A DNA stretch of 63,440 bases, the filler included, from Rhabdomonas costata (taxonomy: Eukaryota): NCBI GenBank assembly GCA_019059605.1. It is 51 parts of 51 records of this genome, joined end to end, with 100 filler letters (N's around TTAATTAATTAA, not from the genome) between each part and the next. Parts side by side here need not be neighbours in the genome. Positions count along the whole stretch, not along the records: positions 31,154 to 32,299 come from JAHMHO010026327.1; 50 more parts are not named here. The stretch is one strand, 5' to 3'. The position numbers and the translations under genes are program-made. Of the stretch, positions 1 through 63,440 are shown piece after piece. Position 1 is the stretch's first letter. Each line of letters opens with the position of its first letter. A model generated the notes under the pieces. It was given only the letters and a program-made list of their open reading frames with translations. It was not told where the DNA came from and did not search any database.

Positions 1-666
1 GGGGGTGGGGTGGATCCCTGGCGCTGCAGCCCTTAGGCCAGCAAAGCGTGAAGGAGGCCGTGGTGCTTGTGCTTCTGCTGGTTTCCGTTGTCCTCGCAGT
101 GTTCACTAAAGGGTGCGTCATCTTCTTTTATGTTTTTCCTCCTTCCCAGTTGTTTTGCACTTTGCGTTTTCGCAATGGGACCCTCCGTTGCGTTTTGAGG
201 TAGCTCTGGACGAGCGTTGCGGGACTCAAGGTGTGAGCTTTCATTAGCTTTCACACCAGTTACCATTCCAGAGCATAGAACGCTATACAGACGCTACCGA
301 AATCGGGGCCCTGCCCCGGGTGCTTTGATGCACCCACGGCCGGTAATTGTAGGATTCACGTGAACACACACATATACACATCTGTCAAAAGCATGTGTGG
401 TCCGCTGGAATCCGCATTGAGCAGAAGTAACCCCTCCCAAAGAGACCAGCAATGGGCAAAATGGTTGTGCATGGAATGTCACAATGAAAGTCAACCAACA
501 AAAGAACAGGAACAATCGAGGGAGTTGTCCAGCCTCTCAAGGAGGCGGGCTCACTCTTAGCAATCCTCATTGATGTATATGGCCCTAATCAGCGAGGTCA
601 GGGACCGGGGCTCCCAGGTTAATCAGCAACCGAAGAACTCACTTTCGCGCACCCGCATACACACAG

Positions 667-900
667 CTTCTGCGAATGGGACTGCTCTCGGCGCGGCGAT
701 CGCTGCGCCACCTCCACCTCCCTGGTGTGCCTGCCGATTTATCGCGTGCCCTTCCTGCTGGACTACCTCCTGCTCTTCGTGTGCTACGCCTGCATGGGGC
801 TCAGTGCGGTGCTTCTCCTTGCTCTGGCCCGAAGGGCCCGCCCACTGACAGTGGTGGCCTCCCTTGGCATCCCAGTGGCTCTGGGGGTGCTGGGGTGGCG
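667..900 (+). CDS. Internal exon of a hypothetical membrane protein
   Basis: CAG acceptor at 664-666; GC3-rich frame FCEWDCSRRGDRCATSTSLVCLPIYRVPFLLDYLLLFVCYACMGLSAVLLLALARRARPLTVVASLGIPVALGVLGW with two hydrophobic segments. The 3' boundary is approximate. Confidence 0.4.
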
Positions 901-3900
901 GCTATGTCCCTCGCTGAGCTCGCTTTTGCCACCTCCCTCATGAGGCCGGTTGCGCTTCAACTCCGTCCTGTGCTCTGAAGATGTTGGGCGTGTGGGCAAT
1001 ACTTGCATACTACAAGCCATCCGAGCATGGCTGTGTTGCCCCAGCAGTACGAACCCGCTGCTAATAAAGGAAATAAAGAAAGCAGACCCGACAGACGCCA
1101 AGCAAAGCCTTGTGTTTTGCCCCGCGCTCCTTTCCACCCCCAACAACNNNNNNNNNNNNNNNNNNNNNNNNNNNNNNNNNNNNNNNNNNNNTTAATTAAT
1201 TAANNNNNNNNNNNNNNNNNNNNNNNNNNNNNNNNNNNNNNNNNNNNTGTTTTGGGTTACATCTGTGTGTTCAGGGCCTCACCCTTGAGTGCTGTCGTTT
1301 TTTGTTGGGCCCCTCTTGTCGCCATTCCCGGTGTCTTCACGTGAGTGGTGCTGATTGTGTTGTTGGTGTATGCATTTTGACGTGAGCTGTGCCTCTGTTT
1401 CTGGCCAAACGGGATTTTGTCTGGTTTATTTGGAAGGTGTTTCCTTCGTTGCTTGCCTTCTACTGGGGCGGATTACCTTCGACATCTGCAGTACAGTAGA
1501 CGCACCCCCCCCCCCGGCTATTCAAGAGTGCATAACGACCGCATGCGCAACAATCGCTTCGATTGATATTTGGGGGGGCTGCTCGCTGCGCTCCGCGGTT
1601 GAAGACTCGTAGTGCAGAGCTATCGCTCCTTTGGTGTGCGGCCCGTTTGTTTGTGTCTGTCTAACTTCATACATGGGACCTGGCATCAGTCGGAAATGAG
1701 GTTGGATCATATATTTTGGCCACGCAATGACCGGTCCGGACGTTTCTGGGGCTTGTGACTTATGCCCTTCAATTGAGCCGGACTGTCATGAATTCATTCA
1801 GCAGATTCGAACTCAAACTTTTCGACCTCAAAGGGCTTCCTGGCCCTCTGTCTGGGGTATTTTGGAGATCAGAGCTGCTACTAACTGCTTGGCCAGGCTT
1901 TGGCTCCTGTGTGGACAGTAAAGCTGTGTGCAAGAACCCCTAGTCGGCTAGTCAGCGCCTGTTGGGGACTTTTTTTTTCAGGTATGGCCTGGTATGTCAT
2001 CATATACCCTCAGACTGACACTCCGTTCTCGCCCGCATCACCTCACCCCAACCCACCTGTACTTCATCTTCTTCAGGAATTCTGACTTCTGTTTTTTTTT
2101 TGTATTTTCGAAGTGTCATTTCCGAGCTGCAGCTGAGCTGCGTTAACAATCAATTTAGTTGTTCTTTCCTGGCCAGTCTCGAGCATCACCAAACGCAACA
2201 CCTCTTTTATGGACGCGCTGCTCTCCGTGGGGCCACGTGGCGTGCCTGGTGTGCCTGAATCCACCACATGGTCGGGAGTTCCTCCGGAGTACCGTTGTCC
2301 GGCGAGTCCATTGTGATTCTTGTTGTCCACAAAAATCGTCAAGTCCACCTGCACCCACGCCGAATCACGCTTACCGGAAAGGCCACCCACCCCCNNNNNN
2401 NNNNNNNNNNNNNNNNNNNNNNNNNNNNNNNNNNNNNNTTAATTAATTAANNNNNNNNNNNNNNNNNNNNNNNNNNNNNNNNNNNNNNNNNNNNCAAATC
2501 GTTCATTGGCAATTTCTTGTAGCGTTCGTATTTTCGTGTGCAGTAGTGTCGGCATCCCCAGCCAGCGCCAGGCCAGCCGGCTGTTTCCGTTTGCTCACAT
2601 ATCTCGGCAGACACAACTAACATCACCATGAAAAATTCCTGAAAACCCAAATCCAGACCAAAAACGTGAACGCTTGACTTTTAAAAAGCGAATCAAATCA
2701 AAATAGGGGCACACTTCAGGTGCTTTGGAATTCCAACGAGCTCGGTTGACAATGCATTTGGTGGTACATTTTCACCCCACACCCCCGAAAAACCTGTGTC
2801 TCATTTTTGGACAGGAAGCCACAGCATGGACAGAAACCGCGTCTGAATTCATGAATCTGAGGAATATTGTCGTTTTCTTTGTGGTTTTCCCCTGCGGAGA
2901 GAACCAGAACAGAGAGGAGAGGCTGAAACGCAAGCATCGCAGAAGTAATGCAGGTGGGGATAGGTTTCTTTTACGTTTCACTCAGGGACGCAAAGCAGCT
3001 TTCGTGGTCACGATAACGAGCATTCACTCAGAGACGTATGTGGAAGGACTGTGTGTACGGGAGCGGGGAAGAGGAGGGGGGGGTTCGCGAATAGCTCTTG
3101 GTCGGTGTACCTTGTGTCCTCTCGAAGGAACCAGCGCTGGTCGGGCTGCCTCCGCCATTCTCATGGAAGATCTCCTTTTTCAGATACAAGCAAAAGAGAG
3201 TGTCCCACTCCGCACTGCATCACCACACCCACCACCGCTGGCGTACTATCCAGCGGCATTCGCCAGTAGGATGCGCTGGTGATGGCACAGTCTTCAGATT
3301 GCAGCAATTCGGTGGCATCCTGAATGCTTTCCGAACCGCATCACGCCGTTGCATAATCTCATGTCCTCAGTGACTCAGAAGAGAAATGTCAACACAACGC
3401 ACAGCCCCCGCTTTTCATCCCGCCAACACTTCCCCTCTCCAAGCCTAAGAAGAACCAGTGGCCAAGCATAAGAACTCCGATTTCGATTTGGGGAAGCACA
3501 CCTCCCGTCGGGCACGCTGGATGGCTTCTTGAATTTGGAAGTCCACCAAGGTGAGCCAGTCCAGCCAAAGGTCTGCGCGCGGTTGCACCCCCCTCCCCCC
3601 AATCTGACAGCCAGACACACAGATCTCCCAAAANNNNNNNNNNNNNNNNNNNNNNNNNNNNNNNNNNNNNNNNNNNNTTAATTAATTAANNNNNNNNNNN
3701 NNNNNNNNNNNNNNNNNNNNNNNNNNNNNNNNNGTGTTGGTGTGCTAACAAATAGGATCAGGCCAAAAACTCGTGATCACATCGGGACGGCAAAATCGAA
3801 TCGTTTCATGTTCCACTGATGTTCATGTTTTATAAATGGGAGCGCACAGCGGCAGCTGCCAAAGAGCAATTTAACTTTCAACCGAGAGATTCCGGGATGG

Positions 3901-3913
3901 GTCCCATTGAGAC

Positions 3914-4295
3914 CTTCCTCGCCTTGGGTCCGGCGGATCGCCTCCACCACGCTCTCCAGCGCAGCCACCGGGAACCCCTGCGCGAGCATCTGCCGTGCCT
4001 GCAGCAGCAGTGGCAGAGCGGTCACCTCAGCCGCGGAAAGCGGAACCTCCGCCTGCAGCACTCGGCCATCCGCAGAACGGATCTCCAGAGTGGTCTCGGG
4101 TACAGAGGGGGCCCCACCCGTACCACCACTGCCGGCACTGCACGACGAGCTTTGCTCGACGCATTCGGGAGACGAGGAAGAAGCAGGTGATGAAGTGGAG
4201 TGAGTGGATGATGAGGATGGCGACGACGACGAAGATGCGTGAGGTTGGCTCGGAGGAGCGGAGGAAAAGCCGAAGAAACTTCTCCACGAGGCCAT
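3914..4295 (-). CDS. First exon of a protein with a Ser-rich N-terminus and a helical segment resembling a plant-type C2HC zinc-finger protein family
   Basis: ATG at 4295 and G|GTCTCA donor at 3913. LLLQARQMLAQGFPVAALESVVEAIRRTQGEEG resembles a recalled plant motif LLxxARQLIxQGKPSQALQAVVMAMRxxGGDEA. Confidence 0.5.
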
Positions 4296-4985
4296 CACTT
4301 AGGAAACATACAAAAGCTGCAGGCGCAGAAGGTGCTGAATGGGGCCATGTGAGCTGATGTTCAAAAGTCAAACCAAACCAAGGGTCCAAACCTACACATG
4401 ACAGAAGCGCCAACGAAGGAACATGTCAGCTGTCTGGGAAAATAAACCACCTTGGGGCTTAAGCCGAAGCACAGGAAACGGCTGCGCGCTGGTCCTTGCA
4501 CCCCAGGCCAGTCACTTCCATTTTTGGCTGTCTGGGCAGCAATTCTCCATCCCTGCAATTCGCTCGCATATTCACATTTTTCACTGTCACCGGGTCCACG
4601 TATCGAGGTTGTGTTCTTTCGGGTGTTCTTTCGGGGATTACAACGCAACAACGTCTTTTCTCTTCCACCTTGTCAATATGGGTGAGAAGTGGAAAGCAAA
4701 CTCACGATCAAACTCATTTACCCGCTTTTCTGGCGCGTTTTTATCATCAGCACAATTAGTACCAAAATTTGTCCACACCTAAAGGTGATATCTGCGAAGG
4801 CCACAGCAAGCTTCAACGCAGCCCAGTGAAGGCTCTCAACAAGCCCAAGTGTCAGATGTCTCGTTAACTCAAAACCAACCNNNNNNNNNNNNNNNNNNNN
4901 NNNNNNNNNNNNNNNNNNNNNNNNTTAATTAATTAANNNNNNNNNNNNNNNNNNNNNNNNNNNNNNNNNNNNNNNNNNNNGGGTT

Positions 4986-5779
4986 TTGGGTGAGGTCTGC
5001 CAAAATGGCAGTTCTTTCTACCGGAAGTGTACCAAGTGTCGAAAGAATATTTATGGCAAATCATCCTCTATTCTTGAGTCCTCGCCCATGCCTTTGAAGC
5101 AATGGCTTTTCTTGGCTTACTTCTGGGCCCATGACTGTGTTCGCTCGGTACACAGCCGCCCCTCTTTGGCCACCTGGTCAAAAATGTTCATGCTGTGTCC
5201 TCAACTGGGAAGCTACTCATTCTGATGTGACCCCCTTTGGGGGTAAAGGCGTGGAGGTCGAGGCCGATGAGTTTGTGCCACGGGAGGAAGAGAAAGGGCA
5301 TGCATGGCCACGACACTGATATAAAGGGTGACTTCAGAGGTTTGTATGACAGATCTGCGGGTTGGGTTTTCATACAGGCCTATGAGCAGGTCCAAAGGGA
5401 CTCTGAAGAACGGAGGATCGCTCCGCCAACCATTCGCGATGTCCGCCATTTAGTGTAAAAGATTGCTCCGGGCTCCGATCTTTTTTTACCGATGGTGCCA
5501 AGGCGCATAAGTCTCTTTCGAACTAATGTGGCCTCTCCTGGTCTCCCTTCGATCACTCATGCGGGGAATTTATTCGTAAGGAACGTTTCCATGGTAAGCT
5601 CCAGGACTTTATCGACCCAAGGATTTGATGGGGGTGCCCTCAAGACCACCCTCCGCTCGAGAGGGGGTGTCCATGGGGACCTCATTGAAGCCAATGTCAA
5701 GGAGTTCCAGTGGCGTAGAAACTTCCCTGATGATGTGGATCCCTTCATTGCGCTGCAATGCTGCATACTTAATGGCTAA
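4986..5779 (+). mobile_element. Degenerate Merlin/ISXO2-like (IS1595-related) DNA transposase
   Basis: Across frameshifts: KCTKC...SILESSPMPLKQWLFLAYFW, FGGKGVEVEADE (first Asp), LFTDGAKAHKSL (second Asp), TQGFDG-GALK and EFQWRRN...DPF. Several frameshifts and an in-frame stop. Confidence 0.85.
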
Positions 5780-6851
5780 TTTCAGTGACCCTTGATGTTC
5801 TTCCGTCCTTTTCCTTATGGCCCGTTTAGTTTACTTATTCCAAATAAAAGTGCAAATACCGTAATCTCAGAACCGCACCACAACACACATGACTGGGTTT
5901 AAACCATATCTTTACGGGACCCCTCCCAGCGGTTTGCCGCTATTGCAACCAACCGAATCACTATTTTACCCACATTGCCAAAATTCCTTCATGTTTACCC
6001 TTTCGAAGACCTTCTTGACGCCAAAAAAGCCCCATTTTCAAGCAGTTTTGCCCCCAAAATCCGTTCCCAGAGCCTCAAAAACCCTCAATTCATATAAATT
6101 CCGTTTTCCGGAACCCACCACCACCCCNNNNNNNNNNNNNNNNNNNNNNNNNNNNNNNNNNNNNNNNNNNNTTAATTAATTAANNNNNNNNNNNNNNNNN
6201 NNNNNNNNNNNNNNNNNNNNNNNNNNNGGTTTTTGTTACGGCACTGCTGAAGTGTGACGCGAGGGATCTATTCCAGCAAACCCTCCACAGACGCAGCGCG
6301 TTTTACGTCTCAACATTTGGTGCCCAAAATATACGCCCGACAATGGTACCCGCCTCAGCAGCCCGACCAGCGCCTAAACCAGAAATTGCCGTAGTTCAAC
6401 CTACTACTCAAAGCCCAGCACATAAATGTTTTGATCAAACAACGCGATCGACGATGGTATGAAACAAAGGAAAGGTCCGGTTTCTCAACACCGAATGACG
6501 CCGCTGTCCCCTCGCGGTTGGCACCTCACGGCGTGTACCAAGCGGAGCTGCCAACCGCTTTAACAGCCAGTACCCAGAAGAGCTTCGCTCCCTTCTGGGA
6601 GTTGTGGATGTTCCAAAGCGGACCCTTCGAAAGGCGCAACTATCCAATGTTCCCCGTCTGCCGTTCTTGAACATTCGAAAATTGAGCTATCCGGAAAACC
6701 CTTACCCCACGTCAGGGTGAACACGCCACAGCCTGAATAGAGGTGTGCAGGAACGACCACACACCAGCAATCCATGAATCCATGCGTTACCCAAGATGCA
6801 GAGGCAAGAACTCTTTACGCGTATTTTCTTAACCCCGGAAATGCGGCAGAC

Positions 6852-7359
6852 CTGAAGATGAGAACTGCAGCCAGGGTAAGGAGCAGGACTACGGCAACCA
6901 CGGGGATTACCACGGGAATAGGGTTGAAGGCCTGGAAAGGAGGCGGCCCAGACCAGGGAAGGGGCTGCTGCACAACCCCGTTGCACGCGACTTGGGCCAG
7001 CGCGGCAGCCACCCGGAAGTCCGTCGGGGGGAAGGCAGGGATATAGTTGTTGGCTTGCACCTGTGCGTGGGTGTCCACGTGGGTGGGAGTTTTGGCGCAG
7101 AATTTGGGATCGCTTAGTCGAAAATCGTCATCACGCGCTCACAAAGCGAAACTGAACGGCGCTGGGAGAAGGGGGCAAGACTGGAGAGAGAGTGCTACCA
7201 TCGCCAGCACGCCAACGTCCGCAGACATCCAGCGAATGAAGCTCAGTGTGGCGTTCAGCGCGGCACATCCCGCGGGGGTGCTCCACAAGTCCTTCCGGAC
7301 GACAAAGGTGGAGAAGCCGACGATGGGGTAACTCTTCTCCCCGGCAGTGTCCAGGATGT
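6852..7359 (-). CDS. PstS-like (type 2 periplasmic-binding fold) domain, C-terminal part, followed by a transmembrane helix; 2 exons
   Basis: Exons 7359-7199 and 7060-6852, GT-AG intron 7198-7061 in phase 0. ILDTAGEKSYPIVGFSTFVVRK and TLSFIRW match PstS xYPIxxxTxxxxxK and lxFxxW. It ends in the hydrophobic IPVVIPVVAVVLLLTLAAVLIFR. Confidence 0.75.
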
Positions 7360-7826
7360 CTAAAGCAGATATTTNNNNNNNNNNNNNNNNNNNNNNNNNN
7401 NNNNNNNNNNNNNNNNNNTTAATTAATTAANNNNNNNNNNNNNNNNNNNNNNNNNNNNNNNNNNNNNNNNNNNNCAGCTTTCCTTCCTATAACGACCGAT
7501 TCCCTGCCTGGAAAGGTTGATGGCAAGCCTTCTGCCTGGACGGCAGTTTCATCCAATACAACCCACCGACCCACCTGGAACAAGGGTTAAACTGCCAAAC
7601 ATTATGTGCAACAGAGCGGAAAGAAATCACCGAGCAGGCATACCAGAGCGTTATTTCAGCCAAGGGCACGATAAAAATGTCGAAAGGAAGCGCGGGATTC
7701 CACGATGGAACACAAGCACGTAACCTACCCACACGTGGCTCTCCATCTCCTGGCCCTCCTCTTTTTGACGCGAGTTCAGCTTCTCCTTCGCCAGCTCGGG
7801 GTCCGCGGCCTCTATGGCGGAATGGC

Positions 7827-8601
7827 TTACGCCTTCTCCGCAAGAATCGCAAAGTCGCTCTCCGCGAAGGGCAGCACCCAGTGCTCCGTGACTTACACGC
7901 CTCCCAAGCACGTTGGCCGCACCAGAACCACCTCAGGTGTCAGGGCGAGCGGTCGCCGCAATCCGCCGCAGGGCCTTCCCCATCACTGGAAAAGTCCCAC
8001 CAGCCCATCCCGCTGCTGTTGCGAAGGCTGCTGCTACTTTTCCACCTATCGAACTGATGGCCGGACCTCATCCCAGGAGTCCAGGATCGCCTTCGGCTCC
8101 TCCTCGAAATCCACCTTGGTCACCCCCATCGTTTCCTCCAAGAACATCGCCAGCGCGGCGGCATCCGCCAGGCCTTCGCCCACCATGGGCAGCGACACGA
8201 AGATCCCGAGCACGCGCACGCCCTTAACCCGCGGCCTCCAGAAGCTCGTGCTGCACAAGCAGGGCAGTGCTGGTTTTGCCCCTTCCCCCGGAGGACAGCA
8301 CAAGCCCTTCCCTCCCAAGCATCTTCCCCCAGCGCATCGCCACAGAGTTTCGCCAGCAGCTCGTAGGCGGACTCGCAGTCCTCGAGGTCCGGGGTAGCCC
8401 GAGCCGCGATGAGCCTCTGCCGCATGGCTCGAAAAGAAAGTCCAGCTTGCGCTGCAGGAACAGCTTCGAGGCCAGCCCGGGCTGCGAGGCCGCTTCCCGC
8501 GCTGCTTCGGGGTCCTCCAATAGCATCACCGAGCCCTGGTGGGCGCTCAGCGAGGCGCTGGAGAAGCACTTCCAGTTCTCCTTGCCGTGACTCTCCTCCA
8601 A
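7827..8601 (-). pseudogene. NACHT-type (STAND) P-loop NTPase pseudogene
   Basis: Motifs in correct order across three frames: LVLSSGGRGKTST (Walker A), VLGIFVSLP, AILDSWDEV (Walker B), RIAATARP (sensor 1), HWVLPFAESDF. Multiple frameshifts and stops. Confidence 0.7.
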
Positions 8602-9113
8602 AAATGCGATGCCAAAAAAACNNNNNNNNNNNNNNNNNNNNNNNNNNNNNNNNNNNNNNNNNNNNTTAATTAATTAANNNNNNNNNNNNNNNNNNNNNNN
8701 NNNNNNNNNNNNNNNNNNNNNTGTGTTTTGGTATATGGTGGGGGACCCGTATCAGTTGGATTGGGAAGAGGATAACTCGTAACTCGTCGGGCCTTCCTAT
8801 TGGAACGTGTAATTAAGAGTTTGTTTGTTTGTTTGCCCCAGAAGACGTGCCCTCGGTGCTGATCTTCGCCTTAAGCCTAATTCCCGTGCTTTTGCACTCG
8901 TTCATCGATCAGCCATTGGGTATATTAGTCAGCACTGCAGTGGCACAGGTTAACTGTCCTGCTTATATCTTCCAGCATTTTTAGCCGTATAGCAGCAAAA
9001 GAAAGGAGAAGGTTAGTGAGGAGTGGAGGGAATAGATGAAAGAAGACAGGAAAACTGGAGACAGCAAAGCCTGTCGAGGGAAGAGGAAGCTGTGCTTGTC
9101 TTTTTGGCCACAG

Positions 9114-9835
9114 GGCCATTCGGAGGAGACCACGCTGCTCACGGCGACGCTTTCCCAGCTAAGTGGGACGTGGCAGTCTTCGTTCGGGACCTTTTCGGAC
9201 TCCGACATGTGGCAGGCACGTCCTGCCACTGCGGCGCGGGTGGTGGTGTCGGCGTCCAGCGAGACTCATTCGATTGGGGCCAAGGCAAACCTCGACCCCT
9301 CGACCCCTCCTCATGCTCTTGTCCCTCGCTTGCTTTTATTGATTCGCATTTCTTTCCCTTGTGCTATACTCTGAGAAACGCTTCACTTCAACACTTCAAC
9401 AGAGCTAAACTAGCTACGCTCACACCCGATGCCACGATTCATCTGCCAGCTCCGTGTTGGCCCCATCCTTATAGGCCTGAAACGTTGAGGTGTGCCAAAA
9501 TTGTATGGGATTCGCGTGTTGCAGGCATTCGTCACCCCGTGGGTCGCATGATATTCCCAAATGGTGCAGCTAAGGAGATTATGGTTCCGCCAAGGTATTT
9601 TTTCAATTATGCGGGTGGTTTTCTCAGTACTGGCGACGATCGACTGCATGTCACTTTCTGCTTTTTCCAGGTTTCGGCCACCCCGTACTCCGTGGGGTTC
9701 GTGCCTCTGTTTGCGGCGCTGGACTCAAAATTGCCCGTTGCAATGATGAGGAACATGTTCCACAAGGCCACCACTCCCATTCCCGGACCTGTCCAGGACG
9801 CGATTGAGAATGCCACGCTCCCGGCCGACCTCTCG
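9114..9835 (+). CDS. PstS-like domain, middle part; 2 exons
   Basis: Exons 9114-9284 and 9671-9835 give GHSEETTLLTATLSQLSGTWQSSFG...IGAKVSATPYSVGFVPLFAALDSKLPVAMMRN...VQDAIENA, collinear with PstS SGTxxxFTxYLSxxSxxW...VxxTPGxIGYVxxxxAxxxxLxxAxLxN. Confidence 0.75.
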
Positions 9836-9968
9836 GTTCGATCTTCTCTCTCCCTCACGGATAACAACNNNNNNNNNNNNNNNNNNNNNNNNNNNNNNNN
9901 NNNNNNNNNNNNTTAATTAATTAANNNNNNNNNNNNNNNNNNNNNNNNNNNNNNNNNNNNNNNNNNNN

Positions 9969-10200
9969 TTTGTGGGGGCGTTGTAATCTGCTGGGTCTCA
10001 ACAGGAAGCGGTTCTATCGCATGATGCGCCAGTGGTTGTGGCGCAGGGCGAAGCTGCTGGACGACCACGCCGGGATGATGACTGTTCTGGCGGGCATGTC
10101 CCCTCTTGATCACAATTACATCAGCTTCATGCAGCAGCAGAACCGCATTCTTCGCGAGCTGCAGGAGATCAACGCCCAGCAGCCAACGATGAAATTTTAT
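9969..10200 (+). CDS. Exon of a hypothetical protein
   Basis: GC3-rich open frame LWGRCNLLGLNRKRFYRMMRQWLWRRAKLLDDHAGMMTVLAGMSPLDHNYISFMQQQNRILRELQEINAQQP; composition turns AT-rich after ~10195. No family recognised. Confidence 0.45.
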
Positions 10201-11513
10201 GTTGATTCTGTGCACATCGATGTATGCCCAATTCGTTTTTGCTTTTCCCAATATGAAGCCATAGTGCCGCGATGCGTCGGTAATGTACAGTATTTGGCTG
10301 TCCAGCGTGGCCCCCACCCCTGTTCTTTCCGAACGGGAGAGCATGGTGACGTCTGATCGCTGAATAATTGGACTTGTACTGGTTTATCCGAAGTAATTAA
10401 TCGAATAGCTTTTTGTGGCTGTGGGAAACTCATCAGTTTAGATCAAAACAGTCTATGTCATCTGCCCATTCGCGGAAGGCATTCAAAAAGTCCTGTGCAA
10501 AGCGGCTCAGAATGTTATTGGGTGATTTACACCGGATCCACACGATCACAACACAATCCGGGAGGGGGGTAACCAAACTTCAGCGTTGGTTTTATTAGCC
10601 CTCACAAGCGTCTGAAGGCTTATTGGTATGGCTCGATCAGATATTTAGGCCTCCTTCTCTCATGACACCTGCAACCGCTGTTGCTCCAATCAAGATAGTG
10701 CTTCCGAGGCTCAAGATTCATGACATTTAATGTTCGAATACATAACTAATTGCAGGCTCTGAGCGGGTTCCGGGCACTCCCCCCCCTTCCCGCGTACACC
10801 ATTTCACAAGACCAAAGTGCCGTAAGACCTTTTTGTTTCCCAGGAACTCGCCGCCGCGTTGGTCAAGATAACGCGACAGAGTTTGGGGTCCAGTGTGTTG
10901 CCACCGCTGCAGAGGGCGCCTTCGCTTACTGGTTTGAAGCCCTCGCCTCGAGGCAGCTCAGGTGCGACGACGCATATCTGTCGGGAGGCTTTGGATTTGC
11001 ATGTAACTCCATGTGCTGTTCGGGTTAGCATTCGAACTTGTTTTGCGTGTGCGTACTCGAGAATGCCATCTGTGTGTTTGCGTCACGTTCTTTGTGTTCT
11101 CGAGTACACACACCANNNNNNNNNNNNNNNNNNNNNNNNNNNNNNNNNNNNNNNNNNNNTTAATTAATTAANNNNNNNNNNNNNNNNNNNNNNNNNNNNN
11201 NNNNNNNNNNNNNNNGTTGGTTTGGCCTCGCCCTCTTCATGGTAACTATCTGGCAAAGCAAAAGAATTTTTGTGTTTTCAATTTTACATCTGCATCCGGA
11301 ATAACATGCTAGTCGGAAATTTCCAGGATAATTGCAGATGCTTTCTTCTTGGTTCTCTGGTTCTTGTTCCGTTTCATTTTTGAGTTAACAATATGCTCTG
11401 GTCCCTACTCATCTTTCACTCTCTTGGTTTTCCCCTCGCTTCATCGAAAAAATCGTACGCCAACAACTTTGACGACACTTTAGGAAGCAGATTTCCTTTT
11501 CCCTTTCCTTCAG

Positions 11514-11778
11514 ACGGTAGAAAGGTTGGTCGAGATTCCGGTTGTCGAGACTGTCCTCAAGCATGTCGAGGTCCCCTTCGATCGCACGGTGGAGAAGATT
11601 GTGGAGGTGTCATTTTGTTTTTTCTGAAGCGTTTTTGAGTGCGCCTTTACATCTTCTGTCCCTTCTGTTCCCGCCGTAGATTTCGGTCGAGGAAATCGTT
11701 GAGAAAGTGGTCAAGGTCACTGTTGATCGGTACGTCGACAGGACGATAACCGTTCCTCGCGACGTCGTGGTGGAGAAA
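11514..11778 (+). CDS. Articulin/epiplastin-like VPV-repeat membrane-skeleton protein; 2 exons (not in the ORF track)
   Basis: Exons 11514-11606 (TVERLVEIPVVETVLKHVEVPFDRTVEKIVE) and 11680-11778 (ISVEEIVEKVVKVTVDRYVDRTITVPRDVVVEK), 73-nt GT-AG intron in phase 0. Confidence 0.8.
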
Positions 11779-13194
11779 GTATGGGCATCTCGCTAATCTT
11801 TCCTCTCATTCTGTAGTATTTGTTGGTTTTTCAGCCGCTACATCAGTCTATTCCTGCTGTCATCCCTTGCACTGGCTCGCCGTTGATGCACCGTACTGAC
11901 CTATGCTGCTGCAGTGCCGTGTGACATCCCGCCTCATTGAGCTTTCAATTGAGATCGAAATTTGGCCAGTTTTCAAGGATGTTTTTAAATTTTCTTAGTT
12001 ATTAGTTTTGTTTCTTTTCAACATGGGATTTGAATGAAACTTCGAATATTCAAATTGAAGTTATTTTGGGATCTTTTTGAGCGAAGGAGCGAGAGAATTG
12101 CAAGTAGAGTGCAGGAGGCGAGTCAACTTTTTTTTTGCAGGTGCTAGCACCTAACGTTTTGAAAACGTTTTTAGCTAAGCCTGCACGCAACCAGCAAGGT
12201 CTTCAGTTCTGTATACAGAAAAACACGGGTTTACTGGGCAAAATAGAAAAGCGATCAGGACTGCCGAGGTGAGCGAGGCTTTTCTCAGTGAGTGCTTCGC
12301 GTAGCTTTTTGCTTTTGCAATACTCTTTACGAAGAACAGGCAGGTCGCCAGGCTGCTGGAANNNNNNNNNNNNNNNNNNNNNNNNNNNNNNNNNNNNNNN
12401 NNNNNTTAATTAATTAANNNNNNNNNNNNNNNNNNNNNNNNNNNNNNNNNNNNNNNNNNNNTGTTTGTGGGAGTTCCCTGGCGATTCTGTCGCGCCCAGT
12501 TATGTCTGGGGGACAACCTTTATCTCTGGGGCACATCCTTTTGCCATCTTGCCCCCGAGGTCTCTGCCTCGTCGCATCTTTTGTCTGCCCTGCAGTCTCT
12601 ATCCTCCCTTTGTCGAATTGTATAGGTGCCCGATTTTTCCGTGTTTCCTGTGTCATTGCTTTTTCTCACTCCCTGCAGCGGTGTACCGTACGTATCGTCG
12701 TCCCCCCGCCTCCCGTTACTTGCCCGTCTTGTGTTCTCACTGGTGATGACGGGCTCGCGTGAATACTCAAGTGCCGTTGGTTTGCATTGCGCTTTCACTT
12801 CTGGCCTTTTTGCCTTCAACGGCGGAGTGGCAATATTTTTCTGGCAGTAATTTCTCTGAATTTTGCCATAAAGTGCTGGTTGATGGGTGATGCTCACCTC
12901 CTTCGGGTGGGCACGCATTGGTTCATTTGTTCGAAACGCCTTATGCAGCTCCGGGACAGGGAAACATGTTATGGTGGCACTTTTGCATGGATGGAAATTT
13001 CATTAAACCCCTTATTGTAAATCCCGGAGCCACTTCACCGAAAGCAGCTGAACCTAACTGAGCGTTTGTATCGGTTTGTGTTGATCTCGGCTGAGTTTTG
13101 CGGTGGGAGTCCAACAAAGGCCTTCTCATATAAGAACAGATCTTATGGATGACTTATGAGCATTTGTGCTTTTATTGAGTCGTCTGCTTTTCAG

Positions 13195-13385
13195 CCCGTC
13201 GCACTTGCCCAGTCCCACCAGACTAACCCCTCCCAATGCCAAGGGCACCAGAGTGATGAAAGCCTCTCCAGCGCAGGCACGCCGGAGAGCTTCCTCCGCG
13301 GTGGCGGTCACTGCGGTGTGGGGACGTGGGCAGCCTCTGCTGGGGCATAGCCATGCGGTTTGGCACTGCGCCTTCTCTCCCTCTG
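13195..13385 (+). CDS. Exon of a WD40-repeat protein
   Basis: TTTTCAG acceptor and G|GTGTG donor; the exon ends in LLGHSHAVWHCAFSPSG, the start of a WD40 repeat. Confidence 0.65.
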
Positions 13386-14768
13386 GTGTGTTTCTCCTTC
13401 TTGGACCTGTGGACGTTGTAGTTTCTTTGACACAAATCCACAACAGGTATCTGAATGAGAGTGTGAAGACCCTGAAGACAAAGGTATTTCTTTCCTCCTG
13501 ATGATCCCATTGGTTCCATTTTGCACATGTTATCGCGTTTTTCCCGTTCACCCTCCTCTCCAAACATTGACCGATGCCCCTTCCTCCCTGTCCTCCTACT
13601 GCCGCCCANNNNNNNNNNNNNNNNNNNNNNNNNNNNNNNNNNNNNNNNNNNNTTAATTAATTAANNNNNNNNNNNNNNNNNNNNNNNNNNNNNNNNNNNN
13701 NNNNNNNNTCCTTCCCTGCCTTCTTCCCGAGAGGCCAGGGAAGCGAGTGTGAGGTATGGCAAATGGTAAAGAGTGAGAAATTGAGTGGAATTGGATGTAA
13801 AGGTTTATGGGTGTGAGTGGAGGACCAGCGTCCTCATTGCAGTGTTTCCCGCCGCATATGGATTCCCATCCATGGGACACCGTGCAGCGGTGTGGAGTAC
13901 GTGTGTGTTTGCGGCTGGGGAGAAGGGGTGCTGCGGGGCTATCTTGGCTGGTTTGGGAATTCAGACCCGAATCGGGACTTCTGGTTTTCTGTACACTTGC
14001 TCTCTTCTCTCTTTCCTTTTGCTGCTTGCGTTCTTCCGCCTTCCTTGAACCTCTGTATATACGTTGTGTATTTTTCTGAGATGGAGAGATCACGAGAGGT
14101 CAGTGTGTGTGTTTTCGTGGGAGCCTGACCTCTGTTTGTGAAGGGGCATATGCTGCGCCTAGGTCAGTCAGTTTTCGCGCCCTGTATCTTTGATCACCCC
14201 TCTGCCGGCTTTGATGACTGCCCTCTCCCCGACTATCTAAAGCCTTAATCACCCTCGTGATCAATACGGGCCGAGACCAAGGCCATTTTTAGCAGAGGCA
14301 CGCTCTCGGGGGGTGTGTGGACCTGTCCTCATTTTTGGGCCGTGCATGCGTTGCTGGATTCTTGCCCCACTGTGTTGAACGCAAAAAGGTGGTGTCCGTT
14401 TATAAAGATATATATAGACCCCTGTGGTGTTAAACGCACGCCTTCCTCGCACGAACGAACACCGTCAGTGTAGAAGCCGTTGCCATTCACGCACCCCTAA
14501 AACCATTCAACTCGCTGATTCCGACCCTTCCGCTACGGTGATTCTTTCTCTTTTTGTCGGGATACGTCGCGTTAGGTGACTTAAATACATAGAGCCCGCT
14601 ATTCAGGAGTCAAATTATGAAAAATGACTGATCCCGAAATTATTATTCAACAGCTGAAAAACCTTTTTCGATCATCTGAGGGCATTTTAATACAGTTTGA
14701 AGCTGCGTGAGTGTCACTTTCTTACAGCAGTATTGTTTTTTGTTCTTAACTAAAGGTGAATCAAGGGT

Positions 14769-14853
14769 TTGGTTCCGTTTGAAATTATGTTGGGCATTAA
14801 TTCAGGTGCTTTTTTCCTGAATTAATGCCCAACATAATTTCAAACGGAACCAA
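14769..14853. repeat. Terminal fold-back inverted repeat (38-bp arms), probable amplification chimera
   Basis: 14769-14806 is the exact reverse complement of 14816-14853, at the contig end. Confidence 0.85.
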
Positions 14854-15452
14854 CCNNNNNNNNNNNNNNNNNNNNNNNNNNNNNNNNNNNNNNNNNNNNT
14901 TAATTAATTAANNNNNNNNNNNNNNNNNNNNNNNNNNNNNNNNNNNNNNNNNNNNGGGTGGTTGGTTCATTCGGGGCTTGCAAGGCGAAAGTGAACATCC
15001 TTGTTCCCAACCTCTGAAAGGGGAGGAGGGGGAGGAACGCAGGAATTCCGTTTCATTGGTTTTTATGTGTCTTTCGATTCGTGAAAATGCAAGTACAAAT
15101 CGTCGAAGAACACTGAAAGAGATGCAGGTTAATACATAAGCGTGTAGAAGAAACGTCAGCTGAGTAGCTCAATTGTCCTTTGCTAGCGCACAATGCACAG
15201 ACCAAAACCGCTGTGCAGTTATGCTGTGATCGGGAGACACTCTAATTTCTTGTTTGTGCGAAGATATGGCTGGAAATAGTGGGGGCGATGCGTGCCTTAA
15301 CAGACTCTATTTGCCCCTGATTCTGCGCTCACTGCGCGTTTGTCCGCGCATTTTATGAAAGAGGTGCAGCTTGAGGCATTGTGGAAGTGGGATGGTGGAT
15401 AGGAATGCCTGTCTTGTCCATCTCCGTCCCCCAAGTTCCGCTTACCTTGCAG

Positions 15453-15620
15453 GATCCCAGCTTTGTGGTGCACCAGGCGGACATTGTGGGGATGCTCTTC
15501 GACGCCTTGGCGGGGGCTGTGGGGCCGCCCGCGCTGGCTGAGAGGGTGCTGCGCAGCGCGTGGGTGGGCGCCGTGGTGGGCACGGCAGTGGAGCTGCTTC
15601 CGGGCTGTTCGCACCCCAAA
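15453..15620 (+). CDS. Internal exon of a hypothetical alpha-helical protein
   Basis: TTGCAG acceptor, GTGACC donor, 56 GC3-rich codons DPSFVVHQADIVGMLFDALAGAVG...ELLPGCSHPK. Confidence 0.55.
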
Positions 15621-16854
15621 GTGACCTGTGCCCTGCTGCTCTTCCTCTCTCGAGTTGTTGGTCTCAGATCCACCCCCCTCCCCCGCCCGCTCCTTTGTTT
15701 CCCTGCTCTTGTTCCTTCTTCTATTGCTATGGACATTTTTATGAAATGAAATAATAAGTTTCTAATGTGACGAATAATGGCAAATACAAAGGAGGAGCTG
15801 GCACGACAAAATCACGAAAACAGATCAATAAAAGCTTATTCTCGAACTGCCGTCTAGATGCAGGAGACTTTGTTCCGAATCAAAGGATTCCAAAATCCGC
15901 ACAAATTCACTAACATCGCCCCCATTCTACTATGCATTGGATGACATAACTATGCATAAATGCTCAGAATCTTGTACTCCAAATCTCTGTGGAAGTGGAA
16001 AAGTTTTTTGCGTTTTGGCACTCCCATCTCACAAAGTACAAAGCACACCAACCTTCTTCCTCAGAACCCCACCACCACCACCCACACACCCGCACAACCA
16101 CNNNNNNNNNNNNNNNNNNNNNNNNNNNNNNNNNNNNNNNNNNNNTTAATTAATTAANNNNNNNNNNNNNNNNNNNNNNNNNNNNNNNNNNNNNNNNNNN
16201 NGTTTTTTGGCAGTACGTGCCTCAAGTTCAAAAAACAAAGCGCTGTTTGTTTCCAAGCTGTACTAGATCCGGCGTTTTGGTAATATGAAGTTGGGTGTCA
16301 CCACATGTCCCTCACACTCAGGTTCCTCATCTGCCTTGCCATTGACGCAGGACTTTTGCCGTACAAAAGCAGTGCTTCGGCGTTTCATGGACGTCATCTA
16401 GCCTTTTGAGGTGTTTGACTTTGGTTAATCAGTCTTTCCAAGACGTCGTAGTTACTCTTTTGTACACGGATCTGTTGTGGTATTGCTTCCGCTGTCTTTT
16501 GTGAATTTCTAGCATGTCTTTGACCCACACAGTGTTGGATGACTTTCTTCTCGCAGGTTCTGCACTGTACTTGTATTTCAACTTCTCGTATCGTTTTCCA
16601 ATTCCTCCCTGTATAGAGCTTTATCCAAAAATACTTCAAAACTCCTCCTTCTTGCTTGACTGAAAAATCAACACTCTATGGAAAAAACTCTTTGCAAGTA
16701 CTCTTGGTCTCATTGTAGCTGGTTGGATTCATCCACATTCCAACGGTCTTCAGTTTGGCTTTACTTTTTGACAGGACAGTTACACTGTCAGGAAAATTTG
16801 TGATTTGTGACGGTGTTGTTAGTGCGGAATGTCACGGTCTCAACATGATTTAAT

Positions 16855-16896
16855 GTAATCCTTCATTAAATGGCCTGTTGAACCGCAGTAAAAACA
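16855..16896 (-). pseudogene. Degenerate CCHC zinc knuckle in a decayed AT-rich element
   Basis: CFYCGSTGHLMKDY fits CX2CX4HX4C with the last Cys replaced by Tyr (one base change); surrounding frames are interrupted by stops. Confidence 0.4.
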
Positions 16897-17448
16897 CCTC
16901 AGCGCCACGAGATGCACATTGAAATCCAAGGGTAATTGTGCAAACGTGGTTCTCGCTTACAACCTGAAAGTATTTTGTAGTCTACTGTGATCCCGGCGAG
17001 TTCTACATCTGTTCAAAAACCATTTAAAAAAGGTACCTCAAGTGAAAGTTGTGAATAAAAGGACACTTGCTCAAATGTGAACTCAAAATATGAACTGAGA
17101 CAAAAAACGTTTCGCCAACTCTCAGCTTATCAAATCTCAAAAAAATGTACTCAAAGGTGTAGCAACAGAACTTCGTCTTTAAGTAGGCTAAAAACGCGTC
17201 ATATGTTTCAAATGTCTGAGCGTCACACACTGTGCCTCTGACGTATTACATATATGTGAACGCAAGAGTGATTGAAAAGTGGTCGGCAAGACGCAGGTTC
17301 ATCTTTTTATCCTCATTATTCATTGTGCTGCGGGAACTACCACCCACANNNNNNNNNNNNNNNNNNNNNNNNNNNNNNNNNNNNNNNNNNNNTTAATTAA
17401 TTAANNNNNNNNNNNNNNNNNNNNNNNNNNNNNNNNNNNNNNNNNNNN

Positions 17449-17659
17449 TGGTTTGGTGGAGACCTTCCGGTTTTACACCAGCACCATTGATGGTTGCTGG
17501 GGTTCCCTGAAGACCTGGCTAAATGCCCGCGGCGGGGCACAGGACCACCTCTTGTGGGCGAATCTCAAAGAGTTCCAGTGGAGAAACAACCTCTCTGATG
17601 CTACTGACCGCTTTTTGACTCTTCTGGACCTCGTTCGTGCTGGACATTTTCCGTTCTGA
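17449..17659 (+). mobile_element. C-terminus of a second Merlin/ISXO2-like transposase
   Basis: YTSTIDGCWGSLKTWLNARGGAQDHLLWANLKEFQWRNNLSDATDRFLTLL, open to TGA; clearly homologous to 5609-5779 (LK...RGG...L..AN.KEFQWR.N..D..D.F). Confidence 0.85.
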
Positions 17660-18061
17660 CTACTGCTTCTGGTAGGTCCATAGGTGGAGTTATGCCATAC
17701 ATAACTACACTAATTTACTATATACTTACTGTGCAATACAATACAATATTCTATAAAGTCCGCCGAGTACAGTAGTACATCTAGATAAAAATGGGTTCGG
17801 TGTGCTAACAACCGTTCAAAAGGATCGATCATCACACGTTCGAATTGGAATGCCGGGTTTTAAAAATCGTGTGGAATGTCAGGTATTTTTTTTTGGTGGG
17901 ATATGTGGTGGGGAGAGAGACACCCTGCCCCCGAGGTTCCAACCCTGTTTTCTTTTGTTTTGGACAGAGCCCTCTGCCGGAATTCCAGCATCAAAAAGAA
18001 TTCCACGGCGATCCCTAATCCCTCTATTGGTGCCACCGCGGTGGGGAGGGGTGCAGCGCGC

Positions 18062-18369
18062 CTGTGACGATCATGAAGTTAATCGAGTTCAACCACTCGC
18101 ATCGCGGAGCGGTTTCGCGCAGAGCGGGCACCACCGTGACGCTGGAGGTGTCCGTGAAAACATCGTAGCACAGCGAGTCCGCCGCAGTGACCTTTTCCAG
18201 GACGCAGCTGTGCAGGAGCAGCCGCCGTGTGTCGTAGTCCAGACTGTACTCCGTGCGCACGAAAGTCTCCTCGAGGGCTTCGGTGACGGTGTTGACGCTC
18301 AGCCGCAGCACAGAGAGGCTGCGGTAGTCCGCGGGGAGGGCGGTGCCCTGGGACTCAGTGGAATTGCTC
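18062..18369 (-). CDS. Internal exon of a hypothetical protein
   Basis: CCCCCAG acceptor, about 100 GC3-rich codons (DYRSLSVLRLSVNTVTEALEETFVRTEYSLDYDTRRLLLHSC...), probable G|GCGCGC donor. Confidence 0.55.
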
Positions 18370-19404
18370 CTGGGGGAGAAGGTTGCGCAATACATCCGCC
18401 AGCAACGGCTCGGGAAAAAGCAATGCTCCCATGATGAAACCTTATGAATGGAGATGCAGAATTCCCACCTTGCAACGGTTTCTGCTGTGCCATCCCTTTT
18501 GCAGCCATGGACGCACCACATTCGACCAAAACCCAAGGTGCCGCCGCGGAGCTGGGCATGACAACAATGCACTGGAATTCAGACCCCCCCACANNNNNNN
18601 NNNNNNNNNNNNNNNNNNNNNNNNNNNNNNNNNNNNNTTAATTAATTAANNNNNNNNNNNNNNNNNNNNNNNNNNNNNNNNNNNNNNNNNNNNTACAGGG
18701 AAGTGGAATATGAAATGACAGCTTCCAACCTCTGCACACCAGCTTGGAAAACGTGTGTTCTTATCCCAGCAGAGTATGTTTCCTTTTTTGCACCGTGGAC
18801 TCTGCTGCGCAGCCGTCCCACCGGAGGGTGTGAATCGATGTGAATGTGAACGGTTGGATGGCTCAGATTAACCAAATTAAGTTGCTTTCCAAAGGGGGTT
18901 CGGACAAGTGGCCACTGCGGTCCCCAGACTTCCCAGACTTGTCCCTCCGGACTCAATGCTGAAGTGTACCAGAGAGGGCCCCCTCTCTCGCTGCACCACA
19001 ATTTCAAGGCGGTGATACAGGGCTTGTCGCAGGACACTGTGAAGGCTGCAGTAGACAAACTGGCGCTGCGAGGCAGTGGTCCGCACACGGAGACCGTGTT
19101 TGCTGGGGTCTTATGAAACCTTTGGTTTCCTGCCCCTTTTGGCAATTCATTCGATCTTGTCAGCTGTGCATCGTCGGGCCCAAGACCCCACAGGAAAAAA
19201 ATGGCAGCACGCGAAGAATTACACAAAAAAACCCCCACGTTTTAACCCGGGTTTCAACAGTGACGCATAGTTTACGTTTTTTGATGGGACTGTACCAGCA
19301 TCCGTTTGGAGGTGTGCACAGGTGGTGTTTGAACGCTCTTGCGAGGCTACTGTACCCAAGGGACACACAAGCATAATAAAAAGTGCGTGTTTTGCAGAAC
19401 GTAC

Positions 19405-19609
19405 GGAATCAGCTCCACGGGAAGCAGCGCCTCCTTTTTGGCATTTTCCTTCATCGAGCCTGACTGGCAAGTGAGGTCCAGCCACGGAGACAGGCCGAAC
19501 GCTGCCTTGGGCATCGGCAGGCCAAGCTCCTTGATCTTCAGCAGGGTGGCTACCGTGAGCCCACCCCCGGCCGAGTCCCCGCCCATCATTATTCTGCCTG
19601 GCTTGATCC
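19405..19609 (-). CDS. Hormone-sensitive-lipase family alpha/beta hydrolase exon
   Basis: IMMGGDSAGGGLTVATLLKIKELGLPMPKAAFGLSPWLDLT: GDSAG nucleophile elbow and SPWxDL motif; CTGCAG acceptor and GTACGT donor. Confidence 0.9.
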
Positions 19610-19939
19610 CTGCAGGGCAAAAGACTCATTCAAAACAAGGGTGGCACACCCGGTCACCCGGACCCGAACCGAACATGAAAAACCACTGTTAGCGGTAACC
19701 CAAGTCCCACGCCCCTCTCCCCTCTCGGCGCACAGTCCACTTTCATTCTCGTGCTTTGTCTGAAGCCTCTGACCAGGCTCAAAAGACCCGGGTGGTCTCG
19801 GCAACCGGCTCCGCATCTGCGCAGAGCCTCCACCCAACANNNNNNNNNNNNNNNNNNNNNNNNNNNNNNNNNNNNNNNNNNNNTTAATTAATTAANNNNN
19901 NNNNNNNNNNNNNNNNNNNNNNNNNNNNNNNNNNNNNNN

Positions 19940-20656
19940 GCCTGGCTCCGCTCTCCCTCTCGTGGTCTGCCTGGTCTGAATCCGTCTTCGTGATGAGGAG
20001 CCGCTTTGACAGCTGCCGACGATACACCTCTTCAAACAGCTGCTTATCACTGCGCGCAACCCACCCATGGGATTGCAGGAGTTACACGTGTGCCGACGGT
20101 GGCAATTCTATGCACTCTTTCCCCATGAGGGGAATGGGCGTGAATAATGGGTGGTGAAAGAGGTCCGGGTATGTTTTTTTTACTTTGCTCGGCACAACAG
20201 TTCTTGAAGTAGCAGGAGTCAGCACAAAAAAACCAGGAAGAAGAAAAAAAGGGTATTTTCGGCACGTGGGGGGCAGGCGGAGGGTCTGCCCTTCTGTCCG
20301 AGGGTCTGGTTATCTACATCCACATCTGACAACAGTACTCGAGGACTCACCGTGCGAACAACCATTGCCTGTACTCGTCATAAGTCAGGGCTCTCGTTCT
20401 GTTTCCTTTCCGTATTCCCTTTATGCAAACATACACGAAGAAGCTAGCCGCCATAGACGACCACTCAGTTCTTGGTTAACAAGGGTGGGGAAGGGATGCA
20501 GCTTTGGCAACGGCAAGGGGCACCTTATGCGGGAAAAGATACCCATGATGCCGTCCAGCTTCGCCGCAAACTGTTCAGAAGACGGCTGTTCCTTCTTCAG
20601 GAGGACATCGCAAAACGTCGGGAGAATCTCTGACGGCGCACCCACCCAATAAAGCC
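19940..20656 (-). CDS. Cullin, cullin-homology region; 2 exons
   Basis: Exons 20656-20524 (PSEILPTFCDVLLKKEQPSSEQFAAKLDGIMGIFSRI) and 20049-~19940 (SDKQLFEEVYRRQLSKRLL...DHERE) join in frame across a GT-AG intron. Confidence 0.85.
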
Positions 20657-21454
20657 CTGAAAATCACTCTGCCTCTTTTACACTGTAGATATCAAAGAGA
20701 GAGATCCATGAACAAGAATCCGGACCACTATCATTGGATAACGTCTGAACGAATGAACGCTACAACAGTTGCTTCGCTCCTTCAGTTGCCACTCCGGAAT
20801 TCGTCGCCCGACTACGCCATACACTAAACTTGGTGCATGCACGTCACATTTTGAGTCTTATCTGTTGCGATGGTCTCCGCGTTGTTCAATACTCTGACTG
20901 ACGTCAGCATATCCTCTGGAATCACTGCACCCAAAGAGCAGCGGCATGCTGCCGTGAATGGAACACGGAACTTCTCCCTAACAGTTGAGTAGCAGGTCAA
21001 GGCTCAAATTTCATTTTTCCACAAGGTGACCACGGGCCAAATTCAACACAACCCAGTGGTAGCTCCTTTCCCGTCTTGCTGAAGANNNNNNNNNNNNNNN
21101 NNNNNNNNNNNNNNNNNNNNNNNNNNNNNTTAATTAATTAANNNNNNNNNNNNNNNNNNNNNNNNNNNNNNNNNNNNNNNNNNNNTTTTTGTGAATTTCC
21201 CGGCCCCGCAACTTCACGCCCGAAAAAAGCCGGCACCATTTTCTTCTGCTACAGTCGGACAGCCCTTTCTTTTTCTACTTGGCTTGTTCGTCCTCCAGTC
21301 CTCCACGCTCCACGGATAAAGCCACTTTCCGCAATCGCCTTTTGCCTAAGAATGCGGCTTCCCCTAGCTGTTTATCTCACCGAACCCAGGGCACATTCGT
21401 TGTTCCTGCTGTTCCCTATTTTGTACGAGCCTTGCTCGATTTATGCCTCCCCAG

Positions 21455-21763
21455 GTTCTTTCAGGGTCCAAGAAACATAACGCCCAGCTCTGGGACCTTC
21501 ACTCTGGGCAGTGCACAGCGATCCTGGTGGGCCACGCCAAGACCGTGATGCACGCCATTTTTGCCGACCCCCCTGCGGGCCACCGCGTGCTCACTGCCAG
21601 CCGCGACAACACTCTGAAGGTGTGGGACTTGAGGGCAGTAGCCACCCCGCTTGCCACTCTGGCGGGCCACACGGGGGACGTGAACCGTTGCGCGGTATAC
21701 GGGGAGTTTGCCGTGAGCGGCAGCGATGACAAGACTGTTCGCACATGGCTGCTGCCTCCCTGA
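21455..21763 (+). CDS. Terminal exon of a WD40-repeat protein
   Basis: AQLWD...GHAKTV...TASRDNTLKVWD...GHTGDV...SGSDDKTVRTW then TGA; CCCCAG acceptor. Confidence 0.9.
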   Translation, partial: VLSGSKKHNAQLWDLHSGQCTAILVGHAKTVMHAIFADPPAGHRVLTASRDNTLKVWDLRAVATPLATLAGHTGDVNRCAVYGEFAVSGSDDKTVRTWLLPP

Positions 21764-22206
21764 GGAGAGTTGAGGTAAGAGTTAAGGCGGGAATGCCCCG
21801 CAGTAGCGACCTTGTGGTTGTCTTGCTGTTGCGTCGGTGCATCCCATGTATCGCAGTTCCCACAGTTCTTCGGGGCGCGGTAGTATACCGGTTTCCCGTT
21901 GCTCCATACGCCACTTGACTGTCTCGGTGGCTATTTTCCCCCAACGCGATTGCCCCTTTGCGGTTTTCCGAATGGTGGCGCTAGCTGGACGGTCATTGTC
22001 TGGCTCCTGTTGCTCACCTGTCCCTACCTTTGCTCCGCGGATCCTCTGTGCTTTTTCTTTTGCAGCCCCTCCCCCCTCTTGCCCACACCAAGGTTCGGAT
22101 TATATTTCGCTTTGCGCCCCCTTTCTACTGCCTTGCTCATGAGTCTTGGACGAACATCTTCCTGGTTCCAAGGGCTCGAACCCGTCGATGTGCTTTGCTA
22201 CTGTTC

Positions 22207-22328
22207 TTTCGACGGTGTATTATTGTAGGCAGAGACCTTATGCGAGAGAGACGCGTTTTCCTTTCAATAGAATTGGGTCGTAGACTATCTCGCATAAGGT
22301 CTCTGCCTACAATAATACACCGTCGAAA
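22207..22328. repeat. Terminal fold-back inverted repeat (41-bp arms)
   Basis: 22207-22247 is the reverse complement of 22288-22328, at the contig end. Confidence 0.85.
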
Positions 22329-22608
22329 CAACANNNNNNNNNNNNNNNNNNNNNNNNNNNNNNNNNNNNNNNNNNNNTTAATTAATTAANNNNNNNNNNN
22401 NNNNNNNNNNNNNNNNNNNNNNNNNNNNNNNNNGTTGTGGTGGAGGGAGAGGATAAGCCTTTTGCAGTACTGCAGCTAAAAAGACAAAGATTTCATCCCA
22501 AAAGTGCGATTTCACGATAGTCGAGAAATCCAGAGATCTCTGTGCCTGCTTGAACATCGGTCGACAATACACAACGCACCGGCCGCGGTGCGCCTCCGTT
22601 CATTTCAG

Positions 22609-23484
22609 GACAGGCAGGGAAAGACCCCGCTGCACGTTGCCCTTGAGCATAACAATGCCGTCGTCTGGCAGGCCCTCCTCAACGCCGACGCTCGCGTGGA
22701 TCTGCTGGTGCGTGTTTGGACTGTGTCTGCCTCCTGAAGCAGAGCTCTGTGCGTGTGCTTGTGAGAATTGTACAGTTCTTTCTGCGGTCATCTCGCGCTT
22801 CAGACGTCACATCGTCAGCGAACCCGAAGAGCCCGTGAAGAAACCACGTACGTCTTCTTAAGAGGTCATATGACGCAACAGTTGGCGCAATCCACAATGA
22901 AACGGTGCCTCCTCCTGGAAGATGCCAACAAGGAGACCGTGTTTCAAAGGAATTTGTACCCTGCCGTGTTGAAAACTTCAAAGCCAACTGCTTCTCACCA
23001 ATTTACAGGCGCCCTCGTGTGCATGTGTTTGCGCGGCCGCATAACAGCACAGCCCCAAGCACCCAGGCAGAGGATTCAGATAGCTTCCCTTTCTTGCTGT
23101 GTTTTGACGTTGGCCAGAGCAAGCGAGCATACGCCTCTGTCGTACACTGTCGTAACCCCCCTACATCTGCTGCAGTACCGCTTTCAGCTCGGGGAGCTGT
23201 GATCTGCCGCCCATCCTCTTCCATGGTCCCTGCAAATTGCTTAACTAGCCTCTGCGTCTTCGCAGGATGCTTCCGGGCAGGTGCCTTTGACCGTGGCCCT
23301 GGCTGCCCACAACGACCGCGCCTGTGCTGTGCTGGCCGAGCCCACCTTCGCATGCAAGGCCATGCTCCCGAACCACATCCTTGACACCGTCACGGGTACG
23401 ACTCTGCTGCACGTGGCTGCGAAGCAGAACATGCTGGAGCTCATCATCGCCTTATTCAACAGCGGCGCCGAAGTCAATGCCAAA
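22609..23484 (+). CDS. Ankyrin-repeat protein; 2 exons
   Basis: Exons 22609-22707 (DRQGKTPLHVALEHNNAVVWQALLNADARVDLL, 33 codons) and 23266-23484 (...GTTLLHVAAKQNMLELIIALFNSGAEVNAK); GT-AG intron in phase 0. Confidence 0.9.
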
Positions 23485-23503
23485 GTTTGTTTAGCTTTAC
23501 AAC

Positions 23504-23575
23504 TTGGTGGACAAAGCTATGTTAGCAAGCCAAAGGGGGGAAGGCCTGGCTTGCTAACATAGCTTTGTCCACCAA
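23504..23575. repeat. Terminal fold-back inverted repeat (29-bp arms)
   Basis: 23504-23532 is the reverse complement of 23547-23575, at the contig end. Confidence 0.85.
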
Positions 23576-23678
23576 CCCNNNNNNNNNNNNNNNNNNNNNN
23601 NNNNNNNNNNNNNNNNNNNNNNTTAATTAATTAANNNNNNNNNNNNNNNNNNNNNNNNNNNNNNNNNNNNNNNNNNNN

Positions 23679-23695
23679 GTGGTGGGTGTGTTTGG
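23679..23695 (+). other. Amplification primer/adapter remnant GTGGTGGGTGTGTTTGG
   Basis: The same 17-mer starts contigs at 23679 and 38629, and its reverse complement ends a contig at 39758-39774. It resembles G/T-only universal WGA/WTA primers ending TGGGTGTGTTTGG. Confidence 0.75.
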
Positions 23696-25290
23696 TGTTG
23701 GGGGGAGTGTGTCGGGGGGCGTGTTGATATCTGTGCTTTTGGTAGAAACTACTGAAAGCTAGCAGAAAAACGGACACCCTGAAGCGCGCGTCGCCCTTAT
23801 ACTCCGCAAAAAAATTTCCCTGACGCTAGGATGGGGGGTGGTTTCGGTTGTTTCTGGAGCCTTACCCGGAACATTACCTGTCAATTACCTTACCACTGGC
23901 TTCCCGATGTTCCCCGGCAGTACAGATTGCTGTAGTGGGGGGGGGGGTACCCGGCATCAGTGATGCACGTTACCACTGGCACCCGACACCAGTGTTACCC
24001 GCACGGAAACCCCCCAAAAAATATTAAGTGATCGGTATGCCTTCACCTTCACCAGTAAACCACGGACAGAGGACACGTGCACACTCCACCTCGAAAAGGC
24101 ACTACTCAATAAAGCGCGCGGACTAGGTTCGGCGTTTTTCGGACTTGTCCTAGCTTAAGCTAAAACAATCCGCGGTTGAAAACCTGGAGTTCACTGAGCA
24201 TGGATTGTGTGAATTTGCCTTCAAAACTCTTATCACAGATGATCACAGATGATCAGCTTTTTCATATTTGGTTTGAGGTGACGCAGCTCATGCAGTATTC
24301 TGTAGAGTGGGAACCGCATTTCAACACAATTTCTGGCTGAAACTCGGGCACATTACCCGTTTGAATGGAGCTGTGGATACTACGAATGGAAACATTAACT
24401 CAGGGGAAATCAAGATCGGGTTTGAACCATATGTCGGGGTTACAATCTTGCGTATACGGTGCGACGTAGTTTGCAATTGTTCTGACTCCTCAGGTGACAC
24501 CTCGGAGGAGTGCCCGCCGGCAGGGACTGAGCTGCTCCCTGAAAACTTCCTGCCTTACGGCACCGTCAACAAAGAGAACGTTGCTGATGATACCCGCTCC
24601 GAAGGCACTGCAGCATGCCGCAGTAACGCAGACGCACGCACACTGACATCCTGTCAGAGCAAATGGCTTTAGGGGTGCCTTAGATGAGATGGAGAGCTTG
24701 TTGCTCTTCCGCAGCATCCCTTTTTTCGGGTTGACGGATTTTTTAGAATGTCGTAGGTGTTGTTCGCTCGGGAGGTGTTGCCAACCGTTGGCCTCTGGCT
24801 GAACCCCCTCCCCGCCCACAACCCCNNNNNNNNNNNNNNNNNNNNNNNNNNNNNNNNNNNNNNNNNNNNTTAATTAATTAANNNNNNNNNNNNNNNNNNN
24901 NNNNNNNNNNNNNNNNNNNNNNNNNTCTCATGTCTTCTGAACTCGGGTCCTGGAGTCGGCTGGGCGGTGTGGCGCAGAATAAGAATCCAGAGCCCTCTGT
25001 CACAGCGGTGCCACAAGGGACCGGCTCACCATAAACTTCCTCCACACAGTGAATGCGTGCCCCCGTCGGTGCAAACTGTTTCTGTCTATCAACAATCATC
25101 ATCCTTTTTCTTGCCATCCTTTTGCTGACTGGTGTGCAGAACCCCGAAGCCAATGTCTTTCCTGTGCAGGTCACAGCTTGTCAGTTTCGTTTCGGCACGG
25201 GAACGACCGCAAGCAGCCTGAGGACCGGTTGCTCGCCCGCAGAGGCGTGTGTGTGTTGGGGAGAAGGAGGCCCGGGGGATCAAAGAACAC

Positions 25291-25739
25291 CTCCTTCAGT
25301 GCGTCCAGGCCACAAAACAGGGCCCAACCCCACCCGAACTCATGCGGCGGACGACCCTGCGAGGTGTAGTGCATGTACGAGTCCCTCTGGGTGATGTGCG
25401 ACACCACAGTTCCTGAAAATACAAACCAAACCAAACCAAACAAACAGAGAGTGTGCATGAGCATGTATGTGGGTCAGTCACAGCCGCCGCTGCAAATCAT
25501 TCACTAGTTGAGGATCTTCATCACCAGTCAAGACAATTTTTTTTCTGGAGATCTTCCCTTTTCAGTTAAGGGACATCGACTCTTTGAAGGCGTTGAAGAA
25601 TCTTTTACGAGTGACAGAAGGCGGAGGTATGCCACCCACACCGAGCTGGACGGTGTAGTCCAGGTTGAAGGGCCAGTGGAGGCGGTCGTCATGCTCTCCC
25701 TGGTGCAGGTGCACAAAGAGGCCGACGTTGGGGCTGCTC
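25291..25739 (-). CDS. TRAF-type MATH domain protein; 2 exons
   Basis: Exons 25739-25642 (NVGLFVHLHQGEHDDRLHWPF, compare TRAF SLFVHxMQGEYDxxLxWPF) and 25412-25291 (EFGWGWALFCGLDALKE) join in phase 1 across a GT-AG intron. Confidence 0.8.
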
Positions 25740-28671
25740 CTATGGGGAGGAGGAAAGGTCGTGTTGACAAGACAATCGATCCGCGGGGAGGGGGGCACAA
25801 TAGACTAAATTATGGAACGACTGGTGGTGTTCATCGGCGAGTTTCCACCACGCACCCGGACCCGAAATTTTCTCTGGCATCCCCACCCACTGGCGCGCAT
25901 AGCACCTGAGCGCTGCTTCATTTTTCCACATATTCGGGCCATTTTAGACCAAAACCATGTTTTGCCTTGTTTTTGTGGCTCCCTTTCTTTTGGGCAAAAA
26001 ATGGCGACTCGGGAACGTTTTGCGGTTGCTAATTACAAGAAAACAAGGTGGGACTCTTCTTCAGCGAAACANNNNNNNNNNNNNNNNNNNNNNNNNNNNN
26101 NNNNNNNNNNNNNNNTTAATTAATTAANNNNNNNNNNNNNNNNNNNNNNNNNNNNNNNNNNNNNNNNNNNNGTCTGGTGAGTGTCACCCGGGTCCACTCA
26201 CGGCAAGAACAATGCATGCGGTTGCCGGAGTACGCTTTCCGGTGAGAAAAGGTTTCGGGTTTTCAAAAAAAAATGTCCATTCAAAATGTAAACAAAACGG
26301 TGAACACCAAAACCTTCCGATGTGCGTGTATTATCGATACATGTTCATCCAAACCGAACAAAGGATTTGGGAAATCGATCATATTTGATCGCGTTTTGAT
26401 GGCGTTGATCATGTTGAGCACAAATATTTCCCACTCCCCACAGAACAAAATGCCTGTGATTCAAAGGCTGCAAATACGTTGTGGGTGCCGTTGCTTAACC
26501 TGCTCCTGCGGCTGACCTGCAGCGGACCCCATACGGTGCCAAAAAACAAAAAAGCCCCCCTCCCCACCCTTAACGTCAACGGCTGGTGTATTGCCTCCGA
26601 AGATTTTACCAACCTGAATGTAAAAAAAAAAAGCAATGCAAACGGGACTCGAAGTGAACAGTGCCTTTCAGGATGGGGGCAAGCTCCCACCAGTGCATGT
26701 CCTCAGGCTTCGCAGACGAGAGGCTTCGCAGAACACCGGAAGCACCTGAGGATAGTTAAAACCACGTTACCCAGGCAGCTCTGATGAAGTGAAGACGAAC
26801 TGCAAGTATTCCAGGTCAATCAAACACCAATCACCACCACCCGTCCACCCTTACTCCTGCAGGCAATTCCCACACGTCAGGGCTGTAGAAAAACCTGTTT
26901 GTTCTTCATGAAATCCAAAAAAACGGTTCTTTCATTACAACCCAAAAATGGTTTTTTATTATAACTTTCTTCCTTGGAGGATGCCCTAACGGGAAAAGAG
27001 AGACCACAGGTCAACAGCGTCGGGTCACTGACCCGTTGCGGGACACTTACACCCACTTCCTTGCTGATGCACCGGTGCTACAAGCCACAAGACCTCCACC
27101 CCTCCGCAGTTCGCAGGACCCCCCGTTTCATAGCTTGGCATTCTCAAACAACACCTGCTTCTCCCCCTTCCACCCTCCTCCTGCATAATACAAACCCTGC
27201 CAGCGCTGCCTTTCGGCTGCATTGGTGTACGCGGTTGCAAAACGGACGTTTCAGACAAAAAATAAGAACATACCGAGCAAACAAAAAACCCGGGAGGGAC
27301 CGACCACAACCACGGNNNNNNNNNNNNNNNNNNNNNNNNNNNNNNNNNNNNNNNNNNNNTTAATTAATTAANNNNNNNNNNNNNNNNNNNNNNNNNNNNN
27401 NNNNNNNNNNNNNNNTTTGTTGTTGTAGAAAGCGAAAAACGAGGTGAAAGATATTGCAATTATTAGTACGACGCAATACCCGAACATCGGGGCAGGCATG
27501 TATATTCAGTATACATAACTCAGCCCCGAAGCCAGCGAGAGCTATGTCAACTCCTCCTTTGCGTTTAAGGAGACTCAAGACTCGAGGAAGACAGCAGCAA
27601 ATTTGTGCCTGCGCAGCAGAAGTGGTGGACAAGAAAGTGACCCAAAAGTTAAAGGAAGTGGCATAAATTACTGCGTTGCGGCAGTCACCGAAAGTCACCG
27701 AAAAAGTCTTCGGCGGTTTCTTGCTGGCGGCTTGCTTCGCAGTGGGTGGGTAGGGGGGACCGGCTTGCTCTGCGGTGTGTTCAGCTGACTCCTCGGCCTT
27801 GGTCCCAATTAGCTCCATAAATGGGAACCAACACCTTCGTCAGGTCAGGTTGTTGCCCAGTTGAAGCGAAGATGTCTCTAACACTACGATTGGGCTTTTC
27901 TTTCTGTCCCAAACCTTTTTTTATCTCCGCACTTCTTCAGAGGCTTTCTCAGTCATCCCCCGTGTGCACAGGAGGTATTCGAAGTCGGGAGTTGAGAGTG
28001 GTGGGTAGTCATGTAGGTGGTGGTGGTGGGGTATGCTTCAGGAGCTGACCACAGAGCTGGAGAGCATTCCTCTCCAACCGCCAGTCGCCCCCGTGCTCCC
28101 CGAGGCTCCCTCCTCAACGAACACGTCCCCACAACTGGCAAGCCGAGCAGGTGCGGCGGCGATATGCGTCTCTTAGGTGGACCTTGTCGCTCTTGGTCTT
28201 CCAAGTGGAGGAGGCCAACTGAAGTAATCTATATTTTGGGGAAGACAAAGTGTTGAACGTTTGCCACCGTTAAACGGTGATTCCAAACTTTTTAGAGATG
28301 TAATCCAGGGGGCGCTAATACAGCATGCCCACCCCCCTGTTTGAAAGGAATTTCGCTTTGCTGGAATGGCAGCAGTCCATTGCCGCAGAAGCGGTCCTGC
28401 CTGTCGTTGTTCACTTTCGCTTTCTATGGTTAGTCTTTGCGCACGAGGCCCCCCCCCTCCCACACACAAAAACTTTTTGTCCAGCCGCCGACCGCTCCCC
28501 TCGGCATTCCCTTCGCCTGACCCTTCGGGACCCTCCACCAGGGAACTCCTCCACACACAACNNNNNNNNNNNNNNNNNNNNNNNNNNNNNNNNNNNNNNN
28601 NNNNNTTAATTAATTAANNNNNNNNNNNNNNNNNNNNNNNNNNNNNNNNNNNNNNNNNNNNGTGTGGGCAC

Positions 28672-29644
28672 GGGCTCCATCAGCCGCGGCGTCGCCATCA
28701 GGAACGCAGAGTATACCTTGCGAAAGGACAGTATGGCGGGTACCCCCGACACAACCCCCCCCCCCACGAAGGCAAGGGGGAGTAACGTGAGGCAGCGAGG
28801 AGTGAGGAGTAAGAGGAGACAGAGAAGGGGGTGAGGGCCGATGGGCCCATGCCCCATGGATGGGTGGGTTGCCCGTGGGGAAAAGAAACGCAAGTCTTCC
28901 GCGGGCAAAAGGCACCTTGGTCAAGTGCACAAAGTGTGTGTGTGTGTGTGTGAAGGCTTCAATACTTCCCCTTCTCTGACAGTATACACTAAGCGCCCCC
29001 AGGCCACCCTCTTGCTCTGGGAAGGGTCACCGCACATTCCCTTTCACCCCCCTCCCAATATAAACGTACCACACGACGGGCCGTGGGGATGATCTGTCCG
29101 GAGCCCCTTTGGAAGGCCTCCTGGGCCACCACAGCGTCCAGCAGGCGGAACTTCACGTTGCGGATGGGCTCATCGCACAGCGGACCTGCATCCCCCGTCC
29201 CCGATCCCATTCCATCTCAAGTCATTCCCGGATTTCCCTTGTGAGCCCACACCCGTCCTCCCACCAGCGCTAGGAAAGGAGTGACGACAACACAGACGAA
29301 ACGGAAACGCAAGAGAAGCAGAGTGGGAGCCGCGCAAAAGATTTCCATGAACTATGAGTTTTTGAAATGAGGGGTGTGATGAATGGCTAGCCCATGACAT
29401 GGCCTGTATCGAAAGAACACTGCTGACGACCGAGGGAGGAAGACAACAGAGAGAGGGAGCGAGCGAGCGACAGAGGAAGAATGAGATCAGGAGGAGAGAC
29501 ACGCCTTCGCGGGCGCCCCACTGGAAGCCCTGCACGACACTGTCACGGACGCTGGTCAGGAGGGTCTTATCAACCTCTGCGGAAAGGGTGTCATCAATGA
29601 GGATGTTCGCGCCGTTGCTGCTGGGACCGAAGGCCCACACCGAC
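28672..29644 (-). CDS. EFTUD2: U5 snRNP GTPase EFTUD2/Snu114; 3 exons
   Basis: Exons 29644-29505, 29185-29070 and 28716-28672 give SVWAFGP...NILIDDTL...[35 protein letters not shown]...[25 protein letters not shown]. Confidence 0.95.
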
Positions 29645-31556
29645 CTGCACCCGCCCCGCCACACATGTACTCATCTACTCAGGCGATTGGGGAAGGCTGG
29701 TGCATCGGCGGGCTCACTTCGCTGAATCTATACCTCTGCTCCCTCCACCGAAACGAGAAATTACTGCAAACTGCAAAGTCAGAGGAAATACCCCCCCCCC
29801 ACACAAANNNNNNNNNNNNNNNNNNNNNNNNNNNNNNNNNNNNNNNNNNNNTTAATTAATTAANNNNNNNNNNNNNNNNNNNNNNNNNNNNNNNNNNNNN
29901 NNNNNNNACAATGCAGACGGGTGAATTCACGAGGATGGAAAATCCCGAAGGAAGTCTCTCAAAAGATTCGGAAAAATGTACTCTCCTCACACCGCACTGC
30001 ATTGAATGAAGCCTGAAGCCTTTCATGACAAAAAGAACAGTAGATCCCTGCAATTGGAACATGATGAGAAAAAAGACACAAATTACGTACAGAACAGCTC
30101 GCTTTGATAGTGTACAGCATTTTTCATTTCACGATATAGGAATGACGCCTGGTAAATTTGGTATCTATGATCTGAGACACCTTCTATTTGTTACGGCGCA
30201 CTGTGAAGGCGTTGATTCAGTCGCGCAATGGTCTGCGACAAGCGAAGCATGTATAAAACTCCTGTTGTCCCAGCCCAAGGGAAGATTTTTATTCGATTTT
30301 TCGAACGCTTTTGCCAAAAGGCGGCCAATGCTGGCTGAAGCCAACCTTCGAGGAAAAAAGCAAGCCTGGTGAGTGAGGTGCAAACCCTCTTCCATGTCAA
30401 AGACAGCGTCAGAGAGTGATACACGCTGACACAGACACAGAAAGCTTTTGTGTACATGTGGACAGGCCACACTTGCGCTTCTGAATTGAAGCTCCGGGGG
30501 GGGGGTCGAAACATGCGACGGGCCCACTCATACAACCAATGCAAAAAAAGCATAAACAAAGCAAAAAAAATAATGCGTTTAACCCGACATTTAACCCCCA
30601 GTCGATTTTGTCTGTAATAACTTTCCAAAACAAACAGAAAAGCTTCAGGCTTCATCGCCAAATGCAGCCCTTTGGTTCCTTTCAGTCTTGCGTCTGCACC
30701 AGCGGTACCACCAGTATGGCGCACTTGGAAGCAAACGTCGGCAGGAAAGATCTTTTGACGCAGGCGCAATTATTCACGCTTGCGACGGAACCCCAAGAAA
30801 GAGGGGGTATGCTTTCACCAACCAAAAATACACTAGGCGTGTTGTTCTCTGCTCATTCACAGCACAGTACAGGCCTTTCGCTCGGTATCAAACTCACCAA
30901 GAAGACACCAATACGGCGGACGGTAGACATAACATCCTACCTGCAAAATACCTACCTGATTTTTGGGTTTTGGGCCGTCATTACAGAAACTATAGAGTTT
31001 AATTGAAAACAATTTTTTGATTGCATTTATTTCTAGTATTTTGTGGATGCTACNNNNNNNNNNNNNNNNNNNNNNNNNNNNNNNNNNNNNNNNNNNNTTA
31101 ATTAATTAANNNNNNNNNNNNNNNNNNNNNNNNNNNNNNNNNNNNNNNNNNNNGGTGGTTGTTTTCATGTGAAGGTATTGTGTTGAGCCTCTGCAGTCAC
31201 ATGGGTAGTGGAGAATACCCCAAAGCGGAGTACCCGTTTGTTCGTGACGCATGAAGCTTTGAAGAGTTCTGTTTAAATATTCATTTCTTGTTTTCAGGGT
31301 GACTCTCAGGAGCTGATCTCATTTGTGGAATTCAAGCAGAACAAAAAATTGCACTCTCTCACATTATTTAATGCATCCATAAACGCACGCGAATCATTGG
31401 CTTCTCCACCTTTTCTATTTCGAGTGCATAAGGGGGAAATTTTCCCACAGAAGTGTCTGCTCAAGGGGTCAACGCCACTCTCACGTGAGATTTGAGCAAA
31501 CTTGTCCTGGTCTGAGATGATTTCTGTGTGCCAGCATGCCCCCTCCTCACCCCTAG

Positions 31557-31864
31557 GACCGAGCCTCGGCCAGTGTGACGGGGCTGATCCAAGGCAGCCT
31601 GAACTTTGCCCTCACCGACACCGTGCTGCCGCGGAGCCTCCTGCAGGCGCACGACCTGGTGGTGATTCCTGTGATCGTGAACGCCCTGGCGGTGGTGTAT
31701 AGCCTCTCGGAGCTCCCGGATGGGGTTAGCCTGGTCCTTCACGAAACCGACTTGGTGAAGATCTTCAACGGCGCCATCTCTGTGTGGAATGACCACAGCA
31801 TTACCCACCCGAACCCGTTCATTCCGCTGCTGCCCGTCTCCATTACCATTATTGTGCTTGCCTG
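31557..31864 (+). CDS. PstS-like domain, N-terminal part; single exon
   Basis: GSLNFALTDTVL...LVVIPVIVNALAVVYSL...LVLHETDLVKIFNGAISVWNDHSITHPNP...ITIIV matches PstS TVDFGASDAPL...PxxxGxVVxxYNL...LxxIFxGxIxxWNDPxIxxLNP. CCCTAG acceptor and GTGAGC donor. Confidence 0.85.
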
Positions 31865-32908
31865 GTGAGCTTCACTTTGCTGCGTGTCGTCTTTTTCTCT
31901 TTGAATATGAGTGCTGTGCGCAGCCTCGTCGCAGTTGTTTACCCGGTCTTTGAAATCACCTGTGCTTGCTGTATGTTTTCCAGGACAAAGGACAGCCCTG
32001 CTGAAGGACAGTCCATCGGCATGCATGTTTGTCTGTGTATGGTTGGAGAACATAACTGATGGGTCAATTTTAGGAGTGGCCGGTACAGCAAGACACTAAG
32101 AGACGGTAAACGTAGTCGTCGTCCCAATGCGAAATATGGTTTGCCTTTCCCAGACAAGCCGACTGCTCTGATGCACCAAGGAGCCCAAGGAGCCAGCAGC
32201 CCTTGCCAGTTGTTGTACCATTTGTGCAGCCTAAGCCAGTGCCATATCTTATGCATGGGGTGCCGCTCCTCATACCCCTTCCCGCTTGCCCCACCCCCAN
32301 NNNNNNNNNNNNNNNNNNNNNNNNNNNNNNNNNNNNNNNNNNNTTAATTAATTAANNNNNNNNNNNNNNNNNNNNNNNNNNNNNNNNNNNNNNNNNNNNG
32401 TCAGGATTTCAAAAAGTTAGGTGAGATTGGCAGGCTTAGCTTCACTTAACTTGACCCGTTTGAAGAGGAGGAGAGCAGAAGGACACACACACATTCGCCA
32501 CCAACAACACACACACCTCCTCAGGACGGTATTCCTGGAGGCACCGCTCACCAGCCACCACCCTGTCCTCCCACCTTGGCCTCTGCGAGAAAGCCGCAAA
32601 TAATTCCCTTTTCCGCGTCATATGCACCCCTTGGATCATAGTACGGACTATGAGAAGAGAAATCTCATAATTTTCCCACACAACCATCCCCACCTTTCTC
32701 CAAGACCCCAGAAACGTGCTCAGCGATATGTGTGATCCCTGGGTTCAACAACCTTCGCTTTCTCGATCTTGCTGATCTTGCTCTTTGGGGGTCAGGGTCA
32801 GGGCGATTGAAGGACTGTCCATCACCCAGTGCCCCAACCTTACTGCGCGAACCAAAAGCGGAGAGGGCCCACCGCACGCACGCACACATACACACATACA
32901 GCTTTCAC

Positions 32909-33040
32909 TGGGTTGAGAAGCCGCTCCCTCCTCCGACGCCTCCGCTGCCACCACTGTAGGGCGGCCCGCAAATGCTCCACAGAGACCCGCGGCAGAGCCC
33001 ACCGCAACTTCAGCACCTCTGCCATGGTCAACAAACCACC
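32909..33040 (-). CDS. Possible internal exon, hypothetical protein
   Basis: TTGTAG acceptor, GTGAAA donor, 44 codons GGLLTMAEVLKLRWALPRVSVEHLRAALQWWQRRRRRRERLLNP. Confidence 0.4.
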
Positions 33041-34063
33041 CTACAAACCCGCACAGTTGCTCACAACGATGCGCACATCCTCAGTTTGCCCGATTCGGAG
33101 GGTTGAACTTATGTCTCGACTGATGAGCGCGGAGCAGATCAGTATTAAAACCAAAGCAACAAAAATAAAGGAGCGCAAAACAGAACGAGGTTCGGTGGAT
33201 TCTGCCATCGGCATGCAGCTCTGCAGCTGCCCAAAATTCACCAACCGCGAGCACTGGTGGTATTTTGGTCAGCATTCTGACGTAACAAACATGGGAACTG
33301 GTGTGTTGAGAGAGATATCTCCAATGGAAAGGAAACGGTATGAGAAAGCACTCCACCTGTGGGTGACTATCGCGCTGCAGTGTCTCAAACCACTCCAAAA
33401 GTACGCACAGCAGCGCCTCGTGGAATGGCGCCGCGCTATGGCTGCAGTTATATTCCGCAAGCCAGCCCCTATCCCACTCGTCGATGGTCATGCTTCCCGG
33501 AGAACGGTCCATCCCTCCACCTCCCCCCCCCAAAAAAAATAGAGCNNNNNNNNNNNNNNNNNNNNNNNNNNNNNNNNNNNNNNNNNNNNTTAATTAATTA
33601 ANNNNNNNNNNNNNNNNNNNNNNNNNNNNNNNNNNNNNNNNNNNNATAAAAGATGAAAAAGTCACCCGAAGGGAGACGCCACCACTATGATGGGTTCGCC
33701 ATGAAACTTCAGTTAGGGCAGGGAGTGCAACAGAATGCTCAGAAACGCACACTCATCGCACTGGAATTTCACACGCTGCCCTAGCAGCACGCCTGTGGGT
33801 AGCCCCCTTCCAATGCAGTCAAACTCCAGGGTGGGGTGGGGGGTCTCCCAACCCGCCCAACTTGCAAGAGCTCAGTCCTCCCTTCCCTCCCTGAGCGTGT
33901 GCGTTTCCTCCCTCCAACCTCCACCACCTCCGCTGATACATGATTCCCAGAGAGGGATATACGGGAGCCAGCCATCGTCTCACAGGAGAGCAGGGATATG
34001 TCATGCGTTGCAGCAACCGAGCACGATAGATTCACTTTTTTGTTTGTGTGGCACGTGTTTACT

Positions 34064-34632
34064 ATGACCGATCCCACCGCCTTGCTCCAACAACTGTTGT
34101 CGGCGGTACAGCAGATCCAGGCCTCCCAGCAAAACCTGGAACAAAGCCACCTGGCGTTACAGTCCCAACTTGCAGCGTACAAAACCGACCTGGAGGCCAA
34201 ATTCGCAGCTCTTAGTCTCAGCCTCGCCCAGCAGCCTCCGCCCACTCTCCCCGAAACCCTCGAGTTCACCAGCTCCCTCAGTACCTGGCTCCCAGTTCTC
34301 CGGTCCACTCACCAGAACCTCTCCACCGCAACCCCACCCGCAGACTTCGCAGCACTGCTCATCTTCCACCTCGCCCCATCCACGCGGCGTAACTATTCCT
34401 AATCTTTGGCGCAGTTTCTCCAGCGGTGCTCGGCAGCTTTCCCCGAGCCCCCCACCCTGGACCTTCACACGGTCACCACCATGTAACTCACCCACTGCTC
34501 GACCCCCGACGCCCGGGTACCGCGCACAGCGGGCCACAACCGGCCAGTCAAGCTCACATTGTGATAGCCGTGCCAGGTCTCCATCACTTGAGCAAGCAAG
34601 TGGCCAAACCCCTTCCCTCATTTTCAAAGTGA
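34064..34632 (+). mobile_element. Possible decayed gag/ORF1-like gene of a retroelement
   Basis: Intronless C-rich ORF starting MTDPTALLQQLLSAVQQIQASQQNLEQ (coiled coil) that breaks into frameshifted pieces. No diagnostic motif seen. Confidence 0.3.
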
Positions 34633-34914
34633 CTCTTGGTGACTGGTGGCGGACTCTGGGCACGGATCCGGAGGTCCGCTGACGACAAATGGATGAGTGC
34701 TGCTGGAACTCAATGCTACCACACAATTACAAACCCGAAAATTCATGCGCGCTTACACGCACAAACGCACACACAGAGCGCACCCGCGGCNNNNNNNNNN
34801 NNNNNNNNNNNNNNNNNNNNNNNNNNNNNNNNNNTTAATTAATTAANNNNNNNNNNNNNNNNNNNNNNNNNNNNNNNNNNNNNNNNNNNNGGTGGTGGGT
34901 ATCTCCATGCGCAG

Positions 34915-36023
34915 GTTGGACCCTCAGGGAGTGGGAAGTCCACTTTAATCCTGCTGCTGCAGCGGCTGTACGACCCCACCCGGGGGCAGGTCCTGCTGGA
35001 CGGGGTGGACCTGCGGCTGTACAACCCGCGGTGGCTGCGGAGGCAGCTCGCGGTGGTGTCGCAGGAGGTTCGGCTGTTTGAGCTAACCATCGAGGACAAC
35101 CTCAGGCTGGCCTGCCCCACTGCGACACGGGACCAGGTCCCCCCTTCATAAAGTTGCTTCTTGCCTGCCCTACGCCTTCGCTTTGAGGTGGGCTCGTAGG
35201 GCGCACAATGTGTTTCAGCACAGGAGAAATTGCAAGGGCCAAGAGACGAGAACGGGCACCCTACGTAAACTTTCGCGTCAGTCGTCAGCCACGTTTGTCC
35301 GCCTTTTGATTGAATGTGTTGTAAACTTGTGTTTTCAACCGCGCTACTTCAGTTATATCCTGGGCTTTTTTTCCGAGCACCACCCCCGGCGTGGCACCTT
35401 AAACCGGGCAGTGTCCTAGTGCCTTTGCGCATTGCCTCTGTATGCGGTCCCAGCACGTGTATGCTCCCTCTTGGTAACCGGGTCCCAGTGCGTGTGTGCG
35501 TTGCGTACGAGCGCGGAAGGTTAGGTACCCACAAAGAGATCTCCAGACGCGCCAATCGGGGTTCCCAAGGCTCCGCGTACACTGTGGATTGAGAGTGACA
35601 TGGGGTAAGCCAACCCTACGTGACAAGACAGCGGGACAAGGTACCATGGGCCGACAAGGGTGTGATGGGGTACCATGGGCCCATGCCCCATCGAAAGGTG
35701 GGAGCCCAGGGGGGAAGTGGACCTCGAGTCCTCCCAAAAATTCATCCATGTCAAGTGCACCAAGAGTGTGCGTTTTTGAGAGAGTTCGTATTTCGCCCAG
35801 TGCGGCTTCCCCCCATGTAGATTCATGAGGCGGCCCGGAGAGCACGTTGCTACGACTTTGTGATGGAGCTTCCCTGCGGGTTTGGCACCATGCTGTCGGA
35901 CTGCCCGCAGCTCAGTGGAGGGCAGAGGCAGCGCCTGGCCATTGCCCGGGCCCTACTACGAAAGCCGGCTCTGCTTCTGCTTGACGAGGCCACAAGCGCG
36001 CTGGACACTCTGGCCCAAAAGAG
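34915..36023 (+). CDS. ABCB-subfamily transporter nucleotide-binding domain; 2 exons
   Basis: Exon 34915-35136 ([10 protein letters not shown]...QRLYDP..GQVLLDG...VVSQE) and exon 35821-~36023 ([31 protein letters not shown]); GT-AG intron 35137-35820. Confidence 0.95.
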
Positions 36024-36330
36024 GCGCGAACGCAGCNNNNNNNNNNNNNNNNNNNNNNNNNNNNNNNNNNNNNNNNNNNNTTAATTAATTAANNNNNNNN
36101 NNNNNNNNNNNNNNNNNNNNNNNNNNNNNNNNNNNNTGTGGTGTGGAGCGTTCAAAAACCTTTGCCTCACAAAATTACTCGTGCTGCCCGGTATTCCGAA
36201 ATCGTCATATTTGGCTGGAGCAAACCAGGTTTCCCGTTTCCTCGGTTGCATTAGCACAGTCAGAAAGGCACCCAGCAGGTGCAACGGAGAAGAACCCACC
36301 CCACCCCCACCAATTGACAACGACACACAC

Positions 36331-36889
36331 AATCCAGTGCCCCGAGGGATGCCAACTCAGCGCAGTAACGGTATCTTCGTGGGCGTTGTACCGCTGCAGT
36401 AGACGCCCCATTCGAGTGTCCCACAGCAGCAAGCTGAGAGAACGAGCCAAGGGAATTGCAGAACTCCCATATAATTCCTCTGCACGTGACCAGCAAGACA
36501 CACAAAAGACAGATGATTGTCGTCGCAGTGTGAGTAAAACATTCGACTAGTCCTTCGCTTGAGTTCTTTGGGTTGGTAACGAAGGACGGCGGGTTTACGG
36601 TCACTTGTCGCTTGCTGGCTGAATAAAGGATGCATCTTCATTAACCTTCCCCCCAGCGAAGGTTAACGGCAGTCACGGTCAGAACAGCAACACGCCTATG
36701 GTCCTCACCGCAGGCAGCCAGGCTGAAGCTGTCTGGGCCGAACCCCACCGCCCGCACGGTCGCCGTGGGTTCGTAGTAGCTGGCCAGGCTGCGGTGGTCC
36801 CGCGCCGCGAAGTCCCACAGCTTCACCACGCGGTCATCCCCGCCCGACGCCCCCATCCGCCCATCCGCGCTGACACACACCGAGCGCAC
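36331..36889 (-). CDS. POC1: POC1-like centriolar WD40 protein; 2 exons
   Basis: Exons 36889-36696 and 36433-~36331 give VRSVCVSADGRMGASGGDDRVVKLWD...ACGEDHSLLLWDTRMGRLLQRYNAHEDTVTALSWHPSGHW, resembling POC1 WDVRTxRLLQHYxxHxxxVNxLSFHPSGNY. Confidence 0.7.
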
Positions 36890-39800
36890 CTGTGGGGTCG
36901 GTTCGATTTTTCCAGGAGACATGTATGTGTGCGCGCGCGAGCATGGAGTTTATAACGCGCTGGCAGAGAAGGGAGTCCTCTGGCAATCTTTGTCCTTTTG
37001 CTAATGAACTGCGAATGCGCCAGGAGTCAAATGGCCGGTGTGGCGGAACTGTCTGCACAATACAAGGGTGCTAATAAATAATTAAATAATTAAATAATTC
37101 TAAATTAAATAATTCTACTGCCCAGAGTTACGCGGGACACCTGGTACAGATTTGTGTGACGGGAGATGGGGCAAGATTTCCCAGGACAGCAATGCAGATG
37201 GCTCATGTCCAAATCTTATTCAAACCCGGGAAACTGTGCACTCGACCCTCTAAAGAAAATTTTGGATTGGGTTTAGTGGGTGNNNNNNNNNNNNNNNNNN
37301 NNNNNNNNNNNNNNNNNNNNNNNNNNTTAATTAATTAANNNNNNNNNNNNNNNNNNNNNNNNNNNNNNNNNNNNNNNNNNNNGGTTGGTGTTGCGCGGTA
37401 CATCGCGGCCAGAGCCTCAAGGTCCCCACTGGGCAACGCCCGCCCACTGGGCGCTAAGAGCAGCAGGGACTCCACCACGGCCGCAGCAGCGGAAGTTTCG
37501 GGCGTTGTGGAAGGTCCAGGTCCAGCCAAAGGCACAGGAATGAGCCCAGGCACCGTGCAAGAGGAACCCTCTTCGGTTCGCTCCTGGGGAGGACTTGGTG
37601 GCACCACCTCCACGGGCAAAAGCTGCATGCGGGCCGCTACTCGGCTCATTCTGAACGGCAACATGATGCAGGCAGGCAGGCAGCAGTTTCCGTTGTGCAG
37701 CCACGGGTTGTTATCGGGTTGAGCTTATCGAAAAGGTTCGAATCATACCTCCCTACACAACATCCTCACCACAATACAAACTGAATTGGGTATAAAGCGA
37801 TGTCAGGTCAACTGCCGTGCACAAACTGCCACGCTGTCCTCACTCAGGCGCATTGGTAAAGGCAAGTCTGGCCCCACCCCAACCACCCTGTGGTAGTTGG
37901 GTGCCAGCCGTTGCCTCAGCCGAGAGTGAAAGGCTCGCACCCCAAACGCAAACACACACACAACGCAGACACAGGGCAAGCTCAGGCACCCACACAGTCA
38001 GGCAAACACAGGACCCTCTGCGCTGAGCCTCCAAGTGTAGCTCCTCACGCACTCTGAGGGCCATCTCACGCTGGACCGGGTCCAAGCTCGGCTCCTGGGA
38101 AAGTGCACTGAGCAGCACATGGGAGCAAAGGTAGGTGTGCGGAGCGGCCAGGCAGGCCTCCTGTGAGCAGCCACACACCACACCCAAGGAAAAACCCCAC
38201 CTTCACCAGCGGCGACAGGCAAAACGAAGCGCCCACCTGGAAAATAAGGGCACCAAAGTCAAGTCCACTGCAGTCGAAAGCCATGCCTACGGCAATGAAT
38301 GCGTCTTATTTGGGTGAGAAATTCCCTGAAGAAAAGCCGTCTCCGAATTCAGCGATACAGCGAAAAATTGCTCTCTCAGTCAAGGTAACGAGTACCTCCT
38401 TTTATGGAAAATGGCGTACAAAACAGCAGCTCCCGCTGTATTGACCACCTCGAGCAGCTGCTGAGTAAGTATCTGAAGTCAGAGCCCGCACGTTTGCACT
38501 CAACCATTACATACCAACAAATACAAAANNNNNNNNNNNNNNNNNNNNNNNNNNNNNNNNNNNNNNNNNNNNTTAATTAATTAANNNNNNNNNNNNNNNN
38601 NNNNNNNNNNNNNNNNNNNNNNNNNNNNGTGGTGGGTGTGTTTGGTTTTTTGGTGGTGGTGGTGGTGGTGGTGGTGGGGGAGCGTTAAACGGTATAACGG
38701 CCCCCCAAATAGACCGGACCGTTAAAGTAATCGCATTACACCTTGAACAGCACATTTCGCACCAATGGTGCAGTTTATGCCTCACTCTCTGCATCCTCAA
38801 GCCGAGGGTTCCGTTCAAGACAAAGCAAGCCCAGGTTCACACAGCCGAATATGTATTTCCGGCAAGCGTGGCAGCAGACACCCCGTGGCCAAAAATATCA
38901 AAAGTATCAAATGTCCAAACACACTGAAAAAACACAGCAAGCGCTGGGGAAGTGTTGTGAAGGAGAATCCCTCCATCCCAGCCCTCTGCCGAAGCATCAA
39001 CCGATGAAAATGAGAAACCGTTCTCGAGAGGCCAGCTCGCCTGCAACGGCCTCCCTTGTACAAGCAAACACTGGCAGCAAACCACAACCAACAACTCACT
39101 CACTTCCACCCATAATGCCCAAAATGGCACAGGATGCCAACAAGTACGTTTGCATCAACACAGAGGGAACCCCAAAGGAACCCCATCAGACATTGCCAAC
39201 AACCCCCGTGTCAGCCACCAGAATTTGGTCGAGCCCATGCGGCTGGCAGGGTTTGCGGATTCAAATTGGGATGCCACACAACAGAAAAGAAAAAGCACGG
39301 ATAATATGATGGGGCCAACAGAAAAATCCATTTGGGGAGGGGGAAGAGGAGGAAACAGAGCGTTCGGATGAACTCACGAACGCCACGCAGCAAGCAATTG
39401 TAGGCACAAAGGCAAAAGCAAGAGTTGGGGTATCCCTGGGATACACCAACAACAAAGAAAGCGCACTACACCACATCAACAAGAAGACGACATGTAAAGC
39501 CGCCATCTGCGACACGGGTGGTCAGCATATGACGGAGCAGGACACAAGGTTGGGGGCACCCATCAATTCCCTGTGTGGCAGGATGGTAGCCGAGACGGTT
39601 CCGGAATAGAGGGAGCGTTTTCGAGACACATCAGCTTCGAAGGAATTTTGCTGGATGTTATCAATTTCATCAGGTAACGAGATCTCCCCACTGTGATCAG
39701 GGCCACCGTCAATTTCGCTCCTATTCTCTAAAAGCACTCGCATAAGAAAGAACCACACCAAACACACCCACCACNNNNNNNNNNNNNNNNNNNNNNNNNN

Positions 39801-39970
39801 NNNNNNNNNNNNNNNNNNTTAATTAATTAANNNNNNNNNNNNNNNNNNNNNNNNNNNNNNNNNNNNNNNNNNNNGGTTGTGTGTGTAAATGAACTTAAGG
39901 AGTCAAAAATGAATGTACTTCTGTTCACAGCCGATGACTGACTTCCTTCCCTCTTTGTGTGATAAAAAAG

Positions 39971-40548
39971 GTGAAGTCAGTGGAGAAGATGAACCGCCTG
40001 GTGGCACAGCTCACGGAGCCGCAGCGCGCCTCGGCAGAGGAGCAAGAGCAGACCGTAGCTCGGCTGTACGCCTTCCCCAAAGTCCAGCGCCGCGCCCAGG
40101 AGGCTCGCGAGGCCGCTGTGGAGCTCATCCGACGTGCCACAAAACCCTTGCCCAGCGCAGGTCTGCACAACCTGAGACCATACCATCCAAAGGGAACTCT
40201 AAGAGAGGGGAAGCGGAGAAAGCAGACTTATGCCGAAAGGGGTTTTGATGCACATATACCTGCCAATTCGCACAAACAGCTTCAACAAGGGCAAGAGGTT
40301 GTGCTCGCCCAGAAAGCAGAGCAATATTGGCGCACCCCTCCCTTTCGAGTCGTGCCGTGACCATTCCTATTTTCCCGCTGATAGCCTTGACTCTTCTGCT
40401 GCCGCTGTTGTTGCTGTTTGCTTCTGTTTGTGTCCTTTGGGTAGACACCCCGCTAACGGAGGTGGAGCAGCGGATGGTGGAGCACCTCTACGGGGATTCG
40501 GCGCAGGCCAGGGCAGATGCCCTGGCCCGGGCCGAGGCCAAGTACCTG
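39971..40548 (+). CDS. Hypothetical helical protein with a repeated VxRLY/VEHLY motif; 2 exons
   Basis: Exons 39971-40160 (SAEEQEQTVARLY) and 40445-40548 (LTEVEQRMVEHLY) join in phase 1 across a GT-AG intron. Confidence 0.6.
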
Positions 40549-42366
40549 GTACAACCCAATTGATGAGCCCATCCCCCATAGCGTTCACCCCCAAAATGCG
40601 CCCATGCCTTACTGCCGTAACGCGGCTGCCCTGACAACCCTTCAGAAAGGGTACCCTACTTGATGTTGACGCACGGTCGAACCAACGTGCGATGTCGCCA
40701 TTTTGCTCTGCTGTGTCTACATCTTGGGAGACGCCAGCAGCTATGCAATACATCCATCCTGCACATAAAAAAGTGTGCGGCATGACAGACGGGGTACCAG
40801 TGTTCCGAGGCAATCCGCAAACAGACGTACTTTTGCTGAAAGAAGGCGAAGTCGAAACAGTCCTGGAGTCTTTTAATGAATAGCAGGCCTCCAGGAACGC
40901 TGCGTGGCTGGTTCATTCGGCGGCCGGTTTGCATGGCATGCATACTTTTGTGACGCGCTAAGCGTACTGTTCCCCCTGAACGTTGTCCATAAGGAAAACC
41001 TGAGCCAAACAAAACCCCCANNNNNNNNNNNNNNNNNNNNNNNNNNNNNNNNNNNNNNNNNNNNTTAATTAATTAANNNNNNNNNNNNNNNNNNNNNNNN
41101 NNNNNNNNNNNNNNNNNNNNGTTGGGTGTTTCTGTTGCAGCTGCGGGGGAGGGGGGGCTCATCTCAATGTTGAACTCGATCCATTCCATTTCGTTCTAAA
41201 CGTTGTCCTTCTCTTTTCATGGTGACTTCAGTGCATGCTTCTCTCCTCGCATATCGGAATTAAGGGTGGGGGAGATGGAAGGATTAGATTTCCCTGCCCC
41301 CCTTTTCCGGGCAGCCCGATATTTTTTCCCTGCCTAAAGGAGGGTCACTGTCGGCTTGAGGTTCCTTTCCCCGCGGAGCTGCTGGAGGTGCTCAGCGCAC
41401 ATGAAGGTTCGTCACCCCCACCCTCCCGCTTCATTGTATAAAACCTCCAGAAGCCGGTAAGGAGGAAAATGAAATGAAGAGAGGAGCTTAATTTGCCTTG
41501 TTATCTTGAAATTTACAAAAGGAATATATAGGATGTGGCAACGCGTTTGTCCTTTTTTCCGGGTTTTGGTGTCTCTTTGCTTTTTTTTTATTTTGCTTTC
41601 TTGTGCCTTCAAGGGCTCTTCTTGTCTTGCTCTTTGCTCTCCCTGTCTGTTGTCGCTGTCACTGTCTCTTCACGCGATGTGCTCTTATTTTAGTCAGATG
41701 TCGCTCGTCGTCTGCTTCTTGGTTGGTTCAGGTGTCGGGGGAAAGCTCCGTAGGCGGTTGGTTGTTACAACATATTACGGGCACATATACACTCAGGGGA
41801 AGTCCTGCGGAGGATCCGCTGGGACTCCGGGGCGAGGCTGAAGGTCCAACCGCAGAGGTGTGACTTCCGACCTGTGCCCTGTATGCCCTGGAGGTTCTCC
41901 TTTCATTTGTCGATTATGCTCTTTGCCTGGCGACTTCGAAAAAATAGAAATAATAGAAATAAAAAACAGCTGAAGAGGCGGCTTCATCGCCCCCGGTCCT
42001 GCAGCGGTTCGTGCTGCAGCGATTGACATCCGCCTCATCCTCTAGGGCATGCTGTGGCCGCTGATGACTGGATGCTCCATAGCAAGGAACTGGCATGGTT
42101 GAAGTGAAAGTGAACAGGAAGGAATCCGATTTGAGGCGTATGGGCGTGTGGTTGGGTAAAGTTATGAAGAGGTGGGGAAAGGGGGGTTGGTGTACACCTC
42201 GACGTCAAGAAGAATGATTGGTTGCCCAACACACCTCACTCTCTCGGCCCCACCTCACCCACACCCNNNNNNNNNNNNNNNNNNNNNNNNNNNNNNNNNN
42301 NNNNNNNNNNTTAATTAATTAANNNNNNNNNNNNNNNNNNNNNNNNNNNNNNNNNNNNNNNNNNNN

Positions 42367-43030
42367 TGCCAAGCACGCCCTCATGCGGCGGATTGGCTTT
42401 TGGCCCCACCCAACGTCGCGCTGGACCTGCAGGTGCCTTCTCACTTTTCGAATGTTGTGCCTGCGGTGGTTGGGAGTCCCTCTGTATTCCTCCGAGCACA
42501 ATTGCCCCGGTTTTGGTCGTCTTGTGGATGTTCTAGGTGACCACTATCTTAACATGCGACTCTGCGGCCAACATCGCCGAGGCCGCCGGCTTAGTGGTGC
42601 GCCTGGGAGCCCCTCTGGAATCGTTGGTTCCGGGTGACCTTTTTGGAGAGCTTCCACCGGGGCAGCTCCCTGATGGTGGACATCTCTGTGGTGGACCCCC
42701 TGCAAGTTGCCTCTTCGTACAAGGCGCAGGAAGTGGGGGTCATTGCCCAACGCCGTGAAGAAGCGAAGGACGCTCTATATAAGCAGAAGTGCGAGCGGGC
42801 GGGCTACGGGTTCACGGCTTTGGTCAGGGAAGCTGGGCCTCAACAGCGACAAAAGTGCTGGACAAGCTCTTCCGGGTATACTCTGCTCGCAGGGGCTGTA
42901 AAATCAGGGACTGTAAGAAAGAGCTGTGGGGACGCATGTCGGTGGCCCTGATGCGAGCTGTGGGGTCGCAGTTGGTGTGGGGAGTCTTCGGTTCCCCCTC
43001 TCATAAGATTTCGAACGGGTGGAAAGGAGC
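42367..43030 (+). mobile_element. 3' part of a degenerate non-LTR retrotransposon with restriction-like endonuclease (RLE)
   Basis: Across frameshifts: PHAADWLLAPP, FRMLCLRWLGVPL, CP...DVLGDH, PGDL...LMVDISVVDP, RREEAKDALY...C..AGYGF, and LWGRMSVALMR. Confidence 0.8.
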
Positions 43031-43223
43031 GTGTGTATTGTGTGCGTTTTTTTTCTTTTCAACCTATCATCTGTAGTTTAGTTACGTACATGCACAGATT
43101 AAATTTCCTCGAAGAGACCTTCCCCGCCCACTTTCCACCAAAATCGTTCTTCTACGCGTTTTTGTTCCCCCCCTCGATCTTGCTTTCTCTTTTCCCCGTT
43201 GCTCTTCTTGCTCCTCTGAGAGA

Positions 43224-43379
43224 GCTCTGCTCCCCAAAGCTTTGGTGTTACTCCTTCATCCCACCTCTCTACTATTTTCTTGATGTTCCACGCCGCCCAT
43301 GCTACTGCTTTTCAATTTGTTTACGATGGACCTCAGCAGCTCTCCACTTGCCTTGCTCACTTGTTAACTTGATGACTTG
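43224..43379 (+). repeat. Dispersed ~155-bp repeat, copy 1
   Basis: Near-identical to 58963-59115, including a long exact core TCATCCCACCTCTCTACTATTTTCTTGATGTTCCACGCCGCCCATGCTACTGCTTTTCAATTTGTTTACGATGGACCT. Confidence 0.92.
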
Positions 43380-44892
43380 CCACGAGAGGTCACTTCTTTC
43401 AAAAAAAAACTTGTCCTTTTCTCTTCTCGGTTGATGGTCCTTGTGCTCCTTTCTACACCATTCCACCTGCTTTTGTACACAGTGCACTCTTGGGACTAAA
43501 AAAAAATCCAACNNNNNNNNNNNNNNNNNNNNNNNNNNNNNNNNNNNNNNNNNNNNTTAATTAATTAANNNNNNNNNNNNNNNNNNNNNNNNNNNNNNNN
43601 NNNNNNNNNNNNGGGGTTTGGGGGAGAATATTGCGCCAAAAGCGATCTTTTTCCGGCCATTCCGTGATTGAGCTGAAGTGAACTGTGGATTCACTGACCG
43701 GTTGTTTCTTGAAAAGGGGTGACGGTTTGAACGTTTATGATTGTTACATCTCCTCCATATTCCCCACGAAACGGTACGTTGGGAGGTCAAAGGACCGGCG
43801 GAACAAAAATATGGAAGACACCAGAAGAAAAATGATCCCAATTCAAAACAAGGAAGGGCAGTCAAAGGAGGGGGAGTGCACTACCTTCAACTTTGCTCAT
43901 TTTGCTGGATGTTAGCAAGCCAAGCAACACCAGCGAAATCCGCAAAAACGTACACAAGAACATAGTGGAGGAGCTCGTCGCACCCCCCTTTTGCAGGGGG
44001 CGGGCTGATTCGATACGAATGCACGGCTCTCGCTTTTGCTGTTTAACTCTCGCGTACTCACACGAACTCACACTGACCACAAAAACAGCCTTACTCAAGG
44101 TGCACAGTGACGGAAACAAGTGAACACAACAAGTGAAAAAACAAGAGAGGAGAAAGCAAGCGGTGATCTGAAAGTCGTCAGAAGCCAACGTAAAACTCCT
44201 CGTTTGCGTGGTCCCTTTTGTCCCCAATTGTGTCCCCATTTCTTTGATATCTACCGTTATACCTCCCAAATCTGCCAGCACATGTACAGATTGCGAACGA
44301 GACCAAATTGCACAGACGGGGGCCCCTGACATCCCATTCAGCTTACTATCGCACCCACCGGGTTTTCGGGAGAGGTGGTGCTGGTTCGTTTGCACGCCTC
44401 TGGTGATAAATGAGAGGCAGAAGCCTAGAAAGAACCATCTCCAATAATGTGTCCGATTCAGACGTTAATCACCTAGTACCCGCTCCAAACCCACTACCCG
44501 CTCCAGCCGCGCCGCGGACTGGACTACGCACCTTAAATAATATTGTTCCTTCTGTCTGTCAAAGCCCAGCAATGACAATTCAGAAGCCTAAAACGTTTAG
44601 CTGTGTGAAACGCCCCACCCCCCCAAAAAATACTATTGTCCCACAAAATCACAATGAAGAAGGCAAAACCTGCAAAAGACAGAACCTCCCGGCCCGACAT
44701 CCACTGTGGTGAGCAGGTGCAGGTCCGTGCACCTAGGAATCTATGCAGTCTCTCCACANNNNNNNNNNNNNNNNNNNNNNNNNNNNNNNNNNNNNNNNNN
44801 NNTTAATTAATTAANNNNNNNNNNNNNNNNNNNNNNNNNNNNNNNNNNNNNNNNNNNNTGTGGTGGGTGTGTGTGGTTTTTGTGTGTCCCTC

Positions 44893-44917
44893 CTCTCTCT
44901 CTCTCTCTCTCTCTCTC
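44893..44917 (+). repeat. (CT)n microsatellite
   Basis: About 12 CT units. Confidence 0.9.
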
Positions 44918-46245
44918 GTTCTCTCCTACCCTTTTTCTGAGGTTTTCTGCTGAAGATTGCCCCTGTGGGGAAATTGCTCTGCACTGCATCCTGTCCCGGA
45001 AGGAATGATTGAACTGAAGGATGGTGCAATGAATTTCCTTTTGAATGCGACAACACCCCAAAAAAAAACCGTGTTGTCTGCTTCAGCAATCGGTGCTTCG
45101 CCTCACCCTTTTGCCTGCATAGATCTTTCGTTTCTACTTTTGGTGTAAATCACCTCTCTTCTCCTGTCGTCCAAGTTGTGAACATTGCTGTGAATGGACT
45201 TTTGAATGGTGCAGGCATCCTCAAGAATAAGCAATGCGAAGGACTGGGGAATGCAGGACGAAAGCTGCTTGTGTTAAAATATTTATTGGGCCTCACTGAC
45301 CTACTTTTCTACCGCTGCTGCTTTGTTGTTGTGGCGTTGGTTCTGACACACACACACACATGCGCATACAAATCACCTAATCACCTGCTGCCACATTTGG
45401 GGCGCTGCTGATGTTGACCTTGAATTCCTCTTTTTTTTTCCAGGCTGGCAAGACCGAAAACGCTCCCGGAGCCCCAAAACAGCATAAAATGGCAAATAAA
45501 ATGGCATATAGGGCAGCTACGAAAAACCGAAGCATTCCGGCGCACTCCGGTGCCAGCGTGAGGCTTCACCCTTCCTTTAGTCCAAGCTGGTCCATCCGAA
45601 AGCTTAGCCGAAAATGCAGAAGTCAAAAAATGGCTTTTAAAGGTCCAAAGTGGACCCTTCAGGATGTCACGAGTGCCTGTAGAGATGGAGCCCAGCCTCC
45701 AGCTGCCAGTAAACTCACTCAGGAGTGCCACTTTCCCACCAAGTGTGGGCCTCAACTGGCCAGTCTAGCTCAAGTTCTGGTACCCCGTCCTAGGTCCTCC
45801 CGTCCGGCTCCCGTCCGGCTCCTACTTGTTTCGCCGGGGGTCCGTGTCGGAAGTCAACCAGATTTGAGCCGAAATAAATGGTCCTACCCCCCCCATTTTC
45901 GGGGTGACACCAGACGATTGGTGCAGGTCAGGCGAAAGCCTACAGAGAAGAATACATGAATATATGAATGAATGCATGGGTGCTACTGGAAGACCCCCCC
46001 CACNNNNNNNNNNNNNNNNNNNNNNNNNNNNNNNNNNNNNNNNNNNNTTAATTAATTAANNNNNNNNNNNNNNNNNNNNNNNNNNNNNNNNNNNNNNNNN
46101 NNNGTGGTGGTGTGCTGCGGCAGCCTGCGTGAATGTAAATGTCGGGCTTTTTTGCCTCGCGAGGAGAAGGGGGGAGGCGCCTTTTGGTCTGTTTAGGTGT
46201 GCACCATCTAGACGGTCATTTCTACGCACCTCATCTGTGTTTCAG

Positions 46246-46626
46246 TCTGAGCACCCATCTGGATCATTTGGGAAGCACCGACGTGTTGTCGGTGTTCCTG
46301 CGATCGGTTTTTGGCGCCTCCTCGCCCTACACCATTTCCGACATGGCGCTGGATGCGGCGGCGCTTCTGGACCACCTTGGCGTGCCGCAGGCCCACCTGT
46401 GCGGGTTCAGCATGGGGGGGCTGATCGTGCAGCAGATGGCGGTGAGCTTCCCGGAACGGGTGCTGTCGCTGACCACGGTGTCCTCGCCGGCGGGGCTGAG
46501 CGAGTGCAGTCTTCGGGGCCAGATGGCTGTGGTGAAGCTGAGCTCGCAGCCTCCCGCGAAGGACATCCAGCGGACGGTGAAGCTGGTGAAGAGCGTGTCC
46601 ACTCGGAAGTTCTTTGACGCGCAGAA
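46246..46626 (+). CDS. Alpha/beta hydrolase (GxSMGG, bacterial-like) exon
   Basis: LSTHLD...PYTISDMALDAAALLDHLGVPQAHLCGFSMGGLIVQQMAVSFPERVLSLT; TTTCAG acceptor and GTACGC donor. Confidence 0.9.
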
Positions 46627-47097
46627 GTACGCCTGGTCACCTCGTGTTGTGTTTTTATCTTGTGAATCAGGGAAATCTTTTGGAAAGTTGGAATTGGGAT
46701 TGTGAGGTGTTTTGTTTTTGCTAAGGGTGCACATTTAGTGTTGCTGGAAAAGTGGGGGCTGTTGTATTGGGGGGTGGGGCGTTAAACGTGTTAAACTTGT
46801 TAAACAATATCCGAATGTCCGAAACGTATAACACCGTTGACCTTTTAACGCCCCCCCCCCCCGCAAAAAAAATACAATTGGTCTGAAAGGTGACCTCCGC
46901 TCGGGATTCATCACAGCGTGGGCAAAGCTGAGAAAAAAGTTCGGTGTGAATCCGGTGAAAAACTGCGCGGTGCAAAGATTTACGTTTGACTCAGAGAAGA
47001 GGTGGAAAAGCACCACCAAGCTCCCACAAGCCTGGGAGGCAGGAGCCATGTGCTGTATCTTTTCCCGGGGCTTGCAGGGATGCACTGCAGCAGTCGC

Positions 47098-47241
47098 GGT
47101 CTGCACAAAGTGTGCACAGAACAAAGTTCCATCCTCTTAAATCGCAGAGACGTACCATGCGCGCAAACATGCTTGCGCGCATGGTACGTCTCTGCGATTT
47201 AAGAGGATGGAACTTTGTTCTGTGCACACTTTGTGCAGACC
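47098..47241. repeat. Terminal fold-back palindrome (69-bp arms, 6-nt loop)
   Basis: 47098-47166 is the exact reverse complement of 47173-47241, at the contig end. Confidence 0.88.
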
Positions 47242-47349
47242 CCAACAACNNNNNNNNNNNNNNNNNNNNNNNNNNNNNNNNNNNNNNNNNNNNTTAATTA
47301 ATTAANNNNNNNNNNNNNNNNNNNNNNNNNNNNNNNNNNNNNNNNNNNN

Positions 47350-47700
47350 TTGTGTGGGTGAGTTCTCCCCGTAAATCGCCAGCTGCTGCGTGGCGGCAAC
47401 AAGTTGGCCCAGCAACCCAACCACCTTTTGCTCCACAAGGGTGCTGGCCAACTGGCGGTAGCTGGCACCCACGCTGTCGACGGCCTGCTCCCCCCGCACC
47501 TTGGTCAGCATGAAGGTTAGCACCCCCACCGCCACCAGGGAGACCATCGACAACGCCACCAGCAGGGCCCACAACGGGAGCTGCACCCTTGGTCGGGGCT
47601 GTGAGGTGAGCTCCGTGGATGTGAGCGGAAGCTGGGAGACGTACAGCTCATCCGCTGAGTTGGCTTCGGGAGAGAAGTTATGAAAGAAAGTCGATTCCAT
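47350..47700 (-). CDS. N-terminus of a membrane sensor: TM helix plus long amphipathic helix, Cache-sensor-like
   Basis: ATG at 47700; LPLWALLVALSMVSLVAVGVLTFMLTKVRGEQAVDSVGASYRQLASTLVEQKV resembles the TM1-GQxAVxxLAxQL start of Cache-domain cyclases and kinases. Confidence 0.55.
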
Positions 47701-48370
47701 TTTTGCAGCACGGCACCAAAAAAGTACTTTTCTGGTCACACAACGAACAGCAGAGCACTGCCTTGGTCTCCATGTTATCCTTCCATCCCGCGACCTGACC
47801 GCGCATGATTCAGTACTCTTCGATCTTTGTACAACTTAATCAGTGTGTCTTTTCTCTTCTAGAGATAGCCAAAAAGTTGGACAATCTGTAAGATGGCTGC
47901 GCAGGTTCGTTGTTTTAATGCGCACGTTCGTTGTTTTAAAGATTTCCTTTCTGTATCATGGGCGCTGAGCAGCGCGCAGATGCAATCACCTGTTTTGTTC
48001 AACTAAAATGCAGGGTGTCAAGAAGCCGCTACCGTACAACAACCACTAGCCAGGCTGGGAATGAACTTGAAACAGTGCGGCCATTGCAGCCAAGCGATCA
48101 GCAGTAAGAGCAGAAAAAAAACGAAATACTTCCCACATGGCGACCACCCCAAACAACCCTCTTCGATACAGTGCTGCCGCTAAAGACTTGAGCAGTTTAA
48201 CGCAGTACATCACCGCTTTCGGTCGCGTAGGGCCGAGAAGGTTCGGCGATTCCGCGTTGCGGTGGACATCATTACAGAATTCTTTCAAGCACCAGGTCCT
48301 ATCGAGCAATCAGCCGGGCTAGACCTTACAGAGCTGCTGCTCATGCCAGTGGGCTTTGAGCGGGCGGGGC

Positions 48371-48489
48371 GGGTAGCGCGGTGTTTGCGGTGTTTGTTTG
48401 TTTGAAAGCGGAGCGTCCGGTTAAGGCCGTTCTTGCTTATCGGACGCTCCGCTTTTAAACAAACAAACACCGCAAACACCGCGCTACCC
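48371..48489. repeat. Terminal fold-back inverted repeat (49-bp arms, 1 mismatch)
   Basis: 48371-48419 versus 48441-48489, at the contig end. Confidence 0.85.
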
Positions 48490-48882
48490 ACACACNNNNN
48501 NNNNNNNNNNNNNNNNNNNNNNNNNNNNNNNNNNNNNNNTTAATTAATTAANNNNNNNNNNNNNNNNNNNNNNNNNNNNNNNNNNNNNNNNNNNNGACAA
48601 CATTGGTCACTCTGGGCATATGTAAACGCTTTTGGGGGCTGAAGGGGCCAAAGAAAGAAGTAACTCTCATCTACAACCCAGGCGAGTGGGGTTGAGATGC
48701 CTTCGAAACTACGGAGTGGTCTCGAGGGTGGGCTCAAGGAGTTGTGGCGATGAAGCCAAGAGAAAGTCAGTTACTCAGTGATAGGACTTTTCAGGTCAAA
48801 GCTTGGTGAATTTTTTGCGGAGTATGGAGTGTGGAGTATGCGAGAGTGTGTTTGTATGTGTTTGTATGTTCGGCACAAATAG

Positions 48883-49116
48883 ATCTCCACGCTGCGGTTC
48901 GCGGATCGAGCGAAGCAGATCAAGAACAAGCCGAAGATTCAGATGGACCCCAAGGACGCCAAGATTGCGGAGCTGATGGAGGAGATCGAGGACCTGAAGT
49001 TCCGCTTGCGGAAGTACGAGAACCCCAACGACCCCACCCTTCAGGAGGAGGAGGAGGAGAAGCAGGACGAGAACCTCGCTGACCGCCTGGCCCAGCTGGA
49101 GATGGATTTGGAGCAG
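48883..49116 (+). CDS. Kinesin: end of motor domain, neck and coiled coil (kinesin-2-like)
   Basis: [44 protein letters not shown] acceptor, GTGCTG donor, 78 codons. Confidence 0.9.
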
Positions 49117-49841
49117 GTGCTGTGCGAAAATGGGGTGGATGGGGGCTAGATTTCCACTGGTATTGTGCTTTCTACAATGGCTTCTGAATTGAGGGGGTCT
49201 CTAGGGGTCTCTTTCATTAGAAGAAACCCCGGGTTCTTCCATCCCATACCCCGGTGCTCTAGAGGTTGGGAGGGGGCCGGAAGTGAGTCGTAACGGTTTC
49301 CACTTTGGGGTCGTACCAAACCTTTAGCAGCTTTAACAGTACGTCATGCCCCACGCAGCGGAGATTATATAAACGGCACAACGTATGCACAAAAACACCT
49401 CAACTCGCGCCGAACGGCACTGTTCAGCTTTTCCTACCACAGTGTAAGGCCGCTATCATCTTCTCCTGGGTACCACTTGTCTTGTTCGCACCAAGATGCG
49501 ACAGGCGAGGTGTAGGAGGTGGTGGCACAGGAGGCGCTTCCAGCTCTACTGATCGCTGCAGCGGGGCAGGACGGCTAGCACATGAAAAGAATGAATGTGT
49601 CATTGAGAAAACCTGGAAAATGTGAAGAATTGCGTGGCATTCTGGGCTTCACGACAGAACCCGCTGACGCACCTGGGCGAAGAGTTACTGAGGCAGCCCC
49701 GATGAAGCCCGATGTGAAGGGACTCCTGTGCCACCACCACCNNNNNNNNNNNNNNNNNNNNNNNNNNNNNNNNNNNNNNNNNNNNTTAATTAATTAANNN
49801 NNNNNNNNNNNNNNNNNNNNNNNNNNNNNNNNNNNNNNNNN

Positions 49842-50987
49842 GGCTGTATCCTCGTCAAAAAAGGATAGCCCAGAACCACTGAAATTGCCGTCTGAATCAC
49901 TCCCAAGAACGACTTAATCGGCATGGTACCTAATTTTCAGACAATTTGCACAAAACTGTCACGAGGAGTCTTTCTCCATTCGCTAATCTCACCGTGAGTC
50001 TTTGCTGCAACGGGTACTTATGCAAGCGGAATCTCTGCACCACTTCTTGACTTATAAACAAATCTGAAGCTCCGGAATCTAACAGCGCTCTTACATGCGT
50101 ATTACTAATCCGCAACTGAAGTAACATCAATGGCTGAGAGAGTGGAGGGTCTGGAAGATCGGAAAGTAACCACACCCATTCCCCTACGTTCCTCTGGAAT
50201 GGCAAGACGAACAAAGGAACGGTAGTACTCCATGCCACTCTCCGAATACTGCTGACCTTTGCCTCTGCACACTCCTCTGACATCTCCTCTGAAAAGTCTT
50301 ACTCCACCACACTCCACTCACACAACTCTGTGGAACTTCATGGCTCAACTGACCACTTCCGAATCTTAGGCTAATGTCCCCCCTTACTCTTAAGGAGATT
50401 TCTCCTTCTGCACCCAACACCGTCAATTTGTGGTTTTTGACCTCTCTGGAAACCTCTGAAAGTGGATGGTGGCTCACAACCGCTAACTTAGCATTAGTAA
50501 TTCGTTGTCGGAACAACATTTCCCGCAATTCTTGTTTGCTTTGGACCGATTCCGGATCTTCCTTATTACTCCTCTGAGATTTCTGAACCAGTCCGGAACC
50601 GCTCCGCTCTGAACCAGACTTCAACACCATTAATGAGCCCGCTCGTGCACTTTCTGGATTATGGAAACTGGTCTGAGGCTCTGCCCTCTTCTTCTCAATT
50701 TGTTCCACGCTTGCCTCTGGAGTGGCACTCTGAATCTACTCTGAGGCTGCCTCCGGTGTCACTGAGACTGCTCAACATGATCAACTCTGGTTGATCTGAG
50801 CACAGGATCTGTTGGTCTCTGCAAAATTCTTAGCTGGAATGTTCCTGGAGCTCTCTGCACAACACTTGCGCTGGCTGGCGTCCTGACTGTGGACGAAGTG
50901 GGCCTCTTTGGTGGGGCGGGAGTGGCCCTGCCTCCTGCCCACACTAGTTTGACTGATCTACACTATTCTAAAATTCTCCAAAAAACC
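49842..50987 (-). mobile_element. Degenerate Ty3/gypsy LTR retrotransposon, gag-protease region
   Basis: Retropepsin VRALLDSGASDLFISQEVV...VRLANG and, after a frameshift, VVLGYPFL. Intronless, with stops and frameshifts. Confidence 0.85.
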
Positions 50988-51128
50988 NNNNNNNNNNNNN
51001 NNNNNNNNNNNNNNNNNNNNNNNNNNNNNNNTTAATTAATTAANNNNNNNNNNNNNNNNNNNNNNNNNNNNNNNNNNNNNNNNNNNNGTTTGTTTTTCTG
51101 CGTGCTGCCCTTACCCCAAAATGCCCAC

Positions 51129-51796
51129 CTCTTGGAGGGTCTTCGTCACGAAGGCGTGGTACAGCACCTCCCCGTCAGGGAAACCGTTGACGATCTTCGT
51201 CAGCTTCAGCGTCATCCGGGGGCCCTTGAGAAGACCAAAGAGAGACCGTTTTGGGGTAAGGGCAGCACGCAGAAAAACGAAACAACCGGGTGAGAGGAAG
51301 TCAGGAACGAAAGAAAGGAAATAGCGGTGGGGCTCCGAGCGAAAGCATACATTAAAAGACAAACGGACCACATCCGCTTTCCTTCGGCTTGGGTACGGGA
51401 GGAAAAATGCAAAGGCGGATTGAATGGAAGATGGTAAAGATCGAGCTTGTCATGCATCAAAAGAGGTCACACAAAAAGAACCTGAATCCCCACAGTTGGT
51501 TGGATGCGGGAACGGTGAAGGTGAGGAGAGAGAAAGGGTTTCCAAGAATGCCTGAAAACCCTTTTGCAACAGACTGAGAAGAAGGTATGATCTCCTCAGC
51601 TTTTCTGGGCTGGGGGATGCGGGATGCGTTCAATGGTGTTCGATTGGGTAATCCTGAAGACTGGTTGGATGTCAATGCGGTGTGTCGGGAGGGGAGAGGG
51701 TGTACCAGCTCTCTGAGGCGAATCCGTGCCCGCGAGCTGGCGGGTAGTTTTTCTGAAAGGGTCTGGCCAAGGACAACGTCCTGGGCCTCAGCCTCA
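51129..51796 (-). CDS. PPAN: Peter pan/Ssf1 Brix-domain ribosome biogenesis protein; 2 exons
   Basis: Exons 51796-51706 and 51224-51129 give SEAEAQDVVLGQ...RIRLRELGPRMTLKLTKIVNGFPDGEVLYHAFVTKT. Confidence 0.88.
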
Positions 51797-52870
51797 CTGC
51801 GGAGAGCGAAAAGCGATGGACCGCACGCAGAGGAAGCCGAAGGATTGCACACGGGCATCGAAGAAACCCCCCACAACATGAGTGTATTTCGAAACGAGAA
51901 AAACAAGGATCCCGGCAAATTGTGCAGAACCAAATTCAGCTCATTGAGGAAAAAATAGAAGCTTGCCCGAATCACGTCCACAAGACAAATACAGCGATTC
52001 CTCCTGGAGGAAAGGGGTGTCCTCCTCCCAGCACTGCTGCACACAAGGCAAGTATCTAAAGATTCTTCAGTACTCCGTTCGCCCCAGAGTGTGTGATGTG
52101 AAGCCAAAGTGAAGCGCCGGCACGGCATTTTGACAGGGAATAGGCAAACAGTGCATGTTCCCCTCAATGTTTTTACGCAATGCCCCCCCCATACACACAG
52201 CCAGTAACAAGTCCACCCAAAACACANNNNNNNNNNNNNNNNNNNNNNNNNNNNNNNNNNNNNNNNNNNNTTAATTAATTAANNNNNNNNNNNNNNNNNN
52301 NNNNNNNNNNNNNNNNNNNNNNNNNNTTGTTTGGGTTGTGTTGTGTGTGTATGTGTGTGCTTGTGGGAGAGAAATAAACCTTTCTCTGTCGTCATCTTAA
52401 GTCTCGCCACTTCTCGAGACTCCGGCATTTAATGTGGCCCCCATGTTCCTGGTTGGGATGGGGCCACGGTTGCCTTTATCCTAATGACCAGCGTGGAAAT
52501 GCATTCGAGCCGATTTTGTGGAATTTGGATTGCAGAGTTGCTTTGCACTTCGAGTTCAGGACAGTTTACATCGCCGTATGCAAGAAGAATGGTTTCTGTA
52601 AACGGCAGTTCTTTTTGTCCTCAAGTTCTCACGAAGGCCTTATAAACACGCAATCCCTGAGCCCTATCTGCCATCGTGGGCGCCACGCTTCAAAGCACCC
52701 AAGCAAACAAGGCCTTCTTTGTGAATTAAGTGTTCGAGACTAACTCCAGATTACTGGTTTCCCTTACTACCATAAAAAGAAGGGTGGCGAGCCCCAAAAG
52801 AAGGGTTGGCGTGTCCCAGTGACCAGTTGGAGTGTAGGTCTGTGTGAAGTTCTCTCCCGGGTGCCGGCAG

Positions 52871-53099
52871 GTTCTGTCGCTGATTCGCCGGAGGGGTGCC
52901 CACATGGTGCTGCACGCTGGGGACCTGGATTACCGCGGCCACCCCGAGCTCTTTCAGGCCCAACTCGACGCCCACCTGGGCGCCGGGTTCCCGTATTTCT
53001 ACGCCCCAGGGGACCATGACGTAAAGCGGTGGTACAGCCCCGGGGGTTACCAGGAGAGGCTGGCCCACCGCCTTAACAAAACAGGCGCATTGTGCAACG
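52871..53099 (+). CDS. Calcineurin-like metallophosphoesterase exon
   Basis: VLHAGDLDY and YFYAPGDHD correspond to the GDxxY and GNH(D/E) motifs; GGCAG acceptor and GTGCGC donor. Confidence 0.8.
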
Positions 53100-53678
53100 G
53101 TGCGCATCTGTATTTTTGACGGAAGGGAAAAGAGAGAGGGAAAAATTCAAAATATGGAGAAAAGGCCGGATGCTCGCCAGAGATCCCCTTACTGATCTTC
53201 AGCTATTGCTCGCCATGGTTGTGATCACCCGAGCTCCAAAGAGCAACTGAGAAAAGCTGCATAACTACAGCACTTGGCAGCATAGAGCACCAAAATAAAG
53301 ATGAATTTGAATGAACTCATTCCATCTCTCTTCTGGAACCAGCGCATTTTCCCAGTCAGCGTTTTCTCTCCTTCTGATCTGATCTGATCATTGTAGCCCT
53401 CCTCTCTGCTCCGCGTCTTGCTTAAATGTTGCAGTTGCAGTTGCAGTTTGGAGCTCGGGTGACCACACCAACNNNNNNNNNNNNNNNNNNNNNNNNNNNN
53501 NNNNNNNNNNNNNNNNTTAATTAATTAANNNNNNNNNNNNNNNNNNNNNNNNNNNNNNNNNNNNNNNNNNNNGTTTTTGGGGGACATGGACGAAAATGTG
53601 GCAGACTGTTCCTGCGCGTGAGTTTTTTCAGAAGTCAGTCAACCCGCAAGGAGGAAGGGGGGGGGGGCTTTTGCAGAC

Positions 53679-53772
53679 CCGCTGGCAGTCGGAGGGAAAG
53701 CCTTTAAGCAGATCGGCGTATTCCTTCTCCTTGCACAGGAACTGGGCGTGGAAGTCCTTCACGGGCTTGATT
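53679..53772 (-). CDS. Possible short internal exon, hypothetical protein
   Basis: CCCAG acceptor, GTCTGC donor, GC3-rich IKPVKDFHAQFLCKEKEYADLLKGFPSDCQR. Confidence 0.4.
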
Positions 53773-56700
53773 CTGGGTGGCACATGGTGCAAACATAACA
53801 GCGGCAATGATCTGACAGATGCATACAACATAGACAGAACACTTCAAAAAAACGGAGCAGACGCAACCGAAACCGACCCACATAGGGACCATAGTCACAT
53901 ATGAGAGAGGGGAGGGTGGTGGTGGTGGTGGGGAGGCAAAAGAGTACGATCGGTGGTGATGAGATCCCCAACAACAACCACAGTCCAGCGAAAAACAAAA
54001 AATGTGAGCGATCCAATCTCATTCTGAGCAGAGTGTCGAGAGGGCGCCCCTCCTCCACACAGTCGGTGAAAGTCGATTTTGAAACGCACACACATACATA
54101 ATACAACCAACTTGGCCCGCTTCACACTAGAGTGAGAGTTTTAGAAATCCAACGAAAACAACATGAAAAGCGTCAATACAACGAAGTAGTAGCTCCTGCA
54201 AAACTTTTCACCCCGATTAAAGCCGGCGCTGGCGAATGGCGGAACCCACCCCAGCCGCCCTCATACCCCACACTTTTCTTGCCGCACAGGAAGCACACGA
54301 GCATGAGGTGCAATGAAAATGGTCTTTCGCAGGCTGCAAAGGTTGCGTCTGCGAGAAGCACTCTGCACACTCTGTTGCCAGCAGGCTCGTCCCAAATAAC
54401 AGCGATGGGTGAATACAGAGAACGAGATGGACCACTTGATCCTCATTAGTTTGAATGGGAGCCGTGTTTGAGCAGCACGGTACAGTCTGCGCATGTCTCC
54501 ACAAATCTCCACCTCCACCTCAACCCAACGCAATACCACGCAGGTCAAGCACACAAACATACTCGCGCTGCAGGTTAGAGACAAGGCAACGCTCGAGGTC
54601 CAACTGCACCTGCGTTGCCTGGATGCCCCCCTGCATCTCAGAAATCTTGACAATTTACAGGAAGGAACGCGAGAGGGAGATAGCAGGGGTGAACCAAGCA
54701 CATAAGAAACAAACACAANNNNNNNNNNNNNNNNNNNNNNNNNNNNNNNNNNNNNNNNNNNNTTAATTAATTAANNNNNNNNNNNNNNNNNNNNNNNNNN
54801 NNNNNNNNNNNNNNNNNNTCGTGTTCGCTTCACAGTGTGTCATACAGGGAAGAAAAACAAAGCTGTGTCACAGTGGACGCAAGGGAAGGGGAGGGGGGTG
54901 TCATTTTATGCACACCTATTAGGCAGTCTGGTCCGCTTCTTGTCACCACCTTCAAATGCTCTGCCTTTGCGATTGACACGCAAAGGCACGGACACGGGCC
55001 TAATCACACATCTGTTCTTCGCAGTGCCATTCCTTGAAGAAGGATGACAATCGCATGGGCCCCACCTTGTACGGCATTTTTGGCAAGCAGGCAGGCACTC
55101 AGCCCGGGTTTTACTACTCGCAGGCCAACGCTGAGGCAGGTGTTTGGACGGGGTGGGAAGCGGGGTTCGTGTAGGTGCATACACAAATTTGTCGTTCAGG
55201 GGGGGGGTGTTCCAGCCCCAAGCCCTGCGAAGCCCCAAGGTCGCACCAATCGTCAGAAGTCACCCATGAAATACTGCGGTAGGACCACTTTCTTCGGTTC
55301 AAATCTTCACTCTATTTGCTGGGTGACTTGAGCGGGAGCAGGAGGACCTGGCACAGATCGGAATACTTGGTGGGATGGTAATGGTGGGGTTGTGTTTCCC
55401 CTGTTATGGCAACGTGATTCAAATTTGCTTTTTTTCAAGTGCCTTTGCGATCGCGATTTCACAGGCTTATAGGGGTGCACTGCATATTAGCATTAGCCAA
55501 AAGCCTTAACTCCTTGGAGTACTTAATGCTGGATCGGGGTGGGCCGGAATGCTTCGGTTTTAGACTGCCTCGCGATGATCTCTGGCATGGCACGTTAGAA
55601 TTGGTCCTCGTTGTTCCTCATTACTTTACTTTGTCCACCGTAGGTTTCTATTGGGACGACCTCACCATGTTTTACTTTCTGGTAAACCAGTGCACTCCAC
55701 CCCTCCGCTACATCTGCCTTCTTTTTTGATTGGTACTATTGCGCCTCAGTCGAAGCGTGCACAGAGAAGCGAACATGGACTTCGAGTTCAAAACAAAACC
55801 TGTACACGACATGCATCGCAATGATTCGTGTGCTGTTCCCAGTTCTGCCGCTGAAACGCCTTTCCCTAAGATCAAAAGAGAATGGTTTACTGTCCCCCTC
55901 TCAAACACATGGTAACAGACGTCCCCGCAGATCGTTCCACTCGCTTCCCTCTCACCCCCAACACNNNNNNNNNNNNNNNNNNNNNNNNNNNNNNNNNNNN
56001 NNNNNNNNTTAATTAATTAANNNNNNNNNNNNNNNNNNNNNNNNNNNNNNNNNNNNNNNNNNNNGGTGTTTGGTACCTGTGGGTGCTTTTGTTTTGCCCC
56101 TTATAAATAGCACGGGCGCTTCATGGGTGTGAGTGTGCCATTTTGCCTTTCACAGCTTTTCCATGCGCTGATCTCGGCTTCGGGATGCATCTCTTTTGCT
56201 CTGTTCTAGCGGTGTTGTTCTTCTTCAGCTCGCACCATGGTTACACTGCGCTTTTCCAAGGCCTTCTTCTCAACTGGATCTGCTGGCCGTGACCTTGCTG
56301 CCTTAACCTTCCGCATGCTGCACTTTGCCGCCACATTCCTGTCATCACTGGGATGCTTTCCACGGCCTTCTCGCTCAACTTCTTCAATCCTGCGCGGCCA
56401 ACTCGTCGTGTGCTCAGCTCTGCGGCCTTGTCCTCTTCAACTGCGTCCTTTCAAACGGCTCTCCTCCGTCATACTGCGCCTTCTCCTTCTTGTTTTCCGC
56501 CGCCTCTGCTGCCGGCAATCTGCTCAAACCTTTACATTGACAGCCTCTGCTCCCAAACTCTCTTTCTGAACCTATTCCCGGAGAAATCTGCTTTCCACAT
56601 TTGCTTCTCGACCGGCCTTGCTTTGTGCAACTGCCATATTCCAAAAACTGTCCTTACGTACTGTGTGTGGTGCGGAATTTCTTGATAACGTTAAAAGCCC

Positions 56701-57968
56701 CTTGCCAACTTCTGCCACCAACCAAGCTTCCAAGCTACTATAAAATTCTCGTCTGACTCGTGAAGTTGTTTTTTACCCTCTACTACAAAACGTTTTTCCA
56801 CGACGCAAAAAGCACTACCGGCTTCTTAGACATTAACGACTTGCTCAGGCAGTTGAGGCCATGCCTTTTACGCGTTCCGCGCGGTACCGGTGACGTTCTC
56901 GTGGCCTGACGCCACTATCGAGAGGAACTTTCCAGGCCTTTAGGGCCTCCGCGCCCCTTCGAGATTTTGAAATAATTTTGAAAGAAGCGGGTTGGAAAAC
57001 GCGTCGACGGAGAATGCGCCCCCCAAAAACCGGAAGTGTCGGAACGACAACTCAAAATAATGCCGCGGAACTTCCGGAAATGCAAGTGGATGATAATGGG
57101 GGGTGGAAACTGGGAACCGGAGGAATGAGGAAGAATGAAATTTAAGATGCATGCCAATGGGAACATGAAAAAGCACACCACGGGAGCCGATTTTCGATTG
57201 CACCAACAACNNNNNNNNNNNNNNNNNNNNNNNNNNNNNNNNNNNNNNNNNNNNTTAATTAATTAANNNNNNNNNNNNNNNNNNNNNNNNNNNNNNNNNN
57301 NNNNNNNNNNTGTGTTTCCGAAAAGGCAGCACATGGGCAGTCTCTTCGAACCACATCAAACAAGCCTGCGATTTTTTCGCGATGATAGGATAAAGGATGC
57401 CATGGAGGACCAGTGACTTCCCTTTCCCCAATGAACCGCGCGTTTTGGTGTTGTTATTTGGCTGTAGGGTGTTCAGCTGAACTAAGACTAGCTCCACCCG
57501 GAAACCGAGAAATTAGTCTGTAACATTCCAAACAGAAGCCTTTTGCCCTGGTCTCTACATCGGTGTGTAAGTGGAGATAAGCGCAGTCCATAGCGCAGGG
57601 TTTGGCCTGGGAGACAACATACGGTATGGAAATGAGGTTTGCGCGCCAAAGACGGGGATTTTTTGAGTAAATTTCCGGTCCTTTCAGACTTTTAGTGAAG
57701 TTAGTCAAGTTTCGGCGTAAAGAACCGTCTTTTTTGAAGGCGACATGGACGTGTTTCTGATCTATGGAGTGCACCTTCAACCTCAAACCTCAGCGGACAC
57801 GCTATCGCCCTCTGCGCATCAGCCCTGAAATAGAGCACACGCAGAAACAGCTGAGTGCGGGGGAGGGAAGAAGACGATAATAATGCAGCTACCCGAGAGA
57901 AGGAACCAAAACACTCAGAGCAGATACACACTACAAGGGGAGTCAGAGGGATGGGACAGGAAAGACAC

Positions 57969-58217
57969 ATGCCCTCGGTGTGGTTGACGACGATCTCCTC
58001 CTGGGAGTTGGTGTACGGGAAGAATGCGATGTACGCGATCTGCAGCGGGTGCTTAACCACGAGCTCGAACACCACCCCGTTGCCGCTCGCCGGGACCTCT
58101 AGCAGGGTGCTGTACAGGAACGGCCCCAGCCGCCGCCCGCAGGCCTCCACCAGCTCGGCCACCATGAAGAAGTCCGCCTCCGCGCGCAGCGCACGGAGCT
58201 CCCTCTGGTTGTACCCT
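57969..58217 (-). CDS. KCTD-type BTB/POZ protein exon (end of BTB plus downstream domain)
   Basis: ELRALRAEADFFMVAELVEAC matches LxxEAxFFxLxxL; GC3-rich. Boundaries approximate. Confidence 0.7.
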
Positions 58218-58556
58218 CTGCACAGCCCAGGGGGAGTAAATGCCCATATGTCTGACGTGATGGGCACTCAAAACTGCGGCGCTCGGGAAAGGCCCCCTCG
58301 TTCCTGGTCGCCCACCTGCTCACCACCATGTGAACTGTGAAACCTTCCCCTGCCCTACCGTTGCAGCGGTTGTCCCTCTCATCGTGATGAAGGTGAGGCG
58401 CGATGTGATGTAGTATGGGAAATCTGCGCCCACCCACATTAACTCACCCAAACCCCNNNNNNNNNNNNNNNNNNNNNNNNNNNNNNNNNNNNNNNNNNNN
58501 TTAATTAATTAANNNNNNNNNNNNNNNNNNNNNNNNNNNNNNNNNNNNNNNNNNNN

Positions 58557-58960
58557 GGGGTTTTGTGCAGAGGAAGGTGAGGTGGTTCCAGAGAGTTTAG
58601 AGGTTCCTGCTAGACCAGAGGAGTATGACCTGGAAGCTTAGGACGAAGCGTTCACAGACGCAGAGCTTCCAGTAGGTGACGAGATTGTGGCAGCCGAACC
58701 ATAGCCCAGATAGCCAAGAAAGTCCAGAGCCAGATTTAGAGAGGTAAGTGAAGACGGCTCAGAGAGTGGATTGCCCTGTTTACAGACCAGAGCCGTACGC
58801 GGAACCACAGGTGGAGGAGGTTTCACACAAAGCCAGAGCTTGAGGAGACCGTATTGGATAGCGGATGAACGATTTGGGCAGAACGCAGTTCAAGGGCCCC
58901 CTGGTGGTCTTTTGATGTACATTTTGAGGACTTTCCTGATGGTGTGACGGATGATGTGTC
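58557..58960 (+). mobile_element. Possible 3' remnant of an LTR retrotransposon
   Basis: Decayed acidic ORF with the same CAGAG-rich bias as the gypsy contig at 49842-50987, ending TTGAGGAC...GG then TGTGACGG (58943), a possible LTR start. Confidence 0.3.
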
Positions 58961-58962
58961 TT

Positions 58963-59115
58963 GCTCTGTTCCCCAAAGCTTTGGTGTTCTCATCCCACCT
59001 CTCTACTATTTTCTTGATGTTCCACGCCGCCCATGCTACTGCTTTTCAATTTGTTTACGATGGACCTTCGGCAGCGCCCCTCTTGCCTTGCTCACTTGTT
59101 AACTTGATCAACTTG
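58963..59115 (+). repeat. Dispersed ~155-bp repeat, copy 2
   Basis: Near-identical to 43224-43379. Confidence 0.92.
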
Positions 59116-60665
59116 TGTTGAAGTCGTCCATAATTCCCTTTTCCCTTACCCCCCTCTTTCTTCTTCTTCTTCTTTGTGTTCCTGCACGGTCTGTTGAACT
59201 CTTTGGACATTTTGGTGCTGGGATGCCCCTCAAAAATCGGATACAAAGCACAAAAGTAGTAGAGTACTAGAGAGCACAATTGCACAAGGCCACAAATTAG
59301 CAAACACCGTTAAATTACTGTTTACCTTATACAATTGTGGATGACATCGAAGTGCAAATGTGGTGCTAAGATAAAAACTTTAGCACAAAAAATGTCCGCT
59401 TAAGAACTGATAAATTTATATGGAACAAGCAAATCGAGCACACGTTTGGTAAAAAAAAATGCCAGGGCAGCAGCCGCCTTAGATGGATCAATCGTGGGAG
59501 TTCATGTTGAAACGCAACAGCCAACCATGCAAACGGACTTGCTGACACGGACCCATCAAGTTGCATTACTGCCTGACCCGACCCCTCTACCAAGTGTGGG
59601 ACACCTTTGTGGCTTGCACAATGGGCAATCTGACGGCTGTCTCCTGGTTTCTCGCTCGCTTCGTGGGACCTTGGATCTGGATCTGCATTTACCACAACCA
59701 CCNNNNNNNNNNNNNNNNNNNNNNNNNNNNNNNNNNNNNNNNNNNNTTAATTAATTAANNNNNNNNNNNNNNNNNNNNNNNNNNNNNNNNNNNNNNNNNN
59801 NNAACAACAGCAGCTCCTCTGAACCAGGAAATGAGTGAGTGTGTTCCGTGTTCTGAAGTGTTGGGTGACTACAAGAATGAGCACAACGTCCACCAAACCA
59901 TCAAACGGAAGGACGAAACTGAATGGTCAGGAGCCCGATGTCTTGAATATGGCTGACGGTGTTTGAATAACTTCAACAGCGAACCCAAATAAAAAGTGAA
60001 CGAGAGAGAGACAGCGAACGACAGACCAATTGGTTATTGCGTAACTCAGCGCAGTAGTGGAAAAGGTTGTGTAGAACAAAAAGGAGTAGGGTACATAGAA
60101 GTCACAAAGACGGTAGGCTGCCGAAGCATACCTCCCGGGCGCCAAATGCGAAAGAAAAGCCCCGCAGGGCCTGCTCTTGGTCCTCGTCGATCATGTGCAT
60201 CATAAATTTAATCACCTGAGTGCGGAGCGGGGAATTCTGGAATGATCCACAAAAGCACCGGCAGTCTGAAACATTGAGGAACCAGAGTGCAAATGTTGGG
60301 ATGCAACGTTTACCAAAATTTCTCATTGTGTTCAATAACACCAAAAACGGCATAGGTTCCGTCGTTGAACATCCGTTTCGTGCGCCGAGAAGCGGCGCAA
60401 AAGGGATGGAAAAGAGCCGCCATGGGTAATCATTACCGACCGAGGGTGAAAACTCCGAACCCCAGGAATGTCCACACACAGCGTTTCGGGAAGTTTGCTG
60501 AAAATACAAAAGCATGCGTCGTTGTTTAATTAACATTTTCAACTGAAAAACCGTTCTACTATCATTGGCTAATTTCTGCTGTGACATCCGGAATAGCCAC
60601 GATCAATTTTGCACAGCAGTATGCCTCAGAGCCGACACCAAAGTCAAGGAAGACAACAGAGATAC

Positions 60666-60798
60666 CTTGGAGAAAGAGGGCGGGCACGGGAAGGTGTCCG
60701 AGCCCTGCGGCACGGTGTACTCGAAGACGCACTGCTCGTCGCCCTTCTCCGTTCGCAGACTGCCCACACACACGGACTGGTTTCCCTCCCACGGCTCG
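60666..60798 (-). CDS. Internal exon, hypothetical protein
   Basis: T-rich AACAG acceptor, AAG|GTATCT donor, EPWEGNQSVCVGSLRTEKGDEQCVFEYTVPQGSDTFPCPPSFSK. Confidence 0.5.
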
Positions 60799-61048
60799 CT
60801 GTTCGAAAAAAAAAAAAGGAAAACCAAAGAGCCCCGAGCTCTTCTCTCTTCCCTCAAGATCGGCAGACTTTTAGCACCTCGAAACCCAAATCGGTAAAAT
60901 ACTCGCATCTACCAGCACCACGAAAGCACTTGGGCAAGAACAAACCACNNNNNNNNNNNNNNNNNNNNNNNNNNNNNNNNNNNNNNNNNNNNTTAATTAA
61001 TTAANNNNNNNNNNNNNNNNNNNNNNNNNNNNNNNNNNNNNNNNNNNN

Positions 61049-61996
61049 TGCGCGTCGATCCACTGCACCCCATTCTCACCCGCCTTGGAAAGCAACTTCC
61101 ACGAGGAGCCCTCGGACTCCAGCCCTACCCACCCACAGTACCCCACCTCAAAGACCATCACGGCGGGGTCTACCAGGTTCACCGCGGCGGAGACGGCGTC
61201 GCCGTGGGTGACCAGAACGACGTCCCCCTCCAGGGTGCCCAGGGACAGTACAAGTCTAAGAAAAGCAGCCTGGAAGCGTGCCGCGGACGTGCCGCCGATG
61301 CCGCGGGTTTCCCCCCAGCTGGGCATCTCCTCAGATGTGGGCGCAGGGTCCAACCTACGAAGGAAGGAAGGAAGGGAGGGAGGGAGAGCGTCTCAGCCAA
61401 GGAACTGCTATACTGAACACTATTGCACAGGCATCCGTTCAACAGTAAGATCGAAACGGAAGTATCATTCTCACACCTGGGGGCTGAAGCCGAGGAGCGC
61501 CGGGTCTTCAGTTCCAGTACAAATGAGGCGAAAAAAAGGCTGCGAGGCCCCTTTGGGCAGCTCTTTTTTATCTCTCTCACTTGTGCCATAAGGCTGATAT
61601 TTGCTGTGACACCCACCAACCTGACGGCTAAAGGAAGGAAAGGGAGATAGGGAGGAAACGGAATGTGTAATTGATTTCCAAGAGAGAGAGAGAGTGTGTG
61701 TGTGTGTGACGAAAAGAGGGAAAGAGTTGAAGCAGTCGTGTAGAATGAATGTGAACACCTGTTCAAAGTCCGTTGGCACGGAGGCTGGGAGACGGGCGGG
61801 GCGGCGCACGACAGACCTGGGGCAGGCAGAGATGAACTGCTGTATCGGCAGCACCAACTGGGCAGGAGTGGCACAGCCCTCAGCCCTTTTAATGACAGTG
61901 CGGGAGCAAACTTCACTGAGGCCATTGTCCACCTTGGCCAGGCTCCGGAAGCAGTCCCCCAGACCCTCCAAAATCCCCACCGTGGTCTCCACACAC
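61049..61996 (-). CDS. Histidine phosphatase (phosphoglycerate-mutase-like) protein; 2 exons
   Basis: Exon 61996-61817 (RCVETT...VDNGLSE) and exon 61354-61049 (PSWGET...ARF...VVLVTHGDAV...VFEVGYCG) join in phase 2. Confidence 0.85.
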
Positions 61997-62294
61997 CTGA
62001 GTAAGGAAACGACGCGGCAAGGGAGAAATAGGGAACCAACGTTTAACACTTTCCGCATACGCTCCTGGTTAATGTCAGCTTCCACCGCCGTACAATATTT
62101 AGTACTGCAAGAGAGAGAGTGGGTAGGGCGAAGAGTAGAGCGAGGGAGCGGGTTGGCTTAATGAAAGCTCCTTATTGCGCGTCCCCCACAAAACNNNNNN
62201 NNNNNNNNNNNNNNNNNNNNNNNNNNNNNNNNNNNNNNTTAATTAATTAANNNNNNNNNNNNNNNNNNNNNNNNNNNNNNNNNNNNNNNNNNNN

Positions 62295-63354
62295 GGTGTT
62301 GGGGTTGGAGCCGGGCGCGGTGCCCGGAGCTGGGGGGGCGGCCGGTCGGGCACCACCAGACTCGGGAGCCACAGTTCCCCCAGCTGCTGCCGCCACACTG
62401 GTGGAGGGCACAGGCGGCTCCTGCTCTTGCTCACTGGTGCGCATCACCAAAGACCCTGATGAGAGGTAGGGGTGGGCAGGTGAATTTGATGAGACGGGTG
62501 TGGAACGGTTTCAATGCTTCAACGGTTGCGAATGATATGGATTGCCAGTGGTGGGGGTAAACATTGGGAAAACCATTGCGAGTGGCAGCGGTTACCAGAG
62601 GCAACGGTTAGCAACGATACCCCCCCACACACACGCAAAGTCCAGTTGAGTCGGCACTCGAAGCGCAGCATAAAAACCCTGCGAATAGTAGCGCGGCGTT
62701 AAAATGCAGCAGTCGCTGATCGAATCACAAAGCCCAACGTTCACCGTTGCTTCCAAGTCCTTTCCAGATGAGAGCACAAACAGACACCGTGGTTACAAAA
62801 GCTGCAATGCAAGAATGCCGAGAAGGAAGTTTGCACACTCCCAACACAAAATAGCACCACTTTTCCCAAAGGGAAGAGGAGAGCCGGACCTTTGCGGAAC
62901 TGATTGATAAAATCTCCGACGTGGAAGTACCCCAGCGGGCTCAGCAGTTTGTGTTGTCCATACCAACGCAAAGGCCAAGACCAAAAAACCGATCCGGAAA
63001 ACGTCAAACATCGCATGGTCATATGCGGTAATCTGCTCTTTTGCAGCACACAAGTGTGTACGCGCGTTGATAGCCATAAAGCTCATACCCTGATTGGAAA
63101 AGGGGGTTTGGGCTGCCACTGGACGCCGTTTTTGGCGGTTTAGTTCAGCCAACTTTCAGGTTTTGTGTTTTCCCCCGTCAACCGGGCAACACTACAATGC
63201 CATATCACACACCAATAACAACAACAACGAGAAAGGGCGAGAAACGGCGCACCAGCTCGTCCTCGCTGGTGGTCTCTGTGTTCTGGCACAGCGTGTACAA
63301 GTTGTAGCTGTTCTCGGCGGCGATGTAGACGTCGGTGCCAAGAATCTCCGTGGC
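62295..63354 (-). CDS. DDB1: DNA damage-binding protein 1 (DDB1), C-terminal propeller; 3 exons
   Basis: Exons 63354-63253, 62950-62890 and 62455-62295 give ATEILGTDVYIAAENSYNLYTL...SEDELKLLSPLGYFHVGDFINQFRKGSLVMR, matching DDB1 AVEILDDDxFLGAENxFNLF...VGxFHLGEFVNxFxHGSLVM. Confidence 0.92.
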
Positions 63355-63440
63355 CTTTTTTTTTGGAACGGAGGGGGGGATATTCATACTCAAAGGGAAG
63401 GGTAATTGGAGCTGAAAGCGAATCTTGACACCACACCCCC

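Follow-up and report, generated by a model that had tools for sequence, protein, structure and literature searches.

The window analysed here is a 63,440-nt stretch of Rhabdomonas costata DNA composed of 51 unlinked contigs of 1139-1148 bp each (typically ~1146 bp), joined by spacers of the form N44-TTAATTAATTAA-N44. Coding pieces of a PstS-like domain (Pfam PBP_like_2) are found on exactly three of these contigs, one of which carries the focal exon, the second two exons separated by an intron, and the third the end of a domain followed by a transmembrane helix (Table 1).

Table 1. Features of the three contigs with PstS-like coding pieces (positions count along the window).
Feature	Position	Strand	Evidence
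3' splice site AG	31555..31556	+	pyrimidine tract upstream; sequence CCCCCTCCTCACCCCTAG/GAC
Focal exon, coding for the N-lobe of domain 2 (PstS-like)	31557..31864	+	P0131 residues 400-501 and two bases of Cys502
5' splice site GT (GTGAGC)	31865..31866	+	sequence motif
Exon A, domain-1-type paralogue	9114..9284	+	62% identity to P0131 163-222; AG at 9112-9113
Intron, 386 nt, GC...AG borders	9285..9670	+	homology and splice motif
Exon B, same paralogue as exon A	9671..9868	+	61% identity to P0131 219-279; runs off contig end
Exon, C-lobe of domain-2-type copy	7199..7372	-	open to contig end; 48% identity to P0017 599-644, E 4e-15
Intron, 138 nt, GT...AG, in-frame TGA inside	7061..7198	-	homology and splice motif
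Exon part, PstS-like domain end and short Pro-rich stalk	6920..7060	-	conserved ...Y-I-P-x-F...C-N-G
Transmembrane helix, 22 hydrophobic residues, then Arg	6854..6919	-	Kyte-Doolittle mean 3.18 over 19 residues
Probable 5' splice site CAG/GTCTGC	6850..6851	-	GC3 drop and P0017 tail length

Exons of PstS-like domains on three contigs

The count of three was the same by tblastn and by family profile. With all 133 fetched proteins as queries, tblastn matches at E<=1e-3 were confined to these contigs, and a family HMM made from 18 homologous domains, with R. costata sequences left out, gave E 2.1 as its best value beyond them among 1885 six-frame ORFs (E 0.78 in another profile scan of the same ORFs). 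The pieces occupy HMM positions 59-155, 157-211, 204-263 and 261-309 and are thus collinear, as the earlier note had read them from the sequence; they score against the family HMM at E 2.8e-28 for the focal exon, 0.044 and 7e-4 for exons A and B, and 1.2e-8 for exon 7199-7372. No DNA similarity between the three contigs was detected at E<=1e-5. Pfam PBP_like_2 matches the focal exon alone at E 4.3e-4 (20.6 bits, under the cut-off of 27), and the second and third pieces alone have no Pfam match at E<=1. A phmmer search with the focal exon against 1.84 billion representatives returned 130 matches at E<=1e-3, the best at 7.5e-26.

The focal exon is an open reading stretch of 308 nt with a GC3 of 0.81; its first codon is in phase 0, and two bases, TG, are left over at its end. 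It is identical in 100 of 102 residues to P0131 (eukprot:RCo048202), whose RCo prefix is described in PMC8219788 as that of R. costata transcript-derived proteins, and the intron reading of this exon is sound because of that match. Across the 3' border P0131 completes the TG to Cys502 and goes on with DDEF..., a continuation absent from the contig: no coding for residues 501-555 was detected in the 434 bp downstream of the exon, nor any for the residues before 400 in the 403 bp upstream. The exon is bounded as AG/exon/GT, with P0131 continuing into sequence that the contig does not hold. This transcript-derived protein backs the borders of the focal exon only, while the other borders in Table 1 are placed by homology and splice motifs. 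An allele or a near-identical copy would account for the two mismatches to P0131 among these 102 residues.

On the second contig (8722-9868), splicing out 9285-9670 creates a K/V join that restores the order of P0131 (...AVGVK/VSVTVGSVGF). The donor of this intron is GC, and GC donors are counted among conventional introns for euglenids in PMC8219788. Exon A, with a GC3 of 0.77, bears a degenerate 'SGT' pocket loop that reads S-E-E; exon B has a GC3 of 0.73. Judged by sequence identity, this contig encodes a paralogue of P0131 domain 1, its 62% and 61% falling short of the 98% that one and the same gene should show.

The third contig (6228-7374) reads on the minus strand. Identity of its exon 7199-7372 to domain 1 of P0017 is 28%, below the 48% found with domain 2, and the exon also matches P0131 276-323 at E 2e-5. 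An AG at 7360-7361 that was earlier taken as the acceptor for this piece may be a chance occurrence. Splicing out 7061-7198 gives ...GVLAM/VQANNY..., which is collinear with P0017 from 644 to 652 and with P0131 from 323 to 331, and the following exon part is 48% identical to P0017 652-678 (E 5e-7) and matches P0131 331-362 at E 0.031. The domain ends ~20 residues before the helix, whose position equals that of the helix in P0017. Read through past the probable donor behind the helix, the frame has 12 further codons and then TAA at 6815-6817; the GC3 of these codons is 0.50, compared with 0.72-0.81 in the exons (P 0.037, binomial), and it is possible that the frame ends 12 codons past the helix. 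Beyond the helix, the 624 bp at 6228-6851 gave neither a coding-like ORF nor homology.

The earlier note had regarded these genes as nuclear and not bacterial, and the AG and GT borders of the focal exon, the 138-nt GT-AG intron of contig 6228-7374 and the 386-nt GC-AG intron of contig 8722-9868 agree with it. The domain family is overwhelmingly bacterial, and we considered whether the contigs could be contaminants from bacteria or the decayed remains of a pstS gene acquired from them. For the focal exon contamination is already contradicted, because of its AG/GT borders and because its flanks are missing from the transcript-derived P0131. Coding interrupted by AG and GT, frames that are intact inside the exons, exon GC3 of 0.72-0.81 versus a GC of 0.49-0.57 in the introns, a eukaryotic signal peptide with a tandem layout, and nearest relatives that are long multi-domain proteins also speak against a bacterial origin of the pieces, which we find scarcely credible.

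Domain copies and the layout of P0131

P0131 is a protein of 555 aa with a signal peptide (read from its sequence) and two tandem PstS-fold domains, and it ends midway through domain 2. Pfam PBP_like_2 (PF12849) matches it in two stretches at E 5.4e-21 (76 bits, cut-off 27), and the best match among PDB PstS chains covers residues 35-342 at E 1.4e-19. Its AlphaFold2 model has a mean pLDDT of 85.5, and the 20 best PDB matches listed by Foldseek are without exception phosphate-binding proteins of PstS type, led by 8ods (TM(target) 0.91, rmsd 2.5, E 4e-25) and including 1quk (TM(target) 0.90); this comparison of the two-lobed fold applies to the P0131 model and not to the window's own pieces. A search of the ESM Atlas with P0131 returned bacterial PstS clusters only. 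P0131 is collinear over 541 residues with P0017, a protein of 783 aa (E 6e-64, identity 29%), which is laid out as signal peptide, D1, D2, transmembrane helix and a tail, 67 residues long or longer, in which no Pfam family was detected. With the signal peptide of P0131 and the helix that follows the domain on the third contig, a PBP_like_2 module is found outside a membrane span.

The three pieces come from different copies, as the earlier note had argued from their splice phases. The focal exon, which starts in phase 0 and leaves a TG, leads in P0131 to Cys502 and DDEF... and not to the second contig; it belongs to domain 2 of P0131, and the second contig to a domain-1 paralogue at 61-62% identity. 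Where the second piece stops and the third begins, the two overlap at one conserved motif and differ there in sequence. A single continuous domain spanning the three contigs is excluded by the continuation of P0131 and by these overlapping, differing motif copies. The minimum for the euglenid is two genes, or three copies of the domain.

The overlap of the pieces would also be compatible with one long single-copy gene of three or four tandem PstS-like domains, each piece coming from a different domain copy and contig 8722-9868 representing a third, D1-like domain. Relatives with four tandem domains do exist (P0001, P0002, P0003 and P0030), and P0131 is incomplete, so further domains could follow. 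However, P0017, which is the closest full-length relative and aligns collinearly with P0131, has exactly two domains before its helix, the third piece is of D2 type and adjoins the helix, and the finding of three matches in 51 contigs is even less likely with one gene. We therefore consider a single gene quite unlikely. Since P0131 stops within domain 2, the assignment of the focal exon and the helix-bearing contig to one gene is putative.

The phosphate pocket and the size of the family

The phosphate-coordinating residues are, in E. coli numbering, T10, F11, S38, D56, R135, S139, G140 and T141. A role of the equivalent residues is given for X. citri PhoX in PMC5439949. At these eight columns the canonical PstS reads T-F-S-D-R-S-G-T, whereas P0131 reads E-L-N-T-K-S-E-D in D1 and V-T-A-D-L-D-E-F in D2, in columns placed by profile alignment of a divergent protein with 20-29% identity to its relatives. 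In each domain P0131 thus retains one column of eight: that of S139 in D1, with Ser, and that of D56 in D2, with Asp. The window's own exons supply some of these columns, namely A and D in the focal exon and S, E and E in exon 9114-9284. A canonical-like pocket is present in 86 of the 158 relatives' domains that have all five core columns.

The pocket of a functional PstS is accordingly not what these domains carry: most coordinating positions have changed, some of them to Glu or Asp, and ordinary phosphate binding is for that reason unlikely, as far as sequence can tell; with the columns that are retained, an altered anion site in P0131 is possible. The reading of 'PstS' as a function, which the earlier note's name for the family could imply, is doubtful, and the name 'phosphate-binding' should not be transferred to proteins in which the phosphate clamp is lost in both domains. 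That these are high-affinity phosphate binders for surface scavenging or sensing of phosphate appears very unlikely to us. Among solved folds PstS comes closest by a wide margin, and in many eukaryote-type relatives the domain 1 pocket is full (e.g. S-L-S-D-R-S-G-T in P0009, P0011 and P0018), but P0131 keeps only the one column per domain, with Arg changed to Lys or Leu and the Gly-Thr of the SGT loop changed to Glu-Asp or Glu-Phe, exon 9114-9284 reads S-E-E, and acidic residues placed within an anion site disfavor phosphate.

Taken together, with a PstS fold, a tandem layout, introns, a tether and the loss of the phosphate pocket established, we believe with reasonable confidence that these are type I tethered tandem PstS-type surface proteins in which the phosphate clamp is mostly replaced. 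The genes would encode a signal peptide, two tandem PstS-type Venus-flytrap domains, a transmembrane helix and a cytoplasmic part, with the focal exon forming the N-lobe of domain 2. Most likely, the module would either close on another small solute or have become a non-binding scaffold, and, tethered at the surface, it may capture or sense its ligand rather than bind substrate for an ABC importer. The gene offers a clean, intron-containing case from Euglenozoa of a PstS fold of bacterial type used as a surface module.

Three of 51 contigs amount to 5.9% (Clopper-Pearson 95% interval 1.2-16%) if random sampling is assumed. Table 1 of PMC8219788 provides a scale of ~36,000 contigs with lengths from 1 kb upwards. 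With about two genes among these, the Poisson mean would be 0.017 and the probability of at least three matches 8e-7; the mean has to rise to 0.82 before that probability is 0.05. These figures, the derivation of the pieces from different copies, the 2 of 102 residues by which the focal exon departs from P0131 (which fits an allele or near-identical copy) and the receptor nature of relatives elsewhere would fit a large expanded family, with tens to hundreds of genes, as a major sensory system of the euglenid.

In searches of a collection of 5.8 billion proteins, covering proteins of at least 182, of 305-972 and of at least 103 residues, the R. costata match was P0131 alone and no paralogue was detected. 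The focal exon gave one match among 315 candidates (P0131), P0131 among proteins of near length (305-972 residues) found itself and two bacterial PstS, and exon 7199-7372 found no match among longer proteins (at least 103 residues). A paralogue of 60% identity would share many five-residue words with these queries, proteins below 182, 305 and 103 residues, respectively, lying outside the searches. That a collection holding R. costata transcript-derived proteins gave P0131 alone, that a signalling domain is absent from the window and that the randomness of the contig sample is an assumption all weigh against a large family, which we regard as doubtful; the earlier note had inferred one, and the argument for it is the sampling of three in 51, to which the protein collection added nothing beyond P0131. 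Contigs 8722-9868 and 6228-7374 are covered by no protein in the searched length ranges; their expression and exon borders are putative, and they could be silent copies. A more elaborate version is unlikely; in it, hundreds of exon-bearing contigs of this osmotrophic euglenid would encode tethered tandem PstS-type Venus-flytrap proteins with acidic, non-phosphate pockets, mostly at expression levels too low for long transcripts, as a lineage-specific surface system of nutrient sensing or capture. If the sampling argument holds and the family is large, an organism that absorbs dissolved compounds would have a so far uncharacterised system for sensing or taking up nutrients. If it is not, these are another instance of the widespread protist proteins with a PBP_like_2 ectodomain, with a putative function.

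Relatives and comparison with known systems

Relatives that carry PBP_like_2 are mostly protist receptors bearing 7TM, kinase, cyclase or PDE modules. Among 57 of the 58 phmmer matches of at least 600 residues that were scanned for domains, PBP_like_2 is present in all but one, fused to 7tm_3 in 18, to a protein kinase in 9, to a cyclase in 6, to RGS in 2 and to a PDE in 1; a further 7 of the 57 have tandem or fourfold PBP_like_2 and a transmembrane helix near the C-terminus with no other family. In the tree, D1 of P0131 groups with domains of P0017, P0002 and P0003 (support 0.956) within a clade of 11 (support 0.924), into which none of the 44 tips from proteins of 450 residues or fewer falls. 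The domains of P0131 would thus share a common stock with bacterial PstS and yet belong to a eukaryote-type branch, whose members elsewhere in protists may form the outside part of 7TM, kinase, cyclase and PDE proteins.

Fusions of PBP_like_2 with class C (7tm_3) GPCR-like parts have been described in Spizellomyces (SPPG_06488, PMC3251606) and Plasmodiophora (PMC4815078). The domain type and its receptor fusions are therefore already in print, so that the earlier note's 'poorly described' is fair for the function but not for the domain fusion. Its proposal of a sensory system is plausible through homology to the protist receptor fusions, and that is its one support; no signalling domain was seen. 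No paper describing this euglenid PstS-like family was found, the supplements of PMC8219788 being outside the search. Literature on PstS and Euglena, judged by titles and the starts of abstracts, held none on a euglenid PstS; that on periplasmic-binding receptors of Euglena gracilis concerned only B12 uptake or metals; and that on PstS in diatoms came to one table entry.

Bacterial PstS binds phosphate in the periplasm for the PstSCAB importer. P0131 resembles it (8ods, 1ixh/2abh, 1pc3) in its two-lobed class II fold (TM(target) 0.84-0.91), in the sequence match of domain 1 (E 1e-15 to 1e-19) and in an N-terminal secretion signal. The euglenid protein differs in its spliceosomal introns, two tandem domains and C-terminal transmembrane tether, and in the replacement of most phosphate-coordinating residues.

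DING proteins (2v3q, 2q9t) likewise belong to the PstS superfamily and present a PstS-like protein in a eukaryote; they are reported as PstS-like phosphate binders from eukaryotic tissues, and their want of a gene is a known puzzle. The DING structures reach a Foldseek TM(target) of 0.59-0.66 to the P0131 model, versus 0.84-0.91 for classical PstS, P0131 is without the DINGGG N-terminus, and an intron-containing gene is present in the euglenid. An identity with DING proteins was rejected on the N-terminus and the TM(target). Algal CBA1, which acts in vitamin B12 uptake, offers a functional analogy only, as a tethered solute-binding fold without an ABC permease from an unrelated family. The diatom phytotransferrin ISIP2a is a similar functional analogue, a membrane-anchored binding-protein fold in uptake that comes from a different family with no sequence relation.

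The eukaryotic PBP_like_2 receptors have the same domain family outside the membrane and the same eukaryote-type branch as the euglenid protein, and P0009, P0010, P0011 and P0018 have a tandem pair with a degenerate second domain and Glu at the G140 column. In the euglenid protein, by contrast, the pocket is lost in both domains and not in the second alone, and 7TM, kinase, cyclase and PDE parts are unseen in the window or in the incomplete P0131. The closest layout is that of the tandem one-helix PBP_like_2 proteins P0017, P0028, P0035, P0054 and P0099, with the fourfold P0030, which share with the euglenid the order signal peptide, D1, D2, helix. P0017 differs in that its D1 pocket, T-L-S-S-R-A-G-S, keeps the Arg, Gly and Ser/Thr that D1 of the euglenid protein is without.

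Focal exon and its transcript-derived protein

The focal exon at 31557-31864 (+) is open, has a GC3 of 0.81 and is bordered by CCCCCTCCTCACCCCTAG before it and by GTGAGC after it. On its own it matches Pfam PBP_like_2, the domain covering the bacterial phosphate-binding protein PstS, weakly over profile positions 61-126 of 267 (E 4.3e-4, 20.6 bits; the cut-off is 27). A phmmer search of 1.84 billion representative proteins returned 130 matches at E<=1e-3, 4 of them at E<=1e-10. The exon scored E 2.8e-28 with an HMM that we trained on 18 homologous domains of other organisms. The single match in a word-indexed search of longer proteins was P0131 (eukprot:RCo048202, 555 residues). PMC8219788 uses the prefix RCo for transcriptome-predicted proteins of Rhabdomonas costata, an osmotrophic euglenid. 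Exon and protein agree in 100 of 102 residues and differ in two (window 31836-31850; S/P at 494, I/V at 498), which may reflect allelic variation, a second, nearly identical copy or divergence between strains. The hanging TG of the exon gives Cys502 once completed in P0131. Neither the 403 bp before the exon nor the 434 bp after it encodes residues 341-399 or 501-555 of P0131, every match there having E>1; thus the exon is flanked by introns that extend past the visible contig. With AG/GT borders and a protein that continues into residues absent from the contig, the earlier note's description of these genes as intron-containing and nuclear is supported.

P0131 begins with what reads from its sequence as a typical secretion signal, followed by two PBP_like_2 stretches, D1 and D2 (E 5.4e-21, 76 bits), so that the profile comparison supports the PstS-like assignment for the protein even though the exon alone stays under the cut-off. 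D1 (~27-365) matches solved PstS structures at E 1.4e-19 to 3e-15, and D2 starts at ~366 and breaks off at 555. An AlphaFold2 model of P0131 from a 40-sequence alignment had a mean pLDDT of 85.5 and a pTM of 0.71. In a Foldseek search of the PDB, the best 20 matches listed were all PstS-type phosphate-binding proteins (top 8ods, TM(target) 0.91), whereas DING-type structures reached a TM(target) of only 0.59-0.66.

PstS-like contigs and the family plan

The window of 63,440 bases is no single locus; its 51 contigs of 1139-1148 bp (GC 42-61% per contig) are separated by 44 N, TTAATTAATTAA and another 44 N, and pieces called "unlinked" are simply sited on different short contigs. Our HMM detected an ORF on contig 6228-7374 (-) at E 1.2e-8 and ORFs on contig 8722-9868 (+) at E 7e-4 and 0.044. 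Among all 1885 six-frame ORFs (>=20 residues) the best of the others scored E 2.1, and tblastn of 133 proteins at E<=1e-3 gave matches on the three PstS-like contigs and no other. The count of 3 in 51 contigs, as given in the earlier note, is therefore correct at the sensitivity used. On the domain model the pieces follow one another collinearly, at positions 59-155, 157-211, 204-263 and 261-309.

Gene models of the second piece (contig 8722-9868) and third piece (contig 6228-7374) were built from homology and motifs, as no transcript-derived protein spans either. The second-piece exons join in the order of P0131 D1, and conventional euglenid introns are described in PMC8219788 as having GT(GC)/AG ends. 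Without the candidate donor of the third piece, the frame ends 12 codons on at TAA 6815-6817. GC3 is 0.50 in the 12 codons past 6852, lower than the 0.72-0.81 of the exons (binomial P 0.037), and P0017, the closest full-length relative, has a longer tail; we therefore consider splicing at this donor rather more probable than read-through. The remaining 624 bp of the contig yielded no coding-like or homologous sequence.

Coordinates of the second and third PstS-like pieces and of other recognizable sequences in the window
Feature	Position	Strand	Contig	Detail
Acceptor AG	9112-9113	+	8722-9868	
Exon	9114-9284	+	8722-9868	57 codons
Intron	9285-9670	+	8722-9868	GC...AG ends
Exon to contig end	from 9671	+	8722-9868	
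Exon, open from contig end	to 7199	-	6228-7374	
Intron	7198-7061	-	6228-7374	138 nt, GT...AG, in-frame TGA
Exon finishing domain, then helix	from 7060	-	6228-7374	
Hydrophobic helix	6919-6854	-	6228-7374	22 residues, then Arg; Kyte-Doolittle mean 3.18
Candidate donor	6852	-	6228-7374	CAG, then GTCTGC
Retroelement-type aspartyl protease ORF	49933-50298	-		Asp_protease_2 E 3.2e-8; gag-asp_proteas E 4.1e-8; RVP_2 E 3.7e-5
Shared stretch, first copy	43224-43373		42367-43512	151 bp, 92% identity
Shared stretch, second copy	58963-59108		58557-59702	151 bp, 92% identity
WD40-repeat exon	21368-21760	+		WD40 E 4.9e-16
Alpha/beta-hydrolase piece	46139-46702	+		Abhydrolase_1 E 7.4e-13
Short piece like elongation factor 2 / EFL1	29173-29670	-		E 0.0011, under cut-off

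Among the other features of the window, the aspartyl protease ORF probably represents part of an LTR retrotransposon. The 151-bp stretch is shared by two otherwise unrelated contigs and is probably a dispersed repeat; weaker shared stretches occur between contigs 44859/54819 and 28662/34891.

P0017 (783 residues) consists of a signal peptide, D1, D2, one helix at ~692-715 and at least 67 further residues, a tail in which no Pfam family was found. The collinear alignment of P0131 with it spans 541 residues, at 29% identity (E 6e-64). The third piece is 48% identical to the end of P0017 D2 (599-644, E 4e-15; 652-678, E 5e-7) and only 28% identical to the end of D1, and its hydrophobic helix lies in the same place as that of P0017. 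Collectively these matches give a family plan of signal, D1, D2, helix and tail, on which the pieces are the D2 N-lobe (focal exon), the D2 C-lobe with anchor (third piece) and a D1-type middle part (second piece). In a FastTree phylogeny of 153 domain sequences, limited to rows covering >=60% of 337 profile columns and leaving out 47 shorter rows (P0131 D2 included) and the four window fragments, P0131 D1 groups with P0017 D1 and the third domains of the relatives P0002 and P0003 (SH-like support 0.956). This group sits in a clade of 11 (support 0.924), and none of the 44 tips from proteins of <=450 residues falls inside that clade. As the tree is unrooted and the branch is long, it speaks to affinity and not to origin.

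Gene number and family size

The second-piece exons are 62% and 61% identical to P0131 D1, and because this is not ~98% the second piece, judged by its sequence, cannot be D1 of P0131 itself. The end of the second piece and the start of the third carry the same conserved motif, just before a conserved Tyr-Pro, in different sequence, and these two pieces are therefore not one domain. The earlier proposal that the pieces derive from different copies is thus supported. On the two-domain plan there are at least two genes, and the focal exon and third piece may lie on the same one or on different ones. All three pieces could also come from one gene in which the D1-D2 unit is duplicated, and four-domain relatives do exist, but the closest relative, P0017, is built otherwise and we regard this arrangement as improbable. 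We detected no DNA similarity among the three PstS-like contigs.

If the contigs are a random draw, three of 51 corresponds to 5.9% (95% interval 1.2-16%). The published R. costata draft has 36,105 contigs >=1 kb (PMC8219788, Table 1); at that scale two genes give an expected count of ~0.02 and P ~8e-7 for three matches, and the expected count would have to rise to 0.82 for P to reach 0.05. This improbability argues for many copies, given a random draw. Searches for a second family member in the protein collection that contains P0131 found P0131 alone with the focal exon as query (1 match among 315 candidates, proteins of 182-2000 residues), P0131 and two bacterial PstS only with P0131 as query (305-972 residues), and none with the third piece as query (103-2000 residues). 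With the median contig of 430 bp that PMC8219788 reports for the R. costata transcriptome, members at low expression would appear as short pieces below these size ranges. The large family suggested by the earlier note is consequently favored by the contig count, if randomly drawn, but not by the proteins searched, and we consider a family of tens or more members unlikely.

Relatives, binding pocket and possible roles

A Pfam scan of 57 of the 58 phmmer matches of >=600 residues (P0012 left out) detected 7tm_3 in 18, protein kinase in nine, adenylate/guanylate cyclase in six, Ephrin_rec_like in four, RGS in two and PDEase in one. Seven relatives have tandem or fourfold PBP_like_2 and one helix near the C-terminus without any other family. 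The three best matches to the focal exon, P0001-P0003 (1534-2386 residues), contain three or four PBP_like_2 stretches together with Cys-rich Ephrin_rec_like or DUF7630 repeats. In P0001 and P0002 a C-terminal multi-pass part weakly resembles the fungal TRP family PF06011 (27.7 and 19.3 bits, cut-off 28.5). Such a layout might combine a ligand-binding domain with a channel-like part, a combination of which we found no discussion in the literature. Fusion of PBP_like_2 to 7tm_3 has been published for Spizellomyces (PMC3251606) and appears in a figure legend for Plasmodiophora (PMC4815078); PBP_like_2 is also named in the abbreviations of an amoebozoan GPCR survey (PMC10445921), and a diatom 'PstS' is entered in a transporter-gene table (PMC3237598).

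The binding pocket was read by aligning 200 PBP_like_2 domains from 133 proteins to the family HMM at the eight ligand columns of classical PstS. We take these columns to be T10, F11, S38, D56, R135, S139, G140 and T141 of E. coli PstS. The X. citri PhoX equivalents given in PMC5439949 are Ser34, Ser62, Asp80, Arg159, Gly164, Thr165 and Asn201. All five core columns are occupied in 158 domains, and 86 of these have a canonical-like pocket, the commonest patterns being T-F-S-D-R-S-G-T (20 domains) and S-F-S-D-R-S-G-T (15 domains). Four tandem-domain receptor relatives (P0009, P0010, P0011 and P0018) have a complete D1 pocket, S/T-L/F-S-D-R-S-G-T, and Glu at the G140 column recurs in their degenerate second, membrane-proximal domain. 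Their tandem domains suggest a division of labor between binding and scaffold.

In contrast to these receptor relatives, whose first domain is canonical, the euglenid protein is degenerate in both domains, with E-L-N-T-K-S-E-D in P0131 D1 and V-T-A-D-L-D-E-F in D2. The focal exon has A and D at the S38 and D56 columns, exon 9114-9284 has S-E-E at S139-T141, and P0017 D1 reads T-L-S-S-R-A-G-S. Degeneracy of both domains, as inferred from the alignment of a divergent sequence, makes classical phosphate binding by the euglenid domains unlikely, and a phosphate function implied by the name PstS is doubtful.

The euglenid product is a secreted module of two tandem Venus-flytrap domains of the PstS lineage; a single helix holds it at the outer membrane face, and spliced nuclear genes encode it. 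Each domain may close on some small solute that is not orthophosphate; alternatively, one domain or both may now play a structural part. A sensory role, as proposed in the earlier note, is one candidate: a signal might pass via the helix to a putative cytoplasmic part, as in the kinase and cyclase relatives. Alternatively, the module might serve for tethered capture, with algal CBA1 as a functional analogue; either role would suit an osmotroph. For tethered capture, the diatom phytotransferrin provides a functional likeness.
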